Source of the DNA: Escherichia phage RB14
Sequence record: NC_012638.1
Strand: one strand, 5' to 3'
Length of the DNA stretch: 64,000 nucleotides
A program made the position numbers and the translations under genes. The notes below the pieces were generated by a model. The model had not been told where the DNA came from, searched no databases, and worked only from the letters and a program-made list of their open reading frames with translations. How positions within the stretch are numbered: the stretch's first letter is position 1; every line of letters begins with the position of its first letter. Below, piece after piece: positions 1 to 64,000 of this stretch.

Positions 1-362
1 AATATTGCTGCTGTAAAAATATTAACAAGTATGGTTAAAAGAATCCAATCTCCTATTCTGTCCATTGGATTTTTTATAAAAAAATAAAATACAAATGATG
101 TCACAGGAAGACTAATAATATACCACAGAATTATAATTTTATCTGTGAACCAATCAGCGTTCGTTAACTTAGCGCGACCATTATGAATACACACGAATTT
201 ATCATCTGTTATAATAGATGGCTTAGCTGCTTGATATCCCATTCTAAACTCCCTAATCAACAAATTTTTCATATCTTCGGAACAACCATTCCAGTCAACT
301 CTATCAACTGAAATGCCATCATCCCCATCATCTAAATCATACCAGCGAGTTTTTAAAATCAT
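1..362 (-). CDS. hypothetical membrane protein, 3' end beyond window start
   Basis: Open frame from ATG at 362 to window edge with no stop; ATGA overlap with stop of upstream gene; hydrophobic C-terminal segments; not in ORF track because no stop in window. Confidence 0.45.
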   Translation of the reverse strand, partial: MILKTRWYDLDDGDDGISVDRVDWNGCSEDMKNLLIREFRMGYQAAKPSIITDDKFVCIHNGRAKLTNADWFTDKIIILWYIISLPVTSFVFYFFIKNPMDRIGDWILLTILVNIFTAAI

Positions 363-721
363 TTAATTTTCCTACAATCACTCACAAACTCTTTCACTGA
401 TTCATTTTCAATATAAGACATGTAGTTGTTATATTCTTTTAATTGTATTTTGTAATCCTTTTTTCTTTGCCAATTTATTTTAAAATTATCATAATGAAAA
501 TATAATATAATACCAAAAAATGAAAACAATGAAATAATTTTGGTATAGTGAAGTTCACTCCAAACTTCTATTATATTTACTGTGCCGTCAATGTTTAAAA
601 TAAGACAGTCAATTAACAATCCAAAAAGACTACCCGCAAGAGCTGCAGCCAACGCCACAGCAAAAATTAAAAATGACTCAGGAAACGAATATTTGACTTT
701 ATTTAGTTTTGGCTTTTGCAT
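359..721 (-). CDS. hypothetical small membrane protein (two predicted TM helices)
   Basis: 120 aa ORF, ATG with AAGGAA RBS; hydrophobic segments; similar architecture to adjacent 703..1095 product. Confidence 0.6.
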   Translation of the reverse strand: MQKPKLNKVKYSFPESFLIFAVALAAALAGSLFGLLIDCLILNIDGTVNIIEVWSELHYTKIISLFSFFGIILYFHYDNFKINWQRKKDYKIQLKEYNNYMSYIENESVKEFVSDCRKIK

Positions 722-1095
722 CGTGATTCCTTAACAAATTTCATAATTTCATCAAATTCATACGCAGCAAGTTTAAGCTGGTGTTCCTTTTTAATCTTTT
801 TACACTGTGCTTTCCAATCACGTACGCGTTTACGATAATGTCTTCCTTGATACCAGTATCCTACCCAATTTACAGGTACTAATAAAAATGGAACTATCAT
901 TGGAAGAATTAGTGTTGACGCAAATATTATATTAGATTCAATATTAGTCATAACATCTATAATTATTCCAACCCCCAGTAGAATTACAAATGATACAGCT
1001 ATTACAGGACCTATTAATACATCAGTAGGAATTAGCTGGCGCTTTAATTCATACTTTAAGGGTTTACTTGGAAGATACATTGATGGCTTTGACAT
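703..1095 (-). CDS. hypothetical small membrane protein (two predicted TM helices)
   Basis: 130 aa ORF, ATG preceded by GAAGGA; hydrophobic core; C-terminal KFVKE-type motif shared with neighbours. Confidence 0.6.
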   Translation of the reverse strand: MSKPSMYLPSKPLKYELKRQLIPTDVLIGPVIAVSFVILLGVGIIIDVMTNIESNIIFASTLILPMIVPFLLVPVNWVGYWYQGRHYRKRVRDWKAQCKKIKKEHQLKLAAYEFDEIMKFVKESRCKSQN

Positions 1096-1672
1096 ATTCT
1101 CTGCATTCCTTCACAAATTTTTCTAGTAATAAATCGCTTTCAAAATTGGGATTTTCTACGAATTTATCAAAAAGATCATCAACAATAGTTAAGATATTCT
1201 TTTTACTAAGAATACGTTTATTTTCATGCTTCGTTTCAGAATCAACTATAAGAGTAAAGAAATATTTCTTGCCCTGAAATTTTACCGTAGTATCAATATA
1301 AAATAAATTTGACTTTTGTAAGTTACGTTTAAACCATGCGTCACTTAAACTATAAACACCGAGATAATCAAAATCGTCGTTTAAATAACAAACTGACCAT
1401 TCAGGAGAAATGAAATCAGTAAATTCAACATCAAAATCACATGTCAATGAATGAATTGATTCAATACTGTTAATAAGTATTCCAGGACGTATTAAAGACT
1501 TTTTACCTCTGGAAAATCTTCCAGAAAGACTTTCATCAGTTTCATATGAAGAACCCCAATAATAATTACGTCCTTCTGCCATACGTTTAAGAGCATTTAG
1601 TAATTGGTCTGGAACATCAACCTGTCTTTGGAACTCTTCAAACATTGAATTGAAATCACTTTGCATTTTCAT
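1064..1672 (-). CDS. hypothetical protein
   Basis: 202 aa ORF with ATG and GGAG RBS; gene packing consistent with minus-strand early operon. Confidence 0.65.
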   Translation of the reverse strand: MKMQSDFNSMFEEFQRQVDVPDQLLNALKRMAEGRNYYWGSSYETDESLSGRFSRGKKSLIRPGILINSIESIHSLTCDFDVEFTDFISPEWSVCYLNDDFDYLGVYSLSDAWFKRNLQKSNLFYIDTTVKFQGKKYFFTLIVDSETKHENKRILSKKNILTIVDDLFDKFVENPNFESDLLLEKFVKECREYVKAINVSSK

Positions 1673-1693
1673 TCCTATTTACTCCAAGTAATA

Positions 1694-1707
1694 GGGGCCG
1701 AAGCCCC
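1694..1707 (-). other. intergenic stem-loop GGGGCCGAAGCCCC
   Basis: Perfect 5-bp stem with CGAA loop between two minus-strand genes; no U-tract on minus strand, so more likely RNA structure than terminator. Confidence 0.4.
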
Positions 1708-1713
1708 TTATCA

Positions 1714-2307
1714 TTATTTCAGAGAATTAATGTATTCCTGAACATCAGCAGAAGTAGTTTCAACCCCAGAAATATTACCGTTAAAGGTTTCAACTCGAGC
1801 AAGAGTATCTTCAATATCAACCTTAGTCAGCGCTGCAATTTCAACTACATCATCGGCAGTACTAATTCCAAGGGCATTTGCTGCACGAGTTTCACGGATA
1901 TATTCCAATTTAACTGCAAGTTCTTGGCGAGCATCATCTAACTCAACTACTTTCTTGGCGATTTCAATTCGCATTTCAGCATAACCATCAGCTTTAGTAG
2001 TCAGTTGTTCAGCTGTTCGACGATATAGCAAACCGAGTTTAGCATGCATTGTTACATCTTGACCTTCGGAAAGAAGCTTGCGAATTTCACGCTCTTTTGA
2101 TTCAGCCTGTTTATTCTTTTCAACAATAAGTTCACGAATACGTTTTTCTTCATTAATAGATTTAACAGAAGCAGTTTTTAGGTCTTTAATTTTATCAAGT
2201 AGTTTTGCTGCTGCGGCAGTATACTGTTCTTCAACAGATAGATTTTTAGCCATAGCAGAACCAAGTTTAGTGCGAATAAACTCAACAATTTTCTTCAGTG
2301 TGTTCAT
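1714..2307 (-). CDS. hypothetical coiled-coil protein
   Basis: 197 aa ORF, ATG with AAGGAAATA RBS; sequence rich in heptad-like charged/Leu/Ile pattern. Confidence 0.7.
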
Positions 2308-2350
2308 AGTATTTCCTTAGGTTAATTAAGATTTAAAATCCATGAGAGTA

Positions 2351-2527
2351 TTATACTCCGGATAGTTTGTAAACTATTTCAACATCGCCTTTTGCTGCTT
2401 TATAACCTTCAGCCCAAGATACAACCGAGTTTTTATCTGAAGATTCAAATTCTGGCATTGGGCTTTCGCCAATGTTCACGCAGTATGTTTCTTCATTTTC
2501 GTCGAACCAAATAATTAAAGTAGTCAT
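2351..2527 (-). CDS. hypothetical small protein (58 aa)
   Basis: ATG at 2527 preceded by GGAGAAATA; uninterrupted frame to TAA at 2351; below ORF-track length cutoff. Confidence 0.4.
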   Translation of the reverse strand: MTTLIIWFDENEETYCVNIGESPMPEFESSDKNSVVSWAEGYKAAKGDVEIVYKLSGV

Positions 2528-2595
2528 TTATTTCTCCGTTTCTGTATTTGTTTTGATAAGTCTATAATAACACCGTCCTTGGTGTTTGTACACAA

Positions 2596-2859
2596 TTATT
2601 TCATATTATTGAAATATTCTTCTGCGATTTCGTCGTTATCATGGTAAACTTTAGAAGACAGTTTAACATAACCTTCAGCAGTGAACATATTAATCACAAC
2701 CTTTACAGTATACCACTGACCATCTTCATTACCCATTACTGCATAGGTTTCAAACATCGGATGGTCAGGACCAATAACTTTAATATCATTCACTGTACGA
2801 CCAAAATCTTCTGAAACACATTTCATAAAGAAGTTGAACAGTTCACCGTAATTATCCAT
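2596..2859 (-). CDS. hypothetical protein
   Basis: ORF-track frame begins on TTG at 2871; first ATG at 2859 sits in the conserved leader TTGGAGAATAAA-ATG. Confidence 0.6.
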   Translation of the reverse strand: MDNYGELFNFFMKCVSEDFGRTVNDIKVIGPDHPMFETYAVMGNEDGQWYTVKVVINMFTAEGYVKLSSKVYHDNDEIAEEYFNNMK

Positions 2860-2899
2860 TTTATTCTCCAAGTTGTTTTCTGTATCAGTAGTTGATAGT

Positions 2900-2935
2900 T
2901 GTATAATACCATAGAAGAACAGGGATGTAAACAGT
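2900..2935 (-). promoter_or_regulatory. T-even early-type promoter (GTTTAC -35, TATTAT -10)
   Basis: Minus strand GTTTAC (2927..2932), 18-nt spacer, TATTAT (2903..2908), about 44 nt upstream of ATG at 2859. Confidence 0.5.
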
Positions 2936-3062
2936 TTTGTGAAAAAATTTTTAAAAAGTTTTAGGGAATTCTAGGGCGGGGAAGGGCAATTAAAAGATAG
3001 GATAATATATTATAAAGGGTATAAACTAAATGATGCCTAGAGAGGTCTGGAAAGGCCTAGAT

Positions 3063-3090
3063 ACCAAAAAGCCCTATCATTTAGATAGGG
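3063..3090 (-). terminator. rho-independent terminator
   Basis: Minus-strand hairpin CCCTATC-TAAAT-GATAGGG followed by CTTTTTGG immediately after stop of 3099..3662 gene. Confidence 0.6.
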
Positions 3091-3098
3091 ATTTAAAA

Positions 3099-3662
3099 TT
3101 ATTTACCTAGTTTAGTTATTATAGCTTCGGCAGCAGCTTTTAGCTTAGATGCAGTGTTAATACGATTTTTAATTTCAGTATAAGCATCGCCAAGAACATC
3201 AAGGCTATCAGAATAAACACTTACACTATTGCGTTCGCTATTTGAAATAGAACCTTTAGTTTTACGATCAAAATCGGTATACACGTCTTGAAGATCGCGG
3301 GCTGCCTTCTTTGCATCATCCAATGCATCAAGAGCTTTATTCAAAGCATTAACATATTTTTTAGTGTCGAACATATTCTTAGAAATTTTGACAGGTGCGC
3401 GTTCAGGAGTAGCTAAGGCAGATTTAGGAACTTGAGCGCCAGATGCTAGTTTCTTAGAAATTTTGAAAAATGCTTTATTGAAATTATTTTCTTGACTCAT
3501 CGTAAAAGAACTATTATCGATGTTATACATTTCAATAGCTTTAGCTTTCCACTTAAGAAAATCGCCACGGTCTTTTGGGTCCAAGTGGAAGAATACTTTA
3601 GTAAGATCTGCTTCAGATGGTAATTTTGCTGCTTCGGTTAAAAATTCGGCATAAGTTTTCAT
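3099..3662 (-). CDS. internal head protein, IPIII-like, with N-terminal capsid-targeting sequence
   Basis: 187 aa; begins MKTYAEFLTE then AAK, matching T-even capsid-targeting leader ending in L-x-E prohead-protease site; basic Lys-rich body; AAGGA RBS. Confidence 0.65.
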   Translation of the reverse strand: MKTYAEFLTEAAKLPSEADLTKVFFHLDPKDRGDFLKWKAKAIEMYNIDNSSFTMSQENNFNKAFFKISKKLASGAQVPKSALATPERAPVKISKNMFDTKKYVNALNKALDALDDAKKAARDLQDVYTDFDRKTKGSISNSERNSVSVYSDSLDVLGDAYTEIKNRINTASKLKAAAEAIITKLGK

Positions 3663-3745
3663 TTAAAATCCTTGAAATAATTTATTGGTTATTAATTATT
3701 TATCACGTTGTTATCATCCATGTTAGCATTCTCTGAGTGATTCAA

Positions 3746-3776
3746 ACTAAAAAGCCCCAACCTTTCGGTCGGGGCT
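3746..3776 (-). terminator. rho-independent terminator at distal end of tRNA/stable-RNA transcription unit
   Basis: Minus-strand hairpin AGCCCCGACC-GAAA-GGTTGGGGCT followed by TTTTT; hairpin is better paired on minus strand (G-U instead of A-C). Confidence 0.7.
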
Positions 3777-3777
3777 A

Positions 3778-4092
3778 AGCCTTGCGGCAACCTTGTCGGG
3801 GTTCCACCTGCTAAGGCAAGTGTTTGTACGAAACGCCGGGATTCGAACCCGGTTATTAAGCAGTTGACGCTACTCAATATTTTTAAAAGGCCATATCTCG
3901 ACCATATCCGAACGTTCCGTCAAAAACGCTACTCGGCTTATGGCAAAGATATTTCCTCGAATCGATAATTCGGTGCGCCGTTTCTGCTGTGATATAAGGG
4001 GGCATTAACAAAACATAAAGATTTATTAATGCCAGTCCTTAAACAGGGAACATCAGTCCGACGACTTGCCGGTAGCGACCCGGCTTCTTGTC
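3778..4092 (-). ncRNA. structured non-coding region, candidate small stable RNA(s) or tRNA remnant
   Basis: No credible ORF; lies between tRNA-Arg and terminator; contains isolated tRNA T-arm-like element CCGGGTTCGAATCCCGG (plus 3836..3852) without matching acceptor stem, and 8-bp hairpin GGCATTAA/TTAATGCC (4001..4033). Confidence 0.3.
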
Positions 4093-4168
4093 TGGTCGAG
4101 GCAGTAGGGATCGAACCTACGACCCAGGACTTAGAAGGTCCTTGCTCTTCCTTCTGAGCTATGCCTCG
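4093..4168 (-). tRNA. tRNA-Arg (anticodon TCT)
   Basis: Manual cloverleaf: acceptor CGAGGCA/TGCCTCG, anticodon loop CTTCTAA, T-arm GTAGG-TTCGATC-CCTAC, encoded CCA. Confidence 0.8.
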
Positions 4169-4172
4169 TATT

Positions 4173-4247
4173 TGGCGGACGTGATAGGATTCGAACCTAT
4201 AACCAATCGCTTAACAGGCGATCGCTCTGCCATTGAGCTACACATCC
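4173..4247 (-). tRNA. tRNA-Asn (anticodon GTT)
   Basis: Acceptor GGATGTG/CACGTCC, anticodon loop CTGTTAA, T-arm ATAGG-TTCGAAT-CCTAT, encoded CCA. Confidence 0.75.
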
Positions 4248-4251
4248 AAAT

Positions 4252-4338
4252 TGGTGGGGAGTGATGGAGTCGAACCACCCGAGTCGCAATGACAATGAAT
4301 TTACAGTCCACACCGCTACCTCTACGGGATAACTCCCC
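4252..4338 (-). tRNA. tRNA-Tyr (anticodon GTA), long variable arm
   Basis: 87 nt; acceptor GGGGAGT/ACTCCCC perfect, anticodon loop CTGTAAA, T-arm GGTGG-TTCGACT-CCATC, encoded CCA; isotype call from loop reading. Confidence 0.65.
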
Positions 4339-4347
4339 TAATTAATT

Positions 4348-4422
4348 TGGTGGCCCTGGGTGGAATTGAACCACCATCTGGCGATTATGAGTCGCTTGCT
4401 TGAACCTTCCAGCTACAGGGCC
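4348..4422 (-). tRNA. tRNA with CAT anticodon (Met, or Ile if C34 is modified as in T4 tRNA-Ile)
   Basis: Acceptor GGCCCTG/CAGGGCC, anticodon loop CTCATAA, T-arm GGTGG-TTCAATT-CCACC, encoded CCA. Confidence 0.7.
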
Positions 4423-4423
4423 T

Positions 4424-4499
4424 TGGTGCTGATTGACGGAATCGAACCGCCGACCTTCTCATTACAAGTGAGTTGCTCTACCTACTGAGCTAAATCAGC
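4424..4499 (-). tRNA. tRNA-Thr (anticodon TGT)
   Basis: Acceptor GCTGATT/AATCAGC, anticodon loop CTTGTAA, T-arm GGCGG-TTCGATT-CCGTC, encoded CCA. Confidence 0.8.
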
Positions 4500-4504
4500 A
4501 AAAC

Positions 4505-4594
4505 TGGCGGAGGCGATAGGATTTGAACCTATGAGTCGCCGGAGCGACTGCCGGTTTTCAAGACCGGTGCATTAAACCACTCTGCCACGCCTCC
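4505..4594 (-). tRNA. tRNA-Ser (anticodon TGA), long variable arm
   Basis: 90 nt; acceptor GGAGGCG/CGCCTCC, anticodon stem CCGGT/ACCGG with loop CTTGAAA, encoded CCA. Confidence 0.8.
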
Positions 4595-4596
4595 AG

Positions 4597-4670
4597 TCTC
4601 CATACAAGGATTTGAACCTTGGACCTCCTGATCCCAAATCAGGCGCTCTACCAAACTGAGCTACACGGAG
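4597..4670 (-). tRNA. tRNA-Pro (anticodon TGG), CCA not encoded
   Basis: Acceptor CTCCGTG/TATGGAG with two G-U pairs, anticodon stem CCTGA/TCAGG with loop TTTGGGA; 2 nt from tRNA-Ser 5' end (dimeric precursor arrangement). Confidence 0.75.
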
Positions 4671-4680
4671 TAAATTAAAT

Positions 4681-4754
<74 letters not shown>

Positions 4755-4759
4755 AAATT

Positions 4760-4846
4760 TGGTGCGAGAAGTGGGACTCGAACCCACAAGGAAATCATTC
4801 CGCAGCATTTTAAGTGCTGTGCCTTTACCAATTTGACCATTCTCGC
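4760..4846 (-). tRNA. tRNA-Leu (anticodon TAA), long variable arm
   Basis: 87 nt; acceptor GCGAGAA/TTCTCGC, anticodon stem CAGCA/TGCTG with loop CTTAAAA, encoded CCA. Confidence 0.8.
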
Positions 4847-4847
4847 G

Positions 4848-4920
4848 CTGGGAATAAAGGACTCGAACCTTTGCATCCTGGAATCAAAATCCAGTGCCTT
4901 ACCAACTTGGCTAATTCCCA
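4848..4920 (-). tRNA. tRNA-Gln (anticodon TTG), CCA not encoded
   Basis: Acceptor TGGGAAT/ATTCCCA, anticodon stem CTGGA/TCCAG with loop TTTTGAT; abuts tRNA-Leu with 1-nt spacer. Confidence 0.8.
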
Positions 4921-5017
4921 ATTATTAACAAAGGCTCTCTAACAAGAACCCTTGATGATAGAGGGTATTAATCAGTGCGGTATGAGTTAATAATAACAAA
5001 TAATTCTTAAAGCATAT

Positions 5018-5305
5018 TTACCATTTATGATAATACGTATTTACGATACATTCAAGACCCAAAGGATTCTTGAAAATATCATATTCAAGAGGACCTTTTT
5101 CTGTTTCAATAAAGAAATCAAAATTTACTATATTAAATTTACGGTCTTCCTTCACTAATTTAACCTGAGAAGATGAACGGTCAATGTAAACCTTTTCAAC
5201 TTCAAAACATGTTAAAATGCCATAATCATCAATCAAGGCTTTAGCTGCTTCTTGATCATATTTATATCCATTTTCAATGGATGATACTTTAGCATAAAGA
5301 ATCAT
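5018..5305 (-). CDS. hypothetical protein
   Basis: 95 aa ORF with ATG; stop/start tightly packed with 5308..5718. Confidence 0.6.
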   Translation of the reverse strand: MILYAKVSSIENGYKYDQEAAKALIDDYGILTCFEVEKVYIDRSSSQVKLVKEDRKFNIVNFDFFIETEKGPLEYDIFKNPLGLECIVNTYYHKW

Positions 5306-5307
5306 TA

Positions 5308-5718
5308 TCAGCCTCTATCAACGATAGTATGAGTATGGGCATTTACGATTTGCCACCAATCAAAGCGATTGGAACCATAATCCGGTTTATTTTCATTTTC
5401 TTTAATGATATCACGTAGTTTATCTTCTGTTTCAGCATACGCAATTAAATCATCATATCCACCACAAGGATAATAATTATCACCTGCAAATAAAAGAAAA
5501 TTTACCTTAGATGGATTTACGTAATAATGATCTTTAGGATATTTAGTTCCTCTCCAATCAGTTACTTCAACATAACGGTAAGAAAATCCATTTTTACTTT
5601 CAATCCAACTCCACGCTTCAAAAGGAGTATTAAAAACTTTATCAGGTATTAAATTACCTTCAAAATGAGAAGGATTTGCATAATCCCCAGCATAAACATA
5701 ATATTCGTTAATACTCAT
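5308..5718 (-). CDS. hypothetical protein
   Basis: 136 aa ORF, ATG with AAAGGTG RBS; abuts upstream gene stop. Confidence 0.65.
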   Translation of the reverse strand: MSINEYYVYAGDYANPSHFEGNLIPDKVFNTPFEAWSWIESKNGFSYRYVEVTDWRGTKYPKDHYYVNPSKVNFLLFAGDNYYPCGGYDDLIAYAETEDKLRDIIKENENKPDYGSNRFDWWQIVNAHTHTIVDRG

Positions 5719-5904
5719 TTATTCACCTTTAGAAATTTTATCCATAACAATAGCGATTAAACCAATTAAAAATGCTACTACAAGTGAAAACACATTTTCT
5801 GCTGTAGTCAATAATCCGCATATAAATCCAACAAACATTGAAAAACTAAAAGCAGAAGCAGAAATTGCAATAGCAACATTTCGAATTAATTCACAGCGTT
5901 TCAT
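5719..5904 (-). CDS. hypothetical small membrane protein (61 aa)
   Basis: ORF-track frame starts on TTG inside promoter; first ATG at 5904 has GAGGAGAATAAA leader; product almost entirely hydrophobic. Confidence 0.5.
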   Translation of the reverse strand: MKRCELIRNVAIAISASAFSFSMFVGFICGLLTTAENVFSLVVAFLIGLIAIVMDKISKGE

Positions 5905-5929
5905 TTTATTCTCCTCGGTAGTTGATAGG

Positions 5930-5965
5930 GTAATAGTATCACTACTAAAACCCCATGTAAACAAC
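5930..5965 (-). promoter_or_regulatory. T-even early-type promoter copy (GTTTAC box)
   Basis: Minus-strand TTCACAAAGTTGTTTACATGGGGTTTTAG (GTTTAC at plus 5957..5962), same motif as upstream of both ip genes. Confidence 0.45.
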
Positions 5966-5980
5966 TTTGTGAATTATTTA

Positions 5981-6268
5981 TTACAAAAGATTTTTAGCAA
6001 TAATCTTGAGATGTGCCGCAGAAATGTGTTTAGCTTTAAACAACGCAGTTTCTTCAGCAGGAGAGATAACGATTGTAGCACCATCCTTTTTAGCAGACCA
6101 CCCATCACCTAGGTAAACAGTACCTTTGATTTCTTCACCATCAACCAGACTAATCATCGGTTTACCTTCTCGTCCTTTATTTGCTTTAATAACTTCAGAA
6201 GTAAGAGTAGCTTCAGTAATAGTAGAAACCGGGGTAGTCGTAGAAGTAAATTCTTTGAAAGTTTTCAT
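5981..6268 (-). CDS. ipI: internal protein I-like injected protein with capsid-targeting sequence
   Basis: 95 aa; begins MKTFKEF with I-T-E protease-site motif at residues 17-19, giving a 76-aa mature product, the size recalled for T4 IPI*; located between 57B and tRNA cluster as ipI is in T4. Confidence 0.65.
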   Translation of the reverse strand: MKTFKEFTSTTTPVSTITEATLTSEVIKANKGREGKPMISLVDGEEIKGTVYLGDGWSAKKDGATIVISPAEETALFKAKHISAAHLKIIAKNLL

Positions 6269-6295
6269 TTTATTTTCCTAATTAATTTTGATGAG

Positions 6296-6330
6296 ATAAT
6301 AGTATCATAACTAAAACCCCATGTAAACAA
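6296..6330 (-). promoter_or_regulatory. T-even early-type promoter for ipI-like gene
   Basis: Minus-strand GTTTAC (6323..6328), 18-nt spacer, TACTAT (6299..6304), about 35 nt upstream of ATG. Confidence 0.5.
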
Positions 6331-6340
6331 CTTTGTGAAA

Positions 6341-6598
6341 TTATTTTAAATCTTCTAATCGTTTCTTCATCTTAGAACCGTTCTTAGCGATTTCGCCTGC
6401 GTCAGAGCATAATGCTAAAAGCGCTTTAACTTTAGTTTGGTCTCCTTTAAAAGATGAAGGATCGACTGCAGCAGCAAGTTCTTTAATACGAGAGAAAAGA
6501 CGCTCAGCTTCAGCTAAAGCCATTCCAAGCTTTACTTCCATACCGTGGGAAGATTCAGTGATAGTAGTTTTTGTAGCAAACTCTTTGAAAGTTTTCAT
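6341..6598 (-). CDS. second internal-protein-like gene with capsid-targeting sequence
   Basis: 85 aa; begins MKTFKEFATKTTITE (same leader and I-T-E site); upstream 95 bp incl. promoter, RBS and first 7 codons is a near-copy of the ipI-like gene leader; mature part unrelated. Confidence 0.6.
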   Translation of the reverse strand: MKTFKEFATKTTITESSHGMEVKLGMALAEAERLFSRIKELAAAVDPSSFKGDQTKVKALLALCSDAGEIAKNGSKMKKRLEDLK

Positions 6599-6625
6599 TT
6601 TATTTTCCTAATTAATTTTGATGAG

Positions 6626-6660
6626 GTAATAGTATCACTACCTCATCAGCATGTAAACAA
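6626..6660 (-). promoter_or_regulatory. T-even early-type promoter, duplicated copy
   Basis: GTTTAC at plus 6653..6658; region 6575..6670 repeats 6245..6340 at 330-bp offset. Confidence 0.5.
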
Positions 6661-6670
6661 CTTTGTGAAA

Positions 6671-7355
<685 letters not shown>

Positions 7356-7356
<1 letters not shown>

Positions 7357-8081
7357 TATAGTACCTTTAGTGTATTTTTAATTTTAGAAAAAAGTTCTTC
7401 AAGAGAACCATCGTTTGTAATTACTAAATCGCCATCACGAATTGGCAATCCAGCTTCTGTAATATGTGTATCATTGGATTTTTGACCAGGACGAACTACA
7501 TGAATTACTGTAGCACCCATCGCCCTAGCCGCATCCATTTCATGATCTTGACGGGTATCAGGAACGATATAATAATCATAACCTGAGTTAAATTTATCAA
7601 GATAATCTAAAGCAAATAATTTTACCCAGTACATGCGGTCGAAGTTATTAACAATCAAATCCGTACCTAGGGCTTGCATCAGACGACGGACTGACCATTG
7701 ATCTTCAATATTATTTATAACGTCAATAATCTTGTTAAATGCTACAGAATTAACTGATTCTTGTCCTTCGTCATCAAAAACAAACACACCCTTAATTGGG
7801 CTTTTACCATTAAGATAGCAAAATGCTTGTTCCATAATCGTGATTACTTCTAATTTAGTCAGATTTAAATTAGTCTCACGATCATAGTCAATTCCTTCAA
7901 ACTCTTTACGAGTTAAGCAAGGATAGTCAGTGTTTGCTGCAAATACTCCCCATGCATAAGCTAATGCATCTTTAATAGGACCAGCAAGTTGATATTTAAC
8001 TGCAGAATAATTATTCATGATAAAATCTGCAGTAGTATCTTTTCCACTACGCTTTACACCGCTTAAAAAGATTAGTTTCAT
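7356..8081 (-). CDS. 1: deoxynucleoside monophosphate kinase (gene 1)
   Basis: 241 aa from ATG at 8081 (GAGGAG RBS); P-loop LSGVKRSGKDT; size and position as T4 gp1. Confidence 0.85.
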
Positions 8082-8130
8082 GTGTTTCTCCTCAAATTTA
8101 ATTAAGATTATAACACACAAAACTGAAGCA

Positions 8131-8661
8131 TTAAACTTCTGCTATAATTTTACCATCTTTTTCTACTTGAAAATAGGTGTAAGGAATCGTTGCAGTACAT
8201 ACTAAAGCCGGGTCTGAATCTTCTGTGTAGCTAAATTCTACTTCAGATAGGTCAGAAACCCAAGGCTTATAAAAATTTATTGACATCACGATTTCAGTTT
8301 TACTATTATCTAAAATGTAAAGCGTAATGTATTCAGGGCCTGTTTTTTGGGCAGTATTTTCACCTGTAAGATAGTTACTAGTTCCTAACATCCATTCATA
8401 CATTCCTATCCACGACTTAAGTTCTTCATCAACTATAAATCTCACAATGAGTGGATCATACTCAAATGTAACACCTGGACGTTGTGCTCGACCCAGGCCA
8501 AATGGCCCAGTCACGGTATCAGTAACAGGTATTCTAATTCCTGGAATAGGAACTGACTGAGCATTTAAAGTAAAAGCAGATGTAGTATTACTATGTGGTA
8601 TTGATACTACAAAGTTAGTTGTATTTGCTTGGTTAAAAATTTGTTGCAGAGCTTGCGACAT
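8131..8661 (-). CDS. 3: tail completion and sheath stabilizer gp3
   Basis: 176 aa from ATG at 8661 (GAGG RBS); ORF-track frame extends upstream to non-ATG start; position between genes 1 and 2. Confidence 0.8.
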   Translation of the reverse strand: MSQALQQIFNQANTTNFVVSIPHSNTTSAFTLNAQSVPIPGIRIPVTDTVTGPFGLGRAQRPGVTFEYDPLIVRFIVDEELKSWIGMYEWMLGTSNYLTGENTAQKTGPEYITLYILDNSKTEIVMSINFYKPWVSDLSEVEFSYTEDSDPALVCTATIPYTYFQVEKDGKIIAEV

Positions 8662-8767
8662 ATATTCCTCATAATGCTTTATAACTGTTGGTGGTATAAT
8701 GGGTCTAAGTCCCTTCCATTCAATTCCATTTAGAACAAACAACAGAAAAGAATGGAAGATAATAGAA

Positions 8768-9592
8768 TTAGATATTTGACCAGACTTTGTTTGCAGAGAA
8801 ACGTTTTCCTTTTGAAACGAACTGCTGAAGTGGCATCAACACAACGTTCGCCCAGTCTTTCGGGGCGATTTCAACAAGGCTACCCATAATATTACCAGGT
8901 ATATATGCCTTAATCATTTGGTCTGCACCCCTAAATCCTTTCACTTGACTCCAATCAATTTTTAATTTCGTTTTATTAGTAATAGTAGGTGTATTTGCAT
9001 ATTGCTTTAAAAGCTCTTCTAGAAATTGCTGACGAGCTTTAGGTGGAATATAGTGCAAGTTCAATCCGTACATTAAATTATGCTTGCCTAAACCAAGGTA
9101 AATTATCAAAGGAAATTTATCCCAGTAAGGAAGAGTTTCCTTGTGTTTAGCATCATAAGCAAAAGCATATATTCGTCCCGGCTGCGGGCGAACAACTTTA
9201 TGTCCTTTTACTTGCTTAATAGTTTCAGCAAACCATTTTCTGGTTTTATTATTAATTGCTGCGCCTTCATTACGAATTTTATCGCGCAATGTTTGTCTGA
9301 ATGAATTTATCATAAGCAGTTGTCTTTCTTGCTTATTGAGTTTATTCATTGGTTTTGATTCAAGTTTTTGAATCTTTTCAGCTGTTTTAATTCCTGAAGC
9401 ATATTTTGACATTGCCGAAGTAAACGTAGAGTATTTGATTCCTCTTTCTTCAGCAAATTGCTTTCCTGTCATTCCTTTTGCTTTGGCCTTTTTGTATTCA
9501 AGACCTATTTGAATCCATTTCTTTTCGTTTAATGATTGCTTAACCTTTGGAACTTGGGGAGTGCTTTCATTAATTATTTGAAAAATAGCCAT
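8768..9592 (-). CDS. 2: DNA end protector protein gp2
   Basis: 274 aa, basic; length and synteny match T4 gp2. Confidence 0.85.
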
Positions 9593-10044
9593 TATGCCCC
9601 CTTAAAGCCAAGAGCTCGTAATCCATCTTCTGTTAGAATTCTAAATTTTATTCCACGCTTTTCAGCTAAAGACTGTGCTGCTTTCCATTTGTCAGTATTA
9701 ACAGAATATGTATAAATTTCATTCATAAATCTTTTCTTCGCTGCAGTTGTTAGATGTGCTGGTTTAACTGGTGGTTGTGTTTCTTTTTTAGGTTTTATTT
9801 CAATAAAAAATTCTTGTCCAGAAGAATCTTTCATCCAAATATCCATGAAGTATCTACGTTTTTTCCCTTCTGCATTACAAAAATAAGGAATTACTGCTGT
9901 TTCACTACCCCATGCAATAATTTCTGGATTTTTATCTAACCATTCAAAAAAGAATTTTTCCCAATTTGATCTATACGTAATTTTTTTAGGGTCACCTCTA
10001 TACTTTGATATATTTTTAGGAACCCATTTTCCAGAATATGCCAT
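9592..10044 (-). CDS. 4: head completion protein gp4
   Basis: 150 aa; length and synteny match T4 gp4; AGGAGAA RBS. Confidence 0.85.
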
Positions 10045-10055
10045 TGGATTCTCCT

Positions 10056-10063
10056 TATAAATA
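10056..10063 (+). promoter_or_regulatory. late promoter TATAAATA (gene 53)
   Basis: Exact T4 late promoter consensus 28 nt upstream of gene 53 ATG. Confidence 0.7.
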
Positions 10064-10070
10064 GATAATA

Positions 10071-10078
10071 TATTTATA
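10071..10078 (-). promoter_or_regulatory. late promoter TATAAATA (gene 4, divergent)
   Basis: Exact consensus on minus strand 27 nt upstream of gene 4 ATG. Confidence 0.65.
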
Positions 10079-10091
10079 AACAGGAGGGCCC

Positions 10092-10682
10092 ATGCTCTTT
10101 ACATTTTTTGATCCGATTGAATATGCGGCCAAAACGGTGAATAAAAACGCGCCGACTATTCCTATGACAGATATTTTTAGAAACTATAAAGACTATTTCA
10201 AACGTGCTCTTGCGGGATACCGCTTACGTACTTATTATATTAAAGGTTCACCACGCCCGGAAGAATTAGCAAATGCTATATATGGAAATCCGCAGTTGTA
10301 TTGGGTTTTATTGATGTGTAATGATAATTACGATCCGTATTATGGATGGATTACTTCGCAGGAAGCTGCTTATCAAGCATCTATACAAAAATACAAAAAT
10401 GTAGGTGGAGACCAAATAGTATATCATGTAAATGAGAACGGTGAAAAATTTTATAATTTAATATCATACGATGATAATCCATATGTTTGGTATGATAAAG
10501 GCGATAAAGCTAGAAAATATCCTCAATATGAAGGAGCACTTGCTGCGGTCGATACGTATGAAGCTGCTGTTCTTGAAAATGAAAAACTTCGTCAAATAAA
10601 AATAATAGCAAAATCAGACATCAATTCATTTATGAACGACCTTATACGTATAATGGAGAAATCTTATGGAAATGATAAGTAA
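10092..10682 (+). CDS. 53: baseplate wedge protein gp53
   Basis: 196 aa; length/synteny as T4 gp53. Confidence 0.9.
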   Translation: MLFTFFDPIEYAAKTVNKNAPTIPMTDIFRNYKDYFKRALAGYRLRTYYIKGSPRPEELANAIYGNPQLYWVLLMCNDNYDPYYGWITSQEAAYQASIQKYKNVGGDQIVYHVNENGEKFYNLISYDDNPYVWYDKGDKARKYPQYEGALAAVDTYEAAVLENEKLRQIKIIAKSDINSFMNDLIRIMEKSYGNDK

Positions 10683-12393
10683 TAACCTCAACTGGTTTGT
10701 TGGTGTTGTTGAAGATAGAATGGACCCATTAAAATTAGGTCGTGTTCGTGTTCGTGTGGTTGGTTTGCATCCACCACAAAGAGCACAGGGCGACGTAATG
10801 GGTATTCCAACCGATAAATTACCATGGATGTCAGTTATTCAACCTATAACTTCGGCAGCAATGTCAGGAATTGGAGGTTCTGTTACAGGGCCAGTAGAAG
10901 GAACTAGAGTTTATGGTCATTTTTTGGACAAATGGAAAACTAACGGAATTGTCCTTGGCACTTATGGCGGAATAGTTCGCGAAAAACCTAATAGACTTGA
11001 AGGATTTTCTGACCCAACTGGACAGTATCCTAGACGTCTAGGAAATGATACTAACGTATTAAACCAAGGCGGAGAAGTAGGATATGATTCGTCTTCTAAT
11101 ATTATCCAAGATAGCAATCTAGACACTGCGATAAATCCCGATGATAGACCGCTATCAGAGATTCCAACTGATGATAATCCAAATATGTCAATGGCTGAAA
11201 TGCTTCGCCGTGATGAAGGATTAAGACTAAAAGTTTATTGGGATACCGAAGGATATCCGACAATTGGTATTGGTCATCTTATCATGAAGCAGCCAGTTCG
11301 TGATATGACCCAAATTAATAAAGTTTTATCAAAACAAGTTGGTCGTGAAATTACCGGAAATCCAGGTTCTATTACAATGGAAGAAGCGGTAACTTTATTT
11401 GAACGCGATTTGGCTGATATGCAACGTGACATTAAATCACATTCTAAAGTAGGACCAGTCTGGCAAGCTGTCAACCGTTCTCGTCAAATGGCATTAGAAA
11501 ATATGGCATTTCAGATGGGTGTTGGCGGTGTAGCTAAATTTAACACAATGTTAACTGCTATGTTAGCAGGAGATTGGGAAAAAGCATATAAAGCTGGTCG
11601 TGATTCGTTGTGGTATCAACAAACAAAAGGCCGTGCATCCCGTGTTACCATGATTATTCTTACCGGAAATTTGGAATCATATGGTATTGAAGTTAAAACA
11701 CCAGCTAGGTCTTTGTCAGCAATGGCTGCTATCGTAGCAAAGTCTTCTGACCCTGCTGACCCTCCTATTCCAAATGACTCGAGAATTTTATTCAAAGAAC
11801 CAGTTTCTTCATATAAAGGTGAATATCCTTATGTGCATACAATGGAAACTGAAAGTGGACATATCCAAGAATTTGATGATACCCCTGGGCAAGAACGATA
11901 CAGATTAGTTCATCCAACTGGAACTTATGAAGAAGTATCACCGTCAGGAAGAAGAACAAGAAAAACTGTTGATAATTTGTATGATATAACAAATGCTGAT
12001 GGTAATTTTTTGGTAGCTGGCGATAAAAAGACTAATGTCGGTGGTTCAGAAATTTATTACAACATGGATAATCGTCTTCACCAGATAGATGGAAGTAATA
12101 CAATATTTGTACGTGGCGATGAAACTAAGACAGTTGAAGGTAATGGAACTATCCTAGTCAAAGGTAATGTTACTATTGTAGTTGAAGGCAATGCTGACAT
12201 TACAGTTAAAGGAGATGCTACCACTTTAGTTGAAGGTAATCAGACTAATACAGTAAATGGAAATCTTTCTTGGAAAGTTGCTGGAACAGTTGATTGGGAC
12301 GTTGGTGGTGATTGGACAGAAAAAATGGCATCTATGAGTTCTATTTCATCTGGTCAATACACAATTGATGGATCGAGGATTGACATTGGCTAA
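10666..12393 (+). CDS. 5: baseplate hub and tail lysozyme gp5
   Basis: 575 aa; N-terminal OB domain, central lysozyme domain (EGLRLKVYWDTEGYPTIGIGH), C-terminal VxGxxxxx beta-helix repeats. Confidence 0.93.
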   Translation: MEMISNNLNWFVGVVEDRMDPLKLGRVRVRVVGLHPPQRAQGDVMGIPTDKLPWMSVIQPITSAAMSGIGGSVTGPVEGTRVYGHFLDKWKTNGIVLGTYGGIVREKPNRLEGFSDPTGQYPRRLGNDTNVLNQGGEVGYDSSSNIIQDSNLDTAINPDDRPLSEIPTDDNPNMSMAEMLRRDEGLRLKVYWDTEGYPTIGIGHLIMKQPVRDMTQINKVLSKQVGREITGNPGSITMEEAVTLFERDLADMQRDIKSHSKVGPVWQAVNRSRQMALENMAFQMGVGGVAKFNTMLTAMLAGDWEKAYKAGRDSLWYQQTKGRASRVTMIILTGNLESYGIEVKTPARSLSAMAAIVAKSSDPADPPIPNDSRILFKEPVSSYKGEYPYVHTMETESGHIQEFDDTPGQERYRLVHPTGTYEEVSPSGRRTRKTVDNLYDITNADGNFLVAGDKKTNVGGSEIYYNMDNRLHQIDGSNTIFVRGDETKTVEGNGTILVKGNVTIVVEGNADITVKGDATTLVEGNQTNTVNGNLSWKVAGTVDWDVGGDWTEKMASMSSISSGQYTIDGSRIDIG

Positions 12394-12427
12394 TATACTT
12401 CCAATGAGCGCTGATTTAGGAGAATCC

Positions 12428-12922
12428 ATGGAAGGTTCTTCTATCGACGTCACCTTTACCGCTCAATTAGAAACGGGTGAAACGTTAGTATCTATAAATA
12501 TAACTAGTTACGAAGAAACTCCTGGGGTTTTAGTAGAAGAAAATCGTTTATATGGAACGTATGAATCTGTATTTGGATTTGGAAATGACGCATTGAAATA
12601 TCGTTTAGATGATGAATTTAAAACTGCTGCTTCATGGGAAGAACTTCCTACTGATTCTGATACTCAGTTGTATTTGTGGAAAGCTCCTCAAAACCTCCAG
12701 AAGACATTCACTTATGAAGTAACATTAATATATGACTACCAAGAACAAAGTGAATCTGGAGGTTCTGGCAGTAATTCTAGGTCATCTTCTGATACTACTG
12801 AACCGACAGATCCTCCTGCTCCAGTAAGAAAAACTCTAGTTAAAAATTACACAAAAACTATAGTTGGAAATTGGAGTCGTTGGGCTAATAAATTAAGAAG
12901 CTATGTATATGAGAGGTCATAA
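12428..12922 (+). CDS. 5.1: gp5.1-like protein
   Basis: Start chosen at ATG 12428 with AGGAGA RBS (ORF-track frame begins earlier, overlapping gp5 end); synteny. Confidence 0.6.
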
Positions 12923-13216
12923 ATGTCAGGATTGAGTTATGATAAGTGTGTTACTGCTGGCCATGAAGCGTGGCCTCCAACAGTTGTGAATGCTACACAA
13001 AGTAAAGTATTCACTGGAGGAATTGCTGTTCTAGTAGCAGGCGATCCAATTACAGAACATACAGAAATTAAAAAGCCATATGAAACACATGGCGGAGTGA
13101 CACAACCTAGAACTTCTAAGGTATATGTCACTGGAAAGAAAGCTGTTCAAATGGCTGATCCAATATCATGCGGTGATACTGTGGCTCAGGCATCATCTAA
13201 AGTATTCATTAAATAG
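12923..13216 (+). CDS. 5.4: gp5.4 PAAR-type spike tip protein
   Basis: 97 aa; position after gene 5. Confidence 0.8.
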
Positions 13217-13224
13217 GATTTAAA

Positions 13225-15207
13225 ATGGCAAATACCCCTGTAAATTATCAATTAACAAGAACAGCAAATGCTATTCCCGAGATATTCGTCGGGGGTACAT
13301 TTGCTGAAATAAAACAAAACCTCATTGAATGGCTTAATGGCCAAAATGAATTTTTGGATTATGATTTTGAAGGCTCAAGATTAAACGTTCTATGTGACCT
13401 TTTGGCTTATAATACATTATACATTCAGCAGTTTGGTAATGCTGCCGTGTATGAAAGCTTTATGCGTACTGCTAACTTACGTAGTTCAGTAGTTCAAGCT
13501 GCACAAGATAATGGATATTTACCTACTTCAAAATCAGCTGCTCAAACTGAAATTATGCTAACTTGTACAGACGCATTGAATAGAAATTACATTACTATTC
13601 CTCGCGGTACTCGCTTTTTAGCATATGCAAAAGATACTTCTGTTAATCCTTATAACTTTGTCTCTACCGAAGATGTTATTGCTATTCGTGATAAAAATAA
13701 CCAATATTTTCCACGATTAAAATTGGCCCAAGGACGTATAGTAAGAACTGAAATCATTTATGATAAATTAACACCTATTATCATTTATGATAAAAATATT
13801 GATAGAAACCAGGTTAAATTATATGTTGATGGAGCGGAATGGATTAACTGGACGAGAAAGTCAATGGTTCATGCTGGTTCAACATCAACGATTTATTATA
13901 TGCGTGAAACTATTGATGGAAACACTGAATTCTATTTTGGTGAAGGTGAAATTTCTGTTAATGCTTCTGAAGGAGCTTTGACCGCTAATTATATCGGAGG
14001 TCTTAAACCTACCCAGAACTCTACGATTGTTATTGAGTACATCAGTACTAACGGTGCAGATGCGAATGGTGCAGTCGGATTTTCATACGCAGATACATTA
14101 ACAAATATAACTGTCATCAATATTAACGAAAATCCAAACGATGACCCAGATTTTGTTGGGGCAGATGGAGGCGGTGATCCAGAAGATATTGAGCGTATTC
14201 GCGAATTGGGTACTATTAAACGCGAAACCCAGCAACGCTGCGTAACTGCGACTGACTATGATACATTCGTTTCAGAGAGATTCGGTTCTATTATTCAGGC
14301 AGTTCAAACTTTCACTGATTCTACTAAACCTGGGTATGCATTTATTGCTGCTAAACCTAAATCAGGTCTGTATTTAACTACTGTACAACGTGAAGATATT
14401 AAAAATTATCTCAAAGACTATAATTTAGCTCCTATTACGCCATCAATTATTTCTCCTAATTATCTTTTTATTAAGACTAATTTAAAAGTCACATATGCTT
14501 TAAATAAACTGCAAGAATCCGAGCAGTGGCTTGAAGGTCAAATAATTGATAAAATTGATCGCTATTATACCGAAGATGTGGAAATTTTTAACTCGTCTTT
14601 CGCTAAATCTAAGATGTTAACTTATGTAGATGATGCAGATCATTCTGTCATTGGTTCATCAGCGACTATTCAAATGGTTCGTGAAGTACAAAACTTCTAT
14701 AAAACGCCTGAAGCGGGTATTAAATACAATAATCAAATAAAAGATCGTTCTATGGAATCTAATACGTTTTCATTTAATTCTGGACGAAAGGTTGTAAATC
14801 CTGATACTGGTTTAGAAGAAGATGTATTATATGATGTTCGTATAGTATCAACAGACCGAGATTCTAAAGGAATTGGTAAAGTTATTATTGGTCCATTTGC
14901 TTCTGGCGATGTTACAGAAAATGAAAACATTCAGCCATATACAGGCAATGATTTTAATAAATTAGCAAATTCTGATGGACGTGACAAATACTATGTTATC
15001 GGTGAAATAAACTATCCAGCCGATACAATTTATTGGAATATCGCTAAAATTAATTTAACATCTGAAAAATTTGAAGTTCAGACTATTGAATTATATTCTG
15101 ACCCAACCGATGATGTTATCTTTACTCGCGATGGTTCACTGATTGTATTTGAAAATGACTTACGTCCACAATACTTAACTATCGATTTGGAGCCTATATC
15201 ACAATGA
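13225..15207 (+). CDS. 6: baseplate wedge protein gp6
   Basis: 660 aa; synteny and length. Confidence 0.9.
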   Translation: MANTPVNYQLTRTANAIPEIFVGGTFAEIKQNLIEWLNGQNEFLDYDFEGSRLNVLCDLLAYNTLYIQQFGNAAVYESFMRTANLRSSVVQAAQDNGYLPTSKSAAQTEIMLTCTDALNRNYITIPRGTRFLAYAKDTSVNPYNFVSTEDVIAIRDKNNQYFPRLKLAQGRIVRTEIIYDKLTPIIIYDKNIDRNQVKLYVDGAEWINWTRKSMVHAGSTSTIYYMRETIDGNTEFYFGEGEISVNASEGALTANYIGGLKPTQNSTIVIEYISTNGADANGAVGFSYADTLTNITVININENPNDDPDFVGADGGGDPEDIERIRELGTIKRETQQRCVTATDYDTFVSERFGSIIQAVQTFTDSTKPGYAFIAAKPKSGLYLTTVQREDIKNYLKDYNLAPITPSIISPNYLFIKTNLKVTYALNKLQESEQWLEGQIIDKIDRYYTEDVEIFNSSFAKSKMLTYVDDADHSVIGSSATIQMVREVQNFYKTPEAGIKYNNQIKDRSMESNTFSFNSGRKVVNPDTGLEEDVLYDVRIVSTDRDSKGIGKVIIGPFASGDVTENENIQPYTGNDFNKLANSDGRDKYYVIGEINYPADTIYWNIAKINLTSEKFEVQTIELYSDPTDDVIFTRDGSLIVFENDLRPQYLTIDLEPISQ

Positions 15208-18200
15208 CAGTAAAAGCACCTTCAGTCACTAGTCTCAGAATTTCCAAGTTATCCGCAAATCAGGTGCAAGTACGCTGGGATGACGTTGGTGCTAATTTCT
15301 ACTATTTTGTAGAAATCGCTGAGACAAAAACAGACTCGGGGGAAAATCTCCCGAGTAATCAATACCGATGGATTAATTTAGGATATACTGCAAATAACAG
15401 CTTCTTTTTTGATGATGCTGATCCACTAACATCATACATCATTAGAGTAGCTACGGCGGCGCAAGATTTTGAGCAGTCTGATTGGGTTTATACAGAAGAG
15501 TTTGAAACTTTTGCTACGAATGCTTACACATTTCAAAACATGATTGAAATGCAATTAGCCAATAAATTCATTCAGGAAAAATTTACTCTTAACAATTCTA
15601 ATTATGTCAATTTTAATAATGACACTATAATAGCTGCATTGATGAATGAATCGTTCCAATTCAGCCCATCATATGTTGATGTTTCATCAATAAGTAATTT
15701 TATTATTGGTGAAAATGAGTATCATGAAATACAAGGTTCTATTCAGCAAGTATGTAAGGATATTAACCGTGTTTATTTGATGGAATCAGAAGGGATTCTA
15801 TATCTTTTTGAGCGTTATCAACCCGTAGTTAAAGTATCTAATGATAAAGGACAAACCTGGAAAGCTGTGAAGCTCTTCAATGACCGTGTAGGATATCCTT
15901 TATCTAAGACAGTATATTACCAATCTGCGAGCACAACATACGTTCTAGGATACGACAAGATTTTCTATGGCCGCAAATCTACTGATGTTAGATGGTCAGC
16001 TGATGATGTCAGATTTAGTTCGCAAGATATAACATTCGCTAAACTTGGTGATCAACTTCATTTGGGATTTGATGTTGAAATCTTTGGTACTTATGCTACA
16101 TTACCTGCAAATGTGTATCGTATAGCTGAAGCTATTACTTGCACCGATGATTACATTTACGTTGTCGCCAGAGACAAAGTTAGATACATAAAAACGAGTA
16201 ATGCACCTATAGATTCTGATCCATTATCTCCAACATATTCGGAAAGACTTTTTGAACCTGATACAATGACTATAACCGGAAATCCTAAAGCAGTATGCTA
16301 TAAAATGGATTCTATCGGTGATAAAGTTTTTGCTCTTATTATTGGTGAAGTTGAAACATTAAATGCTAATCCTAGAACATCAAAAATAATTGATTCTGCT
16401 GATAAAGGAATATATGTTTTAAATCATGACATGAAAACATGGAAAAGAGTTTTTGGCAACACTGAAGAAGAAAGAAGACGTATTCAACCTGGATATGCGA
16501 ATATGTCAACTGATGGTAAATTAGTTTCTCTGTCTTCGAGTAATTTTAAATTTTTAAGTGATAACGTTGTTAATGACCCTGAAACTGCAGCGAAATATCA
16601 GTTAATCGGTGCTGTTAAATATGAATTTCCTCGTGAATGGCTAGCCGATAAGCATTATCATATGATGGCATTTATAGCAGATGAAAAATCTGATTGGGAA
16701 ACTTTTACGCCTCAACCGATGAAATATTATGCAGAACCATTCTTTAACTGGTCTAAAAAATCTAACACACGTTGTTGGATAAACAACTCTGACAGAGCTG
16801 TAGTAGTTTATGCTGATTTAAAATACACTAAAGTTATAGAAAATATTCCGGAAACATCGCCAGATAGATTAGTTCATGAATACTGGGATGATGGTGATTG
16901 TACGATAGTAATGCCAAATGTTAAATTCACAGGATTTAAAAAATATGCGTCTGGGATGCTTTTTTATAAATCTTCTGGTGAAATAATTTCTTACTATGAT
17001 TTTAACTATCGAGTGAGAGACACGGTTGAAATAATTTGGAAGCCAACTGGAATATTTTTAAAAGCATTTTTACAAAACCAAGAGCGTGAAACTCCTTGGT
17101 CACCAGAAGAAGAGCATGGATTAGCTGACCCTGATTTAAGACCATTGATTGGCACAATGATGCCTGATTCTTATTTACTACAAGATTCGAATTTTGAGGC
17201 ATTTTGCGAAGCATATATTCAGTATCTTTCTGATGGATATGGAACTCAGTATAACAATTTACGAAATTTAATTCGTAATCAGTATCCACGAGAAGAGCAT
17301 GCATGGGAATATTTGTGGTCAGAGATATATAAAAGAAACATTTATTTGAACGCGGATAAGCGAGATGCTGTAGCAAGATTTTTTGAATCACGTAGTTATG
17401 ATTTTTATTCTACTAAAGGAATTGAAGCATCATACAAATTTCTTTTTAAAGTTCTTTATAATGAAGAAGTTGAAATTGAAATTGAATCTGGAGCTGGTAC
17501 TGAATATGATATAATCGTTCAATCTGATTCTTTGACTGAAGATTTAGTAGGACAAACGATTTATACGGCAACAGGAAGATGTAATGTTACTTATATAGAA
17601 AGAAGCTATTCTAATGGTAAATTGCAATGGACCGTAACTATTCATAATCTTTTGGGACGATTAATTGCTGGTCAAGAAGTTAAAGCAGAAAGACTCCCTA
17701 GTTTTGAAGGCGAAATTATTCGTGGAGTTAAAGGAAAGGATTTGCTTCAAAACAATATAGACTATATTAATAGAAGTAGATCATACTATGTAATGAAAAT
17801 TAAATCCAATTTACCTTCTTCCCGCTGGAAATCTGACGTTATTCGTTTTGTTCATCCAGTAGGATTTGGATTTATAGCAATTACCCTTTTAACGATGTTT
17901 ATTAATGTTGGTTTAACTCTTAAACATACAGAGACTATAATTAATAAATACAAAAACTATAAATGGGATTCTGGATTGCCTACTGAATATGCTGATAGAG
18001 TAGCTAAATTAACTCCAACCGGTGAAATTGAGTATGATTCGGTAACAGGCGAAGCAATTTATGAGCCTGGCCCAATGGCTGGTGTAGAATATCCTCTTCC
18101 TGATGACTATAATGCTGAAAATAACAATTCAATATTTCAAGGTCAATTGCCATCTGAACGACGTAAATTAATGAGTCCTTTATTTGATGCATCTGGAACA

Positions 18201-18302
18201 ACATTTGCGCAATTTAGAGATTTAGTTAATAAACGTCTAAAAGACAATATAGGAAATCCAAGAGACCCTGAAAATCCAACACAGGTTAAAATAGATGAAT
18301 GA
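15204..18302 (+). CDS. 7: baseplate wedge protein gp7
   Basis: 1032 aa; synteny and length. Confidence 0.9.
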   Translation: MTVKAPSVTSLRISKLSANQVQVRWDDVGANFYYFVEIAETKTDSGENLPSNQYRWINLGYTANNSFFFDDADPLTSYIIRVATAAQDFEQSDWVYTEEFETFATNAYTFQNMIEMQLANKFIQEKFTLNNSNYVNFNNDTIIAALMNESFQFSPSYVDVSSISNFIIGENEYHEIQGSIQQVCKDINRVYLMESEGILYLFERYQPVVKVSNDKGQTWKAVKLFNDRVGYPLSKTVYYQSASTTYVLGYDKIFYGRKSTDVRWSADDVRFSSQDITFAKLGDQLHLGFDVEIFGTYATLPANVYRIAEAITCTDDYIYVVARDKVRYIKTSNAPIDSDPLSPTYSERLFEPDTMTITGNPKAVCYKMDSIGDKVFALIIGEVETLNANPRTSKIIDSADKGIYVLNHDMKTWKRVFGNTEEERRRIQPGYANMSTDGKLVSLSSSNFKFLSDNVVNDPETAAKYQLIGAVKYEFPREWLADKHYHMMAFIADEKSDWETFTPQPMKYYAEPFFNWSKKSNTRCWINNSDRAVVVYADLKYTKVIENIPETSPDRLVHEYWDDGDCTIVMPNVKFTGFKKYASGMLFYKSSGEIISYYDFNYRVRDTVEIIWKPTGIFLKAFLQNQERETPWSPEEEHGLADPDLRPLIGTMMPDSYLLQDSNFEAFCEAYIQYLSDGYGTQYNNLRNLIRNQYPREEHAWEYLWSEIYKRNIYLNADKRDAVARFFESRSYDFYSTKGIEASYKFLFKVLYNEEVEIEIESGAGTEYDIIVQSDSLTEDLVGQTIYTATGRCNVTYIERSYSNGKLQWTVTIHNLLGRLIAGQEVKAERLPSFEGEIIRGVKGKDLLQNNIDYINRSRSYYVMKIKSNLPSSRWKSDVIRFVHPVGFGFIAITLLTMFINVGLTLKHTETIINKYKNYKWDSGLPTEYADRVAKLTPTGEIEYDSVTGEAIYEPGPMAGVEYPLPDDYNAENNNSIFQGQLPSERRKLMSPLFDASGTTFAQFRDLVNKRLKDNIGNPRDPENPTQVKIDE

Positions 18303-19299
18303 TTCAAGTGTTATCTATCGTGCGATAGTTACTTCAAAATTTAGAACAGAAAAAATGTTGAATTTTTATAATTCAATTGGAAGTGGTCCGGATAAAAACA
18401 CTATCTTTATCACATTTGGAAGATCAGAACCGTGGTCATCAAATGAAAATGAGGTGGGCTTTGCCCCACCTTATCCTACCGATTCTGTATTAGGTGTAAC
18501 TGACATGTGGACTCATATGATGGGAACAGTAAAAGTTCTTCCATCTATGCTTGATGCAGTTATTCCTCGTCGAGATTGGGGAGATACTAGATATCCGGAT
18601 CCATACACATTTAGAATTAACGATATTGTAGTGTGCAACTCAGCTCCTTACAACGCTACTGAATCAGGCGCGGGATGGTTAGTGTATCGCTGTTTAGATG
18701 TTCCTGATACTGGAATGTGCTCAATTGAGTCTTTAACTAATAAGGATGAATGCCTTAAGTTAGGTGGAAAATGGACTCCTTCTGTTAGGTCAATGACTCC
18801 TCCTGAAGGTCGAGGAGACGCGGAAGGAACAATAGAACCCGGCGACGGATATGTTTGGGAATATCTTTTTGAGATTCCGCCTGATGTATCTATAAACAGA
18901 TGCACAAATGAATATATCGTCGTTCCTTGGCCCGAGGAATTAAAAGAAGACCCGACTAGATGGGGGTATGAAGATAACCTCACTTGGCAGCAAGATGATT
19001 TTGGATTAATTTACCGGGTTAAGGCAAATACTATTCGTTTTAAAGCATACTTAGATTCAGTTTATTTTCCTGAAGCTGCATTGCCAGGAAATAAAGGATT
19101 TAGACAAATATCGATAATCACAAATCCTCTTGAAGCTAAAGTTCATCCAAATGACCCAAACGTTAAAGCTGAAAAGGATTACTATGATCCGGAAGATTTA
19201 ATGAGGCATTCGGGCGAAATGATTTATATGGAAAATAGGCCACCTATTATTATGGCAATGGATCAAACAGAAGAAATCAATATTCTGTTTACATTTTAA
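18295..19299 (+). CDS. 8: baseplate wedge protein gp8
   Basis: 334 aa; sequence recognisable as T4 gp8. Confidence 0.9.
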   Translation: MNDSSVIYRAIVTSKFRTEKMLNFYNSIGSGPDKNTIFITFGRSEPWSSNENEVGFAPPYPTDSVLGVTDMWTHMMGTVKVLPSMLDAVIPRRDWGDTRYPDPYTFRINDIVVCNSAPYNATESGAGWLVYRCLDVPDTGMCSIESLTNKDECLKLGGKWTPSVRSMTPPEGRGDAEGTIEPGDGYVWEYLFEIPPDVSINRCTNEYIVVPWPEELKEDPTRWGYEDNLTWQQDDFGLIYRVKANTIRFKAYLDSVYFPEAALPGNKGFRQISIITNPLEAKVHPNDPNVKAEKDYYDPEDLMRHSGEMIYMENRPPIIMAMDQTEEINILFTF

Positions 19300-19304
19300 A
19301 TTAA

Positions 19305-19327
19305 GGGAGCCCATGGGCTCCCTTTTT
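19305..19327 (+). terminator. rho-independent terminator after gene 8
   Basis: GGGAGCCC-AT-GGGCTCCC hairpin followed by TTTTT. Confidence 0.7.
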
Positions 19328-19330
19328 CTT

Positions 19331-19338
19331 TATAAATA
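19331..19338 (+). promoter_or_regulatory. late promoter TATAAATA (gene 9)
   Basis: Exact consensus 25 nt upstream of gene 9 ATG. Confidence 0.7.
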
Positions 19339-19362
19339 CTATAAACTCATAAGGAAACCGCT

Positions 19363-20229
19363 ATGTTCATTCAAGAACCAAAGAAATTGATTGATACCGG
19401 CGAAATTGGTAACGCTTCTACTGGTGATATCTTATTCGACGGTGGTAATAAAATTAATAGTGATTTTAATGCAATTTATAACGCGTTTGGCGATCAGCGT
19501 AAAATGGCAGTAGCAAATGGTACTGGTGCTGACGGCCAAATTATCCATGCTACTGGATATTATCAAAAGCATTCTATCACAGAGTACGCAACTCCAGTGA
19601 AAGTTGGCACTAGACATGATATTGATACCTCTACTGTAGGTGTTAAAGTTATCATTGAAAGAGGCGAACTTGGCGACTGTGTTGAATTTATTAACTCTAA
19701 TGGATCAATATCAGTTACTAATCCTTTAACTATTCAAGCTATTGATTCAATTAAAGGCGTTTCAGGTAATTTAGTAGTAACTAGTCCATATAGTAAAGTT
19801 ACTTTACGTTGTATTTCATCTGATAATTCTACGTCGGTTTGGAATTATTCTATTGAAAGTATGTTTGGCCAAAAGGAATCACCGGCCGAAGGTACATGGA
19901 ATATTTCTACGTCTGGATCAGTTGACATTCCGCTATTTCATCGTACTGAATATAACATGGCTAAATTGTTAGTTACATGCCAATCAGTAGATGGAAGAAA
20001 AATTAAAACAGCAGAAATAAATATTCTTGTAGATACTGTTAATTCAGAGGTCATTTCTTCTGAATATGCTGTCATGCGGGTTGGGAATGAAACCGAAGAA
20101 GACGAAATCGCTAATATTGCATTTAGTATTAAAACAAATTATGTAACGGCGACTATAAGTTCTTCAACTGTCGGTATGAGAGCAGCAGTTAAAGTTATCG
20201 CTACGCAGAAAATCGGGGTGGCTCAATAA
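19363..20229 (+). CDS. 9: baseplate wedge / long tail fiber socket gp9
   Basis: 288 aa; synteny and length. Confidence 0.9.
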   Translation: MFIQEPKKLIDTGEIGNASTGDILFDGGNKINSDFNAIYNAFGDQRKMAVANGTGADGQIIHATGYYQKHSITEYATPVKVGTRHDIDTSTVGVKVIIERGELGDCVEFINSNGSISVTNPLTIQAIDSIKGVSGNLVVTSPYSKVTLRCISSDNSTSVWNYSIESMFGQKESPAEGTWNISTSGSVDIPLFHRTEYNMAKLLVTCQSVDGRKIKTAEINILVDTVNSEVISSEYAVMRVGNETEEDEIANIAFSIKTNYVTATISSSTVGMRAAVKVIATQKIGVAQ

Positions 20230-22034
20230 TGAAACAAAATATTAATATCGGTAATGTTGTTGATGATGGTACCGGTGACTACCTGCGTAAAGGTGGTATA
20301 AAAATAAATGAAAACTTTGATGAGCTTTATTACGAGCTTGGTGATGGAGATGTTCCATATTCAGCCGGTGCCTGGAAAACTTATAATGCTTCATCTGGTC
20401 AAACATTAAAAGCTAAGTGGGGAAAATCATACGCTATTAATACCTCTTCTGGAAGAGTAACTTTACAACTTCCTAAAGGAACTGTTAATGATTATAATAA
20501 AGTAATTAGAGCTAGGGATGTATTTGCAACATGGAACATTAATCCAGTTACTTTAGTAGCTGCTTCTGGAGATACAATTAAAGGGTCGTCATCATCGGTT
20601 GAAATTAATACTCAATTTAGTGATTTAGAGCTCGTTTATTGCGCTCCAGGACGTTGGGAGTATGTCAAAAACAAGCAAATTGATAAAATTATTAGTTCAG
20701 ATATTAGTAATGTAGCTCGCAAAGAATTTTTAGTCGAAGTTCAAGGACAAACAGACTTTTTAGATGTTTTTCATGGAACTAGTTATAATGTCAATAACAT
20801 CAGAGTAAAACATCGTGGTAACGAATTATATTACGGCGATGTATTTAGTGAAAACAGTGACTTTGGCTCTCCAGGGGAAAATGAAGGAGAACTAATTCCT
20901 CTCGATGGATTTAATATTAGGCTAAGACAGCCATGTAATATTGGTGACACTGTTCAAATTGAAACATTTATGGATGGTGTATCACAATGGAGAAGTTCAT
21001 ATACAAGACGCCAAATAAAAGTACTAGATTCAAAACTAACATCAAAGACTTCATTAGAAGGAAGTATTTACGTTACTGATTTATCGACGATGAAATCAAT
21101 TCCATTTTCCGCTTTTGGATTAATTCCTGGTGAACCTATTAATCCTAACTCTCTTGAGGTTCGTTTTAATGGAATTTTACAGCAACAAGCTGGAACAGCT
21201 GGATATCCTCTGTTTTTGTGTGAAGGCGCTAGTTCAGATACGCAAGAAGGATGTATATCTCTTGGTGGTGAATGGAAAGAATCAAACACAGATTATTCTA
21301 TAGAATATGAAGATGGAAAACCTACCAGTCTTTTATTTGATAGAAAATTTGAATCAGGCGATATAATCGTTATAACGTGGTTCAATAATGATTTAGGAAC
21401 TCTTTTAGAAAAAGATGACATTATTGAATTAACGGATGACCGTTATGTTAGCAAAGGATCATCTACCGAAGTTACTGGTGATGTAGCCTTAACGGATTTT
21501 GATAAAATCGGTTGGCCAAATGTTGAAAAAGTTGATTCTTATACTAGAACGTATAATTCAATATCATCTATTTTCGATAGCATTTATCCTGTAGGTTCAA
21601 TTTATGAAAATGCTATAAATCCAAATAATCCGGCGACTTATATGGGATTTGGTTCATGGAAATTATTTGGTAAAGGACAGGTTTTAGTAGGATGGAATGA
21701 TGATGTTACGGATCCAAACTTTGCTTTAAACAATAATGATTTAGATTCTAGCGGAAATCCTTCACATACTGCCGGTGGAACAGTTGGAACAACAACAGTG
21801 ACACTTGAGAATGCAAATCTTCCTGCGACTAAAACTGATGAAAGGGTTTTAATTGAAGATGAAAATGGATCAGTTATTATTGGAGGTTGTCAATATGACC
21901 CAGACGAAACTGGTCCTATATATACAAAATATCGTGAAGACTACGCAACAACAAACTCTTCACATACTCCTCCTGCTAATATTAGTAATATTCAACCGTC
22001 TATTACTGTATACCGTTGGATAAGGATTGCATAA
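20229..22034 (+). CDS. 10: baseplate wedge protein gp10
   Basis: 601 aa; synteny and length. Confidence 0.9.
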
Positions 22035-22693
22035 TGAGTTTACTTAATAATAAAGCGGGAGTTATTTCCCGCTTAGCAGATTTTCTTGGTTTTAGAACTA
22101 AGAAAAATGATATTTCGGTTATGAATAATCAGCCAGTAGGCGCTGTAACAATTTCACAAATAGCAAAAGGTTTTTATGACCCAAATGTAGAATCTGCTAT
22201 CAATGATGTTAGAAATATGGCAGAGCAACAGGTTGGAGCTGTATTAGTTAATATAAGCGGCGTATCTCCTACTGGCGTGCAACAAACCGACTATTGGTCA
22301 TTTGAAGGAACTGTTACTGATACTTCAGCCAAACCAGGTGACCCAGTTATTGTTAACATGTTTGGTATTCCAGTTAAAGCTACTAATGGAATGACTTCAA
22401 TTGAATTTACTAGTGCTGTTAGAACAGCTCTACAGGAAATGGTTGTAAAATTTATTGCAATTGATTCATTTGAAGACCATCCTACTATAGGAAATAAAAT
22501 ACAAGTTAAGTATTTAGATAACCAAGAACATATCTTAGAACAATACTCTGATAAAGGAATTACTTTCAAACAGGAAATAATTTCTCCTTCTAAACCTGGG
22601 TACGGAACTTGGCAATTATTAGGTGCGCAAACTGTCACGCTAGATAGTCACACACAACCTACAGTATTTTATTATTTTGAGAGAATAGCATGA
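22034..22693 (+). CDS. 11: baseplate wedge / short tail fiber socket gp11
   Basis: 219 aa from ATG 22034 (TAATG overlap with gene 10 stop); begins MSLLNNKAG as T4 gp11. Confidence 0.85.
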
Positions 22694-24240
22694 GTAACAA
22701 TACATATCAGCACGTATCAAATGAATCAAAATATGTTAAATTCGATCCTACTGGATCGAATTTTCCTGACACTGTTACGACAGTGCAGTCTGCATTATCA
22801 AAAATAAGTAATATCGGCGTAAATGGTATTCCTGATGCAACTATGGAAGTTAAAGGAATAGCAATGATTGCATCAGAGCAAGAGGTTTTAGATGGAACAA
22901 ATAATTCTAAAATCGTTACACCAGCTACATTAGCAACAAGATTATTGTATCCAAATGCTACTGAAACTAAATATGGTTTAACGCGCTATTCAACAAATGA
23001 AGAAACATTAGAAGGCTCAGATAATAATTCATCAATAACGCCGCAAAAACTGAAATACCACACTGACGATGTGTTCCAAAATAGATATTCGTCTGAGTCA
23101 TCAAACGGGGTTATTAAAATATCATCTACACCTGCAGCTTTAGCTGGAGTTGATGATACTACGGCAATGACTCCATTAAAAACACAAAAACTTGCAATAA
23201 AATTAATTTCACAAATAGCTCCTTCCGAAGATACTGCATCAGAATCTGTGAGAGGTGTAGTTCAATTATCTACTGTTGCGCAAACTCGTCAAGGAACTCT
23301 CCGCGAAGGATATGCAATTTCTCCGTATACCTTTATGAATTCTGTTGCAACACAAGAATATAAGGGTGTTATACGTTTAGGAACACAATCGGAAATTAAC
23401 AGTAATTTGGGAGATGTTGCAGTAACAGGTGAAACACTAAATGGTCGAGGAGCTACTGGTTCTATGCGCGGAGTAGTTAAATTAACGACGCAAGCCGGTA
23501 TTGCCCCTGAAGGTGATAGTTCTGGAGCATTAGCATGGAACGCAGATGTAATTAATACTCGTGGTGGACAAACTATTAATGGTTCTTTAAATTTAGACCA
23601 TCTTACAGCAAACGGAATTTGGTCGCGCGGCGGAATGTGGAAAAATGGCGATCAACCTGTTGCCACTGAAAGATATGCGTCCGAAAGAATTCCAGTTGGG
23701 ACTATTATGATGTTTGCAGGTGATTCAGCACCTCCAGGTTGGATTATGTGTCATGGTGGAACCGTGTCAGGTGACCAATTTCCTGATTATAGAAACGTAG
23801 TTGGAACAAGATTTGGTGGGGATTGGAATAATCCAGGGATTCCTGATATGCGAGGTCTTTTCGTCAGAGGAGCCGGCACAGGCGGTCATATTTTAAATCA
23901 ACGTGGACAAGATGGCTATGGAAAGGATAGACTGGGCGTAGGATGTGACGGAATGCATGTTGGTGGTGTTCAGGCACAACAAATGTCATACCATAAACAT
24001 GCTGGTGGTTGGGGTGAATATAACAGAAGTGAAGGCCCATTTGGCGCGTCAGTTTATCAAGGATATCTTGGAACTAGAAAATATTCCGACTGGGATAATG
24101 CTTCATACTTCACTAATGATGGATTTGAATTAGGTGGACCGAGAGATGCTCATGGTACACTTAATCGTGAAGGATTAATTGGTTATGAAACTAGACCATG
24201 GAATATATCATTAAACTATATTATTAAAGTTCATTACTAA
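22690..24240 (+). CDS. 12: short tail fiber gp12
   Basis: 516 aa; synteny. Confidence 0.9.
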
Positions 24241-24249
24241 GGATTACAA

Positions 24250-25707
24250 ATGATTGAATTAAAAGAGTTACCTTTTGTTGATAGCGTTCCTGACGAAGGT
24301 CAGGAACGTATTTCATGGATTAAAAATGGTGAAGAAATATTAGGAGCTAGTACTAAGTATGGAAATGATGGATCAATGAATAGACCAATTGTTTCCGTGT
24401 TTAAAAACGTCGAAGTTCTTGATGAAAATGTGGGAATTCTTAAAACTGCCATTGAAACATCACAGAAAGATATTAAAACAATTCAAGGAGTTTTAGATGT
24501 ATCAGGAGATATAGAAGCACTATCGCAGATCAGTGTTAATAAAAATGACATATCAAATTTAAAGACACTTACCAGTGAACACACTGATATATTAACTGGA
24601 ACTAATAATACAGTTGACAAAATTATTGCTGATATAGGTCCATTTAATGATGAAGAAAACTCTGTTTATAGAACAATTAGAAATGATTTATTGTGGATTA
24701 AACAAGAACTAGGGCAATATTCTGGCCAAGACATTAACGGTCTTCCTGTTGTTGGTAATGCTAGCACAGGAATGAAACACAGAATAATAACAAATAGTAC
24801 ATTATTATCTTCACAGGGCATTCGTTTAAGCGAATTAGAAAATAAATTTACTGAATCTGACGTAGGATCATTAACTGTTGAAGTTGGTAAATTACGTGAT
24901 GAACTTGGTAATAAACCGGTAGATTTTGGACCAAATATTTATAATAGATTAAACACTATAGATGATAAACAAACTTTAATAAATTCTGATATAGCAGAAA
25001 TTAAATCTTCTATTGGATACCCAGAAAATGTTTCTATAATAACAGAAATTAATAATAACAAAAGTAGCATTGAAGCTATTAATAATGAATTAAATCAGAG
25101 TGAAGGTGTTAAACAACGCTTAACGGCTATTGAAACTTCTATAGGTTCAGATGATATTCCTTCTAGCATTAAAGGAAAAATTAAAAATCACACAACTTCT
25201 ATTGAGTCTTTAAACGGAATTGTTGGTGAAAACACTTCGTCTGGTTTAAGAGCGAATGTTTCGTGGTTAAATCAAATTGTTGGAACTGACTCCAGCGGAG
25301 GACAACCGTCTCCTTCTGGATCTCTATTAAATAAAGTTTCAGTGCTTGAAGGAGAAGTTTCAGTTTTAAACAATAATGTTCAAAATATACAAGTTGAAAT
25401 AGGAAATAATAGAACAGGAATTAAAGGTCAAGTTATTGAACTTACTTCACTTATAAATGGAAATAATCCTGACGGATCAACTGTTGAAGAACGAGGATTA
25501 ACTAATTCTGTAAAAACGAATGAAACCAACATTGCGGCAGTCACACATGAAGTAAATACAGCTAAAGACAATATATCCTCTTTACAGAGCAGCGTTCAAG
25601 CTCTACAAGAAGCAGGTTATATTCCTGAAGCTCCAAAAGATGGCCAAGCTTACGTTCGTAAAGACGGCGAATGGGTACTACTTTCTACCTTTTTATCACC
25701 AGCATAA
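24250..25707 (+). CDS. wac: fibritin (whisker) wac
   Basis: 485 aa coiled-coil with C-terminal foldon [27 protein letters not shown]. Confidence 0.93.
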
Positions 25708-25738
25708 CATGGGGCCGCAAGGCCCCAAAGGATTTTAA

Positions 25739-27440
<1,702 letters not shown>

Positions 27441-27481
27441 TAAATATTATAAACTAATTAAAGCCCAGATTAGGAGAAGTC

Positions 27482-30619
<3,138 letters not shown>

Positions 30620-30650
30620 ATATATTAAAGCATATTAAAGAGGATTAAAA

Positions 30651-32630
30651 ATGACTTTATTATCTCCGGGCATTGAGCTCAAAGAAACCACGGTTCAAAG
30701 CACCGTGGTTAATAACTCTACTGGTACAGCAGCTTTGGCCGGTAAATTCCAGTGGGGTCCTGCTTTTCAGATCAAACAGGTTACAAATGAAGTAGATTTA
30801 GTTAATACTTTTGGTCAACCTACAGCTGAAACTGCTGACTATTTTATGTCTGCAATGAATTTCTTACAATATGGAAATGATTTGCGAGTTGTGCGTGCTG
30901 TCGATAGAGATACCGCTAAAAACTCATCTCCGATTGCTGGTAATATTGAATACACTATTTCTACTCCAGGTAGTAACTATGCAGTTGGAGATAAAATCAC
31001 GGTCAAATATGTTTCGGATGATATTGAAACTGAAGGTAAAATTACTGAAGTAGACGCAGATGGAAAAATTAAGAAAATTAATATTCCTACTGCAAAAATT
31101 ATCGCTAAAGCTAAAGAAGTCGGTGAATATCCGGAATTAGGTTCTAACTGGACTGCGGAAATTTCTTCGTCTTCCTCTGGTTTAGCTGCAGTAATAACTC
31201 TTGGAAAAATTATTACTGATTCTGGTATTTTATTAGCTGAAATTGAAAATGCTGAAGCTGCTATGACAGCGGTTGACTTTCAAGCAAATCTCGAAAAATA
31301 CGGAATTCCAGGAGTAGTAGCTCTTTATCCAGGCGAATTAGGCGATAAAATTGAAATTGAAATCGTATCTAAAGCTGACTACGCAAAAGGAGCTTCTGCA
31401 TTACTGCCAATTTATCCAGGTGGTGGTACTCGTGCATCTACTGCTAAAGCAGTGTTTGGATATGGACCACAAACTGATTCACAGTACGCTATTATAGTTC
31501 GTCGTAATGATGCTATTGTTCAAAGTGTTGTTCTTTCAACTAAGCGTGGTGAAAAAGATATTTACGATAGTAACATCTATATCGATGACTTTTTCGCAAA
31601 AGGTGGCTCAGAATATATTTTTGCAACTGCACAAAACTGGCCAGAAGGATTCTCTGGAATTTTAACTCTGTCTGGTGGATTATCATCAAATGCTGAAGTA
31701 ACAGCAGGAGATTTGATGGAAGCTTGGGACTTCTTTGCTGACCGTGAATCCGTTGATGTTCAGCTTTTTATTGCTGGTTCTTGTGCCGGTGAATCTTTGG
31801 AAACAGCATCTACTGTCCAAAAACATGTTGTTTCAATTGGTGATGCTCGTCAAGATTGCTTAGTATTGTGCTCACCTCCGCGTGAAACTGTAGTTGGAAT
31901 TCCTGTAACCCGCGCAGTAGATAATTTAGTTAACTGGAGAACTGCTACAGGTTCATACACCGATAATAACTTTAATATCAGTTCAACCTATGCAGCAATT
32001 GATGGTAACTACAAATATCAGTATGACAAATATAATGATGTGAATCGTTGGGTTCCATTAGCAGCTGATATTGCCGGTTTATGTGCAAGAACCGATAACG
32101 TTTCTCAGACTTGGATGTCTCCAGCTGGTTATAATCGCGGCCAAATTTTGAACGTTATTAAACTGGCTATTGAAACTCGCCAGGCTCAGCGCGACCGTTT
32201 ATACCAAGAAGCTATCAACCCAGTGACTGGTACAGGTGGTGATGGTTACGTATTATATGGTGATAAAACAGCTACTTCTGTTCCTTCTCCATTTGATCGT
32301 ATTAACGTTCGTCGTCTGTTTAATATGTTGAAAACGAATATCGGACGTAGTTCAAAATATCGTTTGTTCGAATTAAACAACGCGTTTACTCGTTCATCAT
32401 TCCGCACAGAAACTGCCCAATACTTACAGGGAATTAAAGCTCTCGGTGGAATTTATGAATATCGTGTAGTTTGCGATACAACAAATAACACTCCGTCAGT
32501 AATTGATAGAAATGAGTTTGTTGCAACATTCTACATCCAACCGGCTCGCAGTATAAATTATATCCAACTTAATTTCGTCGCAACGGCTACTGGTGCAGAT
32601 TTCGATGAGTTAACTGGTCTTGCAGGTTAA
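30651..32630 (+). CDS. 18: tail sheath protein gp18
   Basis: 659 aa; synteny and length. Confidence 0.93.
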   Translation: MTLLSPGIELKETTVQSTVVNNSTGTAALAGKFQWGPAFQIKQVTNEVDLVNTFGQPTAETADYFMSAMNFLQYGNDLRVVRAVDRDTAKNSSPIAGNIEYTISTPGSNYAVGDKITVKYVSDDIETEGKITEVDADGKIKKINIPTAKIIAKAKEVGEYPELGSNWTAEISSSSSGLAAVITLGKIITDSGILLAEIENAEAAMTAVDFQANLEKYGIPGVVALYPGELGDKIEIEIVSKADYAKGASALLPIYPGGGTRASTAKAVFGYGPQTDSQYAIIVRRNDAIVQSVVLSTKRGEKDIYDSNIYIDDFFAKGGSEYIFATAQNWPEGFSGILTLSGGLSSNAEVTAGDLMEAWDFFADRESVDVQLFIAGSCAGESLETASTVQKHVVSIGDARQDCLVLCSPPRETVVGIPVTRAVDNLVNWRTATGSYTDNNFNISSTYAAIDGNYKYQYDKYNDVNRWVPLAADIAGLCARTDNVSQTWMSPAGYNRGQILNVIKLAIETRQAQRDRLYQEAINPVTGTGGDGYVLYGDKTATSVPSPFDRINVRRLFNMLKTNIGRSSKYRLFELNNAFTRSSFRTETAQYLQGIKALGGIYEYRVVCDTTNNTPSVIDRNEFVATFYIQPARSINYIQLNFVATATGADFDELTGLAG

Positions 32631-32646
32631 TACGGTGCATTCTAAA

Positions 32647-32664
32647 GGCCTGTTTCGGCAGGCC
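32647..32664 (+). terminator. stem-loop after gene 18
   Basis: GGCCTG-TTTCGG-CAGGCC hairpin directly upstream of late promoter. Confidence 0.45.
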
Positions 32665-32665
32665 A

Positions 32666-32673
32666 TATAAATA
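32666..32673 (+). promoter_or_regulatory. late promoter TATAAATA (gene 19, distal)
   Basis: Exact consensus. Confidence 0.6.
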
Positions 32674-32724
32674 CACTATATCCTTAATTCTTTAATTCTA
32701 TATGCCCTAGGTTAAACATAGGGA

Positions 32725-32732
32725 TATAAATA
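32725..32732 (+). promoter_or_regulatory. late promoter TATAAATA (gene 19, proximal)
   Basis: Exact consensus 15 nt upstream of gene 19 ATG. Confidence 0.6.
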
Positions 32733-32746
32733 CTACAGAGGCTAAT

Positions 32747-33238
32747 ATGTTTGTAGATGATGTAACACGAGCGTTTGAATCTGGTGATTTTGCTCGACCT
32801 AACTTATTCCAAGTAGAAATTTCTTATCTTGGACAAAATTTTACGTTTCAATGTAAAGCCACTGCTTTACCAGCTGGTATTGTAGAAAAAATTCCAGTCG
32901 GATTTATGAACCGTAAAATTAACGTAGCAGGCGATCGTACATTCGATGACTGGACTGTTACAGTAATGAACGATGAAGCTCATGATGCTCGTCAGAAGTT
33001 CGTTGATTGGCAAAGCATTGCTGCTGGACAAGGAAACGAAATTACTGGTGGAAAACCTGCAGAGTATAAAAAGAGCGCTATTGTTCGCCAATATGCTCGT
33101 GACGCTAAAACAGTAACAAAAGAAATTGAAATTAAAGGCTTGTGGCCTACTAACGTGGGTGAACTTCAATTAGATTGGGATTCAAATAACGAAATCCAAA
33201 CATTTGAAGTAACTCTTGCTCTCGATTATTGGGAATAA
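32747..33238 (+). CDS. 19: tail tube protein gp19
   Basis: 163 aa; synteny and length. Confidence 0.93.
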   Translation: MFVDDVTRAFESGDFARPNLFQVEISYLGQNFTFQCKATALPAGIVEKIPVGFMNRKINVAGDRTFDDWTVTVMNDEAHDARQKFVDWQSIAAGQGNEITGGKPAEYKKSAIVRQYARDAKTVTKEIEIKGLWPTNVGELQLDWDSNNEIQTFEVTLALDYWE

Positions 33239-33270
33239 AATGAATGGGGAGAAATCCCCATCCTGCTTAA

Positions 33271-34895
<1,625 letters not shown>

Positions 34896-34896
<1 letters not shown>

Positions 34897-35135
34897 TGGA
34901 AGGTTTAATTGAAGCTATTAAATCAAACGACCTCGTAGCCGCTCGTAAATTATTTGCTGAAGCCATGGCTGCAAGAACGATTGATTTAATTAAAGAAGAA
35001 AAAATTGCTATTGCTCGTAATTTCTTAATCGAAGGTGAAGAACCTGAAGATGAAGATGAAGATAGCGATGATGATAAAGACGACAAAAAAGACAAAGACT
35101 CTGACGAAGATGACGAAGACGAGGATGATGAATAA
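34896..35135 (+). CDS. 67: prohead core protein gp67
   Basis: 79 aa with poly-acidic C-terminus ([13 protein letters not shown]...). Confidence 0.8.
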
Positions 35136-35560
35136 TGCTTCTGATCCCTGAAACTCATGAATTAGTTCTCGAGAATGTCGAAGCACTTATTCCTGAAGCA
35201 CAGGGTCGCTTTGACAAATTGTCTTCTGCTTTAAATAAAGACGATATAAATACAATTGTCGAGAATATGCTTGATGATGAAACTAATTTAGCAGTTGCAT
35301 TAGCTTCTATTAATGAAAACATGCCGTTAAATGAATTCATTGTTAAGCACGTTTCAGCTCGTGGTGAAATTACACGTACTAAAGATCGCAAAACACGCGA
35401 ACGTAATGCATTTCAAACCACTGGGCTGTCTAAAGCAAAACGTAGACAAATTGCTCGCAAAGCTACCAAAACGAAGATTGCCAATCCAGCAGGTCAATCT
35501 CGTGCTCAGCGTAAGCGTAAAAAAGCTCTTAAACGCCGTAAAGCATTAGGATTAAGCTAA
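35135..35560 (+). CDS. 68: prohead core protein gp68
   Basis: 141 aa; synteny between 67 and 21. Confidence 0.8.
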
Positions 35561-36198
35561 TGAATGAACCCCAATTACTAATTGAAACTTGGGGTCAACC
35601 TGGCGAAATTATTGATGGCGTACCAATGCTTGAATCCCATGATGGAAAAGACTTAGGTTTAAAACCGGGTTTATACATCGAAGGAATATTCATGCAAGCA
35701 GAAGTCGTCAATAGAAATAAACGTCTTTATCCAAAACGTATATTAGAAAAAGCGGTAAAAGACTATATTAATGAGCAAGTTTTAACTAAACAAGCTCTCG
35801 GAGAATTAAATCATCCTCCACGCGCTAATGTTGACCCGATGCAAGCCGCTATCATTATAGAAGATATGTGGTGGAAAGGAAATGACGTATACGGACGAGC
35901 TCGTGTTATTGAAGGTGACCATGGTCCTGGAGATAAATTAGCAGCTAATATTCGTGCCGGATGGATTCCAGGAGTTTCTTCTCGTGGATTAGGTTCATTG
36001 ACTGACACAAATAAAGGTTATCGTATCGTAAACGAAGGATTCAAATTAACTGTAGGTGTTGATGCAGTATGGGGTCCAAGTGCTCCAGATGCATGGGTAA
36101 CTCCTAAGGAAATTACCGAATCACAGACGGCGGAAGCCGATACAAGTGCCGATGACGCCTATATGGCTCTCGCAGAGGCCATGAAAAAAGCGTTATAA
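35560..36198 (+). CDS. 21: prohead core protease gp21
   Basis: 212 aa; synteny and length. Confidence 0.9.
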   Translation: MNEPQLLIETWGQPGEIIDGVPMLESHDGKDLGLKPGLYIEGIFMQAEVVNRNKRLYPKRILEKAVKDYINEQVLTKQALGELNHPPRANVDPMQAAIIIEDMWWKGNDVYGRARVIEGDHGPGDKLAANIRAGWIPGVSSRGLGSLTDTNKGYRIVNEGFKLTVGVDAVWGPSAPDAWVTPKEITESQTAEADTSADDAYMALAEAMKKAL

Positions 36199-36201
36199 AT
36201 A
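36194..36201 (+). promoter_or_regulatory. late promoter TATAAATA (gene 22)
   Basis: Exact consensus 28 nt upstream of gene 22 ATG, overlapping end of gene 21. Confidence 0.65.
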
Positions 36202-36228
36202 TTATTATCTAAACAACAGGACTACAAA

Positions 36229-37038
36229 ATGCTTAAAGAACAACTGATTGCTGAAGCGCAAAAAATTGATGCTTCCGTTGCTCTTGATAGTATTTTCGAA
36301 TCAGTTAATATTTCTCCGGAAGCAAAAGAAACTTTCGGCACTGTATTCGAAGCTACCGTCAAGCAGCACGCCGTTAAATTAGCTGAATCTCATATCGCTA
36401 AAATTGCTGAAAAAGCAGAAGAAGAAGTAGAAAAAAATAAAGAAGAAGCCGAAGAAAAAGCTGAGAAGAAAATCGCTGAGCAAGCTTCTAAATTCATTGA
36501 CCATCTTGCGAAAGAATGGCTCGCTGAAAATAAATTAGCAGTTGATAAAGGCATCAAAGCCGAACTGTTTGAATCCATGCTTGGTGGATTAAAAGAGCTC
36601 TTTGTTGAACACAACGTTGTTGTTCCAGAAGAATCAGTTGATGTTGTGGCTGAAATGGAAGAAGAGCTGCAAGAACATAAAGAAGAATCAGCTCGTCTGT
36701 TCGAAGAACTCAATATGCGCGACGCATATATCAATTATGTGCAGCGTGAAGTGGCATTGAGCGAAAGTACTAAAGATCTGACTGAGTCTCAAAAAGAAAA
36801 AGTCTCTGCTCTGGTCGAAGGTATGGATTATTCAGATGCATTCTCAAGTAAATTGAGTGCCATCGTAGAAATGGTGAAGAAATCTAATAAAGATGAAAGC
36901 ACTATTACTGAGAGTATAAATACTCCTGATACTGAAGCAGCCGGACTGAATTTCGTCACTGAAGCTGTAGAAGATAAATCTGCATCCGGTGCAGAAGATA
37001 TTGTAAGTGTATATGCGAAAGTCGCATCTCGTTTCTAA
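36229..37038 (+). CDS. 22: prohead core scaffold protein gp22
   Basis: 269 aa acidic coiled-coil. Confidence 0.9.
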   Translation: MLKEQLIAEAQKIDASVALDSIFESVNISPEAKETFGTVFEATVKQHAVKLAESHIAKIAEKAEEEVEKNKEEAEEKAEKKIAEQASKFIDHLAKEWLAENKLAVDKGIKAELFESMLGGLKELFVEHNVVVPEESVDVVAEMEEELQEHKEESARLFEELNMRDAYINYVQREVALSESTKDLTESQKEKVSALVEGMDYSDAFSSKLSAIVEMVKKSNKDESTITESINTPDTEAAGLNFVTEAVEDKSASGAEDIVSVYAKVASRF

Positions 37039-37056
37039 TTTTAAAGGTTAACACAA

Positions 37057-38622
37057 ATGACTATCAAAACTAAAGCTGAACTTTTGAACAAATGGAAGCC
37101 ATTACTGGAAGGTGAAGGTTTACCGGAAATTGCTAATAGCAAACAAGCGATTATCGCTAAAATCTTTGAAAACCAGGAAAAAGATTTCCAGACAGCTCCA
37201 GAGTACAAAGACGAAAAAATCGCTCAGGCGTTCGGTTCTTTCTTAACAGAAGCTGAAATCGGTGGTGACCACGGTTACAATGCTACTAACATCGCTGCAG
37301 GTCAGACTTCTGGCGCAGTAACTCAGATTGGCCCAGCTGTTATGGGTATGGTACGTCGTGCTATTCCTAACCTGATTGCTTTCGATATTTGTGGTGTTCA
37401 GCCGATGAACAGCCCGACTGGCCAGGTATTCGCACTGCGCGCAGTATATGGTAAAGACCCAATCGCTTCCGGTGCTAAAGAAGCATTCCACCCAATGTAT
37501 GGTCCAGATGCAATGTTCTCTGGTCAGGGTGCTGCTAAGAAATTCCCAGCTCTGGCTGCTAGCACACAAACCACAGTAGGTGATATCTATACTCACTTCT
37601 TCCAGGACACTGGTACTGTGTATCTGCAAGCTTCTGCTCAAGTAACAATTAGTGCAAGCGCAACTGACGCAGCTAAATTAGATGCTGAAATTAAGAAACA
37701 AATGGAAGCTGGTGCACTGGTAGAAATCGCTGAAGGTATGGCTACTTCTATCGCTGAACTTCAGGAAGGTTTCAATGGTTCTACCGATAACCCATGGAAT
37801 GAAATGGGCTTCCGTATCGATAAACAAGTTATCGAAGCTAAATCTCGCCAGCTGAAAGCTGCTTACTCTATCGAATTAGCACAAGACCTCCGCGCTGTTC
37901 ACGGTATGGATGCTGACGCTGAACTGTCTGGTATTCTGGCTACAGAAATTATGCTGGAAATCAACCGTGAAGTTGTTGATTGGATTAACTACTCCGCTCA
38001 GGTTGGTAAATCTGGTATGACCCTGACTCCGGGTTCTAAAGCTGGCGTATTCGACTTCCAGGATCCAATTGATATTCGTGGTGCTCGCTGGGCAGGTGAA
38101 TCCTTTAAAGCTCTGTTGTTCCAGATTGACAAAGAAGCAGTTGAAATTGCTCGTCAGACCGGTCGTGGTGAAGGTAACTTCATTATCGCTTCCCGTAACG
38201 TAGTTAACGTTCTGGCTTCAGTTGATACTGGCATTTCTTATGCTGCACAAGGTCTGGCTACCGGCTTTAACACTGATACTACCAAGTCAGTATTTGCTGG
38301 TGTTCTGGGTGGTAAATACCGTGTATATATCGACCAGTATGCTAAACAGGATTATTTCACTGTAGGTTATAAAGGTCCGAACGAAATGGATGCTGGTATT
38401 TACTACGCTCCATATGTAGCTCTGACTCCGCTGCGTGGTTCCGATCCGAAGAACTTCCAACCGGTAATGGGATTCAAAACTCGTTACGGTATCGGTATCA
38501 ACCCATTTGCAGAATCCGCTGCTCAGGCTCCGGCTTCTCGCATCCAGAGCGGTATGCCTTCTATTCTGAATAGCCTTGGTAAAAACGCTTACTTCCGCCG
38601 TGTATATGTTAAAGGTATCTAA
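37057..38622 (+). CDS. 23: major capsid protein gp23
   Basis: 521 aa; N-terminus MTIKTKAELLNKWKPLLEGEG... recognisable as T4 gp23 precursor. Confidence 0.96.
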   Translation: MTIKTKAELLNKWKPLLEGEGLPEIANSKQAIIAKIFENQEKDFQTAPEYKDEKIAQAFGSFLTEAEIGGDHGYNATNIAAGQTSGAVTQIGPAVMGMVRRAIPNLIAFDICGVQPMNSPTGQVFALRAVYGKDPIASGAKEAFHPMYGPDAMFSGQGAAKKFPALAASTQTTVGDIYTHFFQDTGTVYLQASAQVTISASATDAAKLDAEIKKQMEAGALVEIAEGMATSIAELQEGFNGSTDNPWNEMGFRIDKQVIEAKSRQLKAAYSIELAQDLRAVHGMDADAELSGILATEIMLEINREVVDWINYSAQVGKSGMTLTPGSKAGVFDFQDPIDIRGARWAGESFKALLFQIDKEAVEIARQTGRGEGNFIIASRNVVNVLASVDTGISYAAQGLATGFNTDTTKSVFAGVLGGKYRVYIDQYAKQDYFTVGYKGPNEMDAGIYYAPYVALTPLRGSDPKNFQPVMGFKTRYGIGINPFAESAAQAPASRIQSGMPSILNSLGKNAYFRRVYVKGI

Positions 38623-38637
38623 TCTTTGACGATTTAA

Positions 38638-38660
38638 GGGACCTTCGGGTCCCTTTAGTT
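38638..38660 (+). terminator. rho-independent terminator after gene 23
   Basis: GGGACC-TTCG-GGTCCC hairpin followed by TTTAGTTGTTTTA. Confidence 0.7.
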
Positions 38661-38669
38661 GTTTTATGG

Positions 38670-38677
38670 TATAAATA
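38670..38677 (+). promoter_or_regulatory. late promoter TATAAATA (gene 24)
   Basis: Exact consensus 27 nt upstream of gene 24 ATG. Confidence 0.7.
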
Positions 38678-38704
38678 AATCATATAAACCAAAAGGAAAG
38701 CGCA

Positions 38705-39988
38705 ATGGCTAAAATCAACGAACTTCTGCGCGAATCAACCACAACGAATAGCAACTCAATCGGTCGCCCAAATCTCGTTGCTTTGACTCGCGCTACCACT
38801 AAATTAATATATTCTGACATTGTAGCAACGCAAAGAACTAATCAACCTGTTGCTGCTTTTTATGGTATCAAATACCTTAACCCAGACAATGAATTTACAT
38901 TTAAAACTGGTGCTACTTATGCTGGCGAAGCTGGATATGTAGACCGAGAACAAATCACAGAATTAACAGAAGAGTCTAAATTAACTCTCAATAAAGGCGA
39001 TTTATTCAAATATAATAACATCGTTTATAAAGTATTAGAAGATACACCATTTGCTGATATTGAAGAAAGCGATTTAGAATTAGCTCTTCAGATTGCAATT
39101 GTTCTTTTAAAGGTTCGTCTATTTTCTGACGCAGCGTCAACAAGCAAATTTGAAAGCTCTGATAGCGAAATTGCGGATGCTAGATTCCAGATTAATAAAT
39201 GGCAAACCGCAGTTAAATCTCGTAAACTTAAAACTGGCATCACAGTTGAATTAGCACAAGATTTAGAAGCAAACGGATTCGATGCTCCTAATTTCTTGGA
39301 AGATTTGCTTGCAACTGAAATGGCAGATGAAATCAATAAAGATATTCTGCAGTCTTTAATTACAGTATCAAAACGTTATAAAGTTACAGGAATTACTGAT
39401 ACTGGATTCATTGATTTGAGTTATGCATCTGCACCTGAAGCTGGTCGTTCATTATACCGAATGGTATGTGAAATGGTTTCGCATATCCAAAAAGAATCAA
39501 CTTATACAGCAACGTTCTGTGTTGCTTCAGCTCGTGCTGCTGCGATTCTTGCTGCATCAGGTTGGTTAAAACATAAACCAGAAGATGATAAATATCTTTC
39601 ACAAAATGCCTATGGGTTCTTAGCTAATGGTTTACCGCTTTATTGCGATACTAACAGCCCATTAGATTATGTAATCGTTGGCGTAGTAGAAAATATCGGT
39701 GAAAAAGAAATTGTTGGATCAATTTTCTATGCTCCGTATACAGAAGGTCTTGACTTAGATGACCCTGAACATGTAGGTGCATTTAAAGTTGTGGTTGATC
39801 CAGAAAGTTTGCAGCCATCTATCGGTTTATTAGTTAGATATGCTTTATCTGCAAATCCTTATACCGTAGCAAAAGATGAAAAAGAAGCAAGAATAATTGA
39901 TGGTGGAGACATGGATAAAATGGCGGGTCGTTCAGATTTGTCTGTTTTATTAGGTGTTAAGCTACCAAAAATTATTGTTGATGAATAA
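38705..39988 (+). CDS. 24: capsid vertex protein gp24
   Basis: 427 aa; gp23 paralog; synteny. Confidence 0.92.
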   Translation: MAKINELLRESTTTNSNSIGRPNLVALTRATTKLIYSDIVATQRTNQPVAAFYGIKYLNPDNEFTFKTGATYAGEAGYVDREQITELTEESKLTLNKGDLFKYNNIVYKVLEDTPFADIEESDLELALQIAIVLLKVRLFSDAASTSKFESSDSEIADARFQINKWQTAVKSRKLKTGITVELAQDLEANGFDAPNFLEDLLATEMADEINKDILQSLITVSKRYKVTGITDTGFIDLSYASAPEAGRSLYRMVCEMVSHIQKESTYTATFCVASARAAAILAASGWLKHKPEDDKYLSQNAYGFLANGLPLYCDTNSPLDYVIVGVVENIGEKEIVGSIFYAPYTEGLDLDDPEHVGAFKVVVDPESLQPSIGLLVRYALSANPYTVAKDEKEARIIDGGDMDKMAGRSDLSVLLGVKLPKIIVDE

Positions 39989-39994
39989 AACAAA

Positions 39995-40015
39995 GGGACC
40001 TTTCGGTCCCTTTTT
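39995..40015. terminator. bidirectional rho-independent terminator between convergent genes 24 and rnlB
   Basis: GGGACC-TTTC-GGTCCC hairpin flanked by A-run upstream and T-run downstream. Confidence 0.75.
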
Positions 40016-40017
40016 AT

Positions 40018-41022
40018 TTAACTTACCAATTCAATCCAAGCCGGACGAAGTACATCTTGTACCATTTTAACTAATTCCTTTTTAATCAAAGAAGGATTAT
40101 CCGCTTGAGTTAGAGTAATACCTTCACGAGAAGTTTCTTCCAAAATATCTTGAACAGTTAGTCCCATCACCTTTCCAAAATCTTTTGGACCAATTTCGCC
40201 AATTTTAGAAATAACGTTATTTACTCGGTTCAGTGTAACGTAGCAAGCTAAAATTCCCAGCAATTTATTATCAGCTTCTGACAGCTCAACTTTAGCTTTA
40301 ATAGGCTTATCAGACTTTTTCTTTTCGCTAAATTTAGAGTTCTTGCATTTAATAGCTACACGATTGCCATTAGGCATCCAAGAAGGATAACAAGGTTTCA
40401 ATACATATCCTTCAGCAGTAAATACTTCGCCTTTTGCTTCGGCATTCCAAACGCATTTATTTGCATCAACTAATCCAGCATGGTCTACCGTAAAATTATA
40501 ATCCTGGACTACAGAATCTAAATCATTTGGCAATTTAATAAGCTCTTCAAATTTACCACGACCTAAAAGTGGAGCCATTTTAAATTTAAATGTATTACAG
40601 AATGATTCCATCATATAATCATCGACATAAGTCACATCACCGCTTTCGGTAGTAACAATAATGTCAAATACATAAAAATCTTTATCGCCATAATCGACAT
40701 TCTTCTGAATGCCAGGTCCAGCGAATTCGCCAAAAACTTGATAAGATACAACCGCTGAAGTTTCCATAATATCTTGCACTGCTTCGATAGAATCAGCGTA
40801 ATTCTTTAGAATAATTTCATACCCAAAGAAATCTTCAGCAGGAAGAATAGGACCAGTACGTTTAGCGCAAGTTACTTTATCACGCTCAATAATCAATGAG
40901 AAATTTGTGCCGTGAATCTTTTCACGAGCTACCCATTCGCCGCCAGTCAATCCCAGGCTATAAAGTTTTTCAATAAATTTAGAGTTGTAATGATTTTCAA
41001 GACTGCTATACTTTTTAAACAT
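40018..41022 (-). CDS. rnlB: RNA ligase 2 (RnlB)
   Basis: 334 aa; nucleotidyltransferase motif I KIHGTN; sequence recognisable as T4 Rnl2. Confidence 0.88.
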
Positions 41023-41031
41023 AATTAATCC

Positions 41032-41310
41032 TCAAAATATAATTTCTAACCAATCACCATCACGCTGATCACTATTAACTTTAAAGCTAAATCCTTCTTT
41101 TCTCAGCCAATCACCAATTTCTTCAGTAATCAATTTATCGCGAGCAGTACAATAATAACTAAAATATGTTTTACCTTGTTCAGCTGCTTTATTAGCAAGT
41201 TCTGAAAAATCTTTAATAAAACACTCTAGCTTAAACTGTTTACTTTTTAATGCTTTTTCGCGTAATTGATTAGCAAAAGATTCATTTTCATAAAGATCAT
41301 ACTGTTCCAT
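41032..41310 (-). CDS. hypothetical protein
   Basis: 92 aa ORF with ATG; between hoc and rnlB. Confidence 0.6.
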   Translation of the reverse strand: MEQYDLYENESFANQLREKALKSKQFKLECFIKDFSELANKAAEQGKTYFSYYCTARDKLITEEIGDWLRKEGFSFKVNSDQRDGDWLEIIF

Positions 41311-41512
41311 TTTTCACCTTTTTATTGATATGTCTTTTTCTATAGACAACTTTTTCTCGAGTCTCAAATTTATTCTTAGCAGTCATAGCTCGAGCCCATA
41401 ATACAGCCACTTCTTTCGCCTGTAAGTTTAATTCACGAGCAATTTCAATGAATGACTTTCCAGACTCATGAAGAGTAAACACCACAACCTCAGTTCTCAT
41501 AATCAATCTCAT
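41297..41512 (-). CDS. hypothetical small basic protein
   Basis: 71 aa ORF; start uncertain (ATG at 41512 lacks RBS; alternative ATG at 41500). Confidence 0.5.
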   Translation of the reverse strand: MRLIMRTEVVVFTLHESGKSFIEIARELNLQAKEVAVLWARAMTAKNKFETREKVVYRKRHINKKVKNGTV

Positions 41513-41581
41513 GTTATCGAGTTGGTGCTATTATATACATCATTTTCTGATTATGTTTTGTGTGCTTTCAAAATGAAGAAA

Positions 41582-41595
41582 GGGGCCGAAGCCCC
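41582..41595 (-). other. intergenic stem-loop GGGGCCGAAGCCCC
   Basis: Identical 14-mer to the hairpins at 1694 and 62616; immediately downstream of hoc stop. Confidence 0.45.
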
Positions 41596-41600
41596 TACGA

Positions 41601-42731
41601 TTATGGATAGGTATAGATGATACCAGTTTCTAAAGCAGTTTTATGAATGATGTATCCATTACGCGATTCTTGGACATCAACTTCTGGATAGTCTTTCATC
41701 ATCTTCTGAAGAGTGTAACGATGCAGGTAGTATTTACTATCTGGATCTTCAGTTTTCCAATCTTTACCTTCTTCAGTCATTTTTTGGATTTCATCCATAA
41801 CCCACCAACCGCACCAGATGTAAGCTGAAGTACGATGTGGAAGAGAATGAACATAAGGTAATTCACCTTCTGGTTCCGGAGCAACTTTATCAGTCACTTG
41901 AACTTGACCTGTTGTTTTAACTGTTTTGCTATCATAATCAGTTGCTGTAACGACAGCAGTAACTTCAATAGTTTGACTTCCAACAGATGAGGTATCGATA
42001 GTATATACGTTAGTTGACCCTTCTACAGGAGAAGAATCTTTCTTCCATGAATACGCAATTTGCGCTTCTTCTGGAGCATCAGTGACATTAGCGGTAAATG
42101 TAGCCGAAGCATCTTGCTGAACATTAATAGAAGGAGGAGTCAATGTAACCTGTGGATTCATTGTCTTCTTATTAACTGTCAATGATACTTCATTAGAAGT
42201 AACGCTCAGTGCATCATAATCTGTCGCTGTTACTTGAGCTACACACTTGATTTTTTTAACTCCGCTTGTAGTAGGAGTGTAATTGAATGTAGCGCTAGTT
42301 GCTTCGCTCACAGGAGAACCGTCAACGTGCCATTGATACGTAGCAGATGCACCTGATGGCTGCGAAGCTAAAGTAGCGGTAAATTCAACAGCTGTTCCGA
42401 TTACTCCTTCCGGAGGACTATTAGGAGTTACAGCTAAAGTAGTTGTCTGTGTCTTATTTTGAACTGTGATAGTTGTAGTAGCTTCTGCTGTTTCAGCATC
42501 AGTATCTGGAACTGGGTTTGTTGCAACTACTTTAATAGTCTTTTGACCGGCAGGTCCTTTTAATACATAATTAAAAGTTGCTGACGTTTCTTCCTGTGGA
42601 GCACCGTCTACAGTCCAAGCATATGTAATAGGTCCATCTCCAGTTTGACCACTGGGTGTAGCAGTAAACTGCTTAGTTTCATCAATAACCCCTGTTGGTG
42701 TTTTAGGAGTTATATCAACTGTAAAAGCCAT
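41601..42731 (-). CDS. hoc: highly immunogenic outer capsid protein Hoc
   Basis: 376 aa; tandem Ig-like beta-rich repeats (TATDYD... recurring); synteny. Confidence 0.85.
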   Translation of the reverse strand: MAFTVDITPKTPTGVIDETKQFTATPSGQTGDGPITYAWTVDGAPQEETSATFNYVLKGPAGQKTIKVVATNPVPDTDAETAEATTTITVQNKTQTTTLAVTPNSPPEGVIGTAVEFTATLASQPSGASATYQWHVDGSPVSEATSATFNYTPTTSGVKKIKCVAQVTATDYDALSVTSNEVSLTVNKKTMNPQVTLTPPSINVQQDASATFTANVTDAPEEAQIAYSWKKDSSPVEGSTNVYTIDTSSVGSQTIEVTAVVTATDYDSKTVKTTGQVQVTDKVAPEPEGELPYVHSLPHRTSAYIWCGWWVMDEIQKMTEEGKDWKTEDPDSKYYLHRYTLQKMMKDYPEVDVQESRNGYIIHKTALETGIIYTYP

Positions 42732-42740
42732 AAGTTATCC

Positions 42741-43421
42741 TTATTTTAATGTTACGAAAGAAGAATTGCGTGTTTCACGAATTAGAACTGATCCGTCGCG
42801 GTTAATGTAATAAATTAAGCTAAATAAAGTTTGGTGTGCTGACGCATGCTCAAAACTTGTTGGGTGAGATTTCCAATCCGGAGTTTCAGCAATCCACTGG
42901 TAAATCCACCAAGGAACAGTACAGAATCCTGGATTTTTCCCAATCAGCTGAAGATTCGGACTAAAGTTTTCCGGAAGAGTAAATACAGACGGCTTTTCAG
43001 ATTCAATAATCTCAGCTACAGCCTGTTCAAATTTTTCTTCAACAAAAGGAGTATCTTCAATCAAAACATCGGTATTTTCAGGAATTTTATCCGTTTCTAC
43101 TACTTCAATTTTAATGTCAGATTTAACCGGAGAATCAATCAGAAGTGCTGCTTCTGGATTGACTTCTTCATCGTCATATTTTAATCCCTCTGCGGCATCA
43201 GCAGCATCAATTAAGTCTTTAATAGATAACCCATCAATCTCTGGCATAGGTTCACTAGCAAGCTTCTGGAGGGCTTCTTCAATATCAACAACGATATTAT
43301 CAAAAGATTTATTCTTTTTGACCTTTATACCAAACTGTTCAGCATATTCAGCTAATTTAGCTTTAGCTTCTTTATTATCATCAAGAGCCTTCAGCTCTGC
43401 AATATAATCTTTATCTATCAT
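42741..43421 (-). CDS. inh: Inh, inhibitor of prohead protease
   Basis: 226 aa; position between hoc and segD as in T4. Confidence 0.7.
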   Translation of the reverse strand: MIDKDYIAELKALDDNKEAKAKLAEYAEQFGIKVKKNKSFDNIVVDIEEALQKLASEPMPEIDGLSIKDLIDAADAAEGLKYDDEEVNPEAALLIDSPVKSDIKIEVVETDKIPENTDVLIEDTPFVEEKFEQAVAEIIESEKPSVFTLPENFSPNLQLIGKNPGFCTVPWWIYQWIAETPDWKSHPTSFEHASAHQTLFSLIYYINRDGSVLIRETRNSSFVTLK

Positions 43422-43434
43422 AATATTTCCTCAG

Positions 43435-43442
43435 TATAAATA
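43435..43442 (+). promoter_or_regulatory. late promoter TATAAATA upstream of segD
   Basis: Exact consensus 29 nt upstream of segD ATG. Confidence 0.5.
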
Positions 43443-43470
43443 TAGATATATTTATTACTCGGAAAATAGT

Positions 43471-44088
43471 ATGTACCACTTTGTATATGAAACAACAAAT
43501 CTAATAAATGGTAAAAAGTATATAGGAAAACACTCTACTGATGACTTGAATGATGGTTACCTTGGTTCTGGTAAGGCAATTCAGCAGGCTATAAAGAAAT
43601 ATGGTGAAAACAATTTCTCTAGAACAATACTAAAAGAGTTTAAAACTTCCGAAGAAGCGTACATATATGAAGAAGAAATTATAACTCCTGAAATAATAAA
43701 AAGCAAAAATTATTATAATATGAAACCTGGTGGAATTGGTGGAATTGTTATGACTACAGAGGTTATAGCAAAGATGAAAGAATCTTCCGCTAAGAGATTT
43801 GAAAACTCACCGGGCACGGTATTAGGTACAACTTGTTACACTAATGGAACTAAAAATATTTTTATTAAACCTGGAGAACTTGTTCCAGAAGGATTTGTAA
43901 AAGGGATGGTTCATCCTAATAGAAAGTCCAGAAAAGGATGTAAAGTCAAACCAACTACCACAGGAACTTTTTGGGTCAATAATGGTGCAATAAATAAATT
44001 AATACAACCAGACGGTATTATTCCCGACGGATTTATTAAAGGTCGTCTCATGAAAAGAGATTCTAAAGGCAAATTTAGTAAGGCATAA
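43471..44088 (+). mobile_element. segD: GIY-YIG homing endonuclease (SegD-like)
   Basis: 205 aa; N-terminal GIY-YIG motifs (KYIGKHS ... YLGSGK); free-standing between inh and uvsW. Confidence 0.8.
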
Positions 44089-44090
44089 TT

Positions 44091-45599
44091 ATGGATATTA
44101 AAGTACATTTTCACGACTTCAGCCATGTACGCATCGATTGTGAAGAGAGCACGTTCCACGAATTAAGAGATTTCTTTTCGTTTGAGGCCGATGGATATAG
44201 GTTTAATCCTCGCTTCAGATATGGCAACTGGGATGGACGAATCCGTCTATTAGATTATAATCGCCTTCTTCCATTCGGCTTAATCGGGCAAATTAAAAAG
44301 TTCTGTGATAATTTTGGCTATAAAGCCTGGATTGACCCACAAATTAACGAAAAAGAAGAATTATCAAGAAAAGATTTTGATGAATGGCTTTCTAAATTAG
44401 AAATCTATTCAGGAAATAAAAGAATTGAACCACACTGGTATCAAAAAGATGCAGTGTTCGAAGGATTAGTTAATCGTCGTAGAATTCTTAATCTTCCAAC
44501 ATCCGCAGGTAAATCTTTAATTCAAGCTTTGCTTGCACGTTATTATTTGGAAAATTATGAAGGTAAAATTCTTATCATTGTTCCAACAACTGCTTTGACA
44601 ACTCAGATGGCTGATGACTTTGTTGATTATCGTTTATTCAGTCATGCAATGATAAAGAAAATCGGCGGCGGAGCATCAAAAGATGATAAATATAAAAATG
44701 ATGCACCGGTAATTGTTGGTACATGGCAAACTGTAGTAAAACAACCAAAAGAATGGTTCTCACAGTTTGGAATGATGATGAATGATGAATGCCATCTTGC
44801 TACAGGAAAAAGTATTTCATCTATAATATCAGGTTTAAATAACTGCATGTTTAAATTTGGTCTATCAGGTTCATTACGTGACGGCAAAGCTAATATCATG
44901 CAGTATGTTGGAATGTTTGGTGAAATATTTAAGCCAGTAACGACTTCTAAATTAATGGAAGATGGACAAGTAACTGAGCTAAAAATTAATAGTATTTTTC
45001 TTCGTTATCCTGATGAGTTCACTACTAAATTAAAGGGAAAAACTTATCAAGAAGAAATAAAAATTATTACTGGACTCAGTAAAAGAAATAAATGGATCGC
45101 TAAATTAGCTATTAAGCTTGCGCAAAAAGATGAAAACGCTTTTGTCATGTTTAAACATGTATCGCATGGTAAAGCTATTTTCGATTTAATTAAAAATGAA
45201 TACGATAAAGTTTATTACGTATCAGGGGAAGTTGATACCGAAACACGCAATATAATGAAAACCTTAGCTGAAAATGGTAAAGGAATAATTATAGTAGCTA
45301 GTTATGGTGTATTTTCTACTGGCATTTCAGTTAAAAATCTTCATCACGTTGTTTTAGCGCACGGTGTTAAATCAAAAATCATTGTATTACAAACAATTGG
45401 TCGTGTATTACGTAAGCATGGTTCTAAAACAATCGCAACAGTCTGGGACCTCATAGATGATTGTGGTGTTAAGCCAAAATCTGCTAATACTAAAAAGAAA
45501 TATGTTCATTTGAACTATCTTTTAAAACACGGCATTGATCGTATTCAGCGCTATGCAGATGAAAAATTTAATTACGTAATGAAAACAGTTAATTTATAA
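44091..45599 (+). CDS. uvsW: UvsW DNA/RNA helicase
   Basis: 502 aa; SF2 helicase motifs (Walker A TSAGKS, DECH box). Confidence 0.9.
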   Translation: MDIKVHFHDFSHVRIDCEESTFHELRDFFSFEADGYRFNPRFRYGNWDGRIRLLDYNRLLPFGLIGQIKKFCDNFGYKAWIDPQINEKEELSRKDFDEWLSKLEIYSGNKRIEPHWYQKDAVFEGLVNRRRILNLPTSAGKSLIQALLARYYLENYEGKILIIVPTTALTTQMADDFVDYRLFSHAMIKKIGGGASKDDKYKNDAPVIVGTWQTVVKQPKEWFSQFGMMMNDECHLATGKSISSIISGLNNCMFKFGLSGSLRDGKANIMQYVGMFGEIFKPVTTSKLMEDGQVTELKINSIFLRYPDEFTTKLKGKTYQEEIKIITGLSKRNKWIAKLAIKLAQKDENAFVMFKHVSHGKAIFDLIKNEYDKVYYVSGEVDTETRNIMKTLAENGKGIIIVASYGVFSTGISVKNLHHVVLAHGVKSKIIVLQTIGRVLRKHGSKTIATVWDLIDDCGVKPKSANTKKKYVHLNYLLKHGIDRIQRYADEKFNYVMKTVNL

Positions 45600-45611
45600 G
45601 GGCTTCGGCCC
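45600..45611 (+). other. stem-loop GGGCTTCGGCCC at uvsW/uvsW.1 junction
   Basis: 5-bp stem with TTCG loop immediately after uvsW stop and before uvsW.1 RBS. Confidence 0.4.
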
Positions 45612-45624
45612 TTTGGAGAAAAAG

Positions 45625-45855
45625 ATGTTACTAGAATTTAAACAATTTCTTTATGAAGCTTCTATTGATGAATTTATGGGTAAAATTGCCTCTTGTCAAA
45701 CATTAGAAGGTTTAGAAGAACTTGAAGCTTATTATAAGAAAAGAGTCAAAGAAACTGAATTAAAAGATACTGATGACATCTCTGTGAGAGATGCTTTGGC
45801 AGGAAAAAGAGCTGAATTAGAAGATTCAGACGATGAAGTAGAAGAAAGCTTTTAA
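45625..45855 (+). CDS. uvsW.1: UvsW.1 small acidic protein
   Basis: 76 aa from ATG 45625 with GGAGAAAAAG RBS; ORF-track frame begins on TTG 45613. Confidence 0.7.
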   Translation: MLLEFKQFLYEASIDEFMGKIASCQTLEGLEELEAYYKKRVKETELKDTDDISVRDALAGKRAELEDSDDEVEESF

Positions 45856-45911
45856 ATTAAAAAAAGGCCCAACCAAAAAGGAAGGGCCAAAACTATAGAC
45901 TAAAGGTCACA

Positions 45912-46079
45912 CTATAGCAAAAGTTGTGTTTCATTTAATTGTTCTTCCGAACTTTCTGAAACTGGTAGTTCTTTAATGTAATTATAGCAAGGCCCAGGAT
46001 GTACAGGACCTTTGTCTGTTTCAACAACCAATGCAGAATCGATTGGAGTTTTACAGACAACACAAATCTTATCTGACAT
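45912..46079 (-). CDS. hypothetical small Cys-containing protein (55 aa)
   Basis: ATG 46079 with GAGGAG RBS; hand-translated; below ORF-track cutoff. Confidence 0.4.
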   Translation of the reverse strand: MSDKICVVCKTPIDSALVVETDKGPVHPGPCYNYIKELPVSESSEEQLNETQLLL

Positions 46080-46107
46080 GATTGTCTCCTCTGAATTATA
46101 TATCTAT

Positions 46108-46332
46108 TTATACAACTCTCATATGCATATCAATGCCCATATCTTTAGAATAAAAATATTCATCAAGATATCCAGCAAATTTTCCTTTAATATAAAGGAC
46201 ATCTTCGCCACACGGGTGGTCGGCCAGGATACGAATATCCTGACGCTTAAGATTATGCTTTTTCATTAAAAATTGAATTTCCGTTTCAAATTCTTCTTCA
46301 TAATTAAAAGCATCATCAATGCTATATCTCAT
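46108..46332 (-). CDS. hypothetical protein
   Basis: 74 aa ORF immediately downstream of uvsY (ATGA overlap). Confidence 0.6.
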   Translation of the reverse strand: MRYSIDDAFNYEEEFETEIQFLMKKHNLKRQDIRILADHPCGEDVLYIKGKFAGYLDEYFYSKDMGIDMHMRVV

Positions 46333-46745
46333 TATTTTCCAGCCTCAAATGCCCGCATGTCTTGAATATGCTTAATAGCAAATCCACGTGATTTAATAGC
46401 ATCAAGAGCTCCGCTACAGAAATCCAATAAAATCCCCCAATACTGCAGCGAGGTATCAACCTTTAAAACATCCTTATCAGCTGATAGAACTGTTTTCATT
46501 TCTGATTTCTCGTAACGATCCATACTAAATTCATCACCATCTCCTCGTCCCGAGTAGTAGTCTAATTTAGCTTTAAGAGCAACTTTTTTCTGTGCGTCAA
46601 TTCTAAGCATTTCCTTTTTAATACTTGAATGCTTATTAAGCCATTTACTATATAACATCACATTATTAGCTGCTTCATACTGTAATTTAGTCGAATCTAT
46701 AAACACATCTTTCTTCAATTCTTCTTGAAGATCTTCTAATCTCAT
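46332..46745 (-). CDS. uvsY: UvsY recombination mediator
   Basis: 137 aa; length and synteny. Confidence 0.85.
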   Translation of the reverse strand: MRLEDLQEELKKDVFIDSTKLQYEAANNVMLYSKWLNKHSSIKKEMLRIDAQKKVALKAKLDYYSGRGDGDEFSMDRYEKSEMKTVLSADKDVLKVDTSLQYWGILLDFCSGALDAIKSRGFAIKHIQDMRAFEAGK

Positions 46746-46811
46746 ATTGTTCTCTATTCAATTGTTATTGGATGGACTTAGATTCATTATACCACGTTTA
46801 TACGTGAAGCA

Positions 46812-47210
46812 TTATACTCTATTACTAGAAGCCAATTGCAGTTTTATCTGCTCAATATCATCGGGGTTATCGATGACCGAAAAGCGTATTTCTACTATCA
46901 GAGTATAATCATCATAAACGGGTATCACATTAACTGATAATTTATCAATACGCGGCTCATAGTTTCTTACTGCGCTTTCGATATTGCGCTCAACTGTATC
47001 AGCAGTAAGAGGAGTCATATTTTCAAAAAGCTGGTCTGATAAATCACATCCAAATTCAGGGTCAAACGGTCTTGAACCTTTTCTTGTTGTAATAATTCCC
47101 AAAAGACTGTTTTTAATTGACCTTAATCCAAGTGATCTGGAAACATCTTTGTTCCAATCCATTTTCATTTCCGGGTCAATATCAGAATAAAGCTTATTAA
47201 TATTTGCCAT
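46812..47210 (-). CDS. 25: baseplate wedge protein gp25
   Basis: 132 aa; synteny and length. Confidence 0.9.
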   Translation of the reverse strand: MANINKLYSDIDPEMKMDWNKDVSRSLGLRSIKNSLLGIITTRKGSRPFDPEFGCDLSDQLFENMTPLTADTVERNIESAVRNYEPRIDKLSVNVIPVYDDYTLIVEIRFSVIDNPDDIEQIKLQLASSNRV

Positions 47211-47836
47211 TATAGTAACTCAAAGAACTCTTTGAGGCCTCTTATTACATGAGCATGGGTTTTTCCACACTCTGGACATTTAATTGGAACAGCCAAATAA
47301 ACGGTAGGTTTTAAAAGCATATCTTTTATAGCTACAATATCTGACTCTGTGATGATAGAATATAAATCTTCTAGTTCCTTTTCATTTAAGTCTTCAACTG
47401 GAATGCTTTCCCCGTTAGCATGAATCGTTTCTATACATGATACTATCATGTGGGCTATATTTTTATCATCAAAAATTTTAGGGTATCGGAATTTAATTTT
47501 AATGTCACCCAGTGTATACCAGAGGTCTTCTGGTGCATCTATTTGTGTGTGTAATAGATTTATATGGGTTGGTATTTCAGTTCCACAGGTGCACTTCCAG
47601 GAGTTTTCGTGATTAACTTCGCCGAGAGAATGTGCCCATAAATGAATCAACAATAGTTCTGATTCTTGGCGGTTTAAATCTTTTGCATTTGTGCAGTCTT
47701 TGATTAGCTTTTTAACAATTACTTCTACAGAACCATTATTTTTGGCAGTAATAAGTTCTAGATATTCTTTAAGCGTGAATGCGCGACAATTGATTATTTT
47801 AGAACCAACTCTCACATCAAATTTGTATTCATACAT
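47210..47836 (-). CDS. 26: baseplate hub protein gp26
   Basis: 208 aa; synteny and length. Confidence 0.85.
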
Positions 47837-47857
47837 ATTTAGCTCCTTTATTTATCA

Positions 47858-47869
47858 TATTTATAAATA
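47858..47869. promoter_or_regulatory. palindromic bidirectional late promoter TATTTATAAATA
   Basis: 12-bp perfect palindrome giving TATAAATA on both strands between divergent genes 26 and 51. Confidence 0.65.
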
Positions 47870-47886
47870 GAATAAAAGGAGCATCT

Positions 47887-48636
47887 ATGGCAAACATTAT
47901 TCGTTGTAAATTACCAGATGGTGTTCATCGTTTTAAACCATTTACGGTAGAAGATTATCGAGATTTTTTGTTAGTTCGAAACGATATAGAACATCGGTCA
48001 CCACAAGAACAAAAAGAAATAATTACTGATTTAATTGATGATTATTTTGGAGACTATCCGAAGACTTGGCAACCATTTATATTTTTGCAGGTATTTGTAG
48101 GGTCGATAGGTAAAACTAAAGTACCAGTCACATTCGTATGTCCAAAATGTAAAAAAGAAAAGACAGTTCCATTTGAAATATATCAAAAAGAATTAAAGGA
48201 ACCTGTTTTTGATGTAGCTAATGTTAAAATTAAATTAAAGTTTCCTTCTGAGTTTTATGAAAATAAAGCAAAGATGATTACTGAAAATATTCATTCCGTT
48301 CAAGTAGATGAAATATGGTATGATTGGAAGGAAATTAGTGAATCAAGCCAAATAGAACTTGTTGATGCCATCGAGATAGAAACATTAGAAAAAATTCTCG
48401 ATGCAATGAATCCTATTAATTTAACTCTACATATGTCATGCTGTAATAAGTACATTAAAAAATACACTGATATAGTAGACGTGTTTAAGCTATTAGTTAA
48501 CCCAGATGAGATATTTACTTTTTATCAAATTAATCACACACTCGTAAAAAGTAATTATAGCTTAAATTCAATAATGAAAATGATTCCTGCCGAGCGCGGA
48601 TTCGTATTAAAACTGATTGAGAAGGATAAACAATAA
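47887..48636 (+). CDS. 51: baseplate hub assembly protein gp51
   Basis: 249 aa; synteny and length. Confidence 0.85.
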
Positions 48637-49811
48637 TGAGTATGTTGCAACGCCCCGGATATCCAAATCTCAGCGTTAAATTATTTGATAGCTACGACGC
48701 TTGGAGTAATAATAGATTTGTTGAATTAGCTGCTACTATTACTACATTAACTATGCGGGATTCTCTTTATGGCCGAAATGAAGGAATGCTGCAGTTTTAT
48801 GATTCTAAAAACATCCATACAAAAATGGATGGAAATGAAATAATTCAGATTTCTGTAGCTAATGCAAATGATATTAATAATGTTAAAACACGAATTTATG
48901 GATGTAAGCATTTTTCCGTGTCAGTAGATTCAAAAGGTGATAACATCATTGCTATTGAATTGGGAACTATTCATTCTATAGAAAATCTTAAATTTGGTAG
49001 ACCATTTTTCCCTGATGCAGGTGAATCTATAAAAGAAATGCTTGGTGTCATTTATCAAGACCGTACATTATTAACTCCAGCGATAAATGCTATAAATGCT
49101 TATGTTCCTGATATTCCATGGACTAGCACATTTGAAAACTATTTGTCATATGTAAGAGAAGTTGCTCTAGCTGTAGGAAGCGACAAATTTGTATTTGTAT
49201 GGCAAGACATCATGGGAGTTAACATGATGGACTATGATATGATGATAAATCAAGAACCATATCCAATGATTGTCGGTGAGCCATCTTTAATAGGTCAATT
49301 TGTCCAAGAATTAAAATATCCATTAGCATATGATTTCGTTTGGTTGACTAAATCGAATCCTCACAAACGTGATCCAATGAAAAACGCTACTATCTATGCG
49401 CATTCATTTTTAGATTCTTCATTACCAATGATTACTACAGGAAAGGGTGAAAACTCTATTGTAGTGTCAAGGTCAGGTGCTTATTCTGAAATGACTTATA
49501 GGAATGGATATGAAGAAGCTATTCGTCTTCAAACTATGGCACAATATGACGGCTATGCTAAATGTTCTACTGTCGGTAATTTTAACTTGACTCCTGGCGT
49601 TAAAATTATTTTTAATGATAGTAAAAACCAATTTAAAACAGAATTTTACGTTGATGAAGTTATCCATGAATTATCCAATAATAATTCAGTAACTCATCTA
49701 TATATGTTCACTAATGCAACGAAACTGGAAACAATAGACCCAGTTAAGGTTAAAAATGAATTTAAATCTGATACTACCACTGAAGAAAGTAGTTCTTCCA
49801 ATAAGCAATAA
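48636..49811 (+). CDS. 27: baseplate hub protein gp27
   Basis: 391 aa; synteny and length. Confidence 0.9.
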
Positions 49812-50289
49812 AGAAGTTTCTATTCCTAAAATGGGTCTTAAACATTATAACATTTTAAAAGATGTTAAAGGCCCTGATGAAAATTTAAAACTTCTTATTG
49901 ATTCTATTTGTCCGAATTTGTCACCGGCAGAAGTTGATTTCGTTTCTATTCATTTATTGGAATTTAATGGAAAGATTAAATCTCGTAAAGAAATAGATGG
50001 CTATACTTATGACATTAATGATGTTTATGTATGCCAAAGATTAGAATTTCAATACCAAGGAAATACATTTTATTTTAGACCTCCTGGAAAATTTGAACAA
50101 TTTTTAACGGTGAGCGATATGTTATCTAAATGCTTGCTTAAGGTCAACGATGAAGTTAAAGAAATTAATTTTCTTGAGATGCCAGCATTCGTTTTAAAAT
50201 GGGCAAATGATATTTTTACAACTTTAGCAATTCCTGGCCCTAATGGTCCAATAACTGGAATTGGCAATATTATTGGATTATTTGAATGA
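49756..50289 (+). CDS. 28: baseplate hub distal subunit gp28
   Basis: 177 aa; overlaps end of gene 27 in a different frame. Confidence 0.85.
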
Positions 50290-52058
50290 AAAAGCCACAA
50301 GAAATGCAAACGATGCGTAGAAAAGTTATTTCAGATAATAAACCAACACAGGAAGCGGCTAAATCCGCTTCTAATACTTTATCTGGACTTAACGATATAT
50401 CTACGAAATTGGATGATGCTCAAGCTGCTTCTGAATTAATTGCTCAAACTGTCGAAGAAAAATCGAATGAAATAATTGGAGCAATTGACAATGTAGAAAG
50501 CGCAGTGAGTGATACTACTGCTGGTTCTGAGTTAATTGCTGAAACTGTCGAAATTGGCAATAATATTAATAAAGAAATCGGTGAATCGCTCGGAAGCAAA
50601 TTAGATAAATTAACAAGTTTACTAGAGCAAAAAATCCAGACAGCTGGAATTCAACAGACTGGAACTAGTTTAGCCACTGTTGAAAGCGCTATTCCTGTTA
50701 AAGTCGTTGAGGATGATACTGCTGAATCTGTGGGTCCTTTATTACCAGCTCCTGAAGCAGTTAATAATGATCCTGACGCTGATTTTTTCCCTACCCCTCA
50801 GCCAGTTGAACCCAAACAAGAATCACCAGAAGAAAAACAGAAAAAAGAAGCATTTAACTTAAAATTATCTCAAGCTTTAGATAAATTAACGAAGACTGTT
50901 GATTTTGGATTTAAAAAATCCATTTCAATTACTGATAAAATATCAAGCATGCTATTTAAGTACACCGTCAGTGCTGCTATTGAAGCTGCTAAAATGACTG
51001 CAATGATATTGGCTGTTGTTGTTGGAATAGACCTTTTGATGGTTCACTTTAAATACTGGTCAGATAAATTTTCAAAAGCCTGGGATTTATTTAATACTGA
51101 CTTTACTAAATTCTCTAGCGAAACCGGAACATGGGGTCCTTTATTACAGAGCATCTTTGATTCTATTGATAAAATTAAACAACTTTGGGAAGCGGGAGAT
51201 TGGGGCGGATTGACAGCAGCTATCGTAGAAGGACTCGGAAGTGTTCTTTTTAATTTAGGAGAGCTTATTCAATTAGGTATGGCTAAATTATCTGCTGCAA
51301 TTCTTCGAGTCATTCCTGGTATGAAGGATACCGCTGATGAAGTAGAAGGAAGAGCATTGGAAAATTTCCAAAATTCTACTGGAGCATCTCTCAATAAAGA
51401 AGACCAAGAAAAAGTTGCAAATTATCAAGATAAACGAATGAACGGAGACCTTGGTCCGATAGCAAAAGGATTAGATAAAATTGCTAATTGGAAAACTCGT
51501 GCATCTAATTGGATTCGTGGGGTTGATAATAAAGAAGCACTAACTACCGACGAAGAACGCGCAGCAGAAGAAGAAAAATTAAAGCAACTTTCACCTGAAG
51601 AAAGAAAAAATGCTTTAATGAAGGCTAATGAAGCCCGTGCCGCAATGATTCGCTTTGAAAAATATGCTGATTCAGCTGATATGAGTAAAGACTCAACGGT
51701 TAAATCAGTTGAAGCTGCCTATGAAGACCTTAAAAAACGGATGGATGACCCGGATTTAAATAATTCACCGGCAGTTAAAAAAGAACTTGCTGCTAGATTT
51801 TCTAAAATTGATGCTACTTATCAAGAGCTCAAGAAAAATCAGCCTAATGCCAAACCTGAAACTTCTGCTAAATCGCCAGAAGCAAAACAAGTCCAGGTTA
51901 TTGAAAAGAACAAAGCACAGCAAGCTCCTGTTCAACAAGCATCTCCTTCAATCAATAATACTAATAATGTTATTAAGAAAAATACTGTCGTTCATAATAT
52001 GACACCTGTCACAAGCACAACTGCTCCTGGTGTATTTGGCGCGACTGGAGTTAATTAA
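50286..52058 (+). CDS. 29: baseplate hub / tail length determinator gp29
   Basis: 590 aa; synteny and length. Confidence 0.9.
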   Translation: MKKPQEMQTMRRKVISDNKPTQEAAKSASNTLSGLNDISTKLDDAQAASELIAQTVEEKSNEIIGAIDNVESAVSDTTAGSELIAETVEIGNNINKEIGESLGSKLDKLTSLLEQKIQTAGIQQTGTSLATVESAIPVKVVEDDTAESVGPLLPAPEAVNNDPDADFFPTPQPVEPKQESPEEKQKKEAFNLKLSQALDKLTKTVDFGFKKSISITDKISSMLFKYTVSAAIEAAKMTAMILAVVVGIDLLMVHFKYWSDKFSKAWDLFNTDFTKFSSETGTWGPLLQSIFDSIDKIKQLWEAGDWGGLTAAIVEGLGSVLFNLGELIQLGMAKLSAAILRVIPGMKDTADEVEGRALENFQNSTGASLNKEDQEKVANYQDKRMNGDLGPIAKGLDKIANWKTRASNWIRGVDNKEALTTDEERAAEEEKLKQLSPEERKNALMKANEARAAMIRFEKYADSADMSKDSTVKSVEAAYEDLKKRMDDPDLNNSPAVKKELAARFSKIDATYQELKKNQPNAKPETSAKSPEAKQVQVIEKNKAQQAPVQQASPSINNTNNVIKKNTVVHNMTPVTSTTAPGVFGATGVN

Positions 52059-52066
52059 GGAATAAT

Positions 52067-53161
52067 ATGGCAATTGTTAAAGAAATAACTGCTGATTTAA
52101 TTAAAAAGTCCGGTGAGAAAATTTCAGCCGGACAGAGTACTAAATCAGAAGTAGGAACTAAAACATACACTGCCCAGTTTCCAACTGGGCGTGCTAGTGG
52201 TAATGACACTACAGGGGACTTCCAGGTAACAGATCTATATAAGAATGGATTATTATTTACTGCATACAATATGTCATCTAGGGATTCTGGAAGTCTTAGA
52301 TCGATGAGATCTAACTACTCTTCTTCATCTTCGAGTATTTTACGTACAGCTAGAAACACTATTAGTAGTACAGTATCAAAACTATCAAATGGATTAATAT
52401 CAAATAATAATTCAGGAACAATAAGTAAAGCTCCTATCGCAAACATTCTTTTACCGAGATCTAAATCTGATGTTGATACATCATCACATAGATTTAATGA
52501 TGTTCAAGAAAGCCTTATCAGTAGAGGCGGAGGTACTGCTACTGGTGTGCTAAGTAATATTGCTTCAACCGCAGTATTTGGGGCGCTGGAAAGTATAACA
52601 CAAGGTATAATGGCTGATAATAATGAACAGATTTATACGACAGCCAGAAGTATGTATGGTGGTGCTGAAAATAGAACTAAAGTGTTTACATGGGATTTGA
52701 CTCCACGTTCAACAGAAGATTTAATGGCTATTATTAATATCTATCAATATTTTAACTATTTTTCTTATGGTGAAACGGGTAAATCTCAATATGCTGCTGA
52801 AATAAAGGGGTATTTAGATGATTGGTATCGTTCTACGTTAATTGAACCTTTATCTCCGGAAGACGCAGCTAAAAATAAAACACTATTTGAGAAAATGACA
52901 TCGAGTTTAACTAACGTTCTAGTAGTTTCAAACCCGACAGTTTGGATGGTGAAAAACTTTGGTGCAACATCTAAGTTTGATGGAAAAACGGAAATATTTG
53001 GTCCATGCCAAATACAGAGCATTAGATTTGATAAAACACCTAATGGTAACTTTAACGGATTAGCTATTGCTCCAAACCTCCCTAGTACATTTACTCTCGA
53101 GATTACTATGAGAGAAATTATCACGTTAAACCGTGCTTCTTTATATGCGGGGACTTTTTAA
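52067..53161 (+). CDS. 48: baseplate tail tube cap gp48
   Basis: 364 aa; synteny and length. Confidence 0.9.
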   Translation: MAIVKEITADLIKKSGEKISAGQSTKSEVGTKTYTAQFPTGRASGNDTTGDFQVTDLYKNGLLFTAYNMSSRDSGSLRSMRSNYSSSSSSILRTARNTISSTVSKLSNGLISNNNSGTISKAPIANILLPRSKSDVDTSSHRFNDVQESLISRGGGTATGVLSNIASTAVFGALESITQGIMADNNEQIYTTARSMYGGAENRTKVFTWDLTPRSTEDLMAIINIYQYFNYFSYGETGKSQYAAEIKGYLDDWYRSTLIEPLSPEDAAKNKTLFEKMTSSLTNVLVVSNPTVWMVKNFGATSKFDGKTEIFGPCQIQSIRFDKTPNGNFNGLAIAPNLPSTFTLEITMREIITLNRASLYAGTF

Positions 53162-54126
53162 TGTATTCTTTAGAGGAATTTAATAATCAAGCAATAAACG
53201 CAGATTTCCAACGTAATAATATGTTTAGCTGCGTTTTTGCAACAACTCCATCAACTAAAAGCTCTTCGTTGATAAGTTCAATTAGCAACTTTTCTTATAA
53301 TAACTTGGGCCTAAATTCAGATTGGCTAGGATTAACTCAAGGTGATATTAATCAGGGAATTACCACGCTAATTACAGCTGGCACACAAAAACTGATAAGA
53401 AAATCAGGGGTTAGTAAATATCTTATTGGTGCCATGAGTCAACGTACAGTTCAAAGTTTATTAGGCTCATTTACAGTTGGTACATATTTAATTGACTTCT
53501 TTAACATGGCATATAACTCATCTGGATTGATGATATATTCTGTAAAAATGCCAGAGAATAGATTATCCTATGAAACTGACTGGAACTATAATTCTCCTAA
53601 TATTCGTATAACTGGAAGAGAATTAGACCCTTTGGTTATTTCATTTAGAATGGATTCAGAAGCATGTAACTATCGTGCAATGCAAGACTGGGTTAACGCT
53701 GTTCAAGACCCAGTAACTGGATTACGTGCTTTGCCACAAGATGTCGAGGCAGATATTCAGGTTAATCTTCATTCTCGTAATGGATTGCCTCATACTGCGG
53801 TGATGTTCACTGGATGCATTCCAATATCAGTGAGCGCTCCTGAGTTATCATATGATGGAGATAACCAAATAACTACATTTGACGTTACTTTTGCGTATAG
53901 AGTGATGCAGGCTGGAGCAGTTGATAGGCAAGCTGCGCTTGAATGGCTTGAATCTGCTGCTATAAATGGTATTCAAAGCGTTCTCGGAAATAGTGGAGGT
54001 GTTACTGGACTACCTAATTCGCTTTCACGACTTAGTAGATTAGGAGGAACTGCAGGAAGCATTTCAAACATTAATACTATGACAGGGATTGTCAATTCGC
54101 AGAGTAAAATATTAGGAGCAATATAA
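53161..54126 (+). CDS. 54: baseplate tail tube initiator gp54
   Basis: 321 aa; synteny and length. Confidence 0.9.
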   Translation: MYSLEEFNNQAINADFQRNNMFSCVFATTPSTKSSSLISSISNFSYNNLGLNSDWLGLTQGDINQGITTLITAGTQKLIRKSGVSKYLIGAMSQRTVQSLLGSFTVGTYLIDFFNMAYNSSGLMIYSVKMPENRLSYETDWNYNSPNIRITGRELDPLVISFRMDSEACNYRAMQDWVNAVQDPVTGLRALPQDVEADIQVNLHSRNGLPHTAVMFTGCIPISVSAPELSYDGDNQITTFDVTFAYRVMQAGAVDRQAALEWLESAAINGIQSVLGNSGGVTGLPNSLSRLSRLGGTAGSISNINTMTGIVNSQSKILGAI

Positions 54127-54130
54127 CAAT

Positions 54131-54156
54131 GGGGACCTTTCGGTCCCCATATTTTT
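54131..54156 (+). terminator. rho-independent terminator after gene 54
   Basis: GGGGACC-TTTC-GGTCCCC hairpin followed by ATATTTTTATTT. Confidence 0.7.
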
Positions 54157-54445
54157 ATTTACGGAATGAAATAAAAGCAGCAACTGAAGCAACTAAACTG
54201 TCTTCAATATAAACTTCAATTTTTACCGGAGCTTCTGACTCAAATTTACCTGTTACTACACCTTGAAAAATACTTTCAGTCTGTTCTGGCTTTGAAAAAT
54301 TTTCAGAAGGAAAAATTCCGAACTTTTTATCTGTTCCAAAAATTTTGATAAATTCATCGTAAACTGCTTCATTAAAAGCATTATCAGCAGGAATAACGCC
54401 TTCAACGACGAGTTCTTGACCTAAAAAGCGCAAAGAAGATTTCAT
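54155..54445 (-). CDS. hypothetical protein downstream of alt
   Basis: 96 aa ORF with ATG. Confidence 0.6.
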   Translation of the reverse strand: MKSSLRFLGQELVVEGVIPADNAFNEAVYDEFIKIFGTDKKFGIFPSENFSKPEQTESIFQGVVTGKFESEAPVKIEVYIEDSLVASVAAFISFRK

Positions 54446-54505
54446 TTTGTGTTCCTCATGTTATGTCAGTAAGACTACTATAACACAACATGAGGGACTT
54501 GTAAA

Positions 54506-56563
54506 CTACATTTTGAACTTTTTAGACATTCCGTTGATGTTAACCAAAGAAGCTAAGATTTGAGAAACTTCGTTTTCCTCTTCTTTTGATTCTTCTACAA
54601 GGAATTGATTAAATCCAGCCATTGGACGAACTTCACCAGTTTCCATTAGATGGTCGCCATCATATACTGATTCTTCTAATTGTTCAGAAGGAGGAACGAT
54701 TGTACCTTCGATTAGATACTTGTTATAAGCAGTTTCTTTCATAAAGTAAGTACTTACTTTATTAATCTTCAGTAAAATTCCACGTGGTAGAATAACTTCA
54801 GCTTCTGATGGAAATCCTGATAAATGACCCGGAACGATAACTTTAACTCGTTCAGCTCCTTTAATTACCATACCCACGCTAGTTTCAGCATCTTCATTAG
54901 CATATGTAGAATGACTACCCATATGCATCAAATCTTCTGCATCAACAGAACCTTCTCCTTCGCCAGAAAATACTGCACCGGAATCATCTAGAGCCATATA
55001 GTTTTTACCATGCTCACCGAAGATATTTGGTTTAAGTGATGTCGATACGAAGTTCTTGAAATAGAACATTTTATTTTCAATGTTATGACGCAAAGTTTTA
55101 AAAGTAACTTCTTGTCCACGGTAAAGTGTAGTTCCTGGAGGAAGAACTGAACCTTTAGCAAACGCAGAATCCATAGTCTCGATGTGCTTAATAGCGCGCT
55201 CCATGTATTCTTCACGTGTAGAATCAGGTTTACCTAAAAGGAATGAGTTCATTTCAACATACGAATCTGCGCAATAATCTTCAATTACATCAGACTCAGC
55301 CTGAGTCAATCCTTTTGGAGTTACTTCAGTGCTTGCATATTCATACGCCTGAGCAGCGGATTCATCAATTAATTTATAAATTCCATTCATTACAAATTGA
55401 ATAATAGCTGTCTTTTCATCTGGTGTAGCTTTAGAACCTTTAACTAAATCATTGATAATTTTCTTAATAACATCAAAACTATTAGAAATATTAATATCAG
55501 CAAGATCGCTTAAAATTTTATCAGTTTTGTAATTAAAGAAGTCTTTATTCTTTAAATATTCCTGGGAACCTTGATATGATGTATCGCTCTGCAACTTGAT
55601 AGATGGATCGCGTAAACGTGCATGGGCTAATGCAATATGATTTCGGAAACTTTCTAGTTCATAATCGTTAGATTTAAAACGAGAAGCACTTCTCATACCG
55701 CCGATAGCTCCTTTGCCGAAGTTTGAACCAATCTGAATAACGCCAGAGTTCATTGGTCCTTCTGCTTTATATACCGGAACTTTAGATTCAAACTCTTGAT
55801 ATTTCTTAGCAGCGAAGCTATCACCCTGAAGTGAAGCATCAACAGTAGAATATTGAGCTTGTGCTGCTAATCGACGACTAATTTTAGTTTTCTGAATAAC
55901 AGCTTGATCCGTACGCTTATCATTTTCTAAAGCAATAGAAGCAGCAACTGCGACAGCTTTAGGAACAGCATTACCTGTTTTAACGTCTACATAAACATCA
56001 CCAACCTTTGATTCAACTTTTGTGAATAACTCAGTTGAAATAGGAGGTACACCTGGAATGTCTTCTAAATTGGCATTTTTACGGTAAACCATAATATATG
56101 CATATTTCTTATCATAGTCCCAGATTTCCTTTAAAAGAACATATCGACCTGCTCCTTTAGTACGTACTAAACGGTCAGCAATAACTTGCATTTGACGAGC
56201 AGCGCCATTTGTTTTACTTTTTAGTACGCGGAATAGGCATGCATCAATTTTATACTGTTTCATTGTTTGAAGAGCAGTATCAAAAACCGCATTAATGACA
56301 CCAATTGGATTTCCACCCAAGTTTTTAAGCTTAACTAACGATAATTTCTCATTAACACCTATCATTACGATATGCATCATTTTGTCGCCTGGCTTAACGT
56401 TTTTATTCGTATCACCGCCAGAGGTGTATGTACAAAATCGAAATCCAGGAAGAACGCTTTCTTCACCGGCTTGAATAGCAAAAATTTGAGGTATTTTATG
56501 CTTAGGATTTAAGTTAACAACCGGCGCCGAAGCGCCGTCAAATAATTCTGTAATAAGTTCCAT
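54506..56563 (-). CDS. alt: Alt-family ADP-ribosyltransferase, paralog A
   Basis: 685 aa; N-terminus MELITELFD...; C-terminal ART triad in order: Arg (TLYRGQ), STS (FVSTSL), E-x-E (SEAEVILPRG). Confidence 0.8.
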   Translation of the reverse strand: MELITELFDGASAPVVNLNPKHKIPQIFAIQAGEESVLPGFRFCTYTSGGDTNKNVKPGDKMMHIVMIGVNEKLSLVKLKNLGGNPIGVINAVFDTALQTMKQYKIDACLFRVLKSKTNGAARQMQVIADRLVRTKGAGRYVLLKEIWDYDKKYAYIMVYRKNANLEDIPGVPPISTELFTKVESKVGDVYVDVKTGNAVPKAVAVAASIALENDKRTDQAVIQKTKISRRLAAQAQYSTVDASLQGDSFAAKKYQEFESKVPVYKAEGPMNSGVIQIGSNFGKGAIGGMRSASRFKSNDYELESFRNHIALAHARLRDPSIKLQSDTSYQGSQEYLKNKDFFNYKTDKILSDLADINISNSFDVIKKIINDLVKGSKATPDEKTAIIQFVMNGIYKLIDESAAQAYEYASTEVTPKGLTQAESDVIEDYCADSYVEMNSFLLGKPDSTREEYMERAIKHIETMDSAFAKGSVLPPGTTLYRGQEVTFKTLRHNIENKMFYFKNFVSTSLKPNIFGEHGKNYMALDDSGAVFSGEGEGSVDAEDLMHMGSHSTYANEDAETSVGMVIKGAERVKVIVPGHLSGFPSEAEVILPRGILLKINKVSTYFMKETAYNKYLIEGTIVPPSEQLEESVYDGDHLMETGEVRPMAGFNQFLVEESKEEENEVSQILASLVNINGMSKKFKM

Positions 56564-56566
56564 GAT

Positions 56567-58663
56567 TTATCCTTGAACGAACTTGTAAGGCATGTTTGTA
56601 ATATCTATGCAAGACGCAATAATTCCAAGAGATGATTCTACTTTCTGTTTAACGTTTGATGAAACAAATGATGCAAAGTCAACTCTGTCTTCTATTTCAG
56701 TATCACCTGTCATTGCAACTACTTCACCGGTTTCCATTAAATGGTCTCCGTCATAGATTACCGATTCGGTGAGCTCTTCCGTGGTCATAACTTCAGCTTG
56801 AATGAGTTTTGTATTATTAGATGTTGTTCCGTCATTATTAGAAGCATCAGTTATTTTATTAACTTTGACCATCAATCCACGCGGTAGAATAACTTCAGCT
56901 TCTGTTGCTATTCCGAGACTTCCTGGATATACAACATTAACTTTATGAGCTCCATCAATTGCCCATCCTATTTGAACTTTAACGTATTCAGGATTTTCTT
57001 TATACGCTCTTATTTCGTTTGGATTAATAGTTATTCCTTCTTCATTTTTATCAACTGTTAATTCATTGCGAGCTTCTGGTTCTAAAAGACCAATACCAGC
57101 ATGTGTGATTCCAAAACGTCCAAAAATGATAGGAGTTAAAGAAGTAGATACAAAATTTCTGAAGTAGAACACTTTATTTTTAACTAACGCTTCATATATA
57201 GGAGCAGTCATACTTTGAGCACGATAAACTGTAATGCCTTCTGGTATACGGTCACCATTTTCAAAAGCTGAATCTAAGTTATTTATAGCAGATTCAATTT
57301 CTTTTTCACTCATTACATCATATCGTTCTGGATTGTAACGACCTAAAAGAAGATTATTGATGTCAGTATATCCTGAACCGCAATATTCTCTAATGCCACG
57401 CTTTTGTGATGGAGTATATTTAGAACCATCGCGGGCAATAGTAATATCAATCATTGGACCAGCACCAATTCCAGAAAAACTGTAAATCATTCGTTTGAGG
57501 AATTTAGTTTTTGCTGCGTTCCAGGAATTTTTAGTTATTTCTTCCCAGACTTCATCTGGTTGTCCTTTACGATTTTTATTATGATTAGCAAGCCATTTAT
57601 CTTTATAATCTTCAAAGAATTGATTTACAGCTGCTGCGTATTTCTCTAAACATTTTATTGAAGTAGTTGGTTCATTTTTAATTGCATTAAAAATTACTTC
57701 TTTAATTTTTTCTGAAACTTCACCGACTTGACTCATTGGAAAGAATTTATAATCATAGTGAAGTTCATCTGCCGTTCCTTCAGCAATAATTTTTGCTGCC
57801 TTTGTTTTAGAAGCTAATGAATTAATTCCAATTTTCATTTCTTCTGCTTCGGGAATTAAAGGTGCAGTAGCTGGTTTATTAAAATTAGCTGCTGTAGATT
57901 CATACTTCTGGAATAATTCACTTTCAAATCTAGAAGATTCCAATGACTGACTTTGTGCAATTGCTCTACGGGAAATTTTAACTTTAACGATTACGGCTTG
58001 GTCAGAACGTTTATCATTTTCTTGTGCAATAGATGCAGCAATTGCCTCATTTTTGGTTACTTGAGCTCCAGTATCTTTATTGATATAAACATCACCGACC
58101 TTCGATTCAACTTTAGTAAAGAGCTCGGTGCTAATTTCTGGAACTCCTGGAATGTCTTCTAGTGATACATTTTTACGATGTATAAGAATATATGCATACT
58201 TTTTATCGTAATCCCAGAGTTCCTTAAGAAGGACGTATCTGCCACCTGAACGACTGCGGATGAGTCTATCAGCAATAAGTTGAATTTGTCGAGCTTGACC
58301 GGCGGTTTTAGACTTAAGAATACGAAGCATGCAGGCATCAATTTTATATTGACGCATTGTTTGCATTGCAACAGTAAAAACTGAATTGATATAATTAATC
58401 GGGCTTGGACCAAGACCTTTTAATTTAGCAATTGAACCTTTAGCAGTTAATGTAAAAGGAACAATATGCATCATTTTATCGCCCATCTTTAAATCACGAT
58501 TAGTATCACCTCCAGATGTATAGGTACATAAACGAAAGCCTGGTTGTTCAATTGCATCATCAACATGAACTGAAAAAATTTGTGGTATTTTCTTCTTTGG
58601 ATTTAAGTTTGTAATCGGAAGAGTAGTATCTTCGTCAAATAATTCTGTAATGAGTTCCATCAT
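56567..58663 (-). CDS. Alt-family ADP-ribosyltransferase, paralog B
   Basis: 698 aa; N-terminal about 190 aa closely similar to paralog A; C-terminal YRAQ / FVSTSL / TEAEVILPRG; central region diverged. Confidence 0.8.
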   Translation of the reverse strand: MMELITELFDEDTTLPITNLNPKKKIPQIFSVHVDDAIEQPGFRLCTYTSGGDTNRDLKMGDKMMHIVPFTLTAKGSIAKLKGLGPSPINYINSVFTVAMQTMRQYKIDACMLRILKSKTAGQARQIQLIADRLIRSRSGGRYVLLKELWDYDKKYAYILIHRKNVSLEDIPGVPEISTELFTKVESKVGDVYINKDTGAQVTKNEAIAASIAQENDKRSDQAVIVKVKISRRAIAQSQSLESSRFESELFQKYESTAANFNKPATAPLIPEAEEMKIGINSLASKTKAAKIIAEGTADELHYDYKFFPMSQVGEVSEKIKEVIFNAIKNEPTTSIKCLEKYAAAVNQFFEDYKDKWLANHNKNRKGQPDEVWEEITKNSWNAAKTKFLKRMIYSFSGIGAGPMIDITIARDGSKYTPSQKRGIREYCGSGYTDINNLLLGRYNPERYDVMSEKEIESAINNLDSAFENGDRIPEGITVYRAQSMTAPIYEALVKNKVFYFRNFVSTSLTPIIFGRFGITHAGIGLLEPEARNELTVDKNEEGITINPNEIRAYKENPEYVKVQIGWAIDGAHKVNVVYPGSLGIATEAEVILPRGLMVKVNKITDASNNDGTTSNNTKLIQAEVMTTEELTESVIYDGDHLMETGEVVAMTGDTEIEDRVDFASFVSSNVKQKVESSLGIIASCIDITNMPYKFVQG

Positions 58664-58683
58664 ATCCTCTCTAGTGTTTATTC

Positions 58684-58691
58684 TATTTATA
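58684..58691 (-). promoter_or_regulatory. late promoter TATAAATA upstream of alt pair
   Basis: Exact consensus on minus strand about 21 nt upstream of ATG 58663. Confidence 0.65.
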
Positions 58692-58696
58692 AAATT

Positions 58697-58714
58697 AAAG
58701 GCCCGAAGGCCTTT
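58697..58714 (-). terminator. stem-loop/terminator AAAGGCCCGAAGGCCTTT
   Basis: Palindromic hairpin overlapping stop of 58713..58901, U-rich on minus strand side. Confidence 0.55.
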
Positions 58715-58901
58715 AATAATCTATTGGTAATAGAGTACGATATATTTCAAACTTTGGACCTTTTTCATAAGCATCAAAAGTTTCTGTGAATTTATTATAA
58801 GCATATGCATCTATAAATTCAATCATGATTTGCGATACAGAAGTAGAAACATCTCCACCTTCTTTTTGAGCCACGACAATTGTTTCTAAGTAAGCTTTCA
58901 T
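58713..58901 (-). CDS. hypothetical small protein
   Basis: 62 aa ORF; ATGA overlap with ligase stop. Confidence 0.5.
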   Translation of the reverse strand: MKAYLETIVVAQKEGGDVSTSVSQIMIEFIDAYAYNKFTETFDAYEKGPKFEIYRTLLPIDY

Positions 58902-60361
58902 AAACCAGTTACCTCATGAAAATCGCCAAATACATCTTCGAACGTATTAGCTTTAGTTTTATCTTCACGTAAACGAATCGCAATTGGAAGAAATAATTTA
59001 ACGTAATCGGTGCGGCCATCAGATTTTAACCAACCGTTGCATTCGCACTCTAGAATTTTTCCAATATAATAATTTTGGTTTTCCATAATGCGAGTACGGT
59101 CAAGTTCATGCGATTTTATACCAGCTTTATCTTTTAAGCCTGAACCAGCATTTACTTTAATTTTTCCACACTCTGACTCAAGAATAAATCCACCCGCTTT
59201 AGTAGGGTCTTTACGGTGAGGATAAATTCCTACAATTTTTAAATCAACATCAATTACTTCTTTAAATTTATAAAGATTTTTTGAACGAGCATTTTCCCAT
59301 AATCCATCGATATTTTTGAGAATAATACCTTCAAGACCTTGGTCAATATACTTTTTGTAAATTACCTTAGCTTCATCTAGGTTATTTACTACTTGGTTTT
59401 CAATTAAAATTACTTTATCATAGCCTGATGTCATTTGTTCTAGTTTAGAAAAACGTACATCATATTTTAAACGAAACGCTGGAAGACCATATATTTCTAC
59501 TAATGGAACATAGTCCCAGACCTGAAACTTCATGCATTGTGCTTCTTTTTCAGAAATGGTTCCCTTTAAAGATTTATTAGCGATTCCATTAGAAGTAGTA
59601 CGTGATTCAGCTACTTCGGCGAATTCTTTAGCTTTACTAATTTCAGGATAAGCATCAAAAAGAAAATCTAGGCCTTCTGGTTCCTTTTCAACTTGCTCAT
59701 GGTATACCAATTCGCCATCAATTAACACACCTTCTGGATGAATCTGGCGAGCTTCTGCAGTCATTTTGATTAACTCTTCCTTGAGAAGATCTAATCCTAG
59801 ATATTCATTACCAGCTCGTGATAAAAGACGAACATCATCTAATTCATCACCTCTGACTTCAGCAAAGCACCGAGCTCCATCAGCTTTTAACTGCGCAAAA
59901 GCTGGAAACTTAATATTCTTACTAATGCCTTTTTCATCATAAGAACTTGCCAGCATTTGAGGTTGTTCAGGAATTAAACCTGGCCAAACTTTATTTGCAA
60001 TAGATACTGAAGCACCGCATTCAAGGTCTCGCATCATCACCCGACGCAAAACTTCAACATCATCTTTTTTACCGTCAGCAATATATCCAGTTAATTCCTC
60101 AATTGCCGCATTTCCGGTCAATTTCCGAGTAGCTAACGTGAATTCAATGAAGTCAAGCATATCGGTAAGAGTCAACATTCCAAAACTCTGGGTAGCAATA
60201 CCAGGTTTAGGCCATTTCTTGATATAATACTGTAACCCACGAGAATAAGTCAGACGATATACTCGTTTAAGCAATTCATTATCTTTATTCTTTTCAAGAA
60301 TTGCTTGCTTCTGCTTAGTTGAACCAATAGATGCTATTTCGTTCAGAATTTTAAGAATCAT
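58898..60361 (-). CDS. 30: ATP-dependent DNA ligase (gene 30)
   Basis: 487 aa; adenylation motif KADGAR; sequence recognisable as T4 DNA ligase. Confidence 0.93.
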   Translation of the reverse strand: MILKILNEIASIGSTKQKQAILEKNKDNELLKRVYRLTYSRGLQYYIKKWPKPGIATQSFGMLTLTDMLDFIEFTLATRKLTGNAAIEELTGYIADGKKDDVEVLRRVMMRDLECGASVSIANKVWPGLIPEQPQMLASSYDEKGISKNIKFPAFAQLKADGARCFAEVRGDELDDVRLLSRAGNEYLGLDLLKEELIKMTAEARQIHPEGVLIDGELVYHEQVEKEPEGLDFLFDAYPEISKAKEFAEVAESRTTSNGIANKSLKGTISEKEAQCMKFQVWDYVPLVEIYGLPAFRLKYDVRFSKLEQMTSGYDKVILIENQVVNNLDEAKVIYKKYIDQGLEGIILKNIDGLWENARSKNLYKFKEVIDVDLKIVGIYPHRKDPTKAGGFILESECGKIKVNAGSGLKDKAGIKSHELDRTRIMENQNYYIGKILECECNGWLKSDGRTDYVKLFLPIAIRLREDKTKANTFEDVFGDFHEVTGL

Positions 60362-60627
60362 TGTTCATCCTTTAGAGTTTGGTTTACAGCTCTATTATAA
60401 ATCAATTCATCATTAAGCTCAGTCAAAGACCTGTGGTACGTGGTTCTAACTTTATTTCCTTGCATCCAGTGCTTGACGTAAATGAAACCTTGCTCTACGC
60501 ATTTTTTAAAAATTCGTTCGTCTTTTTGAGCTCGGAACTCTGGATTGCATCTAAAAAATTGATTTACGTGACCGTAATCACGTGTAGTATTACCTTCATT
60601 TTCATAAATAGTGTGAACGACAAACAT
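60358..60627 (-). CDS. hypothetical protein
   Basis: 89 aa ORF; ATGA overlap with ligase start. Confidence 0.6.
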   Translation of the reverse strand: MFVVHTIYENEGNTTRDYGHVNQFFRCNPEFRAQKDERIFKKCVEQGFIYVKHWMQGNKVRTTYHRSLTELNDELIYNRAVNQTLKDEQ

Positions 60628-61463
60628 TAGAATGCTCCTTGGAAAATATTATCACCACCAGTAGGTCTATTATACAAATACTCTATGCCACCAGGTTTAA
60701 TATAGTTCCATGTCTGAAACGGATGTGTCTGATATGGATGATATAGATTATAAGGATTAAATCCAGGAGTTCTCCAGGTAGTGTTCCAAGGAAAAGAATC
60801 ATTTTTAATCATCTTTTCAATTACATCTTTTATAGCTTTTTCACTATCAAAACTTTCTTTATTTTCCTTCGATGGAAAAAGCTTATTCTCTACATCATTC
60901 CATGTATAAACTCGCTGCGCAGTTTTTGGAATACTGTCACGCTCCCCTCGAGCCATCCAATAAACAGGAACATTTAATATTTCACTCGCGTGATCGCAGT
61001 GGTGAGCGAGATCGTCAATATAACAAATTACGTTATATTTCTCTTTTGCCTTTTTGAACAACTCTTCTTTTGAAGAATCATGACCACACATCAATACTTC
61101 TGAGAAGGCACCAGGAAAAAGAGCATTCAAATTAAATTGACGATTTAGCAGAGCGTCAATAGAATCACCCAATGCTGTAACAGCTACAAAATTATAATCT
61201 TCTTTTAATTTGTTAATTACACACAGGGCATCTTTATACGGAGACAAGTAACGAATAAAATCTGAACGATTGTATTTTTCAATTAACTTGACACCAAGTT
61301 CTTCATCGCAATTAAAGAGCTTACCAGGAGAAATAAATTTTTCGTCCTGAATCATTTTTAAAATATGTTCCAACGGAAGATTATATTTTTGGGCAAAATA
61401 AGGAAGACCTGATTGCCAGCTTAAACATACACCATCAATATCAGTCAAAATAGTAGGCTTCAT
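60627..61463 (-). CDS. HAD-superfamily-like hydrolase (putative)
   Basis: 278 aa; N-terminal LTDIDGV resembles HAD motif I (DxDG[TV]). Confidence 0.55.
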   Translation of the reverse strand: MKPTILTDIDGVCLSWQSGLPYFAQKYNLPLEHILKMIQDEKFISPGKLFNCDEELGVKLIEKYNRSDFIRYLSPYKDALCVINKLKEDYNFVAVTALGDSIDALLNRQFNLNALFPGAFSEVLMCGHDSSKEELFKKAKEKYNVICYIDDLAHHCDHASEILNVPVYWMARGERDSIPKTAQRVYTWNDVENKLFPSKENKESFDSEKAIKDVIEKMIKNDSFPWNTTWRTPGFNPYNLYHPYQTHPFQTWNYIKPGGIEYLYNRPTGGDNIFQGAF

Positions 61464-61918
61464 AGAGAGTCTCTTAATAGGTTTAACACATCAATAAATT
61501 CAGCTTCGGTTAATATTGTATCATCTTTTGTTAGACTACTAGCCATGCTGTGCTTCAAAACTTTTCCTTTCGAGGCTTGTAATGCATCACGAAAGCCCTT
61601 GTTTTGAATCGCTGCCTCAAAATACGCATTTGTGTATAATTCTTTCCACGCTGGAGAGTATCTTGAAAACGGAACTCCGAGCCAGAAGAGGGTCCCACGG
61701 TCCTGAGCTCTAGCATAAGACCTTCCAGCTTGTTGGGCGGCAAGCCCGGATAACCCAAATACACGACGTTGCTGTTCAACATTTTTCACCTTACATCCTT
61801 GGAGAAATCCTTCAAGACCTCCAAATTGGATACCATCCATAACAAAAGGCCATTGGGCGAAATTACTTAATGCACACGATGGCCATCTAAAATTGCTTCT
61901 AATCTCTAACTCAGACAT
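61460..61918 (-). CDS. YbiA/NADAR (DUF1768)-like protein, putative ADP-ribose-related N-glycosidase
   Basis: 152 aa from ATG 61918 (ORF-track frame starts 2 codons earlier on TTG); LSNFAQWPFVMDG...LEGFLQGCK closely parallels E. coli YbiA FSNFAAWPIKVDG...SEHYFQAQK. Confidence 0.6.
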   Translation of the reverse strand: MSELEIRSNFRWPSCALSNFAQWPFVMDGIQFGGLEGFLQGCKVKNVEQQRRVFGLSGLAAQQAGRSYARAQDRGTLFWLGVPFSRYSPAWKELYTNAYFEAAIQNKGFRDALQASKGKVLKHSMASSLTKDDTILTEAEFIDVLNLLRDSL

Positions 61919-62117
61919 TTTCAATACTTATAATTTCAACATCAGCCCAATGACCATAGCAAGGAAGACGAAATTCAACTGGCCAGTTAGGGTCCTTTTC
62001 TAATATAATAGACTTAACTTGTGGTTCTTCATGTTCATCAGTATATGGATTTTTATCTGTTACTTTATATGTGACCTTAATGTACTGAATTCCAAAAATC
62101 TTATAAATTATATTCAT
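61911..62117 (-). CDS. hypothetical protein
   Basis: 68 aa ORF with ATG. Confidence 0.55.
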   Translation of the reverse strand: MNIIYKIFGIQYIKVTYKVTDKNPYTDEHEEPQVKSIILEKDPNWPVEFRLPCYGHWADVEIISIENV

Positions 62118-62311
62118 ACTAATTCCTTTAATCCGTAAATAGGAGATAATTCATCACCCATACGAAGGTCTTCATTTCCATCTACCCAGGAAACAATATA
62201 AGCCTCTTTTATTTGAACACCACTCCATTTAAATGGAGGTAGAACCTTAGAAATTAATCCAGGTATACCAACTCCCTTTAATTCAACAGTTTGACCTAAA
62301 AAGAATTTCAT
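62114..62311 (-). CDS. hypothetical protein
   Basis: 65 aa ORF with ATG; 4-nt overlaps with both neighbours. Confidence 0.55.
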   Translation of the reverse strand: MKFFLGQTVELKGVGIPGLISKVLPPFKWSGVQIKEAYIVSWVDGNEDLRMGDELSPIYGLKELV

Positions 62312-62598
62312 CAGAACCTCATCTGAAAGCCGTGTGATTTAACATTACCGCCGCCAATATCAGAAATATTAATTTCACGCGCAATTGAAGGGTCAATGTC
62401 AATTTCACGATTAAGTTTAGCGATAGCTAAAGTATCACGCCCATTTACTGTACGGAATTCTAAAGGACAAACCACATCAACATAATTTTTAATCGATTCA
62501 CTGGTAGGTTGCAAATGAGCAGGAAGGTCTTTAGGCGCCTTAGAGAAAACAACTTCACAGAAATTTTTGCGGGTATCAAAATAAGTAGTCATAAACAT
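62311..62598 (-). CDS. hypothetical protein
   Basis: 95 aa from ATG 62598 with GAGGAAAATACT leader; ORF-track frame extends to TTG at 62649 across a hairpin. Confidence 0.6.
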   Translation of the reverse strand: MFMTTYFDTRKNFCEVVFSKAPKDLPAHLQPTSESIKNYVDVVCPLEFRTVNGRDTLAIAKLNREIDIDPSIAREINISDIGGGNVKSHGFQMRF

Positions 62599-62615
62599 AG
62601 TATTTTCCTCAGTAA

Positions 62616-62629
62616 GGGGCCGAAGCCCC
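62616..62629. other. stem-loop GGGGCCGAAGCCCC (U-tract on plus strand side)
   Basis: Third identical copy of this 14-mer; followed on plus strand by TTTTTTATTTT, so could terminate antisense transcription. Confidence 0.45.
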
Positions 62630-62638
62630 TTTTTTATT

Positions 62639-63004
62639 TTAAATATCAAATTCGTTAAGAACTACATCAAAGATTGCTTCAAGATGCTCAGGTTTAGCTC
62701 TATTACTCAGAATATGACGAATCCAAGTTTTAACCAGAAGCTTACGATTAACGCCATTCCAGCAAGGATGAGTCCCTAAATCACGTTGACGAAAATCATC
62801 ATCTAATGCGATTTTAAAAGAAGAACCTTCTTTCGTGATTGAAACTGTAATACCGTTTTCAAATCGCATATAAACATAGTTAGGAGTCATATACTGTTCA
62901 ATTTCGCATACTGAACCATTTTGATGTTTCCAAAGGCAGATAGTATCAATAGAACCTGCAATACCGTTAGAAACATATTTACGTTCAAAGTTGATGTAGT
63001 TCAT
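62639..63004 (-). CDS. hypothetical protein
   Basis: 121 aa from ATG 63004 in conserved TTGGAGAATAAA-ATG leader; ORF-track frame starts on TTG 63016. Confidence 0.6.
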   Translation of the reverse strand: MNYINFERKYVSNGIAGSIDTICLWKHQNGSVCEIEQYMTPNYVYMRFENGITVSITKEGSSFKIALDDDFRQRDLGTHPCWNGVNRKLLVKTWIRHILSNRAKPEHLEAIFDVVLNEFDI

Positions 63005-63029
63005 TTTATTCTCCAAGATGTTTAATTGC

Positions 63030-63069
63030 GGTACAGGTATATAATATCATATCCTGTACCAAAGTAAAC
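63030..63069 (-). promoter_or_regulatory. T-even early-type promoter with embedded 8-bp inverted repeat
   Basis: Minus GTTTAC (63064..63069), 17-nt spacer, TATTAT (63041..63046); inverted repeat GGTACAGG/CCTGTACC (63030..63060) spans -10 and spacer. Confidence 0.5.
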
Positions 63070-63071
63070 AA

Positions 63072-63404
63072 TTATTTTACTACTTTCCAATGCTTCATAT
63101 CAAGTTTACCAACTTTTTTCATCTTCTCAATTAAGCGTTCGGCACGTTGGCGAGCTGTAACATAATACCATTCACCTAATTCATTTTGTTCAATTTTTCC
63201 AACGATTACTGTATTCAATTCATAAATCCAACCAGTAAAGAAATTATGAACTTGAATTGTAAAGGTGAAATCTGTTCCCATACCTTCTGTTGTTTCTACT
63301 TCAATAATATCACCTTCAACTGCCATTAAGAACCACATAGTTTCATCATATTTACCATTGAAGCATTTAGTTTTAACTGCAGCGTTCAGATTAATCGTTT
63401 TCAT
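63072..63404 (-). CDS. hypothetical protein
   Basis: 110 aa ORF, ATG with AAGGAGAATAAA leader. Confidence 0.6.
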   Translation of the reverse strand: MKTINLNAAVKTKCFNGKYDETMWFLMAVEGDIIEVETTEGMGTDFTFTIQVHNFFTGWIYELNTVIVGKIEQNELGEWYYVTARQRAERLIEKMKKVGKLDMKHWKVVK

Positions 63405-63419
63405 TTTATTCTCCTTTGT

Positions 63420-63452
63420 TTGTGTAAGATAATACTATCACAAAGGAACCAT
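63420..63452 (-). promoter_or_regulatory. T-even early-type promoter
   Basis: Minus CAAAGTTGTTTACAG (GTTTAC at plus 63446..63451), 18-nt spacer, TAGTAT; same extended motif as ip-gene promoters. Confidence 0.5.
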
Positions 63453-63491
63453 ACTGTAAACAACTTTGTGCAATCTTTGGAAAATAAAAAA

Positions 63492-63512
63492 GGACTCCCG
63501 AAGGAGTCCTCA
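63492..63512 (-). terminator. rho-independent terminator
   Basis: Minus-strand hairpin GGACTCC-TTCG-GGAGTCC followed by TTTTTTATTTT, just downstream of 63515..63691. Confidence 0.7.
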
Positions 63513-63514
63513 AC

Positions 63515-63691
63515 TTATGCTTTCTGCTTACCAAAACGAGAAGCATCATCTCGAAGAACCGCACGTGCTCGGCGCATGATCTTCTCAACAGTTTGATTGA
63601 TACGAGAGTTCGACCCACGCTTGTAACCAGCGCGTTTAGAATCACCAACTTTCTTTTCAACTGCTTTCTTTGCTTTAGCTTGTTTTGCCAT
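63515..63691 (-). CDS. hypothetical small basic protein (58 aa)
   Basis: ATG at 63691 (MAKQAKAKKAVEKK...); ORF-track frame extends further upstream; weak RBS. Confidence 0.45.
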   Translation of the reverse strand: MAKQAKAKKAVEKKVGDSKRAGYKRGSNSRINQTVEKIMRRARAVLRDDASRFGKQKA

Positions 63692-64000
63692 TATAAATTC
63701 TCTTTTAAATGAAAATGCAGGACTTATTGGCATTGCCTGCGCAAGCCCTCAAGGGGAACATAGGTTTTGAATATTTACCGACAGGATAACCATAAACCCG
63801 TCATCATTCACATTCAAGAGGTACACCATAAAACTGCCGGGGTCTTAAAACTATAATGATTCGCAAATCATTAATCAGACAGTTCGATGGCTCCTCGATT
63901 TTAGCTCACACTAAGGCAGTGAATCTCCAATAAATTACTTCAATGTTACCACAAAGTGACGAACTGCTTTTCGTGCAGCAGAAGCCAGAGGCTTGGCATA

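Follow-up and report, generated by a model that had tools for sequence, protein, structure and literature searches.

The stretch between the last tRNA gene and the terminator of the tRNA operon in Escherichia phage RB14 carries, as judged by alignment, the counterparts of two stable RNAs of phage T4. On the minus strand of the window (the whole 64,000-nt stretch of NC_012638.1 that was analysed) T4 rnaD (species 2 RNA, 120 nt) has its orthologue at 4091..3972 and T4 rnaC (species 1 RNA, 139 nt) at 3965..3827. The boundaries of both were taken from the alignment to the annotated genomes of T4 (NC_000866) and RB27 (KM607000). The two T4 RNAs have been known since they were first sequenced in the 1970s, and the locus is therefore not a discovery but already known. 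The explanation that we consider probable joins this orthology to a view of rnaC as a tRNA mimic that lacks the decoding half and is excised by the enzymes of tRNA maturation.

An earlier note on this DNA had suggested that stable RNAs co-transcribed with the tRNAs might correspond to those of T4, which the alignment to T4 and RB27 bore out, but it had read the stretch as one unit. Instead, the order on the minus strand is tRNA-Arg, rnaD, a spacer of 6 nt, rnaC, a trailer of about 50 nt and the terminator, and the placement of both RNAs between tRNA-Arg and an intrinsic terminator matches the annotation of T4 and RB27. ARAGORN found ten tRNA genes on the minus strand (4920..4093), the last of which, tRNA-Arg(UCU) at 4168..4093, scored 65.8 bits with the Rfam tRNA model. 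A single base lies between its encoded CCA and the start of rnaD (ACAAGAAG), which extends to GGCGCACC at 3972. The spacer GAAUUA (3966..3971) corresponds, in other genera, to the gap between the CCA at the 3' end of a tRNA and rnaC. The trailer (3777..3824) is kept in T4 and is predicted to contain a small hairpin (3821..3806). The strong terminator claimed earlier was recovered by a terminator scan (3746..3776): a U-tract follows a G+C-rich minus-strand stem of 10 bp, 7 of them G-C pairs (3776..3753), and a terminator is annotated at the equivalent site in the records of Aplg8 and fPS-90.

T4 rnaC (NC_000866 70908..71046) occupies the same position after rnaD and before the operon terminator, has the same predicted fold and is 97.8% identical to the RB14 sequence over 139 of 139 nt (AF158101/NC_000866). 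The three substitutions fall at nt 25, 66 and 105. The first changes a G.U pair to A-U and the last an A-U pair to G-U, so both pairs are retained, and nt 66 lies in a one-nucleotide bulge. T4 rnaD (NC_000866 71053..71171) lies at the same site directly after tRNA-Arg; the helices P1, P2 and P3 are shared, whereas several positions of the central hairpin differ. The RB14 sequence is 86.4% identical to T4 rnaD and 100% identical to that of an RB3 record annotated 'rnaD: species II RNA'. A further difference is the homing-endonuclease gene segB, which lies upstream of tRNA-Arg in T4 and is absent in RB14. Matches were found in 744 phage records for rnaC and in 733 for rnaD, and the covariance models built for the two RNAs gave scores of 163.6 bits (rnaC, model R1) and 146.8 bits (rnaD, model R2).

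Numerous records carry CDS features over rnaC or rnaD, annotated as 'hypothetical protein', and it might be thought that the stretch encodes small proteins. It was claimed earlier that the stretch holds no credible ORF, and indeed the overlapping ORFs are all of 61 aa or less and most have TTG starts. The TTG-start ORFs of the minus strand that might support a coding role (61 aa and 42 aa) cross the RNA boundaries and run into the terminator. The substitutions among relatives are paired changes that preserve helices, and the curated records of T4 and the RB phages annotate RNAs at the locus. We regard a coding function as extremely improbable.

Comparison of about 20 divergent homologues shows rnaC to be a predicted four-way junction composed of a 7-bp acceptor-like stem, a T arm, an irregular arm of 70 nt and a 10-bp hairpin. 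The folding that the earlier note had proposed as a check placed both RNA segments below dinucleotide shuffles (rnaC: MFE -50.6 kcal/mol, z = -4.1; rnaD: MFE -39.1 kcal/mol, z = -3.8), and seven of eight rnaC homologues, each folded alone, gave the same four-way junction. In an unfitted MAFFT alignment of 17 rnaC sequences 88.3% of the cells were paired, against 37-47% in slid controls, and 26 pairs showed compensatory changes, which was matched by none of 500 shuffles. When 22 sequences were aligned with the covariance model, 87.6% of the cells were paired (slid controls: 37-49%) and 38 of the 51 pairs were compensatory.

The acceptor-like stem is formed by nt 2-8 (CGAUUCG, 3958..3964) and nt 131-137 (CGUUUCG, 3835..3829). 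Compensatory changes were found in four of its seven pairs. For example, A4-U135 is replaced by G4-C135 in other genera, and the positions of the tandem U.U mismatches of RB14 (5.134 and 6.133) form Watson-Crick pairs in Pectobacterium phage PM2 and Jiaodavirus phage Roth16. The adjoining T arm (nt 114-130) lies at 3836..3852, as the earlier note had claimed, with the minus-strand sequence CCGGG-UUCGAAU-CCCGG; most other genera have U-A in place of its pair G116-C128. It had been described as isolated, with no acceptor arm that could be paired. Neither statement holds: a co-varying 7-bp acceptor-like stem exists, and the partner strand, some 130 nt upstream, belongs to rnaC itself (3964..3958 with 3835..3829), which closes the stem with its own 5' end. 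The canonical T loop UUCGAAU is replaced by UGCAUGC or UGCAUC in the lineages L009, L015, L021, L023 and L057, and a tRNA-type elbow is therefore not required universally. Up to one mismatch, GGTTCGAATCC occurred nine times in the window against 0.54 expected, and eight of these occurrences lie in the tRNA/rnaC block. The ninth T-loop-like match (29705..29715) lies inside an ORF of 610 aa and was put down to chance.

The conserved 3' tail of rnaC, UACA (nt 138-141, 3825..3828), extends to 3825 and consists of a discriminator-like U138 followed by A-C-A. Across the 22 rnaC sequences U138, C140 and A141 were invariant and position 139 was A or C. The tail is encoded as U-CCA in three lineages (Marfavirus, PM2 and Jiaodavirus), whereas RB14 and most of its relatives have UACA, not UCCA. 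The T4 annotation stops rnaC at A139, and consequently Tequatrovirus may lack a CCA end of the tRNA kind.

The long irregular arm (nt 9-78, 3888..3957) comprises five helical segments inferred from covariation and folds. Compensatory changes affected 21 of 25 pairs in its helices 2 and 3, and five of six divergent sequences, each folded on its own, independently gave the same predicted arm, as did Roth16. The direct repeat CCATATC noticed earlier was found at 3891..3897 and 3902..3908, its two copies being the 3' strands of two segments of this arm. Hairpin 2 (nt 87-112, 3854..3879) has a 10-bp stem with compensatory changes in all ten pairs and the loop CGUCAA. The apical loop of the long arm contains GACG (nt 45-48, 3918..3921), which is complementary to CGUC (nt 97-100, 3869..3866) in the loop of hairpin 2. 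The four putative loop-loop pairs were 100% paired in 22 distinct rnaC sequences: most have GACG/CGUC, the Marfavirus clade has GGCG/CGCC and Jiaodavirus phage Roth16 has GCAG/CUGC. Since the complementary loops co-vary in two other lineages, the comparison indicates a kissing-loop contact between the long arm and hairpin 2. As no variant occurs in more than one clade, two independent events underlie the covariation, which is compatible with a contact within one molecule or between the partners of a dimer and does not distinguish the two.

These patterns bear on the suggestion that the stretch holds tRNA genes in decay, or a spacer without function that folds by chance. It is true that of a tRNA rnaC retains just the half with the acceptor and T arms, that neither ARAGORN nor the Rfam tRNA model calls it, and that fragments of it are annotated as tRNA-Met or tRNA-OTHER in some records. 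However, 679 of the 744 records show an identity of 95% or more to rnaC, and most compensatory changes lie in the arms that do not resemble tRNA (the long arm and hairpin 2). The loop nucleotides are invariant or co-varying, which is not expected of pseudogenes, and the relaxed constraint that marks a pseudogene is at odds with the share of paired cells and compensatory pairs given above. Because the non-tRNA-like parts are under strong purifying selection, with base pairs restored by compensatory change, the decayed-tRNA reading is unsupported and we consider it highly improbable.

A tRNA mimic describes rnaC better. As in canonical tRNAs, and especially those of class II or the tRNA-Sec type with a long extra arm, a 7-bp acceptor stem adjoins a 5-bp T stem with the loop UUCGAAU; a discriminator-like nucleotide is followed by (A/C)CA, and the RNA is embedded in arrays with tRNA-like spacers. 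Unlike tRNAs it has neither a D arm nor an anticodon arm, the decoding half being replaced by the 70-nt arm and the putative kissing-loop contact. The concept of an acceptor/T-arm module attached to a non-tRNA body is common to the tRNA-like domain of tmRNA, bacterial YrlA and the 3' tRNA-like structures of plant viruses, and like those mimics rnaC is presumably handled by tRNA enzymes. However, it possesses neither the tag reading frame nor the pseudoknots of tmRNA, and in sequence and architecture it is unrelated to these mimics.

Database models add little to this picture. ARAGORN reported no tRNA and no tmRNA in 3778..4092. In the Rfam search suggested earlier only tRNAs reached gathering scores. 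With E values up to 10 on 3600..4200 the matches (tRNA-Sec, isrK, sar and fragments of tmRNA) were at chance level, and Rfam has no family for rnaC or rnaD. The tRNA-Sec match to rnaC (16.6 bits, E = 2) was driven by the T arm. The acceptor pairing implied by that alignment, of the internal ACGGAACG (nt 47-54) with CGUUUCGU, was rejected because an A.C mismatch arises where the 3' strand is CGUUCCGU, the opposite strand being ACGAAACG in most of those sequences; the terminal stem 2-8/131-137, unlike this internal pairing, co-varies. The sole tmRNA-type match within rnaC (10.1 bits) covered the T arm alone, and a tmRNA match of 11 bits fell on the neighbouring tRNA-Asn. The 5' sequence of rnaC, GAUUCGAGG, resembles a motif, GGAUUCGACGGG, in the 5' terminal part of E. 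coli tmRNA. We judge this likeness coincidental, since the rnaC bases concerned form a strand of the co-varying helix.

By comparison with its relatives rnaD (3972..4091) has a conserved fold, the central hairpin of which is replaceable. A single-stranded 5' tail of 7 nt is followed by the hairpin P1 (nt 8-24, GCCGG-GUCGCUA-CCGGC, 4068..4084), in which all five pairs showed compensatory changes across genera and 100% of the cells were paired; the closing pair 8-24 is G-C in RB14 and A-U in T4 and most relatives. P2 (RNAalifold consensus) pairs nt 27-33 (GUCGUCG, 4059..4065) with nt 112-119 (CGGCGCAC, 3973..3980) and closes the RNA, leaving one 3' nucleotide unpaired. Of the five divergent homologues aligned, two have C-G instead of G-C as the innermost pair of this helix (six G-C and two C-G pairs). 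P3 is formed by nt 38-43 (GAUGUU, 4049..4054) and nt 104-109 (AGCAGA, 3988..3983) and includes, in RB14, tandem G.A/A.G pairs at 38.109 and 39.108, positions that form U-A pairs in L011 when the sequences are read by eye. U40-A107 was changed to A40-U107 in six of 18 sequences and U42.G105 to C42-G105 in two. For the three helices together 95.7% of the cells were paired, against 29-42% in slid controls, and nine of 16 pairs were compensatory. The variable central domain (nt 44-103, 3989..4048) exists in three unrelated versions among relatives, namely the type shared by the window and T4, the T2 type and the Dhakavirus type, each of which folds into hairpins. It contains the hairpin reported earlier at 4001..4033 (GGCAUUAA...UUAAUGCC), which is present. 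We also considered rnaD as a permuted tRNA-like RNA made of P1 and the following strand, but P1 has no T-loop signature. Conserved secondary structure across related phages, one of the two points to which the earlier note had tied its suggestion, was thus seen for both RNAs.

Among the T4-like phages of enterobacteria rnaC is found as a discrete cassette in the tRNA arrays of many genera of Tevenvirinae. It lies between tRNAs in EcS1, PG7, Virsaitis27, Proteus phage ABTNLPp2, PM2 and Roth16, and in genera other than that of RB14 it is spaced 4-9 nt from them. In Dhakavirus exactly rnaC is absent, the trailer following directly on the 3' end of rnaD. Homologues of rnaD are found directly 3' of the end of a tRNA in five other lineages, and also within arrays. 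In the 10-kb tRNA region of the KVP40-like Vibrio phage V09 rnaC was not found; the best match there (20 bits) appears to be a tRNA-like gene that carries an insertion. A degenerate rnaC pattern gave four matches in 185,579 bacterial species genomes, about the number estimated for chance, and none of them fits the covariance model, so that no cellular homologue was found by this search. In metagenomes the same pattern gave 17 loci, 13 of which are T4-like contigs with a real rnaC, while L044, L047, L049 and L050 were classed as chance matches by the covariance model.

The same distribution weighs against a purely cis-acting role, in which the 3' structures would keep 3' exonucleases off the tRNA transcript or organise how it is processed, and have no function in trans. 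Such a role would suit the position of both RNAs at the 3' end of the operon in Tequatrovirus, just 5' of the terminator, and the closed and stable folds of both. It would also agree with the viability on laboratory hosts of T4 deletions that take out the whole tRNA region, from which it would follow that any function of rnaC or rnaD is conditional. However, in other genera rnaC lies in mid-array with tRNAs on both sides, and homologues of rnaD, too, are found in mid-array. The invariant loops, the co-varying tertiary contact and the U-N-C-A tail exceed the needs of a protective hairpin. Moreover, the records of T4 and the RB phages annotate discrete small stable RNAs, and RNAC has been detected by Northern blot (PMC9697503). 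We therefore think a role confined to cis unlikely.

Returning to rnaC as a tRNA mimic, its tRNA-like anatomy and its placement between tRNAs with spacers of 4-9 nt lead us to propose that it is excised by the tRNA-maturation enzymes of the host. Both RNAs would be the last two products of an operon transcript that ends at the terminator at 3776..3746. The 5' end of rnaC would be cut by RNase P, and its 3' end would be generated by an endonuclease followed by trimming by a 3' exonuclease. rnaD would be the structured RNA that remains once tRNA-Arg has been processed at its 3' end and rnaC has been cut at its 5' end, trimmed back to the closing helix P2 so that it ends in ...GGCGCACC. In E. coli RNase E cleaves 1-3 nt past the CCA of tRNAs (PMC2190699). 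For T4 only, a stable rnaC of about 140 nt is known from the annotation of the record and from a Northern blot (PMC9697503), and the study that probed RNAC in this way describes RNAC and RNAD as late RNAs.

Papers published between 2010 and 2025 give the function of rnaC and rnaD as unknown. The RNAs have been called 'small regulatory RNAs' (PMC9697503, PMC12685909), and with its 7-nt single-stranded 5' tail and its fast-evolving central hairpin rnaD might be imagined to pair with mRNA targets of the host or the phage. However, a target is known for neither RNA (PMC3014915), and the most conserved loop sequences of rnaC pair with each other and are not free. No match to either strand of the 315-nt stretch was found by blastn in 5,426 complete genomes of E. 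coli at E values up to 1, a search that is blind to seeds shorter than 11 nt. A function as base-pairing regulators seems to us quite unlikely.

For the function of the tRNA mimic we can offer only a tentative inference. Without decoding, rnaC might compete with tRNAs, or stand in for them as a decoy, when a factor binds their 3' end or their acceptor/T-arm half, for example a host toxin or nuclease attacking tRNA ends during infection; rnaD, with its exchangeable central hairpin, would have a host-dependent role. One convergent SNP in the region of rnaD, whose position within rnaD is ambiguous, raised the RBG (a measure of virulence) that a T4-like phage reached on E. coli ECOR34 from 0.17 to 0.98 (PMC12685909). 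A more specific version, which we hold to be doubtful, would have the kissing-loop scaffold present the acceptor/T-arm helix, the U73-type discriminator and a CCA end, which some lineages encode and others may add. Carried in the tRNA arrays of Tevenvirinae, this acceptor-end mimic would be a decoy for toxins of the host defence whose targets of modification or cleavage are the 3' ends or acceptor stems of tRNAs. rnaD, with its exchangeable hairpin and the convergent adaptive SNP reported on ECOR34, would be a second, host-specific counter-defence RNA.

The comparative anatomy of the two RNAs has now become testable: rnaC offers a co-varying acceptor stem, a loop-loop contact, a U-N-C-A tail and a cassette-like presence or absence in tRNA arrays. 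Very many phage records contain spurious 'hypothetical protein' or 'tRNA' calls over rnaC and rnaD, and covariance models such as R1 and R2 would mend this annotation, Rfam being without a model for either RNA. If the decoy or counter-defence reading were true, the two RNAs would receive a function 50 years after they became known.

The stretch at 3778..4092, transcribed from the minus strand directly after tRNA-Arg, is a locus already known from phage T4, where it is annotated as rnaC and rnaD. The source phage is a T4-like Tequatrovirus whose closest genomes are RB27, RB3 and those of the Shfl2 type. A blastn search with 3700..4170 against 50,697 phage records matched 938 of them, and in several (RB27, RB33, Aplg8) both RNAs are annotated under the match. 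The T4 reference record has the order tRNA-Arg, rnaD ('small, stable RNA; species 2 RNA') and rnaC ('species 1 RNA'), which is also that of RB27. Because the stretch aligns with these annotated genes of T4 and RB27, it is the counterpart of the T4 stable RNAs, as the earlier note had proposed. Its rnaC is 97.8% identical to that of T4, and of 744 matching records 679 reach 95% identity or more. rnaD varies more (86.4% identity to T4, 100% to the RB3 record). Rfam 15 holds no family for either RNA. In most phage records they are unannotated or lie under 'hypothetical protein' CDSs; in the PG7 record the last 95 nt of rnaC carry the label tRNA-Met, and the G9062 record calls it tRNA-OTHER.

All elements of the locus are encoded by the minus strand. 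An array of ten tRNA genes (Gln, Leu, Gly, Pro, Ser, Thr, Met, Tyr, Asn and Arg; 4920..4093) is followed by rnaD (4091..3972, 120 nt), a GAAUUA spacer (3971..3966) and rnaC (3965..3827, 139 nt), the boundaries of the last three being set by three-way alignment with script-checked coordinates. A 3' trailer of about 50 nt (3777..3824) leads into the intrinsic terminator, a stem at 3776..3753 with a U-tract. The T arm (3836..3852), the hairpin (4001..4033) and the CCATATC repeat noticed earlier are all present. Nor is there a credible ORF, as had been said: overlapping ORFs are all 61 aa or shorter and most start with TTG, and we regard it as extremely improbable that the stretch encodes a small protein. 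The T-loop consensus GGTTCGAATCC (at most one mismatch) has nine matches in the window, where 0.54 would be expected, and eight of the nine fall in the tRNA/rnaC block. Between this phage and T4 the trailer is as conserved as rnaC; it carries CCCCGACAAGGUUG, in which part of the terminator stem CCCCGACCGAAAGGUUGGGG seems to be repeated and which may be a duplication remnant or a processing signal. Within the upstream ORF, about 340 nt before the first tRNA, TATAAATA (5259..5266, minus strand) resembles a T4 late promoter. This candidate promoter could explain late expression of the array, as reported for T4 RNAC and RNAD, which were classed as late RNAs in a 2022 omics study in which RNAC was probed by Northern blot (PMC9697503).

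The minimum-energy fold of the 139 nt of rnaC is a four-way junction (z = -4.1). It comprises an acceptor-like stem (rnaC nt 2-8/131-137), a long irregular arm (nt 9-78), an A-rich linker (nt 79-86), hairpin 2 (nt 87-112), the T arm (nt 114-130) and a U138-A139-C140-A141 tail. Homologues were collected by blastn from other genera, by scanning IMG/VR with a degenerate pattern and metagenomes with a similar one, and with R1, a covariance model built on 17 sequences. In an unfitted MAFFT alignment 88.3% of cells (one pair in one sequence) held standard pairs, compared with 37-47% when pairing partners were slid out of register, and two-sided changes occurred at 26 pairs, a number matched by none of 500 shuffles. 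The covariance-model alignment of 22 distinct sequences had 87.6% of cells paired (37-49% slid) and compensatory changes at 38 of 51 pairs. The same architecture was recovered in five of six divergent homologues folded singly, and also in Roth16. The T arm had been thought to lack both an acceptor and an anticodon arm; the anticodon arm is indeed absent, while the acceptor stem exists and co-varies. It was missed because the 5' strand of this stem lies at the very start of rnaC, some 130 nt before the T arm. A4-U135 of the window becomes G4-C135 elsewhere, and Pectobacterium phage PM2 and the Jiaodavirus phages of Klebsiella have Watson-Crick pairs in place of the U.U mismatches 5.134 and 6.133.

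A further contact is suggested by the loops. GACG in the apical loop of the long arm (nt 45-48) is complementary to CGUC in the loop of hairpin 2 (nt 97-100), and both are unchanged in 17 of the 22 distinct sequences. The Marfavirus clade of Klebsiella phages has GGCG and CGCC, and Jiaodavirus phage Roth16, whose rnaC is mis-annotated as a CDS and was detected only by the covariance model, has GCAG and CUGC. All four loop-loop pairs are standard in 22 of 22 sequences, with double changes at two of the four in two separate lineages. This supports a putative kissing-loop contact, within one molecule or between two; as each variant belongs to one clade, the covariation represents two evolutionary events, not many. 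That rnaC and rnaD work as base-pairing sRNAs we consider quite unlikely.

rnaC is not a tRNA: neither ARAGORN nor Rfam called it as one, D arm and anticodon arm are absent, and in one group of lineages the T loop differs from the canonical one, being UGCAUGC or UGCAUC. U138, C140 and A141 are invariant in 22 of 22 sequences while the flanking spacer varies. Most lineages, the window included, have A at position 139 (UACA); Marfavirus, PM2 and Jiaodavirus have C, giving an encoded U-CCA right after the 7-bp stem. In genera other than Tequatrovirus rnaC lies within tRNA arrays, with a tRNA 4-9 nt away on either side. In Dhakavirus (regions L024 and L025) rnaC and its leader (window 3825..3971) are exactly absent, a clean cassette-sized indel, and rnaD is joined straight to the same trailer and terminator. 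These array positions and the exact absence indicate that rnaC behaves as a tRNA-gene-sized cassette. Searches for rnaC homologues in 185,579 species genomes of bacteria and archaea, and in E. coli genomes, gave none. The major alanine identity element of tRNAs sits at acceptor pair three; PM2 rnaC (region L008), alone among the lineages, has a G.U pair there together with the U-CCA tail, which is probably a coincidence. Unrelated to rnaC is an unannotated tRNA-like gene of the KVP40-like Vibrio phage V09 (region L065, ~1214..1322), with normal acceptor stem, D arm, T arm and CCA, and about 40 extra nt in place of the anticodon arm. The tRNA-array region of Roth16 (region L064) also contains a gene annotated as anti-CBASS protein Acb1 (3409..3858), a position indicating that counter-defence genes are interleaved with tRNA arrays there.

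Among 18 distinct rnaD sequences from Tequatrovirus, Mosigvirus and Dhakavirus the 5' part (about nt 1-48) and the 3' part (about nt 100-120) are invariant, and the central domain occurs in three unrelated versions shuffled among backgrounds. RNAalifold gave three helices: the 5' hairpin P1 (nt 8-12/20-24), whose pair 8-24 is G-C in the window and A-U in most relatives; the closing helix P2 (nt 27-33/112-119); and P3 (nt 40-43/104-107), in which U40-A107 becomes A-U in six of the 18. R2, the covariance model of rnaD, gave weak but convincing matches in PM2, Citrobacter phage Moon, Marfavirus and two Karamvirus-like contigs. In every case the match comes immediately after the 3' end of a tRNA, and the matches have AAGUCGUC, UGUUCCCUG, AUCACAGC and GGCGC in common. 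Pairing in the R2 alignment, itself fitted to the model, reached 95.7% of cells (29-42% slid), and nine of 16 pairs showed compensatory changes. The pairing and the distant homologues beside tRNAs make rnaD an old, structured member of tRNA arrays. Secondary structure is therefore conserved across related phages in both RNAs, and that the stretch is a pseudogene we hold to be very improbable. In some Tequatroviruses (T2, JB75, Aplg8) tRNA-Arg and rnaD are separated by an insertion of roughly 350-550 bp, a 117-aa ORF in T2 (region L026, 552..902) and 364 nt in Aplg8; T4 has segB upstream of tRNA-Arg, and the window has neither. These insertions and segB mark the junctions around rnaD as insertion hot spots.

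These comparisons establish what the two RNAs are, where they stand in the operon, that their folds are conserved and that their ends resemble those of tRNAs. Like its tRNA neighbours, rnaC would be freed by RNase P together with 3' trimming. The 5' end of rnaD would arise when tRNA-Arg is matured (in E. coli, RNase E cleaves 1-3 nt past CCA; PMC2190699), and its 3' end, terminating in CC, by trimming back to P2. A purely cis-acting role of rnaC and rnaD, as a protective or processing structure, appears unlikely to us. We tentatively favour, as a possibility, that rnaC is a non-decoding tRNA mimic competing for a factor that recognises the acceptor/T-arm half or the tRNA 3' end, and that the role of rnaD depends on the host. 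The latter is suggested by its swappable domain and by a 2025 evolution experiment on E. coli ECOR34, in which three independent lines of a T4-like phage came to share one SNP in the rnaD region and the virulence measure went up from 0.17 to 0.98 (PMC12685909; the exact site within rnaD is ambiguous there). What is added here to the T4 stable RNAs is a structural model backed by covariation and a distribution among phages wider than annotations show.

Follow-up and report, generated by a model that had tools for sequence, protein, structure and literature searches.

The window, a stretch of 64,000 nucleotides from Escherichia phage RB14 (NC_012638.1), carries two adjacent minus-strand genes of the Alt family, altA and altB (alt.-2/Alt2), and the reading that we favor, and consider probable, is that both encode functional mono-ADP-ribosyltransferases, specific for arginine and belonging to the R-S-E clade of Alt and VIP2, and that both enzymes are packaged and injected and act on different host targets. 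T4 Alt is a packaged and injected NAD:arginine ADP-ribosyltransferase that modifies RNA polymerase alpha and counters MazF and Mokosh I. Experimental knowledge comes almost entirely from T4, a one-copy phage. In the majority of T-even phages, two different ADP-ribosyltransferases are injected or are likely to be. The window is that of an RB51/RB68-like Tequatrovirus (T2/T6/RB51-type), and the tandem pair is already known. The second gene has been annotated as alt.-2 (RB51), Alt2 (BASEL phages Bas43 and Bas45), altb (SP18), “alt.-1” (T2 record) and a second “Alt-like RNA polymerase ADP-ribosyltransferase” (RefSeq T6), and duplications of alt into paralogues in other Straboviridae were described by Nolan et al. 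(2006), which answers the question of whether the duplication had been catalogued, left open by the earlier note. The gene pair itself is a matter of routine annotation.

Gene structure and predicted transcription of the alt locus

The features of the locus are collected in Table 1. The coordinates proposed earlier for two adjacent minus-strand reading frames of 685 and 698 aa were confirmed, with one correction of length. The 698-aa frame begins MMELITELFD, and because GAGG precedes the second ATG by 5 nt and T4 and RB51 have alt annotated from that codon, altA is assigned 697 aa. The resulting protein is 100% identical to RB68 Alt.

Table 1. Features of the alt locus and of the prohead protease gene in the window.
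Feature	Position	Strand	Details
altA (Alt orthologue)	56567-58660	minus	697 aa, from second ATG
altA protein, N-terminal parts			N-propeptide 1-6 (MELITE|L); N-domain 7-238; helical/variable center 239-415
altA protein, C-terminal parts			ART domain 416-625 (R480, S505-T-S507, E587-A-E589); C-propeptide after LTE632|S
altB (= alt.-2/Alt2)	54506-56563	minus	685 aa
altB protein, N-terminal parts			N-propeptide 1-6 (MELITE|L); N-domain 7-238; all-helical center 239-420
altB protein, C-terminal parts			ART domain 421-622 (R482, S507-T-S509, E587-A-E589); predicted C-propeptide after LEE631|S
altB segment for S632-V645 (SVYDGDHLMETGEV)	54629..54670	minus	conserved block right after predicted site LEE631|S
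Terminator-like hairpin AAAGGCC-TTCG-GGCCTTT	58697..58714	minus	after alt.1 and gene 30, just before late promoter
T4-type late promoter motif TATAAATA	58684..58691	minus	23 nt upstream of altA start codon
altA-altB junction	56564..56575	minus	AAGGA RBS overlaps altA stop codon (AAGGATAAatcATG); 3-nt spacer
Sigma-70/T4-early-type promoter (G)TTTACA-17-TATAGT with TG	54477..54505	minus	in front of alt.-3
alt.-3 (DUF5498, 96 aa)	54155..54445	minus	downstream neighbor of altB
Bidirectional terminator-like hairpin	54129..54150	.	closes alt operon against convergent gene 54
gp21 prohead protease (Peptidase_S77)	35560..36198	plus	expected to cut both Alt proteins

Over their full lengths the two proteins are 42% identical (BLASTP, E = 3e-160), and the duplication is visible in the DNA as direct repeats at a spacing of 2094-2097 nt with 70-80% identity. 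The N-termini had been described as very similar over 190 aa; the similarity (~67% identity) was found to reach residue ~238. The centers (~240-420) had been called essentially unrelated, and indeed they are only 17-18% identical and profile-profile comparison of the central regions found no homology (hhalign probability 0.6%). The divergence is not limited to the center, as the ART domains are 35% identical and fall into two old clades; a YDGDHLMETGEV block near the C-terminus is kept in both proteins. In the architecture that we propose, each protein would comprise a 6-residue N-propeptide, an N-domain of ~230 residues, an effector cassette made up of the helical region and the ART domain, and a C-propeptide of ~55-65 residues, with a lineage-specific N-domain that both paralogues share and a cassette that differs between them.

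The late motif and the gene 30-alt-gene 54 synteny were confirmed for the locus. As the earlier note had suggested, a single late promoter appears to serve both genes: there is one upstream motif, the genes are 3 nt apart, and no terminator-like site was found in the gap or junction between them. From the promoter, the RBS and the lack of an intervening terminator, we infer that altA and altB are co-transcribed; one late mRNA would start from TATAAATA upstream of altA, and altB would be translated from its own RBS, a junction layout that is the same in T6 and IME281. The motif also precedes the first alt gene in T2, T4, T6, phiD1 and SP18, its counterpart in IME281 being CATAAATA, and the hairpin before it is kept in T2, T4, T6, phiD1, IME281 and SP18; a conserved terminator upstream of alt was remarked on previously (Nolan et al., 2006). 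A further copy of TATAAATA inside altA (57280-57287) was considered as an altB promoter and judged probably coincidental, because it is formed by A-I-N-N codons and occurs only in the 697-aa allele, being missing in T4 and IME281. Downstream, alt.-3, which is known through CmdTAC escape mutants, probably lies on the same late transcript and also has its own early-type promoter, which overlaps an inverted repeat (54451-54498). A search of region 53900-59100 against Rfam gave only a chance-level match.

Catalytic domains and predicted head-protease processing

By profile and catalytic motifs, both proteins belong to the Alt family of ADP-ribosyltransferases, with enzymatic activity predicted. 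PF03496 matches altA with 129.9 bits and altB with 71.2 bits (curated cut-off 23.4), PHROG 802 spans altA 1-696 (E = 6e-273) and altB 1-685 (E = 1e-255), and PF26846 (Tevenvirinae_ADPRT) is a precomputed match for close homologues; NCBIfam gave no model match. The claim that both paralogues retain an intact Arg/STS/E-x-E triad held on alignment, where every catalytic residue, in the arginine-specific form, is invariant and in aligned positions across 17 homologues. In an AlphaFold model, made for altB alone (pLDDT 76), both predicted propeptides are disordered and the ART core resembles the toxins Vis, C3 (C3bot), CDTa, iota and VIP2 (Foldseek E = 5e-8 to 1e-4). These bacterial R-S-E toxins share the catalytic fold and motifs with the phage proteins, but sequence identity is only 13-21%, and in a sequence search of the PDB altA had no more than weak CdtA/iota matches and altB had none. 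The toxins have delivery domains of their own, whereas the phage Alt proteins have a phage-specific N-domain and propeptides removed by protease. T4 ModA and ModB share an ART clade with Alt (PMC5512222) but, unlike Alt, are small, early and unpackaged, and have neither N-domain nor propeptides. For the central region of altB (residues 236-425), a search of 1.8 billion representative proteins gave zero matches, and the sole Pfam match at E <= 10, to DUF6842, was below threshold.

T4 Alt is cleaved at ITE-6 and LTE-619 (PMC5694885), and each head packages about 40 copies of it (PMC9026906). Corresponding gp21-type sites, at which cleavage is predicted, are present in altA (ITE6 and LTE632) and altB (ITE6 and LEE631); the altB site LEE631|S aligns with the mapped LTE-619, and across the 17 homologues the glutamates E6 and E631 show no variation and S632 almost none. 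The presence in each protein of both cleavage sites known from T4 Alt makes packaging and injection of the pair probable, and for altB the common N-domain points the same way. The L/I-x-E motifs are short, and other constraints could explain their conservation. In the scheme that we favor, the N-terminal part would take both proteins into the prohead core, trimming by gp21 at I-T-E6|L and L-x-E|S would yield mature proteins of about 70 and 69 kDa, and both would be injected with the DNA to ADP-ribosylate arginines on differing sets of host proteins.

Alternatively, Alt2 might be produced late but stay unpackaged and act in the producing cell, or it might be packaged in a structural or scaffolding rather than enzymatic role. 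A literature search for Alt2 virion proteomics, biochemistry or function found nothing specific, including on packaging, and the N-domain has no fold assignment, both of which would fit such a role. Yet altB is conserved with altA in both gp21 sites, in the N-propeptide and throughout the N-domain, its catalytic residues are invariant, the ART domain evolves at a dN/dS of 0.02-0.07, and Alt homologues are present in the virions of other Tevenvirinae. We therefore regard a non-packaged or structural Alt2 as distinctly improbable in comparison with a packaged enzyme.

Conservation, selection and loss of altB

altA is the positional orthologue of T4 Alt (gpAlt, 682 aa), lying between alt.1/gene 30 and alt.-3/gene 54, and it resembles T4 Alt in its late promoter, ITE-6 and LTE sites and R-S-ExE motifs. 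Identity is 99% over the N-terminal 246 aa and ~95% over the last ~100 aa but falls in the effector cassette (residues ~247-600) to only ~45% overall; in the ART domain it is 64%, and there E-A-E in altA replaces E-M-E of T4 Alt. The altA ART domain is closer to that of Dhakavirus IME281 (95%) than to that of T4. With ART identities to T4 of 64% (altA) and 35% (altB), neither paralogue carries the same effector cassette as T4 Alt. An allele census found the altA-type allele in about 315 records and the T4-type in about 212.

The alt.-2/Alt2 proteins of RB51, Bas43, Bas45, T2 and T6 are 96-99.6% identical to altB, equal in position and length and without structural differences. Intact and deleted altB loci were counted with a 70-nt junction probe: altB is intact in about 400 phage records, T2 and T6 included, and reduced to a frameshifted and deleted remnant in about 90, T4 among them. 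The remnant arose by a 1,699-bp deletion between 9-bp CTAAAAAGT repeats at altB nt 340 and 2039, and in T4, where the gene is dead, a 1-nt frameshift is present as well. The T4 ORFs alt.-1 and alt.-2 together correspond to the opening ~117 codons of altB, whose residues 1-56 and 62-117 are matched by PHROGs 23015 and 15247, respectively. The pair is described and is the majority state in Tequatrovirus, but it is not found in all T4-like genomes. A few phages, such as Yersinia phage PST, have instead a single altA-N::altB hybrid. Since about 90 records, including T4, lack altB and PST-type phages lack the altA effector, neither effector cassette is essential.

These remnants, together with truncated forms in the database (P0006, P0008 and P0010), raise the question of whether altB is a decaying duplicate, a pseudogene in the making as in T4. 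However, altB is a stop-free ORF of 685 aa in the window, T2, T6, RB51, phiD1 and ECML-123-2, all motifs are present, and dN/dS is about 0.04 (0.03-0.06 over 15 pairs) and low in every domain. altB is under strong purifying selection, and decay is extremely unlikely; for the window, the intact ORF and this dN/dS contradict a pseudogene.

Domain modularity and possible targets of Alt2

Phylogenies of the two ends of the proteins are discordant. The N-domain tree groups by genome, with altA and altB of the window joined to T4 Alt (100% bootstrap), while the ART-domain tree places A with A and B with B across genera (100% bootstrap each), the altB ART lying in a clade separate from T4 Alt (100% bootstrap). 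The two ART lineages have been kept distinct across at least three genera. The pairs of SP18 (alta/altb), IME281 and 44RR (ORF186-188) match the window in locus and two-ART-lineage content, but differ in their genus-specific N-domains, in the reversed order of A-type and B-type ART genes in SP18 and in the three copies of 44RR. This pattern suggests a lineage-specific delivery domain combined with exchangeable effector cassettes: the A and B cassettes would be old and exchanged between genera, and the N-domains would be held alike inside each genome by recombination or gene conversion. N-domains alike within genomes and cassettes shared across genera make a concrete, testable model.

The same data bear on whether the two enzymes are redundant copies that act chiefly on one set of targets (RNA polymerase alpha Arg265 and others), duplicated for dose or robustness. 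Both have the arginine-type E-x-E, the N-domain and the propeptides in common, and loss of either effector occurs in nature, as redundancy would allow. Against this stand the low identity of the ART domains, the unrelated centers, and the fact that Alt alleles are already known to differ in function: the ability to evade Mokosh type I is regained with T4 Alt and not with that of Bas37 (bioRxiv 10.1101/2025.11.20.689424). Because the distinct ART lineages persist, each under strong purifying selection, separate functions are favored, and we consider redundancy unlikely, if slightly less so than an unpackaged or structural Alt2. The different target specificities proposed for the two paralogues are plausible. 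As T4 Alt has been reported to defeat Mokosh I in an allele-specific manner, Alt2 and the alternative Alt alleles are candidate determinants of host range and anti-defense in therapeutic T4-like phages.

More tentatively, and with somewhat less than even confidence, we propose that the Alt family resembles polymorphic toxins, with a lineage-specific head-delivery N-domain and swappable ART cassettes. Alt2 would then be another effector delivered by injection and aimed at a separate host target, which might be a defense system. On this reading, the deletion of altB in the model phage T4 would explain why Alt2 escaped notice. The N-domain fold also occurs, at low sequence identity, in large uncharacterized proteins of other myoviruses, some of which bear zeta-toxin, deaminase or ParB/Srx domains; if the comparison with polymorphic toxins is correct, these occurrences would extend the idea of a delivery module beyond ADP-ribosyltransferases.

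Tandem alt genes and their expression signals

ORF positions, 42% identity between the whole proteins (BLASTP, E = 3e-160) and scores above the Pfam ADPrib_exo_Tox threshold for both confirmed the claim of an earlier note that altA (the upstream Alt orthologue) and altB (the second gene), which are head-to-tail minus-strand ORFs, are tandem Alt-family ADP-ribosyltransferase (ART) paralogues. In addition, repeats at 2094-2097 nt spacing preserve a DNA-level trace of the duplication. The catalytic Arg, S-T-S and E-A-E, described in that note as intact (Arg / STS / E-x-E), are present in both proteins and invariant across 17 aligned homologues. Identity is 67% over the N-terminal ~238 residues (N-domain), 17-18% over ~240-420, 35% in the ART domain and 46% in the C-terminal tail. 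Profile-profile comparison of the central regions of A-type and B-type cassettes (two effector lineages, each a helical centre plus ART domain, named after altA and altB) found no homology (hhalign probability 0.6%), so calling the centres essentially unrelated was fair; placing the divergence there, however, understated that of the catalytic domains.

Read from the first ATG (58663), the upstream ORF begins MMELITELFD. As GAGG lies 5 nt 5' of the second ATG, which is also the start annotated in T4 and RB51, we place the altA start there. Only 3 nt separate the two genes, and an AAGGA ribosome-binding site overlaps the altA stop codon. The proposal of one late promoter for both genes is supported by the TATAAATA motif 5' of altA and by a coding strand free of terminator-like sites from this promoter to the altB end. 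In contrast to this tight coupling, Aeromonas phage 44RR2.8t has a terminator-like hairpin (GGGCC-TCC-GGGCCC) between the last two of its three tandem Alt-like genes. A further perfect TATAAATA inside altA is kept in the 697-aa allele (RB51, T2, T6, phiD1) and missing in T4, ECML-123-2 and IME281; it is probably a coincidence, and could provide extra late altB transcription.

Features of the alt region and of related loci
Feature	Position	Strand	Remarks
Bidirectional hairpin	54129-54150		First terminator-like site beyond altB, past alt.-3
alt.-3 (DUF5498)	54155-54445	minus	Own early-type promoter
16-nt inverted repeat	54451-54498		Spans alt.-3 promoter -10 element and ribosome-binding site
alt.-3 promoter	54477-54505		GTTTACA-17-TATAGT
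altB	54506-56563	minus	685 aa
altB residues 1-240	55844-56563
altA	56567-58660	minus	697 aa, from second ATG (58660)
Internal TATAAATA	57280-57287	minus	Codons for A-I-N-N
Late-promoter motif TATAAATA	58691-58684	minus	Directly after GGCC-TTCG-GGCC hairpin
alt.1	58713-58901	minus	62 aa; Pfam 'Phage_blade' (PF24647)
T4 Alt	L002:2501-4549
T4 altB remnant	L002:4553-4975
IME281_A	L004:913-2997
SP18 alta/altb	L005:1611-5555
44RR2.8t Alt-like genes	L006:558-5426		319, 639, 642 aa
Hybrid, PST	L016:2501-4561
Other hybrids	L014:4001-6055; L015:3501-5561; L013:4001-6061

The earlier note left open whether this duplication was catalogued in T-even genomes. It is, and the pair is widespread: the second gene is named alt.-2 in RB51, 'alt.-1' in T2, a second 'Alt-like RNA polymerase ADP-ribosyltransferase' in the T6 RefSeq and 'ADP-ribosyltransferase Alt2' in BASEL phages Bas43 and Bas45; paralogous duplications (T4 alt.-1/alt.-2, RB49ORF183c, 44RR ORF187c/188c) were listed in 2006 (Nolan et al., PMC1524935); and tandem copies likewise occur in Dhakavirus IME281, Gaprivervirus SP18 (alta/altb) and 44RR, the last with three instead of two. 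The 4.85-kb alt locus shares 99.2% identity with phages RB68, RB51 and Ac3, and most of it is present in 367 phage records.

Effector cassettes and a proposed delivery domain

Neighbour-joining domain trees with bootstraps gave different groupings. The N-domain tree united altA, T4 Alt and altB (100%), whereas the ART tree paired altA with IME281_A and altB with IME281_B (100% each), and placed the first SP18 gene in the B-type clade (92%) and the second in the A-type clade (86%), an order reversed relative to Tequatrovirus and Dhakavirus. Moreover, altA is a mosaic, 99% (N end) and ~95% (C end) identical to T4 Alt, with an effector cassette nearer that of IME281. The window-type altA allele was found in about 315 records and the T4 type in about 212.

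Domain identities between Alt proteins
Pair	N-domain	ART
altA vs altB (window)	67%	35%
IME281 A vs B	67%	36%
44RR 187 vs 186	56%	37%
Positional orthologues, other genera	42-46%
altA vs IME281_A	46%	95%
altA vs T4 Alt	99%	64%
altB vs IME281_B	46%	56%

The simplest reading of these sequences is that two old effector lineages may have been swapped between genera on a phage-tracking delivery domain homogenised between tandem copies.

Constraint, loss and hybrid genes

At least 80% identity to altB was found in about 401 phage records. Across six phages altB contained no stops or indels, and its pairwise dN/dS was 0.03-0.06 overall (N-domain 0.00-0.07, centre 0.00-0.11, ART 0.00-0.07), a constraint at least equal to that of altA (0.04-0.08 in 9/10 pairs), which ruled out a decaying copy.

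T4 retains no more than the initial ~345 nt of altB. The remnant has a 1-nt frameshift within a run of As, and 1,699 bp are deleted, with the junction inside a 9-bp direct repeat, CTAAAAAGT, found at altB nt 340 and 2039. T4 alt.-1 and alt.-2 are pieces of this dead gene, their PHROGs matching altB residues 1-56 and 62-117, and a 70-nt junction-spanning probe found the deletion in 90 records. A third state, one hybrid gene with an altA-like N-domain followed by altB, occurs in Yersinia phage PST, ECML-134, SCS4 and three metagenomic contigs. Crossovers at differing places (about residues 45, 195 and 225) look like unequal recombination between similar N-domain sequences of tandem copies, and the metagenomic cases could conceivably be assembly collapse. 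Hybrids by recombination indicate that the exchange needed for cassette swapping does occur and, together with the T4-type remnants, that either effector can be lost. In Shigella phage sb4 (PQ666542.1), both alt genes and gp48 are split into several short ORFs, more likely by sequencing or assembly frameshifts than by real decay.

Predicted processing and function, and neighbouring genes

T4 Alt belongs to the head core, with about 40 copies (PMC9026906), and is cleaved by the prohead protease gp21 at ITE-6 and LTE-619 (PMC5694885). Predicted counterpart sites are ITE6 and LTE632 in altA and ITE6 and LEE631 in altB, giving predicted mature sizes of 70.1 and 69.1 kDa; E6, E631 and the following YDGD are invariant in the Alt family, and S632 nearly so. 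The window encodes gp21, gp22 and gp20. An Alt homologue was detected in Morganella Tevenvirinae phage virions; a literature search for Alt2 in virions found no report.

The altB AlphaFold model (pLDDT 76, pTM 0.65) comprises an alpha/beta N-domain (15-215), an all-helical segment (250-470) and an ART beta-core (480-622) matching the Vis, C3, CDTa, iota and VIP2 toxins, with disordered ends (1-10, 629-685) that fall on the predicted propeptides. Fold matches to the N-domain (residues 1-240) in BFVD (Foldseek E = 1e-9 to 1e-4; 10-16% sequence identity) were large proteins of uncharacterised function from Ackermannviridae-like, Vibrio, Aeromonas and Agrobacterium jumbo phages, some of which bear zeta-toxin, deaminase or ParB/Srx annotations.

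In R-S-E transferases the E-x-E motif confers arginine specificity, and T4 Alt targets Arg265 of RNA polymerase alpha; the motif predicts arginine specificity for altA and altB. T4 Alt is reported to be required for evading Mokosh type I, with Alt of Bas37, a two-copy relative, unable to substitute for it (2025 preprint, 10.1101/2025.11.20.689424), which indicates that Alt effector cassettes differ in function. Overall, the earlier note's observation is confirmed and its interpretation partly supported. A literature search for Alt2, ADP-ribosyltransferase and phage found no paper; the remaining value lies in Alt2 function and the pattern of delivery domain and effector cassette.

Among the neighbouring genes, C-terminal extensions of T4 alt.-3 allow escape from CmdTAC defence (PMC11618068). 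The T6 RefSeq label of the alt.1 orthologue, 'siderophore-interacting protein', looks like an annotation error, and PP526941.1 labels altA 'thymidylate synthase'.

Follow-up and report, generated by a model that had tools for sequence, protein, structure and literature searches.

Escherichia phage RB14 encodes an intact AdfN, a phage-clade member of the NADAR superfamily

Escherichia phage RB14 carries an intact copy of adfN, the gene that in phage T4 bears the number 30.3, on the minus strand of the 64,000-nt stretch of record NC_012638.1 analysed herein (hereafter, "the window"). For the RB14 copy, we establish the gene identity, the predicted fold, the conservation of the catalytic residues and the intactness of the C-terminus. 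With a probability that we put at roughly 93%, the 30.3 product is AdfN, a NADAR hydrolase that would remove the guanine-linked ADP-ribose made by the toxin DarT1, with the phage thereby escaping the DarTG1 system.

Gene 30.3 and its setting

A preliminary interpretation made from the letters of the sequence, i.e., the sequence-only reading, had drawn attention to a 152-aa reading frame at positions 61460–61918. This ORF is real, and its strand, which had been left unstated, can now be added: it runs on the minus strand from an ATG at 61918 to a stop codon that ends at 61460, with an alternative TTG start two codons upstream (at 61924) from which a 154-aa product would result. The features of the locus are as follows.

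60627..61463, minus strand: gene 30.2, encoding 278 aa (phrog_420); its start overlaps the adfN stop (ATGA)
61460..61918, minus strand: adfN (gene 30.3) coding sequence, 152 aa plus stop; predicted phage-clade NADAR DNA ADP-ribosylglycohydrolase
61460..61463, minus strand: 4-nt ATGA overlap between the 30.3 stop and the gene 30.2 start, from ORF coordinates and sequence
61911..61918, minus strand: 8-nt overlap between the 30.3 start codon and the 3' end of gene 30.4, ATGTCTGA, from sequence and ORF coordinates

Over the 2.4 kb around the gene, identity to phages RB51, RB68, and Ac3 (Tequatrovirus, Straboviridae) reaches 98.9%, and the annotated gene order in RB51/T4 (54, alt.-3, alt, (alt), alt.1, 30 [DNA ligase], 30.1, 30.2, 30.3, 30.4 ... 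30.9, rIII, 31) identifies the ORF as gene 30.3. The segment 61460–61918 is thus the adfN gene of a Tequatrovirus with RB51 and RB68 as near relatives. The encoded protein does not differ from gp30.3 of RB51, RB68, and Ac3 (100% identity), and matches T4 gp30.3 at 149 of 152 residues (98%) without gaps over the full length, the three differences (V53I, M125I, and S128G) all being conservative. RB14 and T4 also have in common the map position (30.2/30.3/30.4), the protein length, the residues E36, K43, and H123, and the C-terminal helix; they differ in that RB14 is RB51/RB68-like with two full alt genes, whereas T4 has one alt plus remnants.

Overlaps at both ends show that adfN belongs to a run of closely spaced small genes whose translation is probably coupled, with coupling to 30.4 likely to arise through the 8-nt overlap. 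Both immediate neighbours, 30.2 and 30.4, belong to PHROG families of unknown function. A 75-aa ORF in another frame lies wholly inside adfN (61555..61782, minus strand) and corresponds to T4 30.3', whose annotation reads [quoted passage not shown]; it is not listed in the RB51 annotation.

Assignment of the locus to an early region, as first proposed, agrees with T4 gene order but gained nothing from a promoter and terminator scan of 60300..64000, in which 13 promoter-like sites were found against 13.4 expected in shuffled sequence. Two strong terminator-like hairpins were seen in the same scan, namely (i) AAGGGGCCGAAGCCCCTT at 62614..62632, plus strand, antisense to the 30.6/30.7 junction, and (ii) GAGGACTCCTTCGGGAGTCCTT at 63490..63511, minus strand, just downstream of 30.9. 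A T-run follows each hairpin, and the tetraloops are GNRA-like or UUCG-like.

Family, fold, and active site

The family assignment had originally been made from two motif blocks shared with E. coli YbiA. Both are present in the RB14 protein (LSNFAQWPFVMDG at residues 17–29 and EGFLQGCK at residues 36–43), and the quoted YbiA counterparts are correct as well (FSNFAAWPIKVDG at residues 29–41 and EHYFQAQK at residues 48–55). When the Pfam search that had been suggested as a check was carried out, its outcome was divided: the protein matched PF08010 (Phage_30_3) over profile positions 1–138 of 138 (E=4e-70; 234.5 bits, cutoff 36), with no direct match to the NADAR profile PF08719 at E≤1. No NCBIfam model matched the protein, its PHROGs match was to phrog_652 (function unknown), and a single-sequence phmmer search of PDB chains returned no NADAR, yielding a chance match to an ATP pyrophosphatase (E=0.5).

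The link to NADAR proteins emerges from the homologues. A database search with the 30.3 product recovered 104 of these, several bearing the JGI name "YbiA (DUF1768 family)", with one homologue cluster (P0083) carrying both the PF08010 and PF08719 labels. Within an alignment of 84 full-length homologues, 12 members matched PF08719 independently (best E=1.5e-7). Searched against PDB sequences, the profile built from this alignment had a single chain below E=0.01, that of E. coli YbiA (2B3W; E=0.0067), with the motif block as the aligned stretch; profile–profile comparison of the alignment with YbiA by hhalign gave a probability of 94.4% (E=9e-8, residues 15–122), and pairwise BLASTP between the 30.3 product and YbiA gave E=7e-6 over exactly the motif block. 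By these comparisons, the similarity to YbiA goes beyond chance.

Structure prediction points the same way. AlphaFold2 supplied with the 84-sequence alignment returned a confident model (pLDDT 93.4, pTM 0.89); this depth of alignment was needed, as prediction from the single sequence was unusable (pLDDT 37.6). In a Foldseek search of the PDB, the model ranked 2B3W (YbiA) first, followed by 8BAU (a Phytophthora NADAR with ADP-ribose) and 8BAT (a Geobacter lovleyi DarG1-type NADAR). The predicted NADAR α+β fold of the 30.3 product is thus well supported. Since profile, profile–profile, and fold evidence agree in tying PF08010 to NADAR, the former is the phage branch of the NADAR superfamily and not an unrelated family, and we rejected the missing PF08719 match as a refutation of NADAR membership.

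Many of the database clusters of close relatives are short, at 83–126 aa, or bear an additional Pfam label (PF11097, PF06919, PF06019, or PF26911), the clusters concerned being P0004–P0007, P0013–P0018, P0047, and P0094. This suggests truncated or frameshifted alleles like that of phage RB69 (see below), or gene-calling fusions with neighbours.

The active-site and C-terminal features of the RB14 gene are the following.

61811..61813, minus strand: GAA codon for catalytic Glu36, read from the sequence; aligns with YbiA E48
61790..61792, minus strand: AAG codon for catalytic Lys43, read from the sequence; aligns with YbiA K55
61550..61552, minus strand: CAC codon for His123, the phage-NADAR marker after the last β-strand, from conservation, model, and alignment
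61466..61507, minus strand: C-terminal α-helix, residues 138–151, from the high-confidence model and the gap-free T4 alignment

The comparison of structure and active site that had been proposed bore out membership in the NADAR superfamily. Neither E36 nor H123 varies across the 84 homologues, K43 is conserved in at least 90%, and E36 and K43 are situated in the NADAR helix motif E-x-[FY]-x-Q-x-x-K. In T4 AdfN, the substitutions E36A and K43A each abolish function (PMC11257639). Residue H123 directly follows strand 120–122 in the predicted structure, and can be set opposite YbiA E125 because the hhalign alignment stops at K122/YbiA V124. This third catalytic position is reported to be Glu in YbiA-type, Asp in DarG1-type, and His in phage NADARs (PMC11125620, PMC11543638). 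With His at the position where Glu defines YbiA, the 30.3 product is not a member of that subfamily; the "YbiA/NADAR-like" label first given to it thus holds for the NADAR superfamily but not for the YbiA subfamily proper, and its sequence places the protein in the phage clade.

The C-terminal helix of the RB14 protein is intact at 152 aa, with no frameshift of the type found in phage RB69, in which a T insertion at nt 411 removes the last 15 residues, a C-terminal helix (PMC11257639). The natural sensitivity of RB69 to DarTG1 is explained by this truncation of the AdfN C-terminus.

Activity and substrate of AdfN

Resistance of T2 and T4 to DarTG1 was mapped to gene 30.3 by phage crosses, and the gene was renamed adfN, by Johannesman et al. 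(bioRxiv 2024, PMC11257639; then Nat Commun 2025;16:1598, PMC11825919). Both necessary and sufficient for this resistance, AdfN (anti-DarT factor NADAR) is a DNA guanine ADP-ribosylglycohydrolase (PMC11825919). Deletion of adfN renders T2 and T4 approximately 10^4-fold more sensitive to DarTG1, and the purified protein strips ADP-ribose from DarT1-modified DNA; AdfN shows no binding to DarT1 (PMC11257639, PMC11825919). Ectopic AdfN rescues RB69, an effect lost with E36A or K43A (PMC11257639). In vitro, the T4 protein removes ADP-ribose from guanosine but not from thymidine (PMC11125620), nor from cytidine (PMC12945103). The methods of one of these studies (Toxins 2024, PMC11125620) give the T4 gp30.3 construct as "residues 1-208", against 152 aa in NC_000866; the larger count may include a tag or be a typographical error.

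At 98% identity to the T4 protein, the RB14 protein would be expected to share both the removal of guanine-ADP-ribose from DNA and the resistance to DarTG1. The reversal of DarT-type guanine ADP-ribosylation by a NADAR enzyme, and its use against a DarTG-like defence, were also anticipated in the sequence-only reading, and they coincide with the function published for T4 gp30.3/AdfN (PMC11825919, PMC11257639). In the mechanism that we propose for RB14, host DarT1 would ADP-ribosylate guanine (at N2) in replicating phage DNA. As a minimal stand-alone NADAR-fold hydrolase, AdfN would then cut the N-glycosidic bond between ADP-ribose and guanine by means of E36, K43, and the phage-specific H123. 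The template would thus be restored, permitting phage replication in cells that carry DarTG1. AdfN would accordingly act as an orphan homologue of type IV antitoxins, i.e., one that has modified DNA as its target and that does not bind the toxin.

Iyer et al. (2022) had suggested that phage NADARs as a group act on soluble signals derived from ADP-ribose. On that view, the main substrates of the RB14 30.3 product would not be DNA adducts but soluble compounds derived from ADP-ribose, for instance immune signals or by-products of RNA repair. Gene neighbourhoods in distant phages lend this some colour, as RNA ligase 2 is encoded beside one distant homologue (locus L009), while in another (L005) PseT and an ADP-ribose pyrophosphatase are encoded upstream of the gp30.3 gene, at a distance of approximately 3 kb. 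Against it stand the removal of ADP-ribose from DNA guanine by the T4 protein in vitro and the 4-log, DarTG1-specific plaquing defect of the T4 deletion, which depends on the catalytic residues. We consider it very unlikely that soluble molecules are the main substrate; as an additional activity of AdfN, such a role is possible.

Removal of guanine-ADP-ribose from phage DNA, the preferred reading, needs one qualification. T4 AdfN fails to rescue uninfected E. coli cells exposed to DarT1 and helps non-T-even phages only weakly, for which reason a T-even factor was proposed by the authors of that work as an extra requirement (PMC11257639, PMC11825919). A simple "antitoxin" picture of AdfN is thus incomplete, and a T-even co-factor or a substrate preference appears to be involved in the action of T4-type AdfN.

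The same behaviour separates T4-type AdfN from its nearest functional counterparts. The 30.3 product is not a DarG1 antitoxin (the BC4488 family, and the G. lovleyi NADAR of 8BAT), because it has neither an adjacent DarT nor the N-terminal extension of DarG1: it is an orphan, with no DarT named across the surrounding 16 kb in the RB51 annotation, and it consists of the core domain only (PMC12945103), at 152 aa versus 219 aa for 8BAT. Moreover, DarG1 has Asp at the third catalytic position where RB14 AdfN has His, and T4 AdfN, unlike DarG1, cannot neutralise DarT1 in uninfected cells. Phage NADARs of the Bas32 and Bas60 types resemble AdfN in being phage-encoded, guanine-specific, and directed against DarTG1 (PMC11257639); however, they belong to other NADAR clades and were independently acquired, and, unlike the T4-type protein, they function in uninfected cells and for unrelated phages.

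Neighbouring genes and distribution

Proximity to two alt genes had also been noted at the outset, with a distance of about 3 kb; this is correct, the nearer alt gene ending 2.8 kb away.

54506..56563, minus strand: alt paralogue of 685 aa (downstream copy), full-length ORF
56567..58663, minus strand: alt paralogue of 698 aa, full-length ORF, 2.8 kb from adfN

These tandem alt (ADP-ribosyltransferase) paralogues are approximately 41% identical to each other. The first ~116 residues of the copy at 54506..56563 show 95–98% identity to the short T4 ORFs alt.-1 and alt.-2, from which it follows that the latter two are the decayed remnant of a second alt that is intact in RB14 and RB51.

Synteny was checked by tblastn in seven distant phages that carry 30.3 homologues. 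In four of the seven (L004, L005, L006, and L010; distant Straboviridae), the DNA ligase gene (30) lies at most ~1.5 kb downstream of the 30.3 homologue on the same strand. Gene 30.2 adjoins 30.3 in three (Serratia phage 92A1, Acinetobacter phage Stupor, and Klebsiella phage Roth90) and is absent beside it in the other four, including Krischvirus MIZ4, in which 30.3 directly abuts the ligase gene; alt is nearby in only two of the seven. The conserved neighbourhood is thus 30.3-(30.2)-ligase. In Aeromonas phage B614 (L007), the 30.3 homologue is found inside a tRNA gene cluster.

With synteny following the ligase gene and not alt, the closeness of alt looks like map-position inheritance within T4-like phages as opposed to a functional module. 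We therefore rejected a functional tie between adfN and alt as unsupported, and the suggestion that the enzyme might edit ADP-ribosyl marks in connection with alt found no supporting evidence. In its full form, this suggestion has the 30.3 product editing or reversing the marks left by the phage's own Alt paralogues, ModA, and ModB. It could draw on the 2.8-kb distance in RB14, on the presence of alt near the ligase/30.3 block also in Serratia phage 92A1 and Acinetobacter phage Stupor, and on the early expression of T4-like NADARs along with ADP-ribosyltransferases (Iyer et al. 2022). However, (i) alt is absent within 4 kb in Klebsiella phage Roth90 and Escherichia phage MIZ4, both of which keep the ligase, (ii) it is likewise absent within 4 kb of the homologue in Aeromonas, Nitratidesulfovibrio, and Brevundimonas phages, and (iii) the substrate that has been demonstrated is guanine-ADP-ribose within nucleic acid, while Alt acts on proteins, the RNA polymerase α subunit being its known target. 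We found no report in the literature of T4 AdfN being assayed on protein ADP-ribosylation as made by Alt, and such a role strikes us as highly improbable.

A YbiA-type housekeeping N-glycosidase acting on riboflavin-pathway intermediates is the reading to which we give least credence, being barely conceivable to us: although YbiA (RefSeq name "N-glycosidase YbiA") is the PDB protein that both the family-profile and Foldseek searches favour, the Glu that defines its subfamily (E125) is replaced by an invariant His (PMC11125620), the published phylogeny sets the T4-type cluster nearest to DarG1 NADARs and not to YbiA (PMC11257639, PMC11825919), the T4/T2 deletion phenotype is DarTG1-specific, and YbiA itself differs from RB14 AdfN in being only ~17–20% identical overall, in its chromosomal location between rhlE and dinG, in an operon described as LexA-controlled (PMC11125620), and in its housekeeping, riboflavin-related role (PMC11825919).

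Returning to AdfN as a DNA-directed hydrolase, the translationally coupled neighbour gene 30.2 is one place to look for its proposed T-even co-factor. The N-terminus of the 30.2 protein (MKPTILTDIDGV) contains a DxDGV motif as in HAD phosphatases, and one GenBank record under the 30.2 match is labelled [quoted passage not shown]; this motif and this single annotator's label suggest a HAD-like protein, with no significant Pfam match and nothing in a PDB sequence search. The N-terminal ~190 residues of 30.2 are conserved beside the 30.3 homologues in the Serratia, Acinetobacter, and Klebsiella phages. Nonetheless, the absence of 30.2 beside 30.3 in four of the seven distant phages makes the linkage between the two genes a loose one, and we regard the 30.2 product as an improbable candidate for the co-factor.

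Homologues of 30.3 were detected by tblastn in 1,509 of 50,697 phage records. Most belong to Straboviridae from Escherichia, Klebsiella, Shigella, Aeromonas, Acinetobacter, and Vibrio; a Nitratidesulfovibrio phage and a Brevundimonas jumbo phage are among the outliers. Among these 1,509 matches, the 60 listed either read "hypothetical protein" or have no more than a bare gp30.3 or "Phage protein" name. Annotation of these matches is thus well behind the literature: publications from between 2023 and 2026 already cover the family and structure class of the adfN product, its catalytic residues, its activity in vitro, and its role against DarTG1.

Ultimately, the inference originally drawn from motifs was sound. 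RB14 carries an intact and presumably functional adfN allele, on account of which this phage, unlike RB69, should form plaques on DarTG1-bearing hosts.
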